Virus record (IMG/VR): IMGVR_UViG_2681813320_000008
Location: 1 to 5,907 of that record
Reading direction: 5' to 3' (one strand)
Origin: a virus
Lineage: Duplodnaviria > Heunggongvirae > Uroviricota > Caudoviricetes
DNA length: 5,907 bases
Shown here: one piece after another, positions 1 to 5,907 of the stretch
How positions within the stretch are numbered: the first letter of the stretch is position 1
How the letters are laid out: every line of letters begins with the position of its first letter
Position numbers and translations under genes: made by a program
The notes under the pieces: generated by a model
Told to the model about the DNA's origin: nothing
What the model saw: only the letters and a program-made list of their open reading frames with translations
Databases searched by the model: none

Positions 1-111
1 GTGCTTTTGCCGTTACGCACCACCCCGTCAGTAGCTGAACAGGAGGGACAGCTGATAGAAACAGAAGCCACTGGAGCACCTCAAAAACACCATCATACAC
101 TAAATCAGTAA
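1..111 (+). CDS. 3-prime end of an upstream ORF running off the window edge; function unknown (possibly the hydrophilic C-terminal tail of a holin or late-region protein)
   Basis: Frame 1 is open from base 1 to TAA at 109-111 (VLLPLRTTPSVAEQEGQLIETEATGAPQKHHHTLNQ). Only 36 codons are visible, which has a substantial chance of being open at random. No family motif recognised. Confidence 0.2.
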   Translation: MLLPLRTTPSVAEQEGQLIETEATGAPQKHHHTLNQ

Positions 112-210
112 GTTGGCAGCATCACCGGCGACGGTAAGGGTATTCACGTCTTCCCGAAGCCTGGAAATGCTGTCGAGCAACTCCTGTAGAGAAATGGTGT
201 TATTGTCCAT
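100..210 (-). CDS. Hypothetical 36-aa protein (MDNNTISLQELLDSISRLREDVNTLTVAGDAANLLI), absent from the supplied ORF track
   Basis: ATG at 210-208 preceded by a Shine-Dalgarno-like TGAGGA with a 6-nt spacer (minus-strand reading of 225-211: TCATGAGGATTATTT); stop TAG at 102-100. Hydrophilic, helix-prone sequence. Short and unconfirmed; overlaps the partial + ORF convergently by 12 bp. Confidence 0.3.
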   Translation of the reverse strand: MDNNTISLQELLDSISRLREDVNTLTVAGDAANLLI

Positions 211-315
211 AAATAATCCTCATGATTGTATTGACCTGTTAGCAGCCTGAGGCAACAGGCTGGAACTGATAAACATATCCAGGGCTCAGAAACCGATAAA
301 TCCTGATAAATATCC

Positions 316-849
316 ATGAACGCAAAAATCAGATACGGCCTGTCGGCTGCCGTTCTGGCGCTGATTGCCGCTGGTGCGCCTGCGCCTGACATTCTCGACC
401 AGTTTCTGGATGAAAAGGAAGGCAATCACACCACGGCATACCGTGATGGTGCAGGTATCTGGACCATCTGCCGTGGTGCCATCATGGTGGATGGCAAACC
501 TGTCGTTCCGGGCATGAAGTTGTCGAAGGAAAAATGCGACCGGGTTAACGCCATTGAGCGTGATAAGGCGCTGGCATGGGTGGAGAAAAACATCAGAGTG
601 CCATTGAGTGAACCCCAGAAAGCGGGGATCGCGTCATTCTGTCCGTACAACATTGGCCCCGGTAAGTGTTTTCCGTCGACGTTTTATAAACGAATTAATG
701 CAGGTGATCGCAGGGGAGCGTGTGAGGCGATTCGCTGGTGGATTAAGGACGGTGGCAGGGACTGCCGTATTCGCTCAAATAACTGTTACGGTCAGGTATC
801 CCGTCGTGACCAGGAGAGCGCGCTGGCGTGCTGGGGAATCGACAGATAA
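316..849 (+). CDS. Phage endolysin, T4-lysozyme-like (GH24) with N-terminal signal-anchor-release (SAR) domain
   Basis: 177-aa ORF. N-terminus MNAKIRYGLSAAVLALIAAGAPAP has basic residues followed by a weakly hydrophobic Gly/Ala/Ser-rich segment, as in SAR endolysins. Catalytic triad spacing E-x8-D-x5-T (EGNHTTAYRDGAGIWT) matches T4 lysozyme E11/D20/T26. Overall pattern (GIWTICRG, KRINAGD, C-terminal CWG) resembles P21 R / P22 gp19-type lysozymes as recalled. No Shine-Dalgarno visible upstream of the ATG. Confidence 0.9.
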   Translation: MNAKIRYGLSAAVLALIAAGAPAPDILDQFLDEKEGNHTTAYRDGAGIWTICRGAIMVDGKPVVPGMKLSKEKCDRVNAIERDKALAWVEKNIRVPLSEPQKAGIASFCPYNIGPGKCFPSTFYKRINAGDRRGACEAIRWWIKDGGRDCRIRSNNCYGQVSRRDQESALACWGIDR

Positions 850-939
850 GCAGAATATTTTGCTAATAAATGACGTTGGCCAAGGCGGACGGATAACACG
901 AAATCCTGCGAACTGGCAAAATGTAAGTGAATAAAAGTA

Positions 940-977
940 AAAACCCCGTTTGTTGGCAGCAAGCGGGGTTTTGTTTT
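940..977 (+). terminator. Rho-independent terminator-like stem-loop, potentially bidirectional
   Basis: AAAACCCCG (940-948) pairs with CGGGGTTTT (964-972), extendable by inner T.G/T-A/T-A pairs to about 12 bp with a 9-nt loop; followed by a T-run (TTTTGTTTTT through 978) and preceded by an A-run, so the reverse strand gives the same structure. Lies about 90 bp downstream of the endolysin stop. Confidence 0.55.
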
Positions 978-1043
978 TATGGCAGTAAGCTATGGGAGGC
1001 TGCCTTGATTGATTTTAGCAAACTGATTAGGGAGTTGCGACTC

Positions 1044-1139
1044 ATGATTAGTCAATTACCAAACTGGAAATTTTTGCTGGTCTGGAGCATCCCTTTTTTA
1101 TGGGTAGTATCCCAGTTAATTGTGGCAATTAAGGGGTAG
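1044..1139 (+). CDS. Hypothetical 31-aa single-pass membrane peptide (MISQLPNWKFLLVWSIPFLWVVSQLIVAIKG)
   Basis: ATG at 1044 preceded by GGGAG (1030-1034, 9-nt spacer); Trp/Phe/Leu-rich hydrophobic core; stop TAG at 1137-1139 lies 2 nt before the next ORF start. The longer track ORF from 927 crosses the terminator hairpin and has no RBS, so only this C-terminal part is retained. Confidence 0.3.
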   Translation: MISQLPNWKFLLVWSIPFLWVVSQLIVAIKG

Positions 1140-1141
1140 CT

Positions 1142-1273
1142 ATGTCAGACAAACTCATAACGCCGGCAAAGGTCCTGTGTGTGATTGTCGGTATTTCATT
1201 TTCACTAATGCTGGTTGCTCTTTTTCTGTCCCTCGCCTGGGTGATGTTGTCTTCGTCGGGGCTGCTGGGGTGA
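1142..1273 (+). CDS. Hypothetical 43-aa single-pass membrane peptide (MSDKLITPAKVLCVIVGISFSLMLVALFLSLAWVMLSSSGLLG)
   Basis: ATG at 1142 preceded by a strong Shine-Dalgarno AAGGGG (1131-1136, 5-nt spacer); about 25-residue hydrophobic stretch; stop TGA at 1271-1273 overlaps the GTG start of the next ORF (GTGA). Not in the ORF track, probably due to a length cutoff. The overlapping track frame (1120-1392, TTG start) is Cys-rich and unprotein-like over this stretch. Confidence 0.5.
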   Translation: MSDKLITPAKVLCVIVGISFSLMLVALFLSLAWVMLSSSGLLG

Positions 1274-1392
1274 CAGTGACTGATGACATCAGCAGAGCGC
1301 TGGCTTTTGCTATTAAGTGGGTGGCTGTTGGTATTGCTGTGTCTCCGATGCTGTATGGGCTGGCAAAACTGGTCATTGCGCTGAAATCGTGA
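1270..1392 (+). CDS. Hypothetical 38-40-aa membrane peptide (...TDDISRALAFAIKWVAVGIAVSPMLYGLAKLVIALKS); paralog of the next ORF
   Basis: GTG start at 1270 overlapping the previous stop (GTGA), or alternatively GTG 1276 with GGGG 5 nt upstream; hydrophobic core; stop TGA 1390-1392. Clear similarity to the peptide at 1404-1490 (RALAFAIKWVAVGIAV versus [16 protein letters not shown]) supports this reading frame. Confidence 0.45.
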   Translation: MTVTDDISRALAFAIKWVAVGIAVSPMLYGLAKLVIALKS

Positions 1393-1403
1393 ACTTTAAA
1401 AAG

Positions 1404-1490
1404 ATGAGTGCTGAACTTATTCGGGCAATGGCATTTGCCATTCGTATTGTGGCCATTGCTGTTCTGGTCTGGGCAATCCGTTGGTGGTGA
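1404..1490 (+). CDS. Hypothetical 28-aa membrane peptide ([28 protein letters not shown]); paralog of the previous ORF
   Basis: ATG 1404; stop TGA 1488-1490 lies 1 nt before the Rz ATG at 1492. Hydrophobic helix with C-terminal RWW. No clear Shine-Dalgarno (AAAAAG upstream), so translation may rely on coupling. Confidence 0.35.
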
Positions 1491-1491
1491 T

Positions 1492-1959
1492 ATGAACCGT
1501 GTTCTGTGTGTGGTGATTATTGTCCTGCTGGTAGCCTGTGGTGTGCTTAGTCTGGGGCTGAATCATTACCGCGATAACGCCATCACCTACAAAGCGCAGC
1601 GCGATAAAAAAGTCAGTGAGCTGAAACTGGCGAACGCGACAATTACTGATATGCAGATACGCCAGCGTGATGTCGCTGAACTTGATGCCAGATACTCGAG
1701 GGAATTAGCCGATGCGAGAGCTGAAAATGAAACTCTGCGTGCTGATGTTGCCGCTGGTCGTAAGCGCCTGCGGATCAACGCCACCTGCTCCGGTACCGTG
1801 CGTGAAGCCACCGGCACCTCCGGCGTGGATAATGCAACCGGCCCCCGACTGGCAGACACCGCTGAACGGGATTATTTCATCCTCAGAGAACGGTTGATGA
1901 CAATGCAGAAGCAGCTGGAAGGGGCACAGGACTATATCCGCACTCAGTGCCTGAACTAA
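1492..1959 (+). CDS. Rz: i-spanin (inner-membrane spanin subunit), lambda Rz-like
   Basis: 155-aa product [39 protein letters not shown]... with N-terminal transmembrane domain and coiled-coil periplasmic region; near-colinear with lambda Rz as recalled ([34 protein letters not shown]). Start trimmed from the track's GTG 1408 to ATG 1492 by that alignment. Confidence 0.9.
1712..1897 (+). CDS. Rz1: o-spanin (outer-membrane lipoprotein spanin subunit), lambda Rz1-like, embedded in the +1 frame of Rz
   Basis: 61-aa ORF wholly inside Rz in another frame. Lipoprotein signal with lipobox LVVSAC, proline-rich mature region [32 protein letters not shown] closely matching lambda Rz1 as recalled ([32 protein letters not shown]). 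The start could instead be the internal ATG at 1727. Confidence 0.85.
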
Positions 1960-2256
1960 GTTTTGCTGATGCGCCGTATCGTCGCTGTATTCCCTCATTA
2001 ACAGAGACCGCAGCCCGACAGGGAGACTCCTCTGCGCGAGTGTGCGGGGATAATCAAAAACGATACACACCGGGGTTTACCGCGTTAACGGAGCGCGGCG
2101 TTGTCCCCTCATAGTCGCCAGTCCGGTGCGATGGTGGAAGAAACAGGACGATGTGTTACCTCGCAAGCCCTGTTATGTCATGTGTCTGATTTGTGATTTA
2201 AGTCGGATAATTGTCGTTGCCATTAAGCAGAGGATTGATGACCGACAGGGCGGCAT

Positions 2257-2279
2257 TGTTAGAATAAGACTTATTCTAA
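2257..2279 (+). promoter_or_regulatory. Candidate extended -10 promoter (TGTTAGAAT, 2257-2265) overlapped by a 21-bp perfect palindrome (TTAGAATAAG-A-CTTATTCTAA, 2259-2279), a putative operator for the downstream lipoprotein gene
   Basis: Perfect 10-bp arms with a 1-nt spacer, directly seen; TGnTAGAAT matches the extended -10 consensus TGnTATAAT at 8 of 9 positions; located 19-40 bp upstream of the lipoprotein ATG at 2298, with a possible -35 TTGATG at 2235-2240. Confidence 0.35.
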
Positions 2280-2297
2280 TCTGTGCGGGGAATGAAA

Positions 2298-2624
2298 ATG
2301 AAAAGAAATCTTCCGTTAATTATTTTGTTGTCTTCTCTGGTTATGGGCTGTACGCAACATAAAACAGATATGCCCCGACAGTTGGTTAAGGCATTACCAC
2401 AATATCCGGCCTATGCAGCGGCAAATTATATAAAGGGACGGGTTGATGTGAGGTTTGATATTGGTGCTGATGGTACTGTCACCCGAATTGAGTTTATTCG
2501 TTCAGAGCCGCACCATCTGTTTGATGAGCAGGTTGTAAAGGCGATGGCAAAATGGCGATTTGAGAAGGACAGGCCGTGTAAAGGCGTGAAGAAAACGTTT
2601 ATCTTTAGTCCTTCTGCGCACTGA
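2298..2624 (+). CDS. Lipoprotein with TonB C-terminal-like domain (phage moron candidate)
   Basis: 108-aa product MKRNLPLIILLSSLVMGC... with basic n-region, hydrophobic core and lipobox-like LVMGC. Mature part carries the TonB C-terminal pattern PQYPAYAAANYIKGRVDVRFDIGADGTVTRIEFIRSEPHHLFDEQVVKAMAKWRFEKD...KKTFIF (YP..A...G.V.V.F.I..DG.V......S...LFD..V..A...W.F). It lacks the proline-rich spacer and N-terminal membrane anchor of true TonB. Start chosen at ATG 2298 (GGGG 7 nt upstream) rather than the track's GTG 2283. Confidence 0.75.
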   Translation: MKRNLPLIILLSSLVMGCTQHKTDMPRQLVKALPQYPAYAAANYIKGRVDVRFDIGADGTVTRIEFIRSEPHHLFDEQVVKAMAKWRFEKDRPCKGVKKTFIFSPSAH

Positions 2625-2755
2625 TTATTTCATCAGAAATTAATTATCACTCTGTTGTTATTCTGTACATCCCGGCAGGGTAAGTATTGTTCCGTCGGAT
2701 ATGAAGATGAAATATTGTTGGAGGACAGTGGGTACCTGCTCCTGTAACCGAACGT

Positions 2756-2956
2756 TCATTTCTCGTTATTTGTCATGCTGGCCGGGCGCAGATGCGTTGC
2801 ATCTGTTGCCAGCCTTCTCCTGCAGGCTTCAATAACCCACGCTGAAAAGTTACCGGACCCTTTATGCTCAAGGGCGATGTTGATCTGTTCAATCATGTGA
2901 TTGGGGAAACGGATATTGCGGGTTGTGGTTCTGCGGGTACGGTTTTTCGATGACAT
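2756..2956 (-). CDS. Small ribbon-helix-helix DNA-binding protein, YlcI/YnfO-like (DUF3950 family) as recalled from E. coli cryptic prophages
   Basis: 66-aa product MSSKNRTRRTTTRNIRFPNHMIEQINIALEHKGSGNFSAWVIEACRRRLATDATHLRPASMTNNEK: basic N-terminus, a beta-strand-like NIRFP followed by two helices (an Arc/CopG-like arrangement). Start set at ATG 2956 with a strong RBS (AAGGA, 7-nt spacer) instead of the track's upstream ATG 3016, which would overlap the HNH gene start. Confidence 0.65.
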   Translation of the reverse strand: MSSKNRTRRTTTRNIRFPNHMIEQINIALEHKGSGNFSAWVIEACRRRLATDATHLRPASMTNNEK

Positions 2957-2997
2957 ATTTATTTCCTTTACTGATTGCCATATGACGGGGATTTTAC

Positions 2998-3363
2998 ATG
3001 GCTGAGCTTCGTACACTCCAGAGCAGAATCAAAACACTGAATACCCGACGGGTGAATATTCTGAAGGGTGAACAGCGTCGTGTCAGTGGCAGTGCACGTG
3101 TTTCCCTCAAGCGTCATATCTGGCTCAGGGATGCCGGGCAGTGCTGTCTCTGTGGTCGTGTGGTTGACCTCTGTGACAGTGAACTCGATCACCGAATTGC
3201 ACTTCAGTTCGGTGGTGGTAATGAGGAGACGAATCTCTGGACGCTCTGTACCGAATGCCATCGACAAAAGTCTGCTCGTGAAGCGGCGAGTGATATGCCG
3301 GACCCGACGCTGCCGGAGGTGTCCGGAGGTAGTGGCAGAGAGGACGACATCATCGGACTGTAA
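2998..3363 (+). CDS. HNH endonuclease, phage packaging-associated
   Basis: 121-aa product with two CxxC pairs (CCLCG, CTEC) and the HNH core DHRIALQFGGGNEETNLWTLCTECH; sits immediately upstream of the putative cos region and terminase genes, the arrangement known for HK97-type cos phages (gp74). RBS ACGGGGA 7 nt upstream of the ATG. Confidence 0.85.
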   Translation: MAELRTLQSRIKTLNTRRVNILKGEQRRVSGSARVSLKRHIWLRDAGQCCLCGRVVDLCDSELDHRIALQFGGGNEETNLWTLCTECHRQKSAREAASDMPDPTLPEVSGGSGREDDIIGL

Positions 3364-3653
3364 CCCGACCCCGGGGGGGTATCATCCGGCGTAAAAAACG
3401 ATCGCTTTGGACACCGCGCCCCCTCTCACGCAGAGAAAAAATTCCCGTTTCAGGGCAGTTAACATGTTAACTGGCTGCCCGGGCATTTTTGCGGTTTTTA
3501 TCTTTATTATTCAGTTTGTTGTGCGGAAAAAATGTTAACAGGCTTTTTCAGCAAATGTTAACCAGGCAGCAGTTAACATTTGCGGCATGAGACGCCGGGA
3601 AAAATGGGCTGAACCATACCCGGCTGAGTGCGTTCTGGACCCGGGAGGAGGCT
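3364..3653. other. Putative cos / packaging-initiation region (non-coding, between HNH endonuclease and terminase small subunit)
   Basis: 290-bp non-coding gap in the position where cos lies in HK97-like and lambda-like genomes; contains a CCCCGGGGGGG tract (3369-3379), A/T-tract-rich, probably bent DNA (3485-3530) and clustered GTTAAC-containing repeats. The exact cosN nick sites cannot be assigned from sequence alone. Confidence 0.4.
3456..3581. repeat. Cluster of five GTTAACAT/ATGTTAAC motifs: an 18-bp perfect palindrome (3456-3473), a solitary copy (3532-3539) and an inverted repeat with 10-bp arms and a 9-bp spacer (3553-3581)
   Basis: Directly seen: CAGTTAACATGTTAACTG (3456-3473) is self-complementary; AAATGTTAAC (3553-3562) and GTTAACATTT (3572-3581) are reverse complements; ATGTTAAC also occurs at 3532-3539. 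Five copies of an 8-mer in 126 bp is far above chance. Function (terminase small-subunit sites, or operator for the RHH protein) is inferred. Confidence 0.6.
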
Positions 3654-4217
3654 GTGCTGACAACGCAAAAACGAAAATTTGCGCTGGCGCTCATGTCCGG
3701 GAAAAACAAAACAGCGTCAGCCATTGCCGCCGGTTATTCGGCGAAGACCGCCAGGGTTAAAGGCTCGCAGCTGGCAAAAGATCCTGAGGTGCTTGCGTTT
3801 ATAGCCCGTAAACAATGCGAGACGGTGGAGGTGGATGAGGTTCCTGTTTACCGGCAGAAAAAATCAGAGCAGGAGGATAAACCCCGTCGCCGTGAGGCGG
3901 CTGCAATACCACAGCCGGACGAAAACAATCCGGAGATGCCACCGTCCGCGGTGATGTCTCCTGGTATTGAATATATGGAGGATGGTCTTCCCGATCCGGT
4001 GAAAGCCATGGGGCGGATCCTGGTGGAAAACCTCTGCATTGATCCGAAACTGGCACTGGATGCGGCCTGGCGTCTGGCGCAGTTCACGCACCATAAAAAA
4101 GGGGATACCGGGAAAAAATCGGCAAAAGGTGATGCCGCGAAAAAAGCGGCTAACCGTTTTGCGGTGCCACCGCCCCCCCGACTGGTGGTGAATAACGATA
4201 ATGAGGGCAACGGATGA
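3654..4217 (+). CDS. terS: Terminase small subunit (Terminase_2-like, N-terminal helix-turn-helix)
   Basis: 187-aa product; N-terminal KRKFALALMSGKNKTASAIAAGYSAKTARVKGSQLAKDPEV fits the TerS HTH pattern (AGYS.KTA); charged low-complexity C-terminus; stop overlaps the terminase large subunit start (ATGA at 4214-4217). GTG start at 3654 with GGAGG 5 nt upstream. Confidence 0.8.
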   Translation: MLTTQKRKFALALMSGKNKTASAIAAGYSAKTARVKGSQLAKDPEVLAFIARKQCETVEVDEVPVYRQKKSEQEDKPRRREAAAIPQPDENNPEMPPSAVMSPGIEYMEDGLPDPVKAMGRILVENLCIDPKLALDAAWRLAQFTHHKKGDTGKKSAKGDAAKKAANRFAVPPPPRLVVNNDNEGNG

Positions 4218-5875
4218 TACCTGTATGGAGCACAGCCTGCCCGGACTGGGCAGAGCGCCTGAAAAAGGGGCTGTCGATTATTCCGGATCCGATTTATCCG
4301 GACGAGGCCGCACATGCCCTGGCGATTTTTAAACAACTGCGGATTGTGGATGCACCTGGTAGCCCTACGTTCGGGGAGTCCTGTGCACCGTGGGTGTTTG
4401 ACCTGGTGGCGGCCCTGTTTGGCTCCTACGATGCGCAGACCGGTGTACGCCATATCAAGGAAGTTTTTATCCTTATCCCCAAGAAAAACTCGAAGTCCAC
4501 GCTGGCCGCGGGGATCATGATGACTGCACTGTTACTGAACTGGCGGCAGGCGGCGGGTTACACGATTCTGGCCCCGACTGTGGAGGTGGCGGCCAACGCC
4601 TTCAACCCTGCCCGGGATATGGTACGACGTGACGATGATCTGGATGACCTCTGCCAGGTACAGACCCATATCCGGACCATCACCCACCGAGTGACGGACA
4701 CCACCCTGAAGGTGGTGGCAGCCGATCCGAATACGGTGTCCGGTATCAAGTCCGTGGGTACGCTGATTGATGAGTTGTGGCTGTTTGGCAAGCAGTGCAA
4801 GGCGGAGGACATGTTACGTGAAGCCATAGGCGGCCTTGCCTCCCGCCCGGAAGGGTTTGTGGTGTATACGACCACCCAGTCGAATGAACCGCCCGCCGGG
4901 GTGTTCAGACAGAAACTGCAGTACGCCCGGGATGTGCGCGACGGCAAAATTCATGATCCGCACTTTCTGCCGGTGATATTTGAACACCCTCCTGAAATGG
5001 TGGAAAGCGGGGCTAACCTGCTGATGGAAAACCTCGCCATGGTCAATCCGAATCTCGGCTATTCAGTGGATGAGGCCTTTCTGTACCGGGAGTACCGTAA
5101 AGCCCGGGAAGCCGGTGAAGAGACATTCCGGGGGTTCATGTCAAAACACGCCAATGTGGAAATTGGTCTTGCCCTGCGCTCTGACCGCTGGGCGGGGGCT
5201 GATTTCTGGGAAGAGCAGGGCCGTTGTATCAGCCTGGACGATATCCTGCGTCGTGCTGATGTGGTGACGGTGGGGATTGACGGCGGAGGGCTGGATGATC
5301 TGCTGGGGATGTATGTGACTGGGCGTGACCGGGAGACCCGCGAATGGCTGGGCTGGGGCCATGCCTGGGCGCATGAAACCGCGGTGGTCCGACGGAAGAG
5401 CGAGGCGTCCCGGTTTCAGGATCTTGTTGCCTGTGGAGATATGACCATTGTCCGGCGTGTCGGGGATGACACGGCGGAAGTGGCGGAATATGTGCGTCGC
5501 ATTCATGAGGCTGAGTTACTGGACCATATCGGTATTGACCCGTCAGGGGTGGGGCAGATTCTGGATTCACTGGCGGAAGCCGGGATCCCCGACGGAATTG
5601 TGGTGGGGATAAGCCAGGGCTGGAAACTGGGCGGGGCCATTAAAACCACCGAGCGCAAACTGGCTGAAGGGGTGCTGGTGCATGGTGACCAGCCCCTGAT
5701 GGCCTGGTGTGTCGGCAATGCCCGGGTGGAGCCTAAAGGTAACGCCATTCTTATCACCAAACAGGCCAGTGGACGGGGAAAAATTGACCCGCTGATGGCG
5801 CTGTTCAATGCGGTCTCCCTGATGTCCCTTAACCCGGAACCGAAAAAGAAAGAATATGCGGTTTTTTTCATATAA
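4214..5875 (+). CDS. terL: Terminase large subunit (Terminase_1 / HK97-like ATPase-nuclease)
   Basis: 553-aa product; Walker A-like ILIPKKNSKST; Walker B-like hydrophobic stretch ending LIDE; C-terminal nuclease-domain pattern (VTVGIDGGGLDDL ... KIDPLMALFNAVSLMS) typical of the family; translationally coupled to terS. Confidence 0.92.
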   Translation: MIPVWSTACPDWAERLKKGLSIIPDPIYPDEAAHALAIFKQLRIVDAPGSPTFGESCAPWVFDLVAALFGSYDAQTGVRHIKEVFILIPKKNSKSTLAAGIMMTALLLNWRQAAGYTILAPTVEVAANAFNPARDMVRRDDDLDDLCQVQTHIRTITHRVTDTTLKVVAADPNTVSGIKSVGTLIDELWLFGKQCKAEDMLREAIGGLASRPEGFVVYTTTQSNEPPAGVFRQKLQYARDVRDGKIHDPHFLPVIFEHPPEMVESGANLLMENLAMVNPNLGYSVDEAFLYREYRKAREAGEETFRGFMSKHANVEIGLALRSDRWAGADFWEEQGRCISLDDILRRADVVTVGIDGGGLDDLLGMYVTGRDRETREWLGWGHAWAHETAVVRRKSEASRFQDLVACGDMTIVRRVGDDTAEVAEYVRRIHEAELLDHIGIDPSGVGQILDSLAEAGIPDGIVVGISQGWKLGGAIKTTERKLAEGVLVHGDQPLMAWCVGNARVEPKGNAILITKQASGRGKIDPLMALFNAVSLMSLNPEPKKKEYAVFFI

Positions 5876-5907
5876 CCCTGTTCACACTGTAACCATCACG
5901 AACCGCT

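What the first reader, a model, noticed from the sequence alone, without database searches (positions are those of the whole stretch)
1044..1490. Four translationally coupled mini-ORFs for single-pass hydrophobic peptides inserted between the SAR endolysin and Rz/Rz1
In lambda the endolysin gene is followed directly by Rz/Rz1. Here about 640 bp lie between them, holding a terminator hairpin and then four back-to-back ORFs of 28-43 codons (1044-1139, 1142-1273, 1270-1392, 1404-1490). Each encodes one hydrophobic helix, with stop/start spacings of 2 nt, a GTGA overlap, and 1 nt before Rz. This packing, plus a strong Shine-Dalgarno for the second ORF, argues that they are expressed rather than random open frames in a spacer. 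No canonical two-TMD pinholin gene is recognisable next to this SAR endolysin inside the window, so the peptides could be an unconventional holin/antiholin set. They could equally be membrane-depolarising toxin-like peptides (size and composition recall type I toxins such as TisB or ShoB) or a lysis-timing or exclusion module. Three of the four are missing from the standard ORF track.
Basis: partly seen in the sequence, partly recalled or inferred. Interest (0 to 1): 0.75.

Follow-up and report, generated by a model that had tools for sequence, protein, structure and literature searches.

The report
Mobile mini membrane-peptide genes in prophages
The four tiny ORFs between the endolysin and spanin genes are real, conserved genes for one-helix membrane peptides, carried on small shuffled cassettes that ride the late operons of many enterobacterial prophages; they are not a substitute holin, and their design (upstream terminator, masked ribosome site, predicted antisense promoter) suggests tightly silenced, late-acting membrane toxins of unknown role.

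Summary
Four same-strand mini-ORFs tile 1005-1490 behind a terminator hairpin (940-972); 0 of 2000 shuffles give four or more hydrophobic ORFs. Related sequences show coding signatures: in-frame pN/pS is 0.36 (o1 family), 0.47 (o2), 0.18 (o3) and about 0.15 (o4 core), against 0.7-3.3 off-frame. o1 probably starts at TTG 1005 (44 aa). o3 and o4 are N-truncated paralogs of 50-60 aa proteins.

The holin reading fails. Intact relatives carry a canonical S21 pinholin upstream of R; here an IS1 (1-126) cuts that side off. The units shuffle between prophages. The o1 unit is a roughly 220-bp cassette (hairpin, leader, ORF). It follows four endolysin types, precedes at least two Pfam spanin families, and also sits inside tail and baseplate operons.

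All 47 intact cassette variants carry a covarying hairpin, and most a leader that pairs with the ribosome-binding site. None has a sense promoter. Codons 3-12 hold an extended -10 and a -35 on the opposite strand, at synonymous sites that do not vary. That predicts an antisense RNA of about 80 nt.

Most likely these are antisense-guarded, late-expressed, membrane-active peptides built like type I toxins. Their function is untested. No family, structure or paper matched.

The parts
940..972 (+). GC-rich hairpin with an A-tract before and a T-tract after (a bidirectional intrinsic terminator). It is the first element of the mini-gene cassette.
   Evidence: Terminator scan: 15 pairs. Conserved in all 47 intact cassette variants (of 51 unique), with dG -19 to -28 kcal/mol. 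Seven of 12 pairs show compensatory changes; 93% of cells are paired against 85% in shuffles (0/500).
976..1004 (+). Leader carrying the Shine-Dalgarno GGGAGG (994-999) inside a small stem-loop (981-985 pairs with 1000-1004).
   Evidence: Sequence and fold. In most other cassettes the equivalent leader pairs UUCU/AGAA and CCUUG/CAAGG over the SD, with compensatory changes in 3 of 8 pairs. No sigma-70-like sense promoter is found here in any architecture.
It has an N-terminal amphipathic helix plus one hydrophobic helix. It is the 'IKG' C-terminal variant of the DFSKLIRELR...W(K/R)F family (phrog_6632).
   Evidence: PHROG hit. The family occurs in Escherichia, Salmonella, Enterobacter, Citrobacter, Klebsiella, Providencia, Cronobacter and Trabulsiella, at a constant 44-45 aa. 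pN/pS is 0.36 in frame against 0.72 and 1.79 off frame. AF2 predicts helices 4-17 and 20-43, pLDDT 79.
1012..1040 (-). Predicted antisense promoter inside o1 codons 3-12: -35 TCGCAA (1040-1035), 17-nt spacer, extended -10 TGcTAAAAT (1020-1012).
   Evidence: The same element lies at +8..+36 in every intact o1-family cassette. Synonymous sites of codons 2-6 and 10-12 are invariant while codons 7-9 and most later codons vary. The non-homologous o3-long and o4-long heads carry TAGTCA-18-TATACT and TGGACA-18-TATACT at the same geometry. This is a prediction only.
930..1005 (-). Predicted antisense RNA of about 75-80 nt. It would start near the o1 start codon, carry the anti-SD CCUCCC in a 5' loop, and end at the hairpin and U-tract.
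   Evidence: Fold of window:928-1006:- gives -21.9 kcal/mol, z -3.4. The A-tract upstream of the hairpin is conserved. No Rfam family matches. This is inferred, not shown.
1142..1273 (+). o2: 43-aa peptide MSDKLI... with one strongly hydrophobic helix (phrog_4906) and its own strong SD, AAGGGG.
   Evidence: 103 protein clusters, all Escherichia, with a constant 43-aa length; S2 D3 K4 L5 I6 are nearly invariant. pN/pS is 0.47 in frame against 0.73 and 1.25. The summed Hessa dG is -3.5. It occurs after ant in Stx phages and after o3 in other prophages. It is disrupted by indels in 16 of 213 copies.
1270..1392 (+). o3: 38-40-aa peptide (GTG 1270 or 1276). It is an N-truncated copy of the 60-aa protein M(E/R)KYKRILLRLTMKNGLELKAPVTDD..AFAIKWVAVGIAVSPMLYGLAKLVIALKS (phrog_1115/4493).
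   Evidence: The family occurs in E. coli, E. marmotae and Salmonella. Variable sites by codon position are 13/7/28. pN/pS is 0.18 against 1.05 and 3.32. 0 of 214 copies are broken. The Val codon at the new start is GTG in all window-type arrays but GTA in all long forms.
1389..1490 (+). o4: 28 aa from ATG 1404, or 33 aa from GTG 1389 (a GTGA overlap with the o3 stop). It is a paralog of o3 and an N-truncated copy of a 50-aa form. Its last codons, RWW-stop, carry the Rz ribosome-binding site.
   Evidence: o3/o4 similarity z is 5.4-6.2; alignment. Core pN/pS is 0.15 against the long form. 1 of 128 copies is gapped.
1492..1959 (+). Rz i-spanin, with Rz1 embedded at 1712-1897. This is the downstream neighbour and is given for context; the last mini-ORF always stops 1-10 nt before it.
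   Evidence: Pfam Phage_lysis 7.5e-50 and Rz1 1.7e-21. Junctions.
316..849 (+). R: a lysozyme with a weakly hydrophobic N-terminal helix (SAR type). This is the upstream neighbour and is given for context.
   Evidence: Pfam Phage_lysozyme 1.3e-23. Hessa sum for the N-terminal helix is +3.1.

Best explanation
The R-Rz spacer is an accessory slot in the phage late operon. It holds an array of four real mini-genes for single-helix inner-membrane peptides.

Families:
- o1, o3 and o4 belong to one superfamily. It has a variable cytoplasmic head, one helix, and a tail ending ..RWW, ..IKG or ..LYGLAKL..KS.
- o2 is a second family.

The cassette at the head of the array is self-contained and about 220 bp long. 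It consists of:
- a bidirectional terminator hairpin;
- a leader that holds the Shine-Dalgarno inside a hairpin;
- a 44-45-codon ORF whose first 12 codons carry, on the opposite strand, an extended -10/-35 promoter-like element aimed back at the hairpin.

Proposed mechanism (inferred):
1. In the lysogen the terminator blocks read-through.
2. A short antisense RNA covers the ribosome-binding site, so the peptides stay silent.
3. After induction, Q-antiterminated late transcription reads through the hairpin and out-titrates the antisense RNA.
4. The peptides are made together with the lysis and virion proteins, by coupled translation along the array.
5. They insert into the cytoplasmic membrane and perturb it late in infection.
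6. The most plausible pay-off is tuning or securing the timing of membrane de-energisation and lysis. Any late membrane function would fit equally.

The peptides are not the holin. They are not specific to SAR endolysins or to one spanin family.

Status of each claim:
- Shown: ORF reality, families, shuffling, cassette boundaries, hairpin and leader covariation, the synonymous-site constraint, and independence from the holin/endolysin type.
- Inferred: membrane insertion, the antisense RNA, late-only expression, toxicity, and any role in lysis.
For: Coding signatures and constant ORF lengths in all four families.

Wide distribution. Part of the spacer is present in 2078 of 5426 complete E. coli genomes, and at least 80% of it in 587. 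It also occurs in plaque-forming phages PhiR5/PhiR12 and, for o2, in Stx phages.

Combinatorial architectures: o1-o2-o3-o4, o3L-o2, o3L-o4, o4L, oC, ant-o2 and GH108-o65-o3-o2.

Cassette boundaries. Homology between unrelated contexts runs only from -85 to +137 relative to the ORF start.

Contexts. The families follow four endolysin types and the o1 family precedes at least two Pfam spanin families. The o1 family also lies between baseplate V and W in 21-23 of 80 loci, and between tail I and J. The mini-gene is always co-oriented with the late genes.

Hairpin and leader structure show covariation: score 0.30 against 0.14 in shuffles (0/500) and at most 0.12 when the partners are slid.

No sense promoter follows the hairpin in any of 10 architectures.

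Antisense promoter-like element. It lies at identical geometry in three sub-families with non-homologous heads. Synonymous sites are invariant in the two hexamers and free in the spacer.

Predicted antisense RNA fold: -21.9 kcal/mol, z -3.4.

Helical, hydrophobic peptides.
Against: - There are no expression data of any kind.
- The -35 of the o1-type antisense promoter is weak (3/6), and only the extended -10 is good.
- Conservation of codons 2-6 could instead reflect constraints on translation initiation.
- A real terminator inside a baseplate operon (V-W) would be polar on essential genes unless that phage antiterminates or the hairpin is leaky. This fits poorly with a strong insulator.
- o3 and o4 in this window lack the head, hairpin and antisense element. 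Within the window-type array only 14 polymorphisms exist (5 synonymous, 7 non-synonymous), so selection on the truncated copies cannot be shown.
- o2 is broken in 16 of 213 copies, so it is dispensable at least in some prophages.
- o1 and o3 helices are only marginally hydrophobic on the Hessa scale.
- This prophage is IS1-disrupted and may be defective.
Confidence: 0.5

Rival explanations
1. Lysogen-expressed morons. The peptides would be made from the resident prophage and benefit it or the host. They might exclude superinfecting phages by blocking DNA entry through an inner-membrane transporter, or modulate a host membrane protein, as small host peptides such as SgrT or MgrB do.
For: The cassettes behave like morons. 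They are inserted between genes that are adjacent in other phages and occur in the tail-gene region, where exclusion morons are typically found. The peptides are small single-pass membrane peptides. The families are patchy and fast-shuffling, as expected for accessory or conflict genes.
Against: No sense promoter follows the hairpin in any architecture. A terminator lies directly upstream, and the SD is masked or placed under a predicted antisense RNA. All of this argues against expression in the lysogen. There are no PADLOC hits.
Confidence: 0.2
2. A bona fide type I toxin-antitoxin module. Its job would be prophage maintenance or abortive infection rather than the phage's own lysis: the stable toxin mRNA kills when the labile antisense RNA is lost.
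For: The peptides are under 70 aa, carry a hydrophobic helix and an aromatic or polar C-terminus (RWW), and occur as tandem paralogs. These are the search criteria of Fozo et al. 2010 (PMC2887945). There is a predicted cis-antisense RNA over the RBS, and the leader is structured.
Against: The toxin gene has no promoter of its own, so no toxin mRNA pool is expected in the lysogen. No homology to known type I toxin families was found in Pfam or NCBIfam, and no Rfam antitoxin matched. The cassette is always co-oriented inside late operons, which points to phage-timed expression.
Confidence: 0.15
3. An unconventional holin/antiholin or lysis-timing set dedicated to the SAR endolysin, or a releasin-like helper for SAR endolysin release.
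For: The position lies between R and Rz. The peptides are single helices. o3's helix is as weakly hydrophobic as a SAR domain. o3 has a local similarity to S21 TMD2 (KWVAVGIAVSPMLYGL against QWVAIGVLGSLLFGL, z 3.5-4.4). One database protein is a chimera of the S21 N-terminus and the o3 C-terminus (P0223).
Against: Canonical S21 pinholin with a dual start is present in relatives. hhalign probability is 2%, equal to the control. There are no Pfam holin or DUF2730 (releasin) hits. The same peptides accompany non-SAR endolysins (GH108, M15) and different holins, and the o1 family occurs outside lysis cassettes altogether.
Confidence: 0.07
4. Recombination debris. The array, especially the head-less o3 and o4, would be a patchwork of gene fragments left by mosaic recombination in a hot spot. 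On this view the fragments are kept open only because the array is young, and the 3' end of o4 is conserved merely as the Rz ribosome-binding site.
For: o3 and o4 lack the N-terminal 20-22 residues, the hairpin and the antisense element of their full-length relatives. The window-type array is nearly invariant: 15 variants in 117 copies and 14 polymorphisms. o2 is frameshifted in some lineages.
Against: The same core sequences are under purifying selection across contexts. 0 of 214 o3 copies and 1 of 128 o4 copies are broken. Both truncated genes acquired start codons in GTGA overlap with the preceding stop, and o3's start arose through a GTA to GTG change found in all window-type arrays. The array is present in 587 complete E. 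coli genomes.
Confidence: 0.08

Closest known systems
Type I toxin-antitoxin systems (hok/sok, ibs/sib, ldr/rdl, zor/orz, symE/symR; prophage-borne examples such as hokD in Qin)
   Same: The peptide is under 70 aa with a hydrophobic helix and an aromatic or polar C-terminus, and paralogs occur in tandem. The leader is structured and hides the ribosome-binding site. A short cis-antisense RNA is predicted to overlap the start region and end at a terminator. Features of the class are taken from PMC2887945.
   Different: There is no promoter for the peptide gene; it depends on phage late transcription. The unit is embedded co-directionally in lysis, tail or baseplate operons and moves as a 220-bp cassette. 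There is no sequence homology to any known toxin or antitoxin family. Toxicity and the RNA are untested.
Phage cis-antisense control of a harmful gene (P22 sar RNA over the ant ribosome-binding site; lambda OOP). Recalled from established knowledge, not tested here.
   Same: In both, a small antisense RNA starts just inside the 5' end of the gene and covers its ribosome-binding site, keeping a dangerous phage gene quiet.
   Different: The target here is a 44-60-aa membrane peptide, not an antirepressor or regulator. The antisense terminator doubles as an upstream insulator. The unit is mobile between operons.
Morons of lambdoid phages (Juhala et al. 2000 concept; for example bor, lom, HK97 gp15). 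Recalled, not tested.
   Same: These are extra genes inserted between genes that are adjacent in related phages. They are patchy in distribution, occur in tail and lysis regions, and have boundaries at gene edges.
   Different: A classical moron has its own promoter upstream and a terminator downstream, and is expressed in the lysogen. Here the terminator is upstream, there is no sense promoter, and the design suppresses expression in the lysogen.
Pinholin S21 / antiholin S21-71 and other holins
   Same: Both are small membrane proteins of the lysis cassette, made late and preceded by a terminator that only antiterminated polymerase passes (as tR' precedes S in lambda; recalled). o3's helix has a G-x3-S motif resembling S21 TMD2.
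   Different: The peptides have one helix instead of two, no dual-start motif and no charged C-terminal tail. They lie downstream of the endolysin. There is no family match. The real S21 pinholin is present in relatives.
Accessory lysis membrane proteins: Mu releasin gp25 (DUF2730; PMC9239132), P2 LysA, P1 LydB/C/D
   Same: These are extra membrane-tethered proteins in lysis cassettes that modulate when or how the endolysin acts.
   Different: There is no DUF2730 or other Pfam hit. The peptides are much smaller, are not restricted to SAR endolysins, and are also found outside lysis cassettes.

Membership tests
Pinholin / class II holin (S21 family) | Two transmembrane domains, the first a SAR-like helix | tested here: not met
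   Each peptide has a single hydrophobic segment. AF2 of o1 shows one amphipathic and one long hydrophobic helix.
Pinholin / class II holin (S21 family) | Sequence membership (Pfam holin model or profile similarity to S21) | tested here: not met
   No Pfam hit at E<=1. hhalign of A1 against the S21 alignment gives probability 2%, the same as the unrelated control A1 against A2 at 1.65%.
Pinholin / class II holin (S21 family) | Gene immediately upstream of the endolysin, with a dual-start (holin/antiholin) motif | tested here: not met
   The peptides lie downstream of R. The true dual-start holin (MYQMEK..., 71/68 aa) sits upstream of R in relatives.
Type I toxin-antitoxin | Small (<70 aa) hydrophobic peptide with a polar or aromatic C-terminus, often in tandem copies (PMC2887945) | tested here: met
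   The peptides are 28-44 aa with hydrophobic helices. C-termini are RWW, IKG and LKS. o1, o3 and o4 are tandem paralogs.
Type I toxin-antitoxin | Antisense RNA antitoxin overlapping the toxin mRNA | tested here: inconclusive
   A promoter-like element on the minus strand lies at +8..+36 in three sub-families, with constrained synonymous sites and a bidirectional terminator at the right distance. No transcript data are available and there is no Rfam match.
Type I toxin-antitoxin | Toxin gene with its own promoter | tested here: not met
   No sigma-70-like sense promoter lies between the hairpin and the ORF in 10 architectures, even at 8/12 matches.
Type I toxin-antitoxin | Growth arrest or membrane depolarisation on expression | not testable with these tools
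   This needs inducible expression and membrane-potential assays.
Type I toxin-antitoxin | Homology to a known toxin family (Hok, Ldr/Fst, Ibs, TisB, ShoB, Zor, DinQ) | tested here: not met
   No Pfam or NCBIfam hits.
Moron | Extra gene between genes that are adjacent in related phages | tested here: met
   rrrQ and rzpQ overlap in Qin. The same cassette lies between V and W, or between I and J, in other prophages.
Moron | Own promoter upstream and terminator downstream; expressed in the lysogen | tested here: not met
   The terminator is upstream and no sense promoter is present. Expression was not testable.
Spanin (Rz/Rz1, u-spanin) | Periplasmic coiled-coil domain (i-spanin) or lipobox (o-/u-spanin) | tested here: not met
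   The peptides end 1-10 residues after the helix and have no lipobox. Rz and Rz1 proper are downstream.
Releasin (Mu gp25, DUF2730) | DUF2730 membership: N-terminal TMD plus cytoplasmic domain | tested here: not met
   No Pfam hit. Family definition from PMC9239132.
Known anti-phage defence proteins | Match to a PADLOC model | tested here: not met
   0 families for 7 peptides.

The most novel reading that the evidence does not exclude
The window carries members of an undescribed class of mobile genetic unit. Each is a roughly 220-bp, promoter-less 'terminator-first' cassette encoding a small membrane toxin. The cassette is locked by its own cis-antisense RNA and a masked ribosome-binding site, and is unlocked only by antiterminated or late phage transcription. 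Such cassettes would hop between lysis, tail and baseplate operons of enterobacterial prophages, including Stx phages for the o2 partner. They would act as a plug-in late killing or lysis-timing device.
Probability: 0.3. Interest if true: 0.8.

Novelty: new variant of a known kind. Interest (0 to 1): 0.6.

Why it matters
Part of this spacer is present in about 38% of complete E. coli genomes. It is also found in Salmonella, Enterobacter, Citrobacter and Klebsiella prophages and, for o2, in Shiga-toxin phages. Even so, no family, structure or paper names these peptides.

If they are late-expressed membrane toxins, they add an unrecognised, horizontally swappable component to the textbook holin-endolysin-spanin scheme. 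That could influence lysis timing, and hence Stx release.

The cassette would also be a compact natural example of three-layer silencing: a terminator, a masked SD and an antisense RNA. It would extend the type I toxin concept to promoter-less units that borrow phage late transcription.

The predictions are sharp and cheap to test: an RNA of about 80 nt on the minus strand, specific start codons, toxicity, and a lysis-time phenotype.

Tried and rejected
- **Family libraries.** Pfam, NCBIfam, PADLOC, PDB-sequence and Rfam searches on all peptides and on the region found nothing. PHROGs gave only families of unknown function.
- **Literature.** Searches by RefSeq accession, by peptide words and by topic found no paper on these ORFs.
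- **Homology of o3 to pinholin TMD2.** A local alignment was suggestive (z 3.5-4.4), but profile-profile comparison was at control level. Rejected as unproven.
- **Origin of o2 from the Rz N-terminal anchor** (shared VLCV). Not significant, z 1.25.
- **The AIRWW match between o4 and R.** z 3.6, treated as coincidence.
- **The long alternative reading of o3** (1120-1392, 90 aa, as in phrog_3246, and PGAP's 51-aa start). The frame over the o2 region has pN/pS 1.25, so it is not supported. The embedded hydrophobic ORF 1283-1384 is likewise not supported (pN/pS 1.05).
- **PGAP's 70-aa o1 from GTG 927.** It would run through the terminator hairpin. Rejected in favour of TTG 1005.
- **A minus-strand promoter-like site at 1148-1119**. 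It is not conserved in other cassettes.
- **Amphipathicity.** Hydrophobic-moment analysis was not discriminating.
- **Genome-contig scan with Rz.** It returned only one locus.
- **Scans that keep the best 80 hits.** Those built on the o2 and o3 alignments gave little diversity.
- **Selection within the window-type array.** Untestable, with only 14 polymorphisms.
- **Synonymous-site profile for o3-long.** Uninformative, because the sequences are too close.
- **Source genome.** No complete E. coli genome in the collection holds the IS1/R junction. The source genome is unknown.
Full report
**Context**

The window is the late region of a lambdoid prophage of the E. coli group. Pfam and PHROGs identify these genes:
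- a lysozyme R with a weakly hydrophobic N-terminal helix (316-849);
- Rz (1492-1959) with embedded Rz1 (1712-1897);
- a TonB_C lipoprotein (2283-2624);
- a DUF3950 protein (2756-3016, minus strand);
- an HNH endonuclease (2998-3363);
- small and large terminase subunits (3654-4217 and 4214-5875).

Bases 1-126 are an IS1 end. From base 127 onward the window is identical to E. coli EC931, where the order is class II holin, YdfR, a minus-strand hypothetical gene, lysozyme. The IS1 sits inside that minus-strand gene. The pinholin side of the cassette therefore lies beyond the insertion.

Relatives in IMG/VR all carry a canonical S21-type pinholin with the dual start MYQMEK... (71/68 aa). This removes the main reason for suspecting an unconventional holin.

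**The observation**

- four + strand ORFs;
- 2 nt between the o1 stop and the o2 ATG;
- a GTGA overlap between o2 and o3;
- 1 nt between the o4 stop and the Rz ATG;
- an AAGGGG Shine-Dalgarno for o2;
- a 15-pair terminator at 940-972.

None of 2000 dinucleotide shuffles of 1005-1491 gives four or more hydrophobic ORFs of at least 28 codons.

Three refinements follow from comparison with relatives:
- o1 starts at TTG 1005, behind GGGAGG (994-999).
- o4 can start at GTG 1389, a second GTGA overlap.
- o3 and o4 are truncated.

RefSeq already lists all four as hypothetical proteins. PHROGs holds them as unknown-function families 6632, 4906 and 1115/4493/3246.

**Are they genes?**

Part of the spacer is present in 2078 of 5426 complete E. 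coli genomes, and at least 80% of it in 587. Parts of it occur in 324 phage records, mostly Stx phages.

I collected about 340 related loci and protein clusters from 5.8 billion sequences.

| Family | Distribution | In-frame pN/pS | Off-frame pN/pS | Other evidence |
|---|---|---|---|---|
| o3 | E. coli, E. marmotae, Salmonella | 0.18 | 1.05, 3.32 | variable sites by codon position 13/7/28; 0 of 214 copies broken |
| o4 core (vs 50-aa form) | E. coli prophages | 0.15 | 1.81, 2.68 | 1 of 128 copies gapped |
| o2 | 103 clusters, all Escherichia | 0.47 | 0.73, 1.25 | constant 43 codons; nearly invariant polar N-terminus MSDKLI; 16 of 213 copies carry indels |
| o1 | eight genera | 0.36 | 0.72, 1.79 | constant 44-45 codons; GTG or TTG start |

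The eight genera holding the o1 family are Escherichia, Salmonella, Enterobacter, Citrobacter, Klebsiella, Providencia, Cronobacter and Trabulsiella.

An exhaustive HMM search of 1.84 billion representatives finds only 49 relatives of o1. All are 24-86 aa and none is fused to another domain.

Within the window-type array itself there are only 14 polymorphisms. Selection on the truncated o3 and o4 cannot be measured there.

**Families**

- o3 and o4 are paralogs (z 5.4-6.2).
- Their full-length forms begin M(E/R)KYKR(I/F)(L/F)LRL... and run 60 and 50 aa.
- The window copies lack those heads. Each begins with a GTG that overlaps the preceding stop.
- For o3, the Val codon that serves as a start is GTG in every window-type array and GTA in every long form.
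- o1 is homologous to a 45-aa 'RWW' form, here called oC (z 14.6).
- Distant o1 relatives end ..SSPF(L/M)(Y/F)G(L/V)A(K/R)L.., like o3. So o1, oC, o3 and o4 form one superfamily.
- o2 is separate.

Biophysics:
- o2 has a strongly hydrophobic helix and o4 a moderate one. o1 and o3 are marginal, about as weak as R's SAR helix.
- AF2 models o1 as helix 4-17 plus helix 20-43, pLDDT 79.

**Context**

The units are shuffled. The following architectures occur:
- R-o1-o2-o3-o4-Rz
- R-o3L-o2-Rz
- R-o3L-o4-Rz
- R-o4L-Rz
- R-oC-Rz
- R-ant-o2-Rz (Stx phages)
- antlike-o1-o2-o3-o4 (PhiR5_1)
- GH108 endolysin, a 65-aa peptide, o3-like, o2-like, then a small lipoprotein

The peptides are independent of the holin and endolysin type:
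- In Salmonella, o3L follows a Phage_holin_2_3 holin and a 161-aa lysozyme.
- The o1 family follows GH19, M15-peptidase and SAR-lysozyme endolysins, and in two loci a GH108 endolysin.
- It lies directly upstream of Rz (PF03245), of DUF2570/LysC spanins, or in Enterobacter of an overlapping pair of small genes that look like spanins but have no Pfam hit.

The o1 family also occurs outside lysis cassettes:
- between tail genes I and J in Citrobacter;
- between baseplate V and W in Klebsiella and Enterobacter.

In a sample of 80 diverse IMG/VR loci:
- about 47 are endolysin-[mini]-spanin;
- 21-23 are V-[mini]-W/J;
- 1 is I..J;
- 7 are unclassified.

In every locus the mini-gene is co-oriented with the flanking late genes.

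Between unrelated contexts, nucleotide homology runs only from about -85 to +137 relative to the ORF start. That defines a cassette of about 220 bp.

**Cassette anatomy**

All 47 intact cassette variants (of 51 unique sequences) have a stable hairpin at about -75 to -30, with dG -19 to -28 kcal/mol. An A-tract lies before it and a T-tract after it.

Structure was tested on 21 diverse leaders:
- 7 of the 12 hairpin pairs show compensatory changes.
- Two further helices (UUCU/AGAA and CCUUG/CAAGG) pair with the Shine-Dalgarno. Three of these 8 pairs show compensatory changes.
- 93% of cells are paired against 85% in shuffles (0/500).
- The covariation score is 0.30, against 0.14 in shuffles and at most 0.12 when the partners are slid.

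No sigma-70-like sense promoter lies between hairpin and ORF in any of 10 architectures, even at 8 of 12 matches.

On the opposite strand, every intact o1-family cassette has TGcTAAAAT (or TAATAT or TAAGAT) at +16..+8. This is an extended -10. TCGCAA lies 17 nt upstream of it.

In 41 unique ORFs the synonymous sites behave as follows:
- Codons 2-6 (ATT GAT TTT AGC AAA) show no synonymous variation.
- Codons 10-12 (GAG TTG CGA, including a rare Arg codon) show almost none.
- Codons 7-9, which form the would-be spacer, vary freely. So do most later codons.

The heads of o3L and o4L are not homologous to o1. Yet they carry TAGTCA-18-TATACT (9/12) and TGGACA-18-TATACT (10/12) at the same +37..+8 geometry. 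In those regions the tool lists these as the only or best promoter-like sites.

A transcript from this promoter would start at about the start codon, run over the SD and end at the hairpin. In the window this is the minus strand from about 1005 to about 930. It folds into a 5' stem-loop with the anti-SD CCUCCC in its loop, followed by the terminator.

**Mechanism**

Shown:
- the ORFs are real genes, and their families are defined;
- the units shuffle, and the cassette has defined limits;
- the RNA structure is conserved;
- nucleotide-level constraint inside codons 2-12 matches an antisense promoter;
- there is no sense promoter;
- the cassettes are co-oriented with late operons;
- they are independent of holin, endolysin and spanin type.

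Inferred:
- The peptides are kept off in the lysogen by the terminator, by SD masking and by an antisense RNA.
- They are made only when antiterminated late transcription passes.
- Translation is coupled down the array.
- They act in the inner membrane late in infection.

Three layers of silencing suggest a harmful, membrane-active product. I therefore favour a late toxin or lysis-timing accessory. I hold the role with low confidence, about 0.3, and the architecture with high confidence.

One point fits badly. A strong terminator between baseplate genes V and W should be polar on the essential genes downstream.

**Comparison with known systems**

The design is closest to two known kinds:
- type I toxin-antitoxin loci (criteria from PMC2887945);
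- phage cis-antisense control such as P22 sar (recalled, not tested).

It differs from both in three ways. The peptide gene has no promoter. The unit is embedded in late operons. It is a mobile cassette.

It is not a member of the S21 holin family, the spanins, the DUF2730 releasin family (PMC9239132), any known type I toxin family or any PADLOC defence family.

No paper in the searchable library names these peptides. Subscription-only literature could not be searched.

**Verdict**

What is new is the terminator-first, antisense-guarded mini-gene cassette and its spread across operons and genera.

Noticed in passing
window 1-126 and 100-210 (minus strand): An IS1 terminal sequence occupies 1-126 (identical to IS1 copies on thousands of plasmids). 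It truncates a minus-strand hypothetical gene that is intact in E. coli EC931. The holin and ydfR side of the lysis cassette is cut away, so this prophage is probably defective. No complete E. coli genome in the collection has this exact junction (an IS1-rich Shigella source is a guess).
   Followed up: yes
window 2283-2624: This is a lipoprotein with a TonB C-terminal domain (Pfam TonB_C 9.7e-15), sitting in the position where lambda has bor. PHROGs files it under phrog_1267 'Rz-like spanin', which looks like an annotation carried over from its neighbour.
   Followed up: partly
window 850-935; L092 about 3470-3500: The roughly 90 bp after the R stop codon (GCAGAATATTTTGCT...GGATAACACGAAATCC...) is conserved in all E. 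coli architectures and partly in Salmonella. Its first 24 bases recur after the small lipoprotein gene in the GH108-type cassette. It may be a mosaic boundary or recombination joint; its function is unknown.
   Followed up: partly
L092-L094, 2617-3461: This is an E. coli prophage lysis cassette with holin_8, holin_3_7 and a GH108 endolysin. These are followed by a hairpin, a 65-aa membrane protein, an o3-like 38-aa and an o2-like 44-aa peptide, and a 51-60-aa lipoprotein (phrog_7528, unknown function). No recognisable Rz/Rz1-type spanin lies before the terminase genes. Whether this phage lacks spanins, or these small proteins replace them, is open.
   Followed up: partly
protein P0223 (ENA, 554-bp contig): This is a chimeric 59-aa protein. 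The N-terminal 36 residues come from the S21 pinholin and are joined, at the shared W-V-A-(I/V)-G-V motif, to the C-terminal 23 residues of o3. It is probably a microhomology-mediated deletion that removed the rest of S, R and the o3 head. It is a single instance.
   Followed up: partly
L088 2975-3003; L086 2322-2349: In Salmonella o3-long and E. coli o4-long cassettes, a 25-nt insertion in the leader creates an 8-codon upstream ORF (MCREVYSL or MGREVLSL). Its stop overlaps the GTG start of the peptide gene as GTGA, and the insertion adds a second SD.
   Followed up: no
L069-L071, L076, L097, L098, L101, L103, L104, L107, L110, L111 (o2 region): One lineage of o3L-o2 prophages carries an 11-nt deletion that frameshifts o2. 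Three other loci have a 1-nt indel near its start. o2 is therefore dispensable at least in resident prophages.
   Followed up: yes
L033 and 7 similar loci (oC gene, codon 12): The conserved CGA (Arg12) is TGA in 8 loci. This splits the 45-codon ORF and leaves a 32-33-codon ORF that restarts at the overlapping GTG/ATG. The change also alters the predicted antisense -35 hexamer.
   Followed up: no
window 1120-1392 and 1283-1384 (+ strand); 1155-1376 (minus strand): Alternative-frame ORFs overlap o2 and o3. They include the 90-aa reading used by phrog_3246 and a hydrophobic 33-aa ORF. They stay open in relatives but show no purifying selection (pN/pS 1.05-3.3).
   Followed up: yes
L258 1946-2460: In the Citrobacter tail-region slot, the mini-gene cassette is preceded by another inserted gene. 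That gene encodes a 131-aa lipoprotein and has its own downstream terminator. The cassette itself is followed by a second strong terminator just before gene J. This makes a stack of accessory units between tail genes I and J.
   Followed up: no

Follow-up and report, generated by a model that had tools for sequence, protein, structure and literature searches.

Paralogous small predicted membrane peptides encoded between endolysin and spanin genes in mosaic late operons of lambdoid prophages

Introduction

What are the very small hydrophobic peptides encoded between the lysozyme and Rz genes of a lambdoid E. coli prophage, how are they related to one another and what might they do? The question is raised by a stretch of 5,907 nucleotides of viral DNA (Caudoviricetes; IMG/VR record IMGVR_UViG_2681813320_000008, positions 1 to 5,907), the whole of which is referred to here as the window. 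Four mini-ORFs, o1 to o4, follow one another in its lysis region, and the last two form the pair considered here. The RefSeq entries for both of their products, WP_042004856 and WP_032140280, are named hypothetical proteins.

Results and Discussion

The lysis region

The features of the region are given below. Types A and B are the two tail types of the peptide family described in later sections.

1 to 126, minus strand: terminal part of an IS1 element (matched at 99% or more in 5000 or more plasmids, with the annotation IS1B transposase)
316 to 849, plus strand: endolysin R, a phage lysozyme (Pfam PF00959, 1.3e-23; phrog_7, endolysin; PGAP 'lysozyme')
940 to 982, plus strand: terminator-like G+C hairpin with a 15-bp stem and a T tract, directly after R
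1044 to 1139, plus strand: mini-ORF o1, hydrophobic peptide of 31 residues (phrog_6632 match)
1142 to 1273, plus strand: mini-ORF o2, 43 residues, strongly hydrophobic transmembrane (TM) segment (phrog_4906, 4.5e-21)
1270 to 1392, plus strand: mini-ORF o3, type A without the usual head; homology to full-length type A starts at 1276
1404 to 1490, plus strand: mini-ORF o4, short-headed type B; a single nt separates its stop from the Rz ATG
1492 to 1959, plus strand: Rz, inner-membrane spanin subunit (Pfam PF03245, 7.5e-50; phrog_13)
1727 to 1897, plus strand: Rz1, outer-membrane lipoprotein spanin subunit (ORF 1712–1897, in the +1 frame within Rz)

The terminal repeat of the IS1 element is at 104–126 and homology to prophages begins at 127, the prophage being interrupted ahead of the lysozyme gene by the insertion. 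The endolysin has a SAR-like hydrophobic N-terminal segment, and the terminator-like hairpin is kept 3' of the endolysin gene in related cassettes (L247, L251 and L261). The Shine-Dalgarno sequences of o1 (−8.4 kcal/mol) and o2 are strong, and in Stx phage P27 o2 is found between ant and Rz. The o1 peptide has a weak similarity to the type A tail of o3 (15 of 2000 shuffles), which is not significant at the DNA level (1104 of 20000). As read from its sequence, the mature part of Rz1 is rich in proline and its lipobox is LVVSAC.

Similarity of o3 and o4

The o3 frame runs from a GTG at 1270 to the TGA at 1390–1392 and encodes the 40-residue product VTVTDDISRALAFAIKWVAVGIAVSPMLYGLAKLVIALKS; o4 runs from an ATG at 1404 to the TGA at 1488–1490 and encodes 28 residues. 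A preliminary description of this DNA had reported a core common to the peptides of 1270–1392 and 1404–1490, and both the coordinates and the sequences proved correct: the core can be written RA[LM]AFAI[KR]xVA. Comparison with shuffled sequences, the check proposed there, gives a clear result. Aligned locally with BLOSUM62, the peptides score 47, whereas composition-preserving shuffles give 21.5 ± 4.3 (z about 6); the value of 47 was reached by 1 of 5000 shuffles in one run and by none of 2000 in another, while the remaining mini-ORF pairs and TM segments of the window align with scores of 16–34. The similarity claimed for the underlying DNA is also real, the 45-nt strings at 1297–1341 and 1425–1469 being identical at 27 positions, which 22 of 20000 codon shuffles attain. 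Across the 19-codon core the identities number 11, 14 and 7 at the three codon positions, so that third positions are the most diverged.

The two peptides have PHROG matches in common (phrog_4493, phrog_3246 and phrog_1115), and natural chimeras join their parts, P0078 having an o3-type head and an o4-type tail and P0048 an o4-like head and an o3-type tail. Judged by these comparisons, o3 and o4 are homologues (paralogues). That two hydrophobic helices resemble each other by chance or composition, a risk with short, low-complexity sequences rich in Ala, Ile and Val, can be regarded as already effectively refuted by the shuffle tests and shared profile matches together with the intermediates, the chimeras and the homologous heads and upstream regions.

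A family with two tail types

A profile search of 1.84 billion proteins returned both tail types along with intermediates in length, namely P0159 (49 residues, of A-like length but ending RWW), P0167 and P0176; in the same number of proteins the family HMM recovers the exact o4 variant P0160 at 8e-8. Matches of o3 to the PHROG families have E-values of 6.4e-25, 2.4e-20 and 5e-17. Those of o4 are 3.8e-6 for phrog_4493 and 9.2e-5 for phrog_3246, with phrog_1115 matched weakly at 0.053. These three entries, of which o3 and o4 are members, carry no assigned function, and their separation partly reflects over-long ORF calls and the existence of two tail types. From the profile evidence, o3 and o4 represent a long (A) and a short (B) tail type of one family of predicted single-helix membrane peptides of 28–62 residues.

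The family head is MKNGLELKAPVTDD or a shorter variant, optionally preceded by a basic N-terminal extension, MRKYKRILLRLT. The core motif, A-x-AFAI-[K/R]-x-[VIL]-A, lies inside the hydrophobic helix and places a basic residue within it; the invariant alignment columns are A, F, A, I, V, A and V, and o3 reads RALAFAIKWVA. The type A tail, as in o3, is ...KWVAVGIAVSPMLYGLAKLVIALKS, while that of type B, as in o4, is about 11 residues shorter and terminates in ...AIRWW. In the two window copies the head is truncated or short, and the full-length form (MKNGLELKAP..., alone or behind the basic extension) is absent. Short-head forms are widespread, those with a conserved ATG occurring for both types in other cassettes, and the exact o3 and o4 sequences are present on about 1000 or more contigs.

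Hydrophobic segments are present, and AlphaFold2 models a 60-residue form as one continuous helix over residues 23–59 (pLDDT 87–94) with nothing beyond it. The acidic short heads suggest an N-out orientation, while the long forms, with their basic extension, point to N-in. Scans of the four peptides, the long forms and the region with Pfam, NCBIfam, PADLOC and Rfam gave no matches, and two scans of one-genome-per-species contigs yielded no confirmed relative. Nothing was found in the literature on these ORFs, nor are they mentioned in a survey of Stx-phage lysis cassettes (PMC8136144); we found no prior description of the A/B relationship or of the mosaic arrays.

Coding status and selection

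Selection on the protein, suggested previously from the substitutions between the two copies, is borne out across homologous copies. Over the whole family, pN/pS in the annotated frame comes to 0.21 (type A) and 0.25 (type B), compared with 0.55–9.6 in the remaining frames, and the variable sites at the three codon positions number 11, 3 and 23 for type A and 6, 1 and 9 for type B. An unconditioned, blastn-defined copy set gives pN/pS of 0.06–0.23. None of its 289 homologous copies (188 of type A and 101 of type B) contains an indel, and none of the 188 type A copies has an internal stop. Arrays of the window type (n = 74) are likewise free of indels; their polymorphisms, two synonymous and no nonsynonymous in o3 and two synonymous and one nonsynonymous in o4, are too few for a selection test. 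On these patterns of substitution both ORFs are coding and their proteins are under purifying selection. The conservation of the 3' end of o4 is explained in part by the overlapping ribosome-binding site of Rz.

An alternative frame within o3 (ATG 1283–1384, 33 residues, hydrophobic) was considered and rejected, since the non-annotated frames have a pN/pS of 0.55 or 9.6; it appears solely in frameshifted database proteins. RNA structure as the cause of the conservation was rejected too (z = −0.43 and −0.74).

Distribution and origin of the pair

A contiguous A-B pair is carried by 609 of 5426 complete E. coli genomes (11%) and at least one of the two types by 1698 of them (about one-third), the carriers including O157-type and Stx-phage lysis cassettes. 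Intact copies of the cassette of the window are present, for example, in PCN033, NCCP15648 and phage PhiR5_1. Each type is found alone in many prophages. The gene orders seen are A-o2, o2-A-B, A-B, A-o2-A-B and A-p65-B, and the same joint between the A stop and the B start recurs in three different array contexts.

The preliminary description had put the pair down to local duplication followed by divergence. Paralogues they are, and an ancient duplication is the likely ultimate origin of A and B, but the local or recent part of the proposal does not hold. Between o3 and o4 synonymous sites are near saturation (pS 0.64, dS about 1.4; pN 0.35), and each has closer relatives elsewhere: o3 is 93% identical in nucleotides to the type A genes of R-A-o2-Rz cassettes, and the o4 tail (1431–1520) has 95.6% identity with the type B gene that stands alone in R-B-Rz cassettes. 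The near-saturation, these outside relatives and the variable gene order indicate that the A/B split is old and that the array was built by module shuffling. By this comparison the o1-o2-o3-o4 array is a mosaic, assembled by recombination both inside the conserved core and where genes meet, and not the product of a recent duplication in place. Taken jointly, the identity, homology, coding status and mosaic origin assigned here to the o3/o4 family are very probably correct.

Operon context and translation signals

Members of the family lie in the late operons of lambdoid prophages, preceded by the endolysin gene and then a terminator-like hairpin, and mostly just upstream of either Rz or the gene for a 51-residue lipoprotein. 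This position is kept behind three unrelated types of endolysin, namely lysozyme, GH108 and M15. In the GH108 and M15 cassettes that have the lipoprotein no spanin is visible. Whether it leads to Rz/Rz1 or to the lipoprotein, the type B junction '...RWW-TGA-N-ATG-AAC-CG' is constant. The divergent member P0168 is located outside any recognisable lysis cassette.

No sigma-70-like promoter was found between the terminator and o1. The GTG of o3 at 1270 overlaps the o2 stop (GTGA), the native Shine-Dalgarno sequence and ATG of o3 having been lost at the o2 junction; PGAP places the o3 start at a CTG at 1237. For o4 no Shine-Dalgarno match was detected (+0.3 kcal/mol). The joint of o4 and Rz reads TGAtATG, and the Shine-Dalgarno sequence of Rz is within the last codons of o4.

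Possible roles

We tentatively favour an accessory function of the A and B peptides at the inner membrane as part of the lysis operon, while giving it somewhat less than an even chance of being right. Synthesis of the peptides would come late and alongside that of Rz/Rz1, from the Q-dependent late (lysis) operon with read-through of the terminator after the endolysin gene, and o3 would probably be translated by termination-reinitiation at the o2 stop. Each would insert into the inner membrane as a single helix and make helix-helix contacts via its small-residue face and the buried Lys or Arg. Their part in the lysis programme would be accessory and dispensable: to adjust when, or how efficiently, a membrane step proceeds, and not to serve as holin, endolysin or spanin themselves. 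The family cannot be a core lysis component since it keeps to no fixed type of holin, endolysin or spanin and since lambda, phage 21 and Qin of K-12 manage without it; Qin has no small ORFs between rrrQ and rzpQ. A spanin is also poorly matched by o3 and o4, which at 28–40 residues are nearly all helix or TM domain (TMD), with neither a periplasm-spanning soluble domain nor a lipobox Cys. The recombination hot spot in which they sit accepts ant genes too, and history rather than function could account for their position. For the explanation as a whole, a coding mosaic family with an accessory role in lysis, we see the chances as evenly balanced.

Membrane proteins that are encoded beside endolysin and spanin genes and modulate the membrane step include P2 LysA, P1 LydB and other antiholin-type regulators, and P2 lysA occupies the same slot as the A/B genes, between the endolysin gene and an Rz-like gene. 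Releasin (gp25) of Mu is likewise a membrane protein encoded near endolysin and spanin genes that modulates a membrane step of lysis. Unlike the A/B peptides, LysA, LydB and releasin are much larger, multi-TMD or equipped with DUF2730; Pfam, NCBIfam and PHROG scans reveal no similarity of the A/B peptides to any of them, and no Pfam domain at all. In Shewanella phage LambdaSo, Lcc6 is a TM protein of 65 residues, non-toxic alone and earlier unannotated, that is required, at the level of the pinholin, for pinholin/SAR-endolysin lysis (bioRxiv 10.1101/2024.01.23.576932). This precedent establishes that small accessory lysis factors exist. Like the A/B peptides, Lcc6 is a very small phage protein with a single TMD, and it acts beside pinholin, SAR endolysin and Rz-Rz1 (bioRxiv 10.1101/2024.01.23.576932). 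As described, however, Lcc6 is essential, its gene is distant from those for lysis and its cytoplasmic tail comprises 43 residues, whereas the A/B genes belong to the cassette, the peptides they encode are nearly devoid of soluble sequence, and relatives can clearly dispense with them.

An unlikely alternative, though one that has to be weighed seriously, is that these are moron-type membrane proteins which have settled in a late-operon recombination hot spot and whose job, for example superinfection exclusion, a block to DNA entry or the alteration of a host membrane protein, is unrelated to lysis. Modules here vary strongly in presence and order, with ant genes inserted at the same place, and the family accompanies three endolysin types with or without Rz; one member adjoins tail-fibre genes, and a remnant prophage in Salmonella retains one together with Rz. 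The hairpin between R and the peptide genes would also suit a moron, but no promoter-like site follows it, so that expression in the lysogen is not expected. The PADLOC scan found no match, and the close coupling of their translation to that of Rz or the lipoprotein fits poorly with an independent function.

It is improbable that the peptides are functionless, whether as hitch-hiking remnants or as uORFs that deliver ribosomes to Rz, with o3 and o4 as head-truncated relics. The translation signals of the window copies might be read in that way, given the lost start region of o3, the missing Shine-Dalgarno sequence of o4 and the presence of that of Rz inside o4; IS1 already cuts the operon in the window, and diversity among window-type arrays is too low for a selection test there. 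Relics would not be expected to show the family-wide purifying selection on amino acids, which extends to tails far from any downstream ribosome-binding site, or the intact state of the 289 copies without indels and the 188 type A copies without internal stops. The identical A-stop/B-start joint in three array contexts and the conserved-ATG short heads of both types in other cassettes point the same way.

A bolder extension of the accessory function, and something of a long shot, is that the A/B peptides form a new class of inner-membrane cofactors for the last step of lysis, that at the outer membrane. The constant type B junction to Rz/Rz1 or to the lipoprotein gene implies that the peptides would work with the downstream product. 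They might hold spanins or lipoproteins inactive, or place them, until the wall is degraded ('anti-spanin' or spanin chaperone); another possibility is that peptides and lipoprotein together constitute an unrecognised spanin substitute.

The preliminary description had likened the pair to holin/antiholin or toxin/immunity systems. Neither analogy gained positive support, there being no holin family matches, no promoter and no antisense RNA family, and the frequent absence of one copy in relatives argues against an obligatory pair. Holins have at least one TMD, a highly charged hydrophilic C-terminal domain and often a dual-start motif. That o3 and o4 are a holin and an antiholin, one forming or promoting lesions and the other inhibitory, is very unlikely: the C-termini (...LKS and ...IRWW) lack a charged domain, no dual start is seen in the sequence, no Pfam, NCBIfam or PHROG lysis-category match was obtained and A or B often occurs alone. 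Small paralogous TM peptides rich in small-xxx-small patterns would not be out of place as such a pair in a lysis cassette, and a chimeric ORF, P0062, joins holin and type A sequence, but dedicated holins are already present in the cassettes (PF04971 here, holin_8 and holin_3_7 elsewhere). The family also occurs beside a soluble GH108 endolysin with canonical holins, and so is not pinholin-specific.

The o3 stretch KWVAVGIAVSPMLYGL does weakly resemble QWAAIGVLGSLLFGL of pinholin TMD2 (score 36, 109 of 20000 shuffles), but homology was rejected, as p of about 0.005 fails correction for 20 tests. With the class II (S21-type) pinholin PF04971 of the same cassette, the A/B peptides share small-residue helix faces and a short likeness to its TMD2 (KWVAVGIAVS against QWAAIGVLGS). 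They differ from it in having no second TMD and no charged C-terminus and are not homologous to it: hhalign gives a probability of 1.4% for type A against this holin, and divergent family members do not show the resemblance.

Still more doubtful is a toxin/immunity or type-I-toxin-like system, in which a small hydrophobic toxin would be matched by a protective peptide or antisense RNA: although the genes are paired and their products resemble Hok, TisB, Ldr and Ibs in size and hydrophobicity, they differ from these in lacking an antisense RNA, a promoter of their own and a family match and in being co-oriented, in sense, within a long late operon; there is no Rfam RNA, RNA structure is not unusual (z of −0.4 and −0.7), PADLOC finds no match, single copies are common, and the core shared by both members leaves no evident asymmetry between toxin and antidote.

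Conclusions

Lysis by phages of Gram-negative bacteria is usually taught as a scheme of holin, endolysin and spanin. Recent work on Mu releasin and LambdaSo Lcc6 shows that the scheme can lack parts which small membrane proteins supply. The A/B genes are common in E. coli, yet every name they bear in the databases is 'hypothetical'. They also illustrate lambdoid mosaicism on a small scale, with genes of about 100 bp shuffled via a 15-nt conserved core and joints at gene boundaries. Even if the peptides should be inert, annotation would gain correct starts and frames, in place of the CTG given by PGAP for o3 and the over-long PHROG calls. As a modular family that is maintained by selection, wedged between endolysin and spanin genes, the A/B peptides offer a concrete and cheap experimental target.

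Cassette layout and translation signals

Past its IS1 end, the 5.9 kb window comprises the late region of a lambdoid E. coli prophage, with four mini-ORFs (o1-o4) between the endolysin gene R and the spanin gene Rz. Those from o2 to o4 are hypothetical proteins in the RefSeq annotation.

Features of the window (nucleotide positions)
1-126: end of an IS1 element (junction 126/127)
316-849: endolysin R, lysozyme-type, SAR-like N-terminus
940-982: terminator-like hairpin
1044-1139: o1
1142-1273: o2
1270-1392: o3
1404-1490: o4
1492-1959: Rz, with Rz1 embedded inside
Downstream of Rz: TonB_C lipoprotein gene, ylcI/ynfO, HNH, terminase small and large subunits

Strong Shine-Dalgarno sequences precede o1 and o2. 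The GTG of o3 overlaps the o2 stop (GTGA) and has a moderate, G-rich Shine-Dalgarno sequence, while o4 has none and starts 11 nt past the o3 stop. The Rz ATG lies 1 nt from the o4 stop, its Shine-Dalgarno sequence being carried by the final o4 codons (TGG TGG TGA). RefSeq/PGAP starts o3 (WP_042004856) at a CTG within o2, at 1237, 33 nt upstream. Since homology to full-length genes of the same type (type A, below) starts only at 1276, GTG 1270 or GTG 1276 is, judging from the sequence, the more likely start. No sigma-70-like promoter was found between the hairpin and o1, and we therefore infer that the mini-ORFs belong to the Q-antiterminated late transcript.

Intact relatives carry a class II holin and ydfR upstream of R. 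The IS1 insertion, some 190 bp 5' of the lysozyme gene, thus splits these from R, the mini-ORFs and Rz in this genome, probably leaving the prophage lysis operon crippled; its junction was found in no complete E. coli genome of the collection. The element also cuts a 90-aa minus-strand ORF, of which codons 1-28 remain at 127-210. Strong terminator-like hairpins directly 3' of the endolysin gene, found here and at loci L247, L251 and L261, occur in three otherwise different cassette types, always with small-peptide genes just downstream. In the lipoprotein at 2283-2624, Pfam recognises a C-terminal TonB domain (PF03544, 9.7e-15). Its phrog_1267 label, 'Rz-like spanin', is apparently an annotation error that has spread, and a promoter-like site at 2238-2265 points to a moron with expression of its own.

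Two tail types of one family

The preliminary description regarded o3 and o4 as diverged tandem paralogs, and its coordinates, peptides and DNA strings proved exact. Their local protein alignment (DISRALAFAIKWVAVGIAV against a 19-residue o4 segment) scores 47, compared with 21.5 ± 4.3 for composition-matched shuffles, which reached 47 in 1/5000 and 0/2000 trials; across the remaining pairs among o1, o2, the SAR segment and the Rz TMD, scores run from 16 to 34. At the DNA level, 27 of the 45 core nucleotides agree, an identity matched by 22 of 20000 codon shuffles; over the 19-codon core, identities number 11/14/7 by codon position, fewest at third positions. The resemblance thus exceeds that of shuffled hydrophobic sequences.

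Both peptides match three PHROGs with no assigned function, phrog_4493, phrog_3246 and phrog_1115. Word-based searches reveal two populations with common heads and a common core, RAxAFAI[K/R], but different tails. Type A, to which o3 belongs, ends in ...KWVAVGIAVSPMLYGLAKLVIALKS and mostly takes 48- and 60-aa forms starting MKNGLELKAPVTDDIS; type B, that of o4, has its own tail ending and is exemplified by the 37-aa MKGIEVETPASLDLIRAAAFAI..., present on at least 999 contigs. The types are connected by natural chimeras, one with a type A head and type B tail (P0078), the other with an o4-like head (MNAELLRAA) and type A tail (P0048). In the family-profile alignment, type A less around 11 internal residues equals type B, and length intermediates occur among the profile matches: P0159 (49 aa, of A-like length with an RWW end), P0167 and P0176 (42 aa). 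Shuffle tests, common PHROGs, chimeras and intermediates together support paralogy. Searched against 1.84 billion representatives, the profile matched just 28 clusters at E ≤ 1e-3, indicating a narrow enterobacterial family.

Two members are unusual. P0062, from a single 554-bp ENA contig, fuses a class II holin (to ...SPSQW) to a type A tail (VAVGVAVSPMLYGLAKLVIALKS) at a 7-nt microhomology, either a true deletion between the two genes or an assembly artefact. The divergent 62-aa P0168 (L259 2501-2689, JGI metagenome 3300036783) lies between tail-fibre genes and a glycine-rich 331-aa ORF, with no recognisable lysis cassette there.

Coding status and selection

Variable sites by codon position number 11/3/23 in 29 type A DNA alleles and 6/1/9 in six of type B. 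Annotated-frame pN/pS is 0.21 and 0.25, respectively, and 0.55-9.6 when either of the remaining frames is read, bearing out the earlier suggestion of selection on the protein. A second set was defined by blastn, so that intactness played no part in selection of copies: its 188 full-length type A and 101 type B copies contain no indels, and those of type A no internal stops. Here pN/pS is 0.23 in the N-terminal extension, 0.06 in the head and 0.11 in core plus tail. The 74 arrays of the window's type also lack indels; their polymorphisms (two synonymous and no nonsynonymous in o3, two and one in o4) are too few for a stand-alone test. Searches for RNA families and for unusual RNA structure turned up nothing to account for the conservation.

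In the same arrays o2 has six nonsynonymous and two synonymous polymorphisms, too few to bear a reading, clustered in its last 14 codons (1232-1259), the stretch that PGAP also takes as the o3 N-terminal extension. Another frame within o3 holds a 33-aa hydrophobic ORF with an ATG start (1283-1384, + strand; MTSAERWLLLLSGWLLVLLCLRCCMGWQNWSLR), whose tail recurs in several database proteins that carry frameshifts (P0056, P0067); the pattern of substitutions argues against its being coding.

Genomic distribution

Arrangements of the family genes (non-redundant loci from IMG/VR, metagenomes and genomes; A and B, types A and B; p65, a 65-aa gene)
R-A-o2-Rz: 108
R-o1-o2-A-B-Rz (the window's own type): 37, plus fragments
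GH108-A-o2-lipoprotein: 34
R-ant-o1-o2-A-B-Rz: 5
R-A-o2-A-B-Rz: 4
R-A-B-Rz: 4
R-B-Rz: 3 (heavily undersampled)
Also seen: M15-B-lipoprotein; GH108-A-p65-B-lipoprotein

Family genes follow three unrelated endolysin types, accompany different holins and precede either Rz or a 51/60-aa lipoprotein gene. At least one type is present in 1698 of 5426 complete E. coli genomes, and a contiguous A-B pair in 609. In Stx phage P27, o2 is the only one present, flanked by ant and Rz. Some lambda-type cassettes, that of K-12 Qin for example, lack all of these ORFs, and the peptides are therefore accessory.

The 51/60-aa lipoprotein (lipobox LVGC; phrog_7528, of unknown function) occupies Rz's exact position in L251 (3279-3461), L261 (2149-2331) and L260 (Stx2e phage phiP27, 2468-2656), cassettes whose endolysins are of the GH108 or M15 kind. 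A type B gene is linked to it by the RWW-TGA-N-ATG-AAC-CG joint that also occurs before Rz. The flanks of these cassettes showed no Rz/Rz1. A prophage remnant near sopD/tmcA in the Salmonella chromosome (L256-L258, 2501-3101) consists of intact P0159 and Rz only, adjoining host genes and an IS110; 1647 collection blocks list it.

Origin of the tandem pair

Local duplication followed by divergence had been proposed for o3 and o4. Paralogy stands but a recent local event does not, given a pS of 0.64 between them (dS ~1.4; pN 0.35) against much closer matches elsewhere. Thus o3 (1276-1393) shares 93% identity with type A of R-A-o2-Rz phages, in which A precedes o2; the o4 tail with the start of Rz (1431-1520) shares 95.6% with the only type B gene in O157-type R-B-Rz cassettes. 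At the o2-o3 joint, the o2 stop runs straight into ...CAGTGACTGATGAC of a type A gene, whose Shine-Dalgarno sequence, ATG and head are lost. The short o4 head resembles those located after the 65-aa gene in GH108 cassettes, and R-A(long)-B-Rz cassettes have exactly the same A-stop/B-start joint, TGAACTTTAAAAAGATG. Taken together, divergence, outside matches and joints argue, at the sequence level, that the A-B pair was inherited as a unit and then re-shuffled, and that the array is mosaic, its breakpoints falling at the borders of genes and inside the conserved GCnTTTGCnATT core. The ultimate source of A and B is probably an ancient duplication outside this array.

Possible function

For the 60-aa form AlphaFold2 predicts a short helix at the N-terminus and, past a break at KAP, a continuous helix over 23-59 (pLDDT 87-94). 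An invariant Lys/Arg sits within the helix of family peptides, along which small residues recur. By simple hydrophobicity sums o2 is strongly TM-like, o4 marginal and o3 weakly hydrophobic, like the endolysin SAR segment. Database names are all 'hypothetical', 'membrane protein' or 'transmembrane protein', and a literature search found no paper on these ORFs.

Tentatively, we favour dispensable modulators of some membrane step of lysis: the peptides would be expressed late as inner-membrane helices, with translation coupled along a chain whose last link is Rz. P2 LysA and Mu releasin are precedents for lysis modulators. Lcc6 of LambdaSo is another, and a small one (bioRxiv 10.1101/2024.01.23.576932). 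The main alternative, a moron-type membrane function with no connection to lysis, seems unlikely. That they are functionless relics, or uORFs serving coupling alone, is quite improbable, since amino-acid-level selection spans the whole family.

Analogies with holin/antiholin or toxin/immunity pairs, drawn earlier, find no backing. Family peptides match no holin model and have neither a charged C-terminal domain nor a dual start, and dedicated holins are already present in the cassettes; a weak motif likeness of type A to pinholin TMD2 fails multiple-test correction and hhalign. Among signs of a toxin system, promoter, antisense RNA and defence-model match were all sought and none found. Either type, moreover, often occurs alone.

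Databases already listed the sequences, as hypothetical proteins and as PHROGs without assigned function. The novelty lies in the joining of two tail types in one family, with evidence of coding and selection, its mosaic history and its conserved slot in several cassette types.

Follow-up and report, generated by a model that had tools for sequence, protein, structure and literature searches.

A perfect 21-bp inverted repeat lies on a promoter-like sequence in the leader of a small lipoprotein gene, in the late region of a lambdoid, Stx-phage-like prophage of E. coli. The question raised by this locus is whether the repeat is an operator or whether the promoter is what matters and the symmetry is incidental. 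We have analysed the whole stretch of DNA in which the repeat occurs, 5,907 nucleotides long and referred to here as the window. The reading that we favour, with somewhat better than even confidence, is that of an extended −10 promoter of a moron, symmetric by accident in this strain, which drives the TonB_C gene independently of the late operon.

Prophage setting and the inserted cassette

The closest complete match to the window is a prophage of E. coli NCCP15648, with 99.9% identity over positions 1900–3050. The window begins with the end of an IS1 element (1–126); IS1A/IS1B ends found on plasmids match positions 1–141 at 97–98% identity, and homology to phages sets in at 127. That these first 126 bases are the scar of a cat cassette was ruled out, the sequence being that of an IS1 end. 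The element has entered a small ORF of the minus strand, located between ydfR and the lysozyme gene, and the late operon of this prophage is therefore interrupted upstream of its lysis genes. Further along lie the lysozyme gene (316–849), three small hydrophobic (membrane) ORFs (1142–1490) that have no counterparts in some relatives, Rz with Rz1 embedded in it (1492–1959), the TonB_C lipoprotein gene (2298–2624, plus strand), a DUF3950 (YlcI/YnfO) gene on the minus strand (2756–2956), an HNH endonuclease gene (2998–3363) and the genes for the small and large terminase subunits (3654–4217 and 4214–5875).

Three other features of this region may be recorded. Directly 3′ of the lysozyme gene, at 940–980, there is a GC-rich hairpin, AAAACCCCGTTTGTTG / CAGCAAGCGGGGTTTT, followed by GTTTTTAT, which looks like an intrinsic terminator within the late operon, ahead of the ORFs at 1142–1490. 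In the intergenic region between the HNH and small terminase genes (3456–3583), (A)ATGTTAAC / GTTAACAT(TT) occurs five times, with copies in either orientation; CAGTTAACATGTTAACTG, a palindrome of 18 bp without mismatch, and the inverted pair GCAAATGTTAAC...GTTAACATTTGC of 12 nt are among them, and the repeats probably serve in terminase or cos recognition. The DUF3950 protein has a sequence, RNIRFPNHMIEQINIALEHKGSGNFSAWVIEACRRRL, that would fit a ribbon-helix-helix DNA-binding fold. Its gene has a conserved place shortly before those of the terminase, which hints at a function in packaging or in late regulation.

The lipoprotein gene, together with its leader and a 3′ tail, forms a cassette of 604 bp (2145–2748) that sits at a junction in the phage backbone, between GAAGAAAC and CGAACGTTC, with Rz on one side and the DUF3950, HNH and terminase genes on the other. 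In the collinear phage vB_EcoS-783R2 (L003) the sequence GGTGGAAGAAACCGAACGTTCATT runs uninterrupted across this junction, the two halves reading GGTGGAAGAAAC-CGAACGTTCATT without a break, and there are 604 bases fewer than in the window. At the same point prophage L002 carries other DNA, unrelated to the cassette and containing a 46-aa ORF. The cassette has a GC content of 42.5%, the window as a whole 52.4% and the 190 nt upstream 57.6%. Its one CDS is that of the TonB_C lipoprotein, and it carries no regulator gene. The window-type cassette is found in 414 of 5426 complete E. coli genomes. Two marks of a moron are thus present, insertion between genes that are adjacent in related phages and a deviating base composition. 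A further one, a factor-independent terminator of its own, is missing: a terminator scan of 1900–3100 found no intrinsic terminator on either strand and, with none after the gene, the cassette is not a textbook promoter–gene–terminator moron.

The backbone point downstream of Rz, GAAGAAAC followed by CG (2142–2148 and 2745–2751), has received at least three different inserts among prophages, namely the window-type TonB cassette, a second, LF82-type TonB cassette (L165) and the unrelated insert of L002, a pattern suggestive of a hot spot at which morons recombine. The 190 nt ahead of it (1960–2148) are non-coding, yet conserved in ~1,870 E. coli genomes. A scan of genome contigs with the protein alignment found no relatives, and in the collections covered the TonB_C lipoprotein family appears to occur in E. 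coli prophages only. Scans of viral and metagenome sequences gave no cassette lineage beyond three: the window type, the LF82 type and a third lineage represented by L164.

The TonB_C lipoprotein gene and the expression of its sister allele

The gene at 2298–2624 encodes 108 amino acids from a start that agrees with the RefSeq annotation, and a Shine–Dalgarno sequence, GGGGA (2287–2291), can be read 6 nt before the ATG; the LF82-type allele has an equivalent AGGA at the same distance. The earlier description of the product as a TonB-like lipoprotein is borne out by several comparisons. The protein matches Pfam TonB_C (PF03544) with E = 8.6e-15 and 55.4 bits (cut-off 24.6) and NCBIfam tonB_Cterm TIGR01352 with 55.2 bits (cut-off 27.1), and its match in the PDB is to structures of the E. 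coli TonB C-terminal domain (1u07 and 2gsk, E ~ 1e-15), spanning the whole domain including the QYP motif. The N-terminal signal peptide, as read from the sequence, ends in a lipobox, LVMGC. Against the NCBIfam equivalog models of full-length TonB it scores 49–74 bits where the cut-offs are 265–448, and only the C-terminal ~80 model positions align. With a lipoprotein signal instead of the TonB membrane anchor, no proline-rich spacer and these sub-cut-off scores, it is not a functional TonB. No paper on the function of this protein was found in the literature.

PHROGs places the protein in phrog_1267, labelled “Rz-like spanin” (E = 6e-42), at odds with the Pfam, NCBIfam and PDB matches; the label looks as if it had been carried over from the neighbouring lysis genes. 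Within the CDS there is an antisense promoter-like site on the minus strand (2425–2452, CTCACA-16-TATAAT, 10/12), and the LF82 allele has a site at the same position (L165, 21422–21449) that is also 10/12 and has a TG. Since the antisense site overlaps the conserved ANYIKG codons, it may be a by-product of coding.

The second cassette type, LF82-type (representative P0008), occupies the same backbone junction and encodes a protein 72% identical to that of the window. It is present in 1221 of the 5426 complete genomes, including LF82, UTI89, 536 and ST131 strains, so that the two types together are found in roughly 30% of complete E. coli genomes. One copy has been covered by published RNA-seq. 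LF82_160 (1194177–1194503), described as a “TonB fragment” of prophage Perceval of E. coli LF82 (PMC9928086), is the gene at 21295–21621 of L165 and the RefSeq TonB family gene, with identical coordinates. In the lysogen its transcript gave 55.7 normalised reads as against 9.9 for Rz, 15.5 for the small and 6.8 for the large terminase subunit (PMC9928086 S1 Table), and gene-level RNA-seq puts it ~4–8-fold above the flanking Rz and terminase genes under five conditions (PMC9928086 Table 1, S1 Table). The authors classed it as a moron, 8-fold over the prophage background, and its log2 expression stays at 5.0–6.6 across LB, DMEM and macrophages, while that of the adjoining divergent bor/iss gene, upstream on the opposite strand, swings from 4 to 11 (PMC9928086).

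As LF82_160 stands above its neighbours, a promoter must lie between Rz and LF82_160. These data bear on a reading that we consider quite improbable, in which the leader holds neither promoter nor operator. Motif and palindrome would both have arisen by chance in AT-rich DNA of foreign origin, and transcripts of the gene would come solely from late-operon read-through in the lytic cycle. Promoter-like matches are indeed expected by chance, the ancestral form of the palindrome is at chance level (see below) and the cassette is not delimited by a terminator. The sister gene, however, is ~4–8-fold above the late genes on either side of it in uninduced lysogens, the opposite-strand iss/bor gene upstream is regulated differently from it, and the two leaders have diverged except for one conserved word, the −10 block. 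A literature search on the protein accessions, on TonB-like prophage lipoproteins and on maps of transcription starts yielded the LF82 expression table and no start-site dataset for either allele. By analogy, the window-type allele would be expected to behave as the LF82-type allele does. The earlier suggestion that the moron is transcribed independently in the lysogen therefore stands as far as the absence of the cassette from collinear prophages, its low GC content, the conserved −10 and the expression of the LF82-type sister can carry it, the expression data being those of the sister allele.

Candidate promoter and palindrome in the leader

The extended −10, TGTTAGAAT, lies at 2257–2265 on the plus strand, with TG at 2257–2258 (−15/−14) and the hexamer TAGAAT at 2260–2265 (−12 to −7). 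TAGAAT matches TATAAT at five of six positions, among them the A of position 2 and the T of position 6. In keeping with the extended −10 class, TG stands one base ahead of a hexamer near TATAAT, and the element has the same position upstream of the orthologous genes. The left arm of the palindrome had been said to hold TAGAAT preceded by TG, and a promoter scan agrees, reporting TGnTAGAAT with its TG as the sole plus-strand promoter-like site in 1900–3100, in a setting where chance alone would give 1.9 consensus matches per 1.2 kb on both strands. The usual distance of 6–9 nt after a sigma-70 −10 hexamer would place the start of transcription at 2271–2274.

The −35 region is poor. TTGATG (2235–2240) can be read from the sequence as a 4/6 match, 19 bp from the −10 and thus above the optimum spacing, whereas the scan pairs the −10 with ATGACC (2238–2243) at 16 bp. 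TTGATG is kept at equal distance in L163 (87% protein identity) and in L164, and is absent from the LF82-type allele. In L163 the spacer between −35 and −10 has 7 substitutions, more variation than any other part of the leader, with TTGATGA and CATTGTTAGAAT untouched. Activation of the MerR type, suggested by the 19-bp spacer, was rejected, since this spacer contains no dyad and varies more than the rest of the leader. A divergent promoter on the minus strand, where TAGAAT can also be read, was likewise discarded; it has no TG, no −35 and nothing upstream to transcribe, and the majority allele changes its hexamer to AAGAAT.

The conservation of the −10 itself can be followed through progressively more distant alleles. 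The extended −10 is unchanged in 81 close copies (near-identical sequences from IMG/VR, and NCCP15648), in L163 and in EPEC E2348/69 (94.5% DNA identity). The LF82-type leader is nearly unalignable with that of the window except for two islands. The first, AGTCRGATAAT, falls inside 2189–2212 of the window; the second, ATTGTYAGAATAAGAC, consists of TG, the −10 hexamer and five more bases and matches at 15 of 16 positions. The sole word of 7 nt or longer common to the window-type and LF82-type leaders, AGAATAAGAC, is at the −10. The LF82-type element reads TGTCAGAAT or TGTTAGAAT. Among the observations that count against the main reading are these: the −35 is poor and missing from the LF82 type, most LF82-type copies have C, not T, at −12, and L164 has TAAAAT in place of TAGAAT and has lost the TG.

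The other island, TTTGTGATTTAAGTCGGATAATTG (2189–2212, plus strand, 24 nt), is kept in all three cassette lineages and its flanks are not; a 12-mer within it is common to the window and L164 (1/1000 shuffles). It could be a pair of CRP-like half-sites or an alternative −10, GATAAT (2206–2211), judging by its letters. The CRP-like core TGTGA-N6-TCGGA scores 8/10, a value reached by 35 of 500 shuffles, and its centre is ~72 nt upstream of the predicted start. GATAAT has no usable −35 and no TG, as read from the sequence, and is not among the hits of the promoter scan. It could nevertheless be the real promoter or an additional one.

The palindrome, TTAGAATAAG-A-CTTATTCTAA, spans 2259–2279, with arms at 2259–2268 and 2270–2279 that are 100% complementary about a 1-nt centre; a repeat search recovered the perfect 21-bp inverted repeat that the earlier note had reported. 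Its left arm is made up of the −10 and a purine-rich discriminator, and its pyrimidine-rich right arm covers the predicted positions −2 to +8. A perfect palindrome of 10 + 10 with a spacer of 0–3 nt was obtained in 22 of 1000 dinucleotide-preserving shuffles of the window, so that the perfect form is unusual. The improbability of the perfect form, and a partial dyad in the same columns of L164, speak against a purely incidental palindrome. TGNTANAAT occurs twice in the window compared with 0.64 expected.

The population sample of 81 near-identical copies shows what this perfection consists of. Position 2278 is T in 78 of the 81, which leaves nine of ten pairs, and the palindrome is perfect in the remaining three. 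Other variants of the right arm are found at 2276 (five copies) and 2271 (one copy); all three variable palindrome sites are thus in the right arm, the left arm and TG being invariant. T is also present at 2278 in L163 and EPEC E2348/69, and in the column aligned to 2278 in L164. With T in the majority and in all diverged relatives, the ancestral base is T, and the symmetry became perfect through one recent substitution of A for T. The 2278T form can readily arise by chance in a sequence as long as the window: of 1000 shuffles, 447 contain an arm of 10 nt with a single mismatch and 287 a perfect 8 + 8 core.

These results bear on the proposed operator. According to this proposal a dimeric repressor of the host or phage would cover −13 to +8 and occlude RNA polymerase, making expression of the moron conditional. 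The operators of LexA, Fur and TrpR are repression sites that overlap the −10 or start, and the 10-1-10 dyad, perfect and unusual in shuffles as it is, overlaps the −10 and predicted start in this classic position; L164 keeps six of ten symmetric positions about the same centre. Dyad symmetry is present, perfect in the window and 9/10 in 78 of 81 relatives, but in the more prevalent LF82-type allele ~14 nt are missing directly after ATTGTYAGAATAAGAC, the whole right arm included, and the sequence runs straight into the Shine–Dalgarno. That allele is still steadily expressed in five conditions: its promoter can do without the right arm, and no strong regulation is seen under any of them. In L164 the right arm is identical to that of the window at five of ten positions. 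The two half-sites are therefore not both conserved, and variation within the palindrome is confined to the right arm.

Nor was a regulon or a cognate protein found. A search of 972 kb of DNA from related prophages, with all 50 kb of Perceval included, gave no further site with up to five mismatches, and there is no extra half-site with up to two mismatches elsewhere in the window. The 17-nt core, AGAATAAGNCTTATTCT, has at least 120 matches in 185,579 species genomes, close to the ~140 roughly estimated for chance, and the taxa among the matches listed are unrelated and mostly AT-rich. A comparison with known regulators was run with seven consensus sequences (Fur, CRP, ArgR, LexA, Zur, FNR and Lrp) and shuffle controls; none gave a match to the palindrome that was both significant and in register. 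Fur, for example, matched at 12/19, as did 123 of 500 shuffles. A Zur-like match of 15/23 (17 of 500 shuffles) was set aside, as it is centred on 2264 where the dyad is centred on 2269 and fails correction for multiple testing. The cassette brings no regulator gene, and the neighbouring DUF3950 gene was rejected as a candidate, being a backbone gene present in phages without the cassette, with no related repeat nearby. Since the perfect symmetry is a private SNP, no independent support is left for the operator, and the earlier note's claim of a dimeric-protein operator under a host or phage repressor finds no support in these comparisons. The operator reading is unsupported, nothing found argues for repressor control, and we regard it as improbable.

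A more elaborate version combines the dyad with the function of the protein. As the lipoprotein spans the whole TonB C-terminal domain including QYP, it could, from its sequence, compete with host TonB for TonB boxes; periplasmic C-terminal fragments of TonB reportedly inhibit TonB-dependent transport, as described by Howard et al. in 2001. The lipoprotein would then be a periplasmic decoy against host TonB at the TonB boxes of transporters, with its expression gated by a host regulator at the dyad. If so, the decoy would protect the lysogen against TonB-dependent phages and colicins, and a regulator bound from −13 to +8 would confine the cost to iron and B12 uptake to certain conditions in the window-type lineage. 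Taken jointly, these two propositions are very improbable.

The arms may alternatively act in the RNA, which we consider unlikely though slightly less so than the operator. Transcripts from upstream, starting at the GATAAT at ~2206–2211 or reading through from the late promoter, would form a hairpin in the 5′-UTR ~19 nt before the start codon and so modulate the stability or translation of the mRNA. For 2250–2300 the computed folding energy is −13.1 kcal/mol (z = −2.9), and 3 of 200 shuffles do as well. The majority allele has an additional outer stem, GGCA/TGCC, and reaches −11.5 kcal/mol (z = −2.4). The same columns of L164 can still pair over 7 bp as a hairpin, in which two base pairs are changed on both sides (G-C to A-U and A-U to G-C) and two others are U-G wobbles. 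In the C2276T variant a G-U pair results, and the upstream island is conserved in all three lineages. However, the covariation comes from one lineage and is reached by 42 of 500 shuffles, and a purine-rich left arm will often pair with a pyrimidine-rich right arm by composition alone. Being A/U-rich, the stem has little stability (−4.6 kcal/mol for the 21-mer), and the hairpin leaves the Shine–Dalgarno uncovered. The LF82-type leader, which lacks the right arm, has no significant fold (z = +0.2) and is expressed all the same. The hairpin also needs an upstream start, for which the sole candidate is the GATAAT island with neither a usable −35 nor a TG. Rfam gave no match to an RNA family in the region. 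An intrinsic terminator or attenuator was rejected, as the palindrome has no U-tract, a 1-nt loop in the DNA and a weak stem.

We return to the extended −10 promoter with an incidental palindrome. On this reading TGTTAGAAT would be the extended −10 of a weak, essentially constitutive sigma-70 promoter belonging to the 604-bp cassette. Transcription of the TonB_C lipoprotein gene would start at ~2272, apart from the phage late operon, and the gene would for that reason be expressed in lysogens. That TAGAAT is the hexamer actually used is what we infer from the sequence. The two arms, one the −10 and discriminator and the other the pyrimidine-rich start of the transcript, would be partly complementary by composition, and the recent T-to-A change at 2278 would have made the complementarity perfect in this sublineage, with the palindrome as a by-product.

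Comparison with known systems

The LexA and Fur boxes and the TrpR operator share with the palindrome a dyad of ~20 bp centred just downstream of the −10. The palindrome differs from them in that its half-sites are not both conserved and in having no regulon, no cognate regulator and no in-register consensus. It makes a cautionary case, in which a striking, perfect palindrome proves, from population and sister-allele data, to be a one-SNP accident on a −10.

The promoter is closer to its model. The extended −10 (TGn) class of E. coli sigma-70 promoters, reportedly described by Mitchell et al. in 2003 and exemplified by galP1, has the TG, a hexamer matching at 5/6 with A(−11) and T(−7), and a weak or absent −35, all of which are seen here. 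The departures from the class are the loss of TG in L164 and the C at −12 in most LF82-type copies, and the promoter of the window is a predicted one. This pins down where the start site should be sought for a gene carried by ~30% of sequenced E. coli.

For the protein, the nearest parallels are Llp of T5 and Cor of phi80 and N15, phage lipoproteins that block TonB-dependent receptors in superinfection exclusion. Like these, the TonB_C protein is a prophage-encoded lipoprotein with predicted export to the periplasmic side; unlike them it would have its blocking role by inference only, and there is no sequence relation. The cargo gene, for a widespread TonB C-terminal domain with predicted export, holds more interest than the promoter before it.

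The whole cassette is best compared with the lambdoid morons, those of HK97 and HK022 having reportedly been defined by Juhala et al. in 2000. Lambda bor and lom and the morons of HK97/HK022 (review PMC3594210) have promoters of their own and are expressed from the prophage. Like them, the cassette is a small element of deviating composition between conserved late genes, near the Rz/bor position, absent from collinear relatives and encoding a single envelope protein, which, as in Bor, is a lipoprotein; transcription in the lysogen apart from the late operon is shown for its LF82 sister allele. It is unlike them in having no detected intrinsic terminator, a promoter that is predicted, and a TonB C-terminal domain as cargo rather than Bor/Iss or Lom/Ail. 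The feature is ordinary for lambdoid prophages: it adds one more moron expressed by a prophage in lysogeny and leaves the concepts unchanged.

Follow-up and report, generated by a model that had tools for sequence, protein, structure and literature searches.

A close known counterpart of the protein considered here is E. coli TonB, in its C-terminal domain (residues ∼150–239; structures 1U07, 2GSK and 2GRX). In the solved complexes the TonB box of the transporter pairs with strand β3 of this domain, an arrangement that is generic across transporters, whilst in free TonB the protein's own β4 pairs with β3 or mediates dimers. Transporters greatly outnumber TonB. Koedding and colleagues reportedly found in 2004 that C-terminal TonB fragments of at least 86 residues bind to FhuA and that they inhibit the uptake of ferrichrome and give protection against φ80. 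Periplasmic TonB 33–239, 103–239 and 122–239 are known to inhibit TonB system activity, and ompT(ss)-TonB(33–239) to abolish ferrichrome transport; an inhibition of TonB-dependent transport by such engineered fragments was reported by Howard et al. (2001).

Phages also make small superinfection-exclusion lipoproteins that work at the same gateway. Llp of T5 and Cor of φ80, N15, HK022 and T1 are located in the inner leaflet of the outer membrane and act on the periplasmic face of a TonB-dependent transporter. They are FhuA-specific and allosteric, and are linked to phages that use FhuA. Bor/Iss of λ is a further outer-membrane lipoprotein, encoded in the slot between Rz and the packaging genes.

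Here we analyse a gene from a 5,907-nt stretch of Caudoviricetes DNA (the window; positions 1–5,907 of IMG/VR record IMGVR_UViG_2681813320_000008) that encodes a putative lipoprotein with a TonB C-terminal domain. The domain call itself is already known: databases label the gene 'TonB family protein' (RefSeq, at exactly 2298–2624) or 'TonB C-terminal domain protein', and older annotations read 'partial tonB-like' or 'TonB fragment'. A functional study of the gene was not found in the literature.

The gene and its genomic setting

The features discussed below are collected in Table 1. The open reading frame runs from an ATG at 2298 to a TGA at 2622–2624. We regard this ATG as the best start codon, because a GGGG(A) run lies 7 nt upstream of it and because the annotated start of the phage 21 homologue is the same, with AGGA, annotated as its RBS, at the equivalent spacing. 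Relative to the phage 21 allele the gene has a dN/dS of 0.115 at a dS of ∼1.7, with synonymous sites saturated, and all 80 of the 80 viral copies fetched are intact, at 108 aa each; on these two grounds the frame is a real gene and not a chance one. Two other frames, a 78-aa ORF at 2126–2362 and the small upstream ORF 'MVEETG', were treated as non-coding or unproven because the length of each in the window differs from that in phage 21. The GC content of the TonB-domain gene is 43.7% (GC3 41%), against 54–58% (GC3 53–66%) in the neighbouring genes. With this moron-like low GC, with strong purifying selection and with the high prevalence and constant position described below, it behaves like an accessory gene.

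Table 1. Features of the window relevant to the TonB-domain gene
Feature	Position	Strand	Basis or remark
Rz	1492-1959		Lysis side of the TonB-domain gene; Pfam 7.5e-50
Rz1	1712-1897		Embedded in Rz; Pfam 1.7e-21
Weak -35, ATGACC	2238-2243	+	Not conserved
Candidate extended -10, TGtTAGAAT	2257-2265	+	Consensus scan; in island conserved with phage 21
Perfect 10+1+10 palindrome	2259-2279	.	Overlaps candidate -10; proposed operator
Shine-Dalgarno-like GGGG	2287-2290	+	7 nt before ATG 2298; read from sequence
Putative lipoprotein with TonB C-terminal domain, CDS	2298-2624	+	108 aa, stop included; ORF list and RefSeq
Predicted signal peptide (aa 1-17) and lipobox Cys18 (codon 2349-2351)	2298-2351	+	Pattern match IILLSSLVMGC
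TonB C-terminal domain (aa 26-104 = E. coli TonB 153-231)	2373-2609	+	Pfam, TIGRFAM and PDB matches; AlphaFold2 model
HNH	2998		Downstream of the TonB-domain gene
TerS	3654		Downstream of the TonB-domain gene
TerL	4214		Downstream of the TonB-domain gene

The ORF lies 339 nt beyond Rz and has the same orientation as the late operon. With Rz and Rz1 before it and HNH, TerS and TerL after it, the gene does occupy the moron position between lysis and packaging genes in which a preliminary description of this DNA had placed it. That description had further equated the slot with the one used by bor or cor. This is correct for bor, which in phage 21 lies immediately upstream of the TonB-domain homologue, but not for cor, which is located after the tail genes. 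The likeness to λ Bor/Iss extends to the slot and to the localisation predicted for the window protein; the two proteins are unrelated in sequence and fold, Pfam Bor is not matched, and bor lies on the opposite strand. No intrinsic terminator isolating the TonB-domain gene was found, and a search of 1900–3100 for structured RNA gave no Rfam match at E ≤ 1.

The gene had also been credited with a candidate promoter and operator of its own, and of these only the promoter survives, as a candidate. The extended -10 lies inside a 16-nt island, ATTGTyAGAATAAGAC, which stands out by its conservation in phage 21 amid otherwise diverged sequence, and the sigma-70-like site at 2238–2265 has 9 of 12 matches plus TG, whilst the number of such sites (3 found, 1.9 expected) is no more than chance. 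The palindrome, with arms TTAGAATAAG-a-CTTATTCTAA, is expected only 0.01 times in shuffles. It is perfect in only 2 of the 97 loci fetched, however, and phage 21 lacks the right arm, which leaves a conserved operator unsupported. Control of the palindrome by Fur and iron was likewise rejected, the best agreement with the Fur consensus (12/19) being equalled by 16% of shuffles.

The gene is common. Of 5,426 complete E. coli genomes, 414 have the window allele and 1,221 have that of phage 21, and there are more than 1,600 genome instances of the gene; carriers include Stx1a-converting phages, classical phage 21 and the species type strain. The clade of homologues is conserved across genera, down to 33% identity, and its diverged members hold the spanin–terminase slot in otherwise unrelated lambdoid prophages and lysis/terminase modules. 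The spread of the gene is not tied to tail modules, and some phage-21-type copies have frameshifted C-termini. Other relatives are found in chromosomal islets or are plasmid-borne, so that the gene is not exclusive to phages; one relative, on a plasmid, adjoins a Qat defence system. The defence models of PADLOC-DB gave no match to the protein beyond a spurious one at 0.039. When the search for relatives was made with a tighter alignment, it returned mostly near-identical viral copies.

A TonB C-terminal domain behind a lipoprotein signal

The protein matches Pfam TonB_C (PF03544) at 8.6e-15, with 55.4 bits against a cut-off of 24.6, and TIGR01352 at 6.9e-15, with 55.2 bits against a cut-off of 27.1. 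Searches with phmmer against the TonB C-terminal domains in the PDB gave 1e-15 to 6e-15 with a gapless alignment, and the identity to E. coli TonB 153–231, again without gaps, is 30/79 (38%). Residues conserved both in the clade and in canonical TonB include P161, Y163, P164, G174, G186, F202, W213 and F230. The window protein thus has in common with the E. coli domain its Pfam family, fold, the YP motif and β3; R166, L170, N200, R204 and K207 of E. coli TonB are replaced.

An AlphaFold model made from a shallow 15-sequence alignment had a pLDDT of 60.6 and was left out of the fold comparison, for which a deeper alignment was used. The resulting AlphaFold2 model has a mean pLDDT of 85.8, rising above 96 over residues 30–100. 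Foldseek matched it to the solved TonB C-terminal domains with a probability of 1.00, an rmsd of 1.0–1.4 Å and a target TM-score of 0.88–0.92. On TonB taken from the BtuB and FhuA complexes the model superposes at 1.0–1.1 Å (1.0 Å for 2GSK_B and 1.1 Å for 2GRX_C, TM 0.92 for both), and with 1U07 included the range is 1.0–1.2 Å. As modelled, the domain is structurally indistinguishable from receptor-bound TonB. Its predicted topology is α1-β1-β2-α2-β3, without β4, and residue mapping places the end of the protein at the equivalent of TonB 235.

In front of this domain, residues 1–18 of the protein (MKRNLPLIILLSSLVMGC) fit the PROSITE-type lipobox rule, [LVI][ASTVI][GAS]C after a hydrophobic h-region, as IILLSSLVMG↓CT. 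The mean hydropathy of the h-region is 2.6. The lipobox Cys is conserved in every full-length homologue, down to 33% identity, and none of the homologues in the clade has Asp at +2. Export and lipidation of the protein are expected from this signal, and sorting to the outer membrane is expected because its own +2 residue is Thr.

What the protein lacks is the rest of TonB. A transmembrane anchor and a Pro-rich region are absent from its 108 residues, and it gave no match to TonB_N (PF16031) in a Pfam search in which genuine TonBs matched both PF16031 and PF03544. Its scores against the PRK10819-type TonB equivalogs, 49–74 bits, fall far below the cut-offs of 265–448 that mark a functional TonB. 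The N-terminus is a predicted cleavable lipoprotein signal and not an anchor of the kind that couples to ExbB/ExbD; without anchor and spacer, the domain cannot be energised by ExbB/ExbD. Thus, where the preliminary description had read from the letters a TonB C-terminal pattern, a lipoprotein signal peptide and the loss of the anchor and proline-rich spacer needed for ExbB/ExbD coupling, all three readings were borne out, and both the profile-HMM search and the structure comparison that it had proposed returned significant matches.

A possible decoy at TonB-dependent transporters

We consider that the protein may be a natural dominant-negative mimic of TonB, acting as a decoy at TonB-dependent transporters, and put the probability of this at roughly 0.45. 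The protein would be exported, lipid-modified at Cys18 and sorted to the outer membrane, and a free TonB C-terminal domain would then be presented right beside the transporters. A lipobox without Asp at +2 across the clade would place the domain where TonB boxes emerge, as is the case for Llp and Cor. In the absence of a membrane anchor and spacer it could not transmit energy; its β3 edge would instead occupy the TonB boxes of transporters such as FhuA, BtuB, FepA and Cir, and those of TonB-box-bearing colicins, in competition with the cell's scarce TonB. β3 is kept and β4 absent in the window protein and, since the protein ends before β4, the model suggests that the β3 edge should stay open. 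The benefit would be that the lysogen, or the late-infected cell, partly tolerates TonB-dependent phages of the T1/φ80 type and group B colicins or microcins, and the cost would be some loss of TonB-dependent nutrient uptake.

The engineered fragments of Howard et al. (2001) and Koedding et al. (2004) resemble the window protein in being a periplasmic TonB C-terminal region without the energy-coupling part. Theirs are soluble, overexpressed laboratory constructs, whereas the window protein is natural, predicted to be lipid-anchored and diverged from host TonB. It differs from host TonB also in being encoded on prophage or other mobile DNA and in its putative N-terminal lipid tether. The support that the decoy hypothesis gains from our analysis is indirect, if stronger than that from the sequence by itself, and the function is one that we infer. 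It comes from the likeness to receptor-bound TonB, from the inhibition seen with engineered fragments and from the recurrence of the architecture on mobile elements described below; the accessory-gene character, with one relative next to a Qat system, also speaks for it.

Several points count against the decoy. Of the TonB residues concerned with recognition, Q160, which is implicated genetically in recognition of the TonB box, and R166, which forms a salt bridge to FhuA, are not conserved in the clade and are Leu and Tyr in the window protein. The tether is short, with only seven residues between the Cys that would be lipidated and the beginning of the domain. The transporters may outnumber a weakly expressed decoy, and a general block of TonB would cost the lysogen uptake of iron and B12. 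The position of the gene on the late-operon strand means that it may be made mainly in lytic growth, when tolerance matters less. Finally, PADLOC-DB offers no genuine match, and several relatives lie in chromosomal contexts without a defence or phage signature.

Alternative explanations

One alternative is that the protein works as T5 Llp or lambdoid Cor do, as an allosteric blocker of a single receptor and not as a general competitor of TonB. It would dock on the periplasmic face of one transporter (FhuA, for example), alter its surface loops and so stop adsorption. Llp, an outer-membrane inner-leaflet lipoprotein, attaches to FhuA from the periplasmic side, where it remodels the plug and shifts loops EL7 and EL8; it competes with TonB for overlapping surface on FhuA, and the window protein is of the same size class and has the same predicted location. 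Its fold, however, is that of the TonB C-terminal domain, which is unrelated to that of Llp and Cor, and among the viral structures of BFVD it found no match at E ≤ 0.001; Llp is reported to match many BFVD proteins. The pairing of the TonB box with β3 would make the window protein generic for TonB boxes and not FhuA-specific, and the independence of the gene from tail modules leaves it without the link to tail type seen for Llp and Cor. Because phage 21 has a λ-like J and no annotated cor, it is unlikely to exclude its own kind at FhuA. Taken together, these points make a blocker of the Llp kind unlikely.

A free TonB domain might alternatively poison the host Ton machine itself, by forming heterodimers with the C-terminus of TonB or by binding the periplasmic domain of ExbD. 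C-terminal fragments of TonB do dimerise, in crystals and in solution, and a published suggestion holds that periplasmic TonB fragments act via the TonB–ExbD interaction and not only at transporters. Such an action nevertheless seems rather improbable for the window protein: β4, which mediates the dimer in the 1U07-type crystal, is absent here, identity to host TonB is only 38%, and a short tether in the outer membrane would keep the domain away from ExbD in the inner membrane.

A role as a lysis or envelope accessory, in which an outer-membrane lipoprotein binds peptidoglycan or helps the spanins, we hold to be improbable too. It would accord with the full-length match of the protein to phrog_1267, labelled 'Rz-like spanin', with the location of the prophage copies, always after the spanin genes and on the late strand, and with the suggested interaction of TonB with peptidoglycan. 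The phrog_1267 label is most simply a position-based annotation, however, and the phage already has a complete Rz with an embedded Rz1; as an o-spanin of the Rz1 type the ORF does not qualify, since it matches TonB_C and not Rz1, the genuine Rz1 being inside Rz. Close relatives, whether in chromosomal islets or plasmid-borne, have no lysis genes nearby, and the composition of the gene is unlike that of the lysis genes.

That the gene is a decaying, functionless fragment of a captured tonB, as the older labels and the frameshifted phage-21-type copies might suggest, is very improbable and is contradicted already by the selection and conservation data, namely the low dN/dS at saturated synonymous sites, the intact viral copies, the many genome instances and the persistence of the clade across genera, as well as by a dedicated lipoprotein signal that tonB does not have.

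Parallel lineages on mobile elements

The TonB-domain gene is not the only one of its kind. A second lineage of lipoproteins, with a near-canonical TonB C-terminal sequence, is carried on a mobile island, where it lies two genes from a lipoprotein with a TolA C-terminal domain. A tblastn search of plasmids with the second-lineage protein recovered genuine full-length tonB only. Lipoproteins with TolA domain III also occur in the late moron region of one lambdoid phage and of lambdoid prophages in 883 of the 5,426 E. coli genomes. These TolA lipoproteins (phrog_5772; mEp460_ev081 'TolA protein') share with the window protein the order lipobox, linker and C-terminal domain of a proton-motive-force transducer, and the location on mobile DNA; they differ in the domain, which is TolA domain III, and in the slot, which is between Q and the lysis genes.

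Judged from these sequences, lipid-anchored transducer C-terminal domains appear to have arisen recurrently and independently on mobile elements. The C-termini of TonB and TolA are both used as import hubs by colicins and phages. We therefore offer, more tentatively than the decoy reading of the single gene and as something that we think rather less probable than not, the wider proposal that, on mobile elements of Enterobacterales, the C-terminal domains of both envelope energy transducers, TonB and TolA, have been tethered to the outer membrane time and again. These would form an unrecognised class of 'import-hub decoys' with which lysogens tolerate phages that depend on TonB or Tol as well as colicins of groups B and A, and the counts given above (414, 1,221 and 883 of 5,426 genomes) would put such decoys in a large share of E. 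coli strains.

Implications

If the window protein is a decoy of TonB, a prophage gene would tune the TonB gateway in roughly one-quarter to one-third of the E. coli strains sequenced. This gateway is used by siderophores, vitamin B12, many colicins and microcins, several phages and siderophore-conjugated antibiotics such as cefiderocol. Decoys of this type would be a third distinct mechanism by which phages shut receptor-mediated entry, after Llp/Cor and receptor modification. For the TonB field the gene would amount to a natural experiment, in which evolution has tethered to a membrane an inhibitor of the interaction with the TonB box. The presence or absence of the gene would explain strain-to-strain differences in sensitivity to bacteriocins and phages, and would bear on host range in phage therapy and on the uptake of Trojan-horse antibiotics.

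The protein is a lipoprotein-type TonB C-terminal domain

The ORF begins with an ATG at 2298, 7 nt after a Shine–Dalgarno-like GGGG run, and ends with a TGA at 2624. The preliminary description had proposed a lipoprotein signal joined to a TonB C-terminal pattern, and both proposals held. Residues 1–18 (MKRNLPLIILLSSLVMGC) fit the lipobox rule, with Thr at +2, and the product matches Pfam TonB_C (8.6e-15, 55.4 bits, cut-off 24.6) and TIGR01352 (6.9e-15). Against TonB chains in the PDB, phmmer returned 1e-15 to 6e-15, with residues 26–104 aligning ungapped to E. coli TonB 153–231 at 38% identity. As had also been claimed, the membrane anchor and proline-rich spacer of TonB are missing, and the product scores far under the cut-offs of the TonB equivalog models.

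A shallow alignment gave a poor first structure model (pLDDT 60.6), while a 24-sequence alignment gave a confident one (mean pLDDT 85.8, and >96 across residues 30–100). The structural comparison that had been suggested as a check places the predicted fold on TonB from its complexes with BtuB (2GSK_B; rmsd 1.0 Å, target TM-score 0.92) and FhuA (2GRX_C; 1.1 Å, 0.92), and on 1U07 (1.2 Å); TolA domain III was only a distant match to the model. The β3 strand is retained (residues 94–103, F103 being TonB F230). The protein stops at the equivalent of TonB residue 235, and thus has no β4. By residue mapping, TonB Q160 and R166 are replaced by Leu and Tyr.

The gene is real and under selection. Against the allele of phage 21 (72% identity), dN/dS comes to 0.115 (dS about 1.7), and every one of the 80 copies fetched from viral contigs is intact, with 108 aa. 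Some phage-21-type copies (P0013, P0016, P0018, P0019 and P0020 in homologue alignment A1) have an alternative C-terminus (…SGSEETIYLYAVTSLMLP…) past residue ~90. This looks like a frameshift replacing β3, so that some of these copies may be inactivated or altered.

Genomic setting and annotation

The window corresponds to the late part of a lambdoid prophage of E. coli. At its N-terminus the endolysin bears a hydrophobic segment (MNAKIRYGLSAAVLALIAAGA…) resembling that of the phage 21 signal-anchor-release endolysin, in keeping with the class II (pin)holin that is annotated upstream of it in the complete prophage. The insert downstream of it, missing in phage 21 and JLK-2012, contains three or four short ORFs that overlap in part and in which an A(L/M)AFAI(K/R) plus TM motif recurs; 587 E. 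coli genomes have at least 80% coverage of it. These ORFs match phrog_6632, 4906, 3246, 1115 and 4493, all with function-less labels, and gave no Pfam or PADLOC match. The YlcI/YnfO gene lies 131 nt 3′ of the TonB-domain ORF and is present beside E. coli copies, not in other genera; from its sequence the protein looks like a ribbon-helix-helix DNA binder. The copy in E. coli NCCP15648 is 99.8% identical across window 2100–2760, and lies downstream of Q, tRNAs, iraM, a NanS-like esterase and a class II holin.

Features of the window and contexts of related lipoprotein genes
Feature	Location	Strand	Context or basis
SAR-type phage lysozyme	316-849		family scans / RefSeq
Small hydrophobic ORFs, about 640 bp	927-1490		between endolysin and Rz
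Rz	1492-1959		family scans / RefSeq
Rz1, embedded in Rz	1712-1897		family scans / RefSeq
TonB-domain lipoprotein ORF	2298-2624	+	ORF list, RefSeq
YlcI/YnfO (DUF3950), convergent	2756-2956	-	family scans / RefSeq
HNH endonuclease	2998-3363		family scans / RefSeq
TerS	3654-4217		family scans / RefSeq
TerL	4214-5875		family scans / RefSeq
Phage 21 homologue			adjoins bor
Klebsiella phage homologue, 41% identity			spanin-to-terminase slot
Homologue P0034, 44% identity			between DUF2514 spanin and HNH/Terminase_4 module
Rahnella prophage homologue, about 35% identity			between holin_8/GH19/Rz cassette and lambda-type Nu1/GpA terminase
Raoultella chromosomal copies			isolated accessory copy
Erwinia copy			isolated accessory copy beside araBA
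Insertion in bcs (cellulose synthesis) cluster	L096:6001-8034		directly upstream of Tle1-like (T6SS lipase) gene
Plasmid copy	L095:5348-11737		between ParM/StbA partition genes and QatABCD defence system
Lipoprotein TonB C-terminal domain (150 aa), secreted 143-aa protein, 118-aa lipoprotein	L099:7001-8237; L100:3512-4748		consecutive genes
Related 142-aa lipoprotein (IIIG|C) with TolA domain III	L102:4842-5270		phage mEp460_ev081, between Q and lysis genes

The TonB-domain call is already in databases, as 'TonB family protein', 'TonB C-terminal domain protein' and 'partial tonB-like membrane protein encoded within prophage CP-933N'. In PHROGs the family is phrog_1267, labelled 'Rz-like spanin'. 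Because the true Rz1 lies elsewhere, we judge this label positional and wrong, probably a mis-annotation that will spread to new phage genomes. Full-text searches of the literature turned up no functional study of the gene, and a 2024 review of superinfection exclusion covers Cor and FhuA, with no lipoprotein TonB domain.

Distribution of the family

The gene lies in the proposed moron slot. Its low GC content (43.7%; GC3 41%) against that of its neighbours (54–58%; GC3 53–66%) is the usual moron signature. The window-type allele (at least 80% query coverage) occurs in 414 of 5,426 complete E. coli genomes and the phage-21-type allele in 1,221, a set that includes the type strain ATCC 11775 and may overlap the first. 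The gene is found in JLK-2012, Lys8385Vzw, four Stx1a-converting phages, phage 21, ev017, Perceval and PhiR phages.

Of the 4,729 TonB_C relatives found by an exhaustive HMMER search, 170 reached E ≤ 1e-10. The best include single-domain proteins of about 110 aa, most with their own lipobox, whose motif SEPxHLFD...KWRFE is unlike the canonical TonB AxPANMFERE...WRYE. Prophage copies always lie on the late strand, in the order spanin, gene, small terminase, even amid unrelated flanking modules, and outside prophages the relatives are isolated accessory genes. Together, the prophage, plasmid and chromosomal contexts indicate a mobile accessory lipoprotein family that is not confined to phages. 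The place of the bcs-cluster relative, upstream of the Tle1-like gene, is typical for an immunity protein.

A second group of lipoproteins (P0155, P0179, P0180 and P0181) clusters beside genuine enterobacterial TonB in a crude neighbour-joining tree. It combines a C-terminal sequence close to the canonical one with a linker some 50 residues long, which suggests an independent lipobox fusion to a TonB C-terminus. Its genes lie on a mobile island with HNH_2, a weak Aca2-like match and, in one copy, IS4. Apart from its lipobox region (MLAG|C), the 118-aa lipoprotein of the L099 and L100 loci consists of the C-terminal domain of TolA (Pfam 7.1e-20; PDB 1S62 1.5e-18), with about 50% identity to domain III of the E. 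coli protein, so that this gene row encodes tethered stand-alone copies of both transducer tips side by side. The mEp460_ev081 type, a gene of lambdoid prophages, occurs in 883 of 5,426 E. coli genomes. In E. coli ECCHD184 (L103:4501-5475), PGAP calls the TolA-domain gene tolA and marks it as a pseudogene 'missing N-terminus'; immediately 3′ of it is a second gene for a TolA C-terminal domain. That a lipobox has been joined to the C-terminal domain of a transducer three independent times on mobile DNA argues for selection of the architecture itself.

Upstream region

A sequence scan found no terminator-like site between Rz and the TonB-domain gene, which is co-oriented with the late operon, so late lytic transcription would be expected. 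The gene had also been credited with its own candidate promoter and operator. The sigma-70-like site at 2238–2265 is weak alone; its extended −10 (TGtTAGAAT) sits in a 16-nt island identical to phage 21 at 15 positions amid diverged surroundings, which lends modest support to a dedicated promoter for lysogenic expression. The proposed operator, a palindrome at 2259–2279, is not conserved and is unsupported: it is perfect at only 2 of 97 fetched loci, and phage 21 lacks its right arm. The resemblance of this palindrome to a Fur box is at chance level, and Fur control was rejected.

Non-coding window 1971–2165 is conserved relative to phage 21 (L002:3691-3860) more than the gene itself (72%), with many long identical runs, the 25-nt block GGTGCGATGGTGGAAGAAACAGGA among them. 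Two small ORFs start here, neither keeping its length between the window and phage 21, and Rfam gave no family match in window 1900–3100.

Possible function

In solved complexes TonB is monomeric, and the TonB box of the transporter pairs in parallel with β3; β4 (235–239) is disordered there, and in free forms pairs with β3 or mediates dimers. Koedding and colleagues reportedly found in 2004 that TonB fragments of at least 86 residues not only bind FhuA but also inhibit the uptake of ferrichrome and give protection from phi80. According to papers citing Howard et al. (2001), the activity of the TonB system is inhibited by periplasmic TonB 33–239, 103–239 and 122–239, and a TonB fusion to the ompT signal abolishes ferrichrome transport. 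Two phage lipoproteins, Llp and Cor, are already established as acting on a TonB-dependent transporter from its periplasmic side, and Llp and TonB compete for an overlapping surface.

Given the retained β3, the lack of β4, the inhibitory fragments and the Llp/Cor precedent, we rank first, at a probability of about 0.45, a dominant-negative mimic of TonB: exported and sorted to the outer membrane, the lipid-anchored domain would bind TonB boxes without coupling to energy. The Q160 and R166 substitutions, a tether of only 7 residues, the abundance of transporters and the cost of a general TonB block to iron uptake all weigh against such a mimic. PADLOC gave no match for the product. Phage 21 carries, besides its TonB-domain lipoprotein, sitB, sitC and sitD in the b region (L098:12968-15001; record 21967-24502), which encode a TonB-independent iron/manganese ABC importer; these genes may offset lowered TonB-dependent uptake, or the association may be coincidence.

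A blocker specific to one receptor, as Llp is, seems rather unlikely, and a poison of TonB or ExbD somewhat more so. No better placed than the poison is an accessory role in lysis or on peptidoglycan, weakened by the relatives in non-phage contexts and by the complete Rz/Rz1 pair in the window. That the gene is a dead tonB fragment is contradicted by the selection data and hardly credible.

The idea of a decoy on TonB-box regions is plausible, and is strengthened by the comparative sequence evidence. If true, the TonB mimic would be a novel form of phage or mobile-element exclusion lipoprotein.

Follow-up and report, generated by a model that had tools for sequence, protein, structure and literature searches.

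The immI region of phage P22 lies inside the late operon, and one of its proteins, Mnt, is made in the lysogen. Arc and Mnt are small (~50-80 aa) ribbon-helix-helix (RHH) proteins; the phage protein that we describe here is of similarly small size and is predicted to adopt the same fold, and we suggest P22 Arc/Mnt as its closest functional analogy. Another point of reference is the HicB-type antitoxin, whose C-terminal RHH domain (phrog_497) is the best remote profile match of the protein's family. In sequence, the described proteins that resemble it are YlcI (DLP12, b4589) and YnfO (Qin, b4533) of Escherichia coli K-12, ~75-88% identical to it over the first 52 residues, together with more distant DUF3950 proteins of P4-like satellites. 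The YlcI/YnfO family has no established function, as a sequence-only reading of the locus had stated, and this agrees with the 2024 y-ome survey, in which ynfO is among the uncharacterised genes.

The stretch of phage DNA that we analysed (5,907 nucleotides, hereafter the window) carries lysis and moron genes and an HNH-TerS-TerL packaging module, with the ylcI/ynfO-family gene between them on the opposite strand. The following features were identified:

316-849, + strand, endolysin
1408-1959, + strand, Rz
2283-2624, + strand, TonB_C lipoprotein
2756..2956, - strand, ylcI/ynfO-family gene (DUF3950), 66 aa, from the ORF and its translation, Pfam, NCBIfam, PHROG and RefSeq
2756..2803, - strand, variable mosaic C-terminal tail (residues 52-66) and stop codon of this gene; tails differ completely among homologues
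2804..2956, - strand, conserved core of this gene (codons 1-51), with a basic N-terminal arm, a predicted beta-strand T11-F17, helix A 19-32 and helix B 34/37-50
2957..2997, no strand assigned, divergent intergenic spacer of 41 bp containing the ribosome-binding sites of ylcI and HNH, aligned across five HNH-type phages
2963..2968, - strand, Shine-Dalgarno AAGGAA, read from the sequence, 6 nt before the ATG (2956)
2998..3363, + strand, HNH endonuclease, first gene of the HNH-TerS-TerL packaging module and divergent neighbour of ylcI (Pfam HNH E 7e-7; PHROG 589 E 5e-44)
3654-4217, + strand, TerS
4214-5875, + strand, TerL

The earlier description of a 66-aa gene running against late transcription is confirmed, and the gap to the HNH start, 2957-2997, measures exactly 41 bp. 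Its product is MSSKNRTRRTTTRNIRFPNHMIEQINIALEHKGSGNFSAWVIEACRRRLATDATHLRPASMTNNEK. The longest mechanical ORF runs to a GTG at 3016 (86 aa); the 66-aa start is the correct one, since homologues all start with MSS/MST-KNR and the Shine-Dalgarno sequence precedes the ATG at an interval of 6 nt. Phage JLK-2012, 96% identical to the window over 2600-3100, has this 201-nt gene in its RefSeq annotation, and the window also matches Stx-converting phages. A 33-aa ORF at 2658-2759, with an ATGA overlap at the ylcI stop, was considered as a partner gene and rejected: it is not conserved in lambda, where an unrelated 17-codon ORF takes its place.

Several features of the flanking genes were noted in passing. 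A promoter-like site (2238-2279 region) directly precedes the TonB_C-domain lipoprotein gene (2283-2624). Its -10, TAGAAT, is overlapped by a perfect palindrome of 21 bp, TTAGAATAAG-A-CTTATTCTAA (window 2259-2279), which from its sequence looks like a putative operator for this moron. Right after the HNH stop, a C/G homopolymer tract (window 3364-3380) varies in length among related phages. JLK-2012 has a 10-bp deletion near the HNH 3' end, which may explain why its annotated HNH is longer (176 aa vs 121 aa here).

Family membership is straightforward, and the family name given in the sequence-only reading proved correct. The protein matches Pfam PF13132 DUF3950 (E 4.2e-20, 71.8 bits, cut-off 25), NCBIfam NF041551 (YlcI_YnfO_N; 35.3 bits, cut-off 30) and the function-unknown PHROG family phrog_949 (E 2.4e-33), and it contains both motifs expected in the ~50-80 aa proteins of this family, IRF[P] and NFSAWV.[ED]AC. 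Across 28 diverse DUF3950 members, residues R16, I25, F37, W40, V41 and C45 are invariant. The gene is therefore an ordinary YlcI/YnfO (DUF3950) gene. Of 5426 complete E. coli genomes, 1464 contain similar DNA, in up to 8 places per genome, which means that the gene is already known and routinely annotated; among the matches listed, each E. coli genome match carries the annotation 'YlcI/YnfO family protein'. The exact amino-acid sequence of the window protein (100% identity) is encoded in at least 28 IMG/VR contigs. YlcI/YnfO is a narrow family, with 101 clusters (50% identity) among 1.84 billion representative proteins. Its members occupy three settings, namely lambdoid prophages, P4-like satellites and chromosomal sites where the gene stands alone, as in Tatumella, Pantoea and Citrobacter. 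In the literature of evolution experiments, ylcI appears as single polymorphic or mutant base calls in tables, without functional follow-up.

We also noted a 56-aa DUF3950 gene between ORFs recognised by eye as sopB/sigD and pipD in Salmonella enterica subsp. diarizonae and arizonae (L042 and L043, 5001-5171). This is what we take to be the SPI-5 position of 'orfX', putatively the same gene. The orfX gene is reported to be up-regulated in a dksA mutant (PMC8726615).

In all lambdoid prophages examined, the gene is the final one ahead of cos and the terminase genes, and lies on the opposite strand, as do ylcI and ynfO in K-12. The packaging genes that follow are of two unrelated types: an HNH-TerS-TerL (HK97-like) module in the window, JLK-2012, BP-4795, PPyecE and Stx2a_F349, and a Nu1/A type in DLP12, Qin-like, O104:H4 and other prophages, with Nu1-type nohD/nohA in the two K-12 loci. 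The position of the gene is conserved whichever terminase type follows. Its upstream neighbour is HNH or cos/Nu1, and its downstream neighbour varies (TonB_C lipoprotein, ybcW-like, PerC-like, DUF1398 or nothing). Lambda itself encodes a 64-aa homologue at complement(48109..48303) of NC_001416 (2710-2904, - strand, of our lambda locus L083), which is without annotation in that record. The lambda copy points away from cos, lies 199 bp from the right cohesive end between lambdap79 and cosQ/cosN, where the window copy lies between the TonB_C lipoprotein gene and HNH, and differs from the window protein at 3 of the first 49 residues.

Alignment of the lambda-type prophages (lambda, DLP12, an O104 prophage, L086 and L036) revealed that the ylcI core, 200 bp upstream of it and cosN form one highly conserved block, whereas on the cosB/small-terminase side the phages are unrelated to one another, which places the gene right at a mosaic joint. 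A break is also visible at its other end. In the five HNH-type phages aligned, DNA homology breaks at about window 2800, DNA similarity between the window and the lambda-type loci is restricted to 2802-2957, and the C-terminal tail of the window protein differs from those of the K-12 copies. The core (codons 1-51) is invariant or near-invariant across both close and distant homologues. When its 51 codons are compared with the lambda copy, dN/dS is 0.045 at a dS of 1.37, with silent sites near saturation and the protein almost unchanged. The first 51 codons are under strong purifying selection, and the ORF at 2756-2956 is a real gene, far beyond a chance ORF.

The lambda-type loci have an additional feature that sets them apart from the window. 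All of them carry overlapping Fur-box matches (15-16/19) before cosN, ~145-170 bp upstream of the DUF3950 gene, at the following positions:

L083 3048-3072, Fur-box cluster
L171 3090-3114, Fur-box cluster
L085 3306-3330, Fur-box cluster
L086 3287-3311, Fur-box cluster

These boxes correspond to the published 'nohA/nohB' Fur site cluster, of which nohA was gel-shifted (PMC2189734). In DLP12, a promoter-like site over the cluster points towards cos and nohD. The window lacks this cluster: a Fur-box scan of it gave only weak matches of 13/19, with 3 sites seen vs 0.55 expected by chance and none upstream of ylcI. During the search for homologues, we further encountered lambda DNA contigs of ~3.55 kb or 48.5 kb in dozens of assemblies from unrelated taxa (L005-L032, L035, L037-L039, L041, L053 and L064), including Kitasatospora, Cohnella, Flavobacterium, Pseudomonas, Candidatus Nanosynbacter and others. 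Their gene content is 100% lambda bor, Rz and R, and the contigs look like control-DNA contamination.

We consider it probable that the window protein folds as an RHH protein, with the ~50-residue core most likely forming an Arc/Mnt-like dimer. A prediction was set beforehand, placing TTRNIRFP on Arc PQFNLRWP, followed by a 14-residue helix A after the proline, a short loop and helix B. When a profile of 28 DUF3950 members was compared by hhalign with one built from Arc, Mnt and 61 homologues of Arc, the alignment (P 3.9e-4, with a probability of only 35%) placed residues 8-33 on Arc 5-30, which is the register predicted in advance, and matched the strand motif N-x-R-[FW]-P to Arc N11/R13/W14/P15; the Arc query sequence was an end-to-end match to PDB 1arq. 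A PHROG scan pointed in the same direction. Eight of the 28 diverse members matched the HicB-like phrog_497 (best E 9.7e-7; E 0.007 over residues 7-63 for the window protein), and some matched the Arc-like phrogs 228, 582 and 6506 (best E 6.8e-4). All named remote PHROG matches were RHH or repressor families, except for the terminase matches of one satellite protein, P0191, and one weak 'partition protein ATPase' match (0.018).

Structure prediction is consistent with this assignment in part. AlphaFold2 (AF2) monomers contain helices at 19-32 and 34/37-55, whose lengths agree with those of Arc helices A and B, at moderate confidence (pLDDT 67-72), and diversifying the alignment for a second run left that confidence no higher. 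The strand is missing from the monomers, as would be expected for a monomer of an obligate dimer. In a Foldseek search of the PDB, all eight matches were to ParD2 antitoxin (the top match), TCP-domain or 'transcription factor-DNA complex' chains, at non-significant E values of 4-10; ParD2 and TCP are presumably RHH-type. Direct recognition at the sequence level was not obtained. None of 20 family members matched a Pfam RHH model even at E up to 10, neither the window protein nor any of those 20 matched the Pfam Arc model PF03869, BLASTP against Arc gave no alignment, and queries of the PDB by sequence, using either the single protein or the family profile, returned chance matches only, and no solved structure. 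The RHH type proposed from sequence has support, short of proof, from the HicB- and Arc-like profile matches and from two predicted helices of Arc length, and none from a Pfam model or a modelled strand.

These results also define how far the comparison with known systems may be taken. Unlike P22 Arc and Mnt, which the window protein would resemble at the level of the superfamily rather than as a member of the Arc family, it has neither a Pfam Arc match nor BLASTP similarity. The locus likewise differs from immI in having no antirepressor (ant) gene in the window and no operator-type palindrome or repeat upstream of ylcI. In contrast to HicB, the protein is solitary, lacking both the N-terminal domain of HicB and a HicA toxin gene.

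A more informative comparison is provided by the DUF3950 genes of P4-like satellites, which we found in Serratia, Pectobacterium, Xenorhabdus, Klebsiella, Enterobacter, Brenneria, Buttiauxella and other hosts. These satellites encode an integrase, AlpA and a primase, and two of the loci scanned adjoin tRNA genes. Their DUF3950 proteins (L002, L045-L082) share the invariant R16, I25, F37, W40, V41 and C45 with the window protein, and differ from it in being 35-50% identical overall, in a longer inter-helix loop and in other strand residues. Like the window copy, the satellite gene lies on the strand opposite to its neighbours and divergent from the major operon, which in 13 non-redundant P4-like satellites is the primase operon. 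This immunity-like divergent region, with its putative operators, was located as follows:

L002 4480-4714, divergent operator region
L045 4840-5000, divergent operator region
L046-L082, similar divergent operator regions

The leftward promoter of the primase operon reads TTGACG, 18 nt, TAnnnT, and was found independently by a promoter scan in L045. A 12-bp repeat (GGTGCACATACACC in L045) occupies the spacer next to the -35, a second copy follows the -10, usually 23 bp apart from the first, and a third covers the -10-like TATAGT of the DUF3950 gene itself. With the promoter of the early operon bracketed and the gene's own -10 covered, the layout is that of an autoregulating repressor shutting the early operon. 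The sequence of the repeat differs from element to element. Among 13 related elements with operators placed by hand, operators diverged in step with the five predicted strand residues that precede IRF (r 0.64, Mantel p 2e-4) and not with the remainder of the protein (r 0.20, p 0.1); the partial correlations were 0.63 and 0.07, respectively. A Pfam scan of two satellites revealed a DNA-binding domain in just one further gene close to the operators, AlpA. The 12-bp repeats are thus putative DUF3950 operators, although another, unrecognised protein could bind them.

Two further observations concern the same satellites. A conserved hairpin, GTTGTGGTyAGArGCCCGG...CCGGGCTTCGCTATTT, occurs in the 5' leader of the leftward operon in ~20 satellite loci (L045 4840-4885), and no Rfam family matched it at the gathering threshold. 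In one contig only, DUF3950 is fused to a TerS-type N-terminal domain (P0191, L002 4714-5103) that is 69% identical to the N-terminus of the window TerS and matches Pfam Terminase_2 (E 1.7e-6); judged by these domains, P0191 is a possible packaging-redirection protein.

Operators as clear as these 12-bp repeats were not found for the window copy. No operator-like direct or inverted repeats or palindromes were detected upstream of ylcI in the window, in JLK-2012 or in four lambda-type loci. The only k-mer common to the HNH-type and lambda-type flanks, the 11-mer GTATTCAGTGT, was rejected because it is at chance level (~0.2 expected) and is not conserved in BP-4795, PPyecE and F349. Two weak promoter candidates were identified:

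2991..2996, - strand, candidate ylcI -10 TAAAAT, weak, with no good -35, invariant in five HNH-type phages
3058..3086, - strand, candidate ylcI promoter, sigma-70-like CTGACA-17-CAGAAT, weak, inside HNH, 9/12 consensus matches

Conservation of the TAAAAT is confounded by its overlap with the HNH start codon and the HNH ribosome-binding site. The -10 of the 3086..3058 site is destroyed in PPyecE and Stx2a_F349, and a sigma-70 consensus scan of the region returned 4 sites vs 1.9 expected.

Evidence on expression comes from K-12, where ylcI and ybcW form a convergent overlapping transcript pair (an excludon) in at least 50% of MG1655 RNA-seq samples. By analogy, transcription of the gene without induction is plausible, as the sequence-only reading had proposed for the lysogen, with the proviso that these data stem from a K-12 cryptic prophage rather than from this phage, for whose lysogen we infer expression. 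We lean, by a narrow preference, towards a solitary Arc-like repressor made from the prophage. Under this hypothesis, ylcI would be a stand-alone transcription unit placed against late transcription at the junction of the lysis/moron and packaging regions. By analogy with its satellite relatives, its product would be a sequence-specific repressor made in the prophage state. Its N-terminal strand, T11-T12-R13-N14-I15-R16-F17, paired with that of a second subunit, would recognise DNA in the major groove, N14 and R16 corresponding to Arc N11 and R13, and after induction the gene would be silenced by oncoming late transcription. RHH folding and DNA binding by this phage's copy are both predicted in this scheme.

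What such a repressor might act upon has several possible answers, and roles other than repression have to be weighed against it. The sequence-only reading had linked the gene to GTTAAC sites, with the protein regulating packaging genes; cos could be another target. The repeats are real: five ATGTTAAC/GTTAACAT units, including a perfect palindrome, CAGTTAACATGTTAACTG, lie in the HNH-TerS interval (window 3456-3581), with GTTAAC at 3458, 3466, 3534, 3557 and 3572, and the units are invariant in five related phages. A direct pair at 3530 and 3553 has the 23-bp spacing of the satellite operators, the gene is divergent from the packaging module, and P0191 joins DUF3950 to a TerS-type domain. However, lambda-type prophages with a near-identical protein head have neither ATGTTAAC nor GTTAACAT near the gene, and their small terminase is unrelated (Nu1-type). 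In the window, the repeats stand ~500-620 bp from ylcI, past the whole HNH gene and in the cos interval where TerS sites are expected, and they are probably small-terminase (cosB-like) sites, as their placement suggests. Neither the cos sequence of the window nor clusters of ATGTTAAC were found in the satellite loci. Nor was a promoter found in front of HNH, and the late genes of lambdoid phages are transcribed from far upstream. We therefore regard regulation of packaging through these repeats as very improbable, and that claim was not sustained. The suggestion that the protein belongs to an addiction or exclusion system, as an RHH antitoxin or another part of anti-phage defence, fares no better and appears very improbable too. 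Many RHH proteins are antitoxins, and the remote matches of this one include HicB-like antitoxins and, as the top Foldseek match, ParD2. Against this, no conserved partner gene accompanies the family in any context, no neighbour belongs to a toxin family, the overlapping ORF at 2658-2759 is not conserved in lambda, and the window protein and two distant members had no match in PADLOC-DB at E up to 1.

Two other explanations start from the position of the gene and from the distribution of its family. Convergent transcription could itself act as an insulator, an 'excludon' that blocks read-through from lysogen-expressed + strand morons into the HNH-terminase genes, a function that would still allow a role for the protein. 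The rationale is that the cos site of the prophage would be cleaved if these genes were expressed in a lysogen. The window and the lambda-type prophages examined all have a + strand moron immediately upstream, in convergent orientation (the TonB_C lipoprotein gene here; lambdap79/ybcW, a PerC-family or a small hypothetical gene elsewhere). No intrinsic terminator was detected between the convergent genes, and the MG1655 excludon list includes ybcW-ylcI as a convergent pair. Strong purifying selection acts on the amino acids, however, while synonymous sites are near saturation, and it follows that the protein itself is needed. Insulation of this kind would also have no place in satellites or at stand-alone chromosomal loci, both of which harbour members of the family, and BP-4795 and Qin-like loci have no annotated + strand moron adjoining the gene, so that insulation as the main role seems unlikely. 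Distinctly unlikely, too, is the proposal that DUF3950 proteins are master repressors of P4-like satellites on which the lambdoid copies act in trans, either by silencing them (anti-satellite immunity) or by subunit exchange, in which mixed dimers poison the satellite repressor and serve as a helper signal. The family is common to lambdoid phages and P4-like satellites of Enterobacterales, the predicted helix-B segment NFSAWV.[ED]AC is almost unchanged from context to context at an overall identity of 35-50%, and no cis target was found in the phage itself. On the other side, the proposal is inferential throughout. The strand motif of the phage copy, TTTRN, matches no motif seen among the satellites, the satellites found came from hosts other than E. 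coli, and the conservation of helix B may simply be a consequence of the fold. A solitary Arc-like repressor made from the prophage thus remains the reading that we marginally favor.

The gene in the window is a routine annotation, and its family was already known. The analysis matters only through that family, whose members YlcI and YnfO are still uncharacterised in K-12 and of which lambda carries an unannotated copy. If a DNA target were shown, a function would be gained for a conserved gene of the best-studied phage. The satellites provide a testable entry point to this question, with putative operators defined, specificity residues predicted and a clear target promoter.

What the first reader, a model, noticed from the sequence alone, without database searches (positions are those of the whole stretch)
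3456..3581. GTTAACAT palindromes and inverted repeats in the putative cos region
Five copies of GTTAACAT/ATGTTAAC occur in 126 bp: an 18-bp perfect palindrome (CAGTTAACATGTTAACTG), a solitary copy, and a 10-bp-arm inverted repeat separated by 9 bp. These flank an A/T-tract-rich segment between the HNH endonuclease and terminase small subunit. The layout resembles cosB-type terminase small-subunit binding sites around a bent region, but with a dyad arrangement more typical of an operator. An alternative is that they are binding sites for the adjacent RHH protein, coupling packaging or late expression to that regulator.
Basis: partly seen in the sequence, partly recalled or inferred. Interest (0 to 1): 0.55.

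Follow-up and report, generated by a model that had tools for sequence, protein, structure and literature searches.

The report
Terminase recognition repeats beside phage cos
The five GTTAACAT repeats are real and are most likely the cosB-type sites where this Shiga-toxin-type prophage's small terminase recognises its own DNA next to the cos cut for packaging; this is an ordinary kind of element, but undescribed for this phage family and unusually informative in how it has evolved.

Summary
There are five exact GTTAACAT copies, all within 3458-3579, against 0.13 expected by chance. The inverted-repeat arms are 12 nt, not 10.

The window is the lysis, HNH, TerS and TerL region of a BP-4795/2851-type Stx prophage. 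In the near-identical phage Lys8385Vzw, virion ends were mapped with PhageTerm. By homology, the 10-nt 3' cohesive end lies at window 3415-3424. The repeats therefore sit at +34 to +155 on the first-packaged, terminase-gene side, where cosB would be.

- The octamers are 97% conserved, against 57% for the intervening spacer, in a diverged relative.
- All five copies switch together to RTAAACAT in lineages whose TerS recognition helix reads KSARCKG instead of KTARVKG. This occurs in two protein backgrounds.
- Satellite-like islands share the cos block but pair their own TerS with AAGTTACA repeats.
- The first site always lies at +32 to +36 from the cut, wherever terS starts.

The neighbouring RHH (DUF3950) gene is absent from 22 relatives that keep the site. 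No binding was tested.

Verdict: a cosB-like array, a new variant of a known kind. Confidence about 0.75; moderate interest.

The parts
2998..3363 (+). HNH endonuclease gene, the likely cos-cleavage helper
   Evidence: PF01844 match, E=7e-7. A homologue sits directly upstream of the cos block in 20 of 22 distant relatives. In HK97 the HNH protein gp74 stimulates cos cleavage (PMC11331095).
3373..3379 (+). Poly-G tract marking the left edge of the conserved non-coding cos block
   Evidence: A run of 7-9 G is conserved at this place across many Enterobacterales genera. Its function is unknown. It is also the junction of an ISEc20 insertion in PPompW prophages.
3409..3443 (+). Conserved cos core GGACACCGCGCCCCCTCTCACGCAGAGAAAAAATT, including an A-tract at 3436-3441
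   Evidence: This non-coding block is nearly invariant in phages and satellites whose TerS is only 33-49% identical.
3415..3424 (+). Inferred cosN: the 10-nt 3' cohesive end CGCGCCCCCT. The first-packaged end starts at 3425.
   Evidence: The Lys8385Vzw record ends ...GGACACCGCCCCCCCT and starts CTCACGCAGAG.... [quoted passage not shown] The placement in the window is by homology.
3456..3473 (.). Site 1: the 18-bp palindrome CAGTTAACATGTTAACTG (two half-sites, +32 to +49 from the cut). It is the relic of the ancestral terS start codon.
   Evidence: The homologous RTAAACATGTTAAC straddles the terS ATG in canonical relatives. In every lineage the first site lies at +32 to +36.
3484..3531 (+). T-rich spacer with T-runs at 3486-3490 and 3496-3500 and an A-run at 3526-3531; a candidate bend
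   Evidence: Read directly from the sequence. A T-rich segment with a shared ATTCAnnnnGTT core is kept in four diverged lineages. No IHF consensus is found at 1 mismatch or fewer.
3530..3541 (-). Site 2: the solitary copy AAATGTTAACAG (+108 to +115)
   Evidence: It is retained in L165 and switched to AATGTTTATA in L173.
3551..3583 (.). Site 3: inverted repeat GCAAATGTTAAC-N9-GTTAACATTTGC (+127 to +159)
   Evidence: It resembles the in-gene repeat AATGTTTATAccccagcaGTAAACA found at +244 in canonical terS genes.
3654..4217 (+). terS, the small terminase. The N-terminal HTH domain spans residues 1-56 and the recognition helix residues 30-41 (nt 3741-3776).
   Evidence: PF03592 match. In the AF2 model the N-terminal domain has pLDDT 92-96. 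The Foldseek top hit is the SF6 small-terminase DNA-binding domain 4zc3, TM 0.84.
4214..5875 (+). terL, an HK97-type large terminase
   Evidence: PF03354 and PF20441 matches. phmmer hit to the HK97 TerL structure 6z6d, E=1e-9.

Best explanation
The GTTAACAT copies are the cosB of this phage: an array of recognition words for the N-terminal helix-turn-helix domains of the small terminase (TerS).

The array lies just inside the first-packaged end, 30-160 bp from the cos cut at 3424/3425. The inferred sequence of events is:
1. A TerS oligomer binds the palindrome at +32 and the sites at +108 to +159. The T-rich segment between them probably allows the DNA to bend or wrap.
2. This positions the HK97-type TerL and the HNH endonuclease on the conserved cos core, where they make the 10-nt 3' staggered cut.
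3. Packaging starts towards terS and terL.

In the ancestral layout, still seen in most relatives, site 1 straddles the terS start codon and a second site lies inside the terS linker coding sequence. In the Stx-phage lineage all sites lie in a 230-bp non-coding spacer, and terS has a new start at 3654.

Shown: the position relative to mapped ends, selective conservation, covariation with the TerS helix, and the fold of the TerS domain. Inferred: binding itself, the stoichiometry, bending, and the order of events.
For: 1. Position. Virion ends of Lys8385Vzw, whose spacer is about 97% identical, place the cut at window 3424/3425 with 3' cohesive ends. The repeats then lie at +34, +40, +108, +131 and +148 on the terminase-gene side. 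This matches lambda cosB and the HK97 TerS site at +15 to +29.

2. Uniqueness. Five of six copies in the 50 kb of the phage genome searched are here.

3. Purifying selection. Against L165 (TerS 65% identical), 37 of 38 motif positions are identical, compared with 104 of 184 in the rest of the spacer; Fisher p=1e-7.

4. Concerted switch. L173, L174, L294, L296 and L297 carry RTAAACAT in all copies, with the same architecture, and their TerS helix is KSARCKG instead of KTARVKG. P0066 and P0023 carry this helix in different backgrounds: their N-terminal domains are 75% identical to each other, but 86-88% identical to neighbours that lack the C-type helix. I predicted the motif from the helix before looking at L294, L296 and L297, and the prediction held.

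5. Satellites. Satellite-like islands with TerS helix KTARVKG[W/C/Y] share the cos core but carry AAGTTACA repeats.

6. Anchoring. The first site stays at +32 to +36 whether terS starts at +40, +65 or +230. The function is therefore tied to the cut, not to translation.

7. DNA-level constraint within coding sequence. All 24 canonical spacers use the rare Leu codon TTA where the start overlaps the site, whereas 6 of 7 lineages with a displaced start use another Leu codon. In the in-gene site, the Val GTT, Val GTA and Asn AAC third positions are fixed while the Ala codon between them varies.

8. Fold. The TerS N-terminal domain is an SF6-type HTH. The co-varying residues 32, 35 and 38 lie in helix 30-41.
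Against: - No binding, footprint or packaging assay exists for this family, so everything here is comparative.
- The ends were mapped in a relative by PhageTerm, not in this prophage.
- Covariation is partly confounded by linkage. cosB and the 5' end of terS are adjacent and recombine as a unit, and the number of independent switches is small: about 2 for the C-type helix and 1 for the satellite clade.
- In the closest solved relative, SF6, individual HTHs bind pac DNA weakly and with little sequence specificity (PMC4737164). Discrete word-reading would be a departure from that.
- No single-residue code holds everywhere. L092 and L095 mix TTAAC and TAAAC forms.
- No IHF consensus was found in the T-rich segment.
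Confidence: 0.75

Rival explanations
1. The repeats are operators for the neighbouring DUF3950 (YlcI/YnfO, RHH-like) protein, coupling late expression or packaging to that regulator.
For: The gene lies 440 bp away on the opposite strand. Dyad-symmetric sites suit dimeric RHH proteins. L173 and L174, which carry the switched motif, have a DUF3950 copy only 88% identical, so covariation is not excluded within E. coli.
Against: tblastn finds no DUF3950 homologue within 2 kb upstream in any of the 22 canonical relatives that keep the palindrome at +33, nor in the satellite islands that have their own motif. The dyad arrangement is not conserved, since L297 has direct repeats. The HNH gene lies between the RHH gene and the sites.
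Confidence: 0.04
2. The sites are bound by TerS mainly to autoregulate terS transcription or translation, acting as an operator at the gene start, and not to specify packaging.
For: In most relatives the palindrome straddles the terS start codon and abuts its Shine-Dalgarno sequence. TerS binding there would be expected to affect translation. This could coexist with a cosB role.
Against: In the window, L165, L173, L297 and the satellites, the start codon has moved 25-200 bp away while the first site stays at +32 to +36 from the cut. The old Shine-Dalgarno sequence is degraded in the window. Extra copies lie far from any start, or deep inside the gene.
Confidence: 0.08
3. The palindrome and inverted repeat act as nucleic-acid hairpins (an RNA element in the late transcript, or a cruciform) and not as protein-binding words.
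For: In the window both fold better than shuffled sequence: -12.4 kcal/mol (z=-2.6) and -14.0 kcal/mol (z=-3.5). The arms change together in L173.
Against: The L173 equivalents fold no better than shuffles, z=-0.5 and -0.4. The unpaired solitary copy switches in the same way as the paired arms. L297 has direct repeats. No terminator-like site is found.
Confidence: 0.03
4. The extra 190 bp is a functionless relic of a duplication or recombination that displaced terS, or an inserted mobile element, and its repeats are remnants.
For: Site 1 is clearly the old terS start, ATG TTA AC. Relative to FSL SP-016 the segment looks like an insertion.
Against: The octamers are 97% conserved against 57% for the spacer. 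They switch in concert with TerS. The segment is found only in this intergenic place, with a median of 1 and at most 7 places per E. coli genome; the context was checked at one place only. It shows no significant residual similarity to a terS body.
Confidence: 0.05
5. The words are read by another protein, such as a host nucleoid protein, the HNH endonuclease or TerL.
For: The HNH and TerL genes are adjacent and must act at cos. The T-rich DNA could attract host bending proteins.
Against: Three motif variants occur in the same host species, E. coli. Satellites lacking HNH and TerL genes still carry a private motif together with a private TerS. The covariation maps to the TerS recognition helix.
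Confidence: 0.05

Closest known systems
Phage lambda cosB (R3-I1-R2-R1) read by gpNu1, and the lambda versus phage 21 packaging-specificity pair
   Same: Both are arrays of short TerS recognition repeats next to cosN, on the terminase-gene (first-packaged) side. In both, the repeats are split by a bendable segment. In both, the repeat sequence changes together with the TerS DNA-binding helix between related phages while cosN stays the same (description of lambda from PMC6092414, and established knowledge).
   Different: The TerS fold family differs (SF6-type HTH versus the Nu1 winged helix). The TerL is HK97-type and works with an HNH partner. The overhang is 10-nt 3' instead of 12-nt 5'. No IHF consensus was found. 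The ancestral sites overlap the terS coding sequence.
HK97 cos and the gp1 small-terminase site (+15 to +29)
   Same: Gene order is HNH, cos, terS, terL. The end is a 10-nt 3' overhang. TerL is homologous (6z6d, E=1e-9). The TerS site lies a few turns downstream of the cut, next to an A/T tract, and terS starts at +50 in HK97 versus +40 in the canonical relatives here.
   Different: The window's TerS matches Pfam Terminase_2, and no HK97 small-terminase chain appeared among its PDB sequence matches; HK97 gp1 threads DNA through its central tunnel and reads a single 15-bp site. Here the TerS is an SF6-type HTH protein with five or more repeated words over 125 bp. The cos sequences show no similarity.
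SPP1/SF6 G1P small terminase and its pac boxes
   Same: The N-terminal domain has the same fold (4zc3, TM 0.84, 30% identity; profile E=0.006-0.015). Both use multiple sites spread over about 100 bp or more of intrinsically bent DNA, overlapping or preceding the terS gene.
   Different: SF6 and SPP1 are headful (pac) packagers. SF6 HTHs were reported to bind with little local sequence specificity (PMC4737164). Here the phage has defined cos ends, and the word is discrete and co-varies with the recognition helix.
Satellite (SaPI/PICI) small terminases that redirect helper packaging
   Same: The AlpA/primase islands found here carry their own TerS homologue and their own repeat word beside a helper-type cos core. 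One shares 71% identity in its C-terminal domain with a phage TerS. TerS-encoding E. coli PICIs without known helpers are described in PMC6092414.
   Different: This concerns related loci, not the window. The known E. coli example, EcCICFT073, uses lambda-type cos and no TerS. Helper relationships here are only inferred.

Membership tests
cos packaging site of the HK97 type (HNH-assisted, 10-nt 3' ends) | HK97-family large terminase encoded next to the site | tested here: met
   PF03354 and PF20441 matches. phmmer hit to the HK97 TerL structure 6z6d, E=1e-9.
cos packaging site of the HK97 type (HNH-assisted, 10-nt 3' ends) | HNH endonuclease gene immediately upstream of cos | tested here: met
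   HNH gene at 2998-3363. It is conserved in 20 of 22 distant relatives.
cos packaging site of the HK97 type (HNH-assisted, 10-nt 3' ends) | Defined cohesive ends mapped in virion DNA | tested here: met
   Met by homology only. The Lys8385Vzw record ends, and its PhageTerm result of 3' cohesive ends with cos sequence CGCCCCCCCT, place the end at window 3415-3424. It was not mapped for this prophage itself.
cosB (small-terminase binding array, in the lambda sense) | Lies adjacent to cosN on the side packaged first, between cosN and the terminase genes | tested here: met
   The repeats lie at +34 to +155 and terS starts at +230.
cosB (small-terminase binding array, in the lambda sense) | Several copies of one recognition sequence, conserved against their surroundings | tested here: met
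   Five copies against 0.13 expected. Motif positions are 97% identical against 57% for the spacer, p=1e-7.
cosB (small-terminase binding array, in the lambda sense) | Repeat sequence changes with the TerS DNA-binding domain while cosN is shared (packaging specificity) | tested here: met
   Fifteen helix variants fall into motif classes without exception across about 85 distinct spacers. The C-type helix occurs in two protein backgrounds.
cosB (small-terminase binding array, in the lambda sense) | IHF site between the repeats | tested here: not met
   No WATCAANNNNTTR match at 1 mismatch or fewer in 3474-3531. Only a conserved ATTCAnnnnGTT core at 2 mismatches is present.
cosB (small-terminase binding array, in the lambda sense) | TerS physically binds the repeats and they are needed for packaging initiation | not testable with these tools
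   This needs EMSA or footprinting and cos-plasmid packaging assays.
SF6/SPP1-type small terminase (Pfam Terminase_2) | N-terminal helix-turn-helix DNA-binding domain of the G1P fold | tested here: met
   PF03592 match, E=1e-8. Profile hits to 4zc3, 2cmp and 3zqp. AF2 model with Foldseek TM 0.84 and rmsd 1.6 A.
SF6/SPP1-type small terminase (Pfam Terminase_2) | Headful (pac) packaging without fixed ends | tested here: not met
   The relative Lys8385Vzw has fixed 3' cohesive ends. The window element therefore works with an SF6-type reader but is not a pac system.
RHH repressor operator | Sites co-occur with the RHH gene across relatives | tested here: not met
   DUF3950 is absent within 2 kb in all 22 relatives that keep the site, and absent in the satellites.
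Intrinsic terminator or conserved RNA hairpin | Stable stem followed by a T run, or stem stability conserved in relatives | tested here: not met
   No terminator-like sites found. The L173 equivalents fold with z=-0.5 and -0.4.
Miniature mobile element | Dispersed copies in unrelated genomic contexts | tested here: not met
   Found in 1276 of 5426 E. coli genomes, median 1 and at most 7 places each, always unannotated intergenic. The one place inspected lies between HNH and terS. Only one context was inspected.

The most novel reading that the evidence does not exclude
SF6-type small terminases in this large family of Enterobacterales cos phages read discrete 8-bp words with their recognition helix. 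Packaging specificity is then set by one- or two-base changes in the word (GTTAACAT, RTAAACAT, AAGTTACA), matched by changes at helix positions 32, 35 and 38, on a shared cosN.

Phage satellites exploit this. They keep the helper's cos core and the helper's TerS C-terminal domain, but bring a private DNA-binding domain and a private word.

The Stx-phage lineage has moved an array that was originally embedded in the terS coding sequence into a dedicated, lambda-like non-coding cosB.
Probability: 0.4. Interest if true: 0.65.

Novelty: new variant of a known kind. Interest (0 to 1): 0.5.

Why it matters
This packaging module is carried by Stx1, Stx2a and Stx2c phages and by many other lambdoid prophages. 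The segment is present in 24% of complete E. coli genomes, with up to 7 copies in one genome.

Knowing the recognition words and the cut site has practical uses. It predicts which co-resident prophages and satellites can be packaged by which terminase, and therefore which toxin phages or islands can be mobilised. It also allows cos plasmids or transduction vectors to be designed for these phages.

Mechanistically, the family offers natural specificity variants for asking how a ring of SF6-type HTH domains achieves sequence-specific recognition. That question was left open by the SF6 work and answered differently for HK97.

Tried and rejected
1. Close relatives are uninformative. All 53 distinct variants from IMG/VR keep the five copies, but the whole of 3456-3680 is almost invariant there.

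2. A scan of IMG/VR for the C-type palindrome TATAAACATGTTTATA gave 91 hits. None is next to a cos block; all are chance matches in AT-rich viruses.

3. I tested whether the spacer is a decayed 5' half of an old terS. Local alignment of 3474-3653 against canonical terS bodies scores within the upper tail of shuffles (9 of 300, 9 of 300 and 67 of 300). The idea is unsupported beyond the sites themselves.

4. IHF site: no consensus match at 1 mismatch or fewer in the T-rich segment.

5. Promoter and terminator scan: no terminator was found. The single weak minus-strand promoter-like match is made of the motif itself. I did not pursue it.

6. The 24-aa hydrophobic ORF opened by the relic ATG is 24 aa in L165 but only 14 aa in L173. 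I treat it as a by-product of the T-rich strand.

7. A single-residue recognition code (T32 with GTTAAC, S32 with TAAAC) has exceptions in L092 and L095. I make no such claim.

I repeated it with alignment A4.

Full report
**Observation**

GTTAACAT occurs five times on the two strands, at 3458, 3464, 3532, 3555 and 3572, and nowhere else in the window. The expectation is 0.13 copies, and none of 200 shuffles reached five. The copies form three units:
- an 18-bp perfect palindrome at 3456-3473;
- a solitary copy at 3530-3541;
- an inverted repeat whose arms are 12 nt, not 10 (3551-3562 and 3572-3583), with a 9-nt spacer.

A T-rich stretch (3484-3531) separates the palindrome from the rest.

**Context**

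Pfam identifies the following genes:
- a SAR-type lysozyme;
- Rz and Rz1;
- a TonB_C lipoprotein;
- a DUF3950 protein on the minus strand (2756-3016);
- an HNH endonuclease (2998-3363);
- a Terminase_2 small terminase (3654-4217);
- an HK97-type large terminase (4214-5875).

The HNH-terS spacer is 95-99% identical to that of BP-4795, 2851, 1717, YYZ-2008 and many other Stx1a, Stx2a and Stx2c phages. The 3456-3653 segment is present in 1276 of 5426 complete E. coli genomes. It is always intergenic, with a median of one and at most seven places per genome.

**Where the DNA is cut**

Escherichia phage Lys8385Vzw has a TerS 95% identical to the window's. Its genome record starts CTCACGCAGAGAAAAAATTCCCG and ends GGACACCGCCCCCCCT. 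[quoted passage not shown]

By homology, the cohesive end in the window is CGCGCCCCCT at 3415-3424, and the first-packaged end starts at 3425. This agrees with the HK97 paradigm: a 10-nt 3' overhang, cleavage stimulated by the HNH protein, and a TerS site at +15 to +29 (PMC11331095). HK97 terS starts at +50.

Counted from the cut, the repeats lie at +34, +40, +108, +131 and +148, and terS starts at +230. In the 50 kb of the Lys8385Vzw genome that I searched, five of the six GTTAACAT copies are these.

**What distant relatives show**

A scan of one genome per species with a TerS alignment returned 22 full-length relatives, 33-49% identical, from many Enterobacterales genera. A scan for the cos core added more.

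Nearly all share a strongly conserved non-coding block:
- a poly-G tract;
- about 30 variable bases;
- GGACACCGCGCCCCCTCTCACGCACAGAAAAAATTCCCCTCTGGAGGGTGTAAAC;
- then ATGTTAACAGCG.

In this canonical layout there is one near-palindrome, RTAAACATGTTAAC, at +33, and the terS start codon sits inside it (ATG TTA AC = Met-Leu-Thr).

Salmonella phage FSL SP-016 illustrates this. It aligns with window 3365-3473 and then runs straight into terS, whereas the window has about 180 extra bases and a new Shine-Dalgarno sequence plus GTG start. The palindrome in the window is therefore the relic of the ancestral terS start.

Canonical phages also carry a second site inside terS at +244. It reads AATGTTTATAccccagc(a/g)GTAAACA and encodes the linker peptide NVYTPAVN. 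Within it the Val, Val and Asn third codon positions are fixed, while the Ala codon between them varies.

Likewise, all 24 canonical spacers use the rare TTA Leu codon where the start overlaps the site. Six of seven lineages with a displaced start use another Leu codon. Both patterns indicate constraint at the DNA level.

**Selective conservation and concerted switching**

L165 is an E. coli contig whose TerS is 65% identical overall but has the same recognition helix. It carries a diverged version of the long spacer that retains all five octamers. Motif positions are 97% identical to the window, against 57% elsewhere in the spacer; Fisher p=1e-7.

L173 and L174 (TerS 78% identical) keep the same architecture: a palindrome, a T-rich segment, a solitary copy, and an inverted repeat with a 9-nt spacer. 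Every copy, however, reads RTAAACAT, for example TATAAACATGTTTATA. Their TerS helix is AGYSEKSARCKGSQL instead of AGYSAKTARVKGSQL.

I then predicted the motif from the helix for further TerS variants and looked up their contigs:

| TerS variant | Helix | Result |
|---|---|---|
| P0005 | KSARCKG | RTAAACAT arrays |
| P0033 | KSARCKG | RTAAACAT arrays |
| P0066 | KSARCKG | RTAAACAT arrays |
| P0019 | A30E only | GTTAACAT kept |

P0066 sits in a different protein background. Its N-terminal domain is 86% identical to a canonical TerS but only 75% identical to P0023. Its repeats are mostly direct, so dyad symmetry is not the conserved feature.

Across about 85 distinct spacers, fifteen helix variants sort into motif classes without exception.

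**Satellites**

Several TerS homologues about 46% identical (P0064, P0055, P0113, P0110) lie in islands that carry AlpA or a D5_N/DUF5906 primase. Some (L166-L168) also encode a short capsid homologue. Most have no TerL or HNH gene nearby; the locus with P0110 (L298) does carry a gene with a TerL nuclease domain about 1.3 kb downstream of terS. These islands carry the same cos core, but it is followed at +32 by AAGTTACAC. Further copies lie upstream of terS, or at 12-bp spacing inside the terS linker.

The C-terminal domain of P0055 is 71% identical to that of the phage TerS P0038. A shared cosN, a shared TerL-facing domain, and a private DNA-binding domain with a private word is the pattern expected of packaging-specificity determinants.

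**The reader protein**

The TerS profile matches small-terminase DNA-binding domains in the PDB. An AlphaFold model has a confident N-terminal four-helix domain, with pLDDT 92-96 and helices at 4-14, 19-25, 30-41 and 44-56. Its best structural match is the SF6 small-terminase DNA-binding domain: 4zc3, TM 0.84, rmsd 1.6 A. The co-varying residues 30, 32, 35 and 38 lie in helix 30-41, the recognition helix of the HTH.

**Rivals**

- *RHH (DUF3950) operator.* This is disfavoured. No homologue lies within 2 kb in any of the 22 canonical relatives or in the satellites.
- *Translational operator.* This does not explain why the sites stay at a fixed distance from the cut when the start codon moves. 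TerS binding at the canonical start may still have a regulatory side-effect.
- *Hairpin function.* The window's structures are stable, but the L173 equivalents fold no better than shuffles, and no terminator is present.
- *Mobile element or functionless relic.* This conflicts with the selective conservation and with the single genomic context.

**Mechanism**

Shown: the position of the array relative to mapped ends, its selective conservation, its covariation with the TerS recognition helix, and the fold of the TerS domain.

Inferred: a TerS ring binds site 1 and the distal sites, with the T-rich DNA bent or wrapped between them. About 100 bp separates the palindrome from the inverted repeat, roughly one turn around an SF6-sized ring; this figure is my estimate. 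TerS then places TerL and the HNH endonuclease on the cos core about 30 bp upstream. Packaging proceeds towards terS.

**Comparison and novelty**

Functionally this is a cosB in the lambda sense. Like the lambda and phage 21 pair, it shows specificity variants on a common cosN. It differs from lambda in four respects:
- the TerS fold;
- the TerL/HNH chemistry;
- the polarity and length of the overhang;
- the lack of a recognisable IHF site.

It differs from HK97 in the TerS family and in having multiple words. It differs from SF6 and SPP1 in being a cos system with a discrete word, whereas SF6 HTHs were reported to bind with little sequence specificity (PMC4737164).

The cos sequence of this phage group is published. 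I found no description of its cosB in the searchable literature.

I rate it a new variant of a known kind, of moderate interest. My confidence in the TerS-cosB reading is about 0.75.

Noticed in passing
L166-L172 and L298 (E. coli, Salmonella and other contigs); not in the window: Satellite-like islands carry a TerS homologue (about 46% identical) with an AlpA gene or a D5_N/DUF5906 primase. L166-L168 also encode a 307-aa homologue of the C-terminal part of the helper-type fused protease-capsid protein. L166-L172 have no TerL or HNH gene nearby, whereas L298 has a gene with a TerL nuclease domain downstream of terS. All carry the same cos core as the window, followed by AAGTTACA repeats. They may be the TerS-encoding E. 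coli PICIs whose helpers were unknown in PMC6092414.
   Followed up: partly
L001 3304-3330, and the same place (+244 from the cut) in about 30 canonical loci: An inverted repeat, AATGTTTATAccccagcaGTAAACA, is embedded in the terS linker coding sequence for the peptide NVYTPAVN. Third codon positions are fixed inside the repeat and variable between its arms. This is a protein-coding stretch that doubles as a probable TerS site.
   Followed up: partly
window 3464-3538 (+): The relic ATG of the ancestral terS opens a 24-aa hydrophobic ORF, MLTGCPGIFAVFIFIIQFVVRKKC. Its stop codon lies inside the solitary motif. The ORF is also 24 aa in L165 but only 14 aa in L173, so it is probably a by-product of the T-rich strand.
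   Followed up: partly
window 3373-3379; L002 1546-3004: In PPompW prophages an IS110-family element, ISEc20, abuts the poly-G tract 45 bp upstream of the cos cut. Between the late-regulator Q gene and tRNA genes on one side and terS on the other, only the insertion sequence is annotated: no lysis or HNH genes, which precede terS in the window. Such a prophage should be unable to cut its own cos.
   Followed up: partly
P0038 (L165) versus P0055 (L169): The C-terminal (presumably TerL-facing) domain of a phage TerS is 71% identical to that of a satellite TerS, while their N-terminal DNA-binding domains are only 50% identical. This suggests a helper-satellite pairing and domain shuffling.
   Followed up: no
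L099 (Pantoea) about +35 to +62; L101 (Morganella) +36 and +230 to +254: Other lineages with displaced terS starts carry GTTAAC-type words as direct repeats: GTTAACccacccgGTTAACcctGTAAAC in L099, and three copies at 12-bp spacing inside terS in L101.
   Followed up: partly
L299 1-40 (Burkholderia phage vB_CB2a, PV072763): This linear phage record begins 21 bp before a homologous terS (35% identical). It shows GTTAAtggcTTTAAC around the start codon (ATG GCT TTA ACA). The TTAAC dyad at the terS start may therefore be much older than the Enterobacterales group.
   Followed up: no
P0001 (Escherichia albertii TerS, 202 aa): This TerS has a 15-residue tandem duplication, DKPRRREAAAIPQPD, in its disordered linker relative to the window protein.
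   Followed up: no
window 2283-2624 (+): The TonB_C-domain lipoprotein downstream of Rz/Rz1 matches a PHROG annotated as 'Rz-like spanin' (phrog_1267, E=5e-42), even though a separate Rz/Rz1 pair is present at 1408-1959.
   Followed up: no
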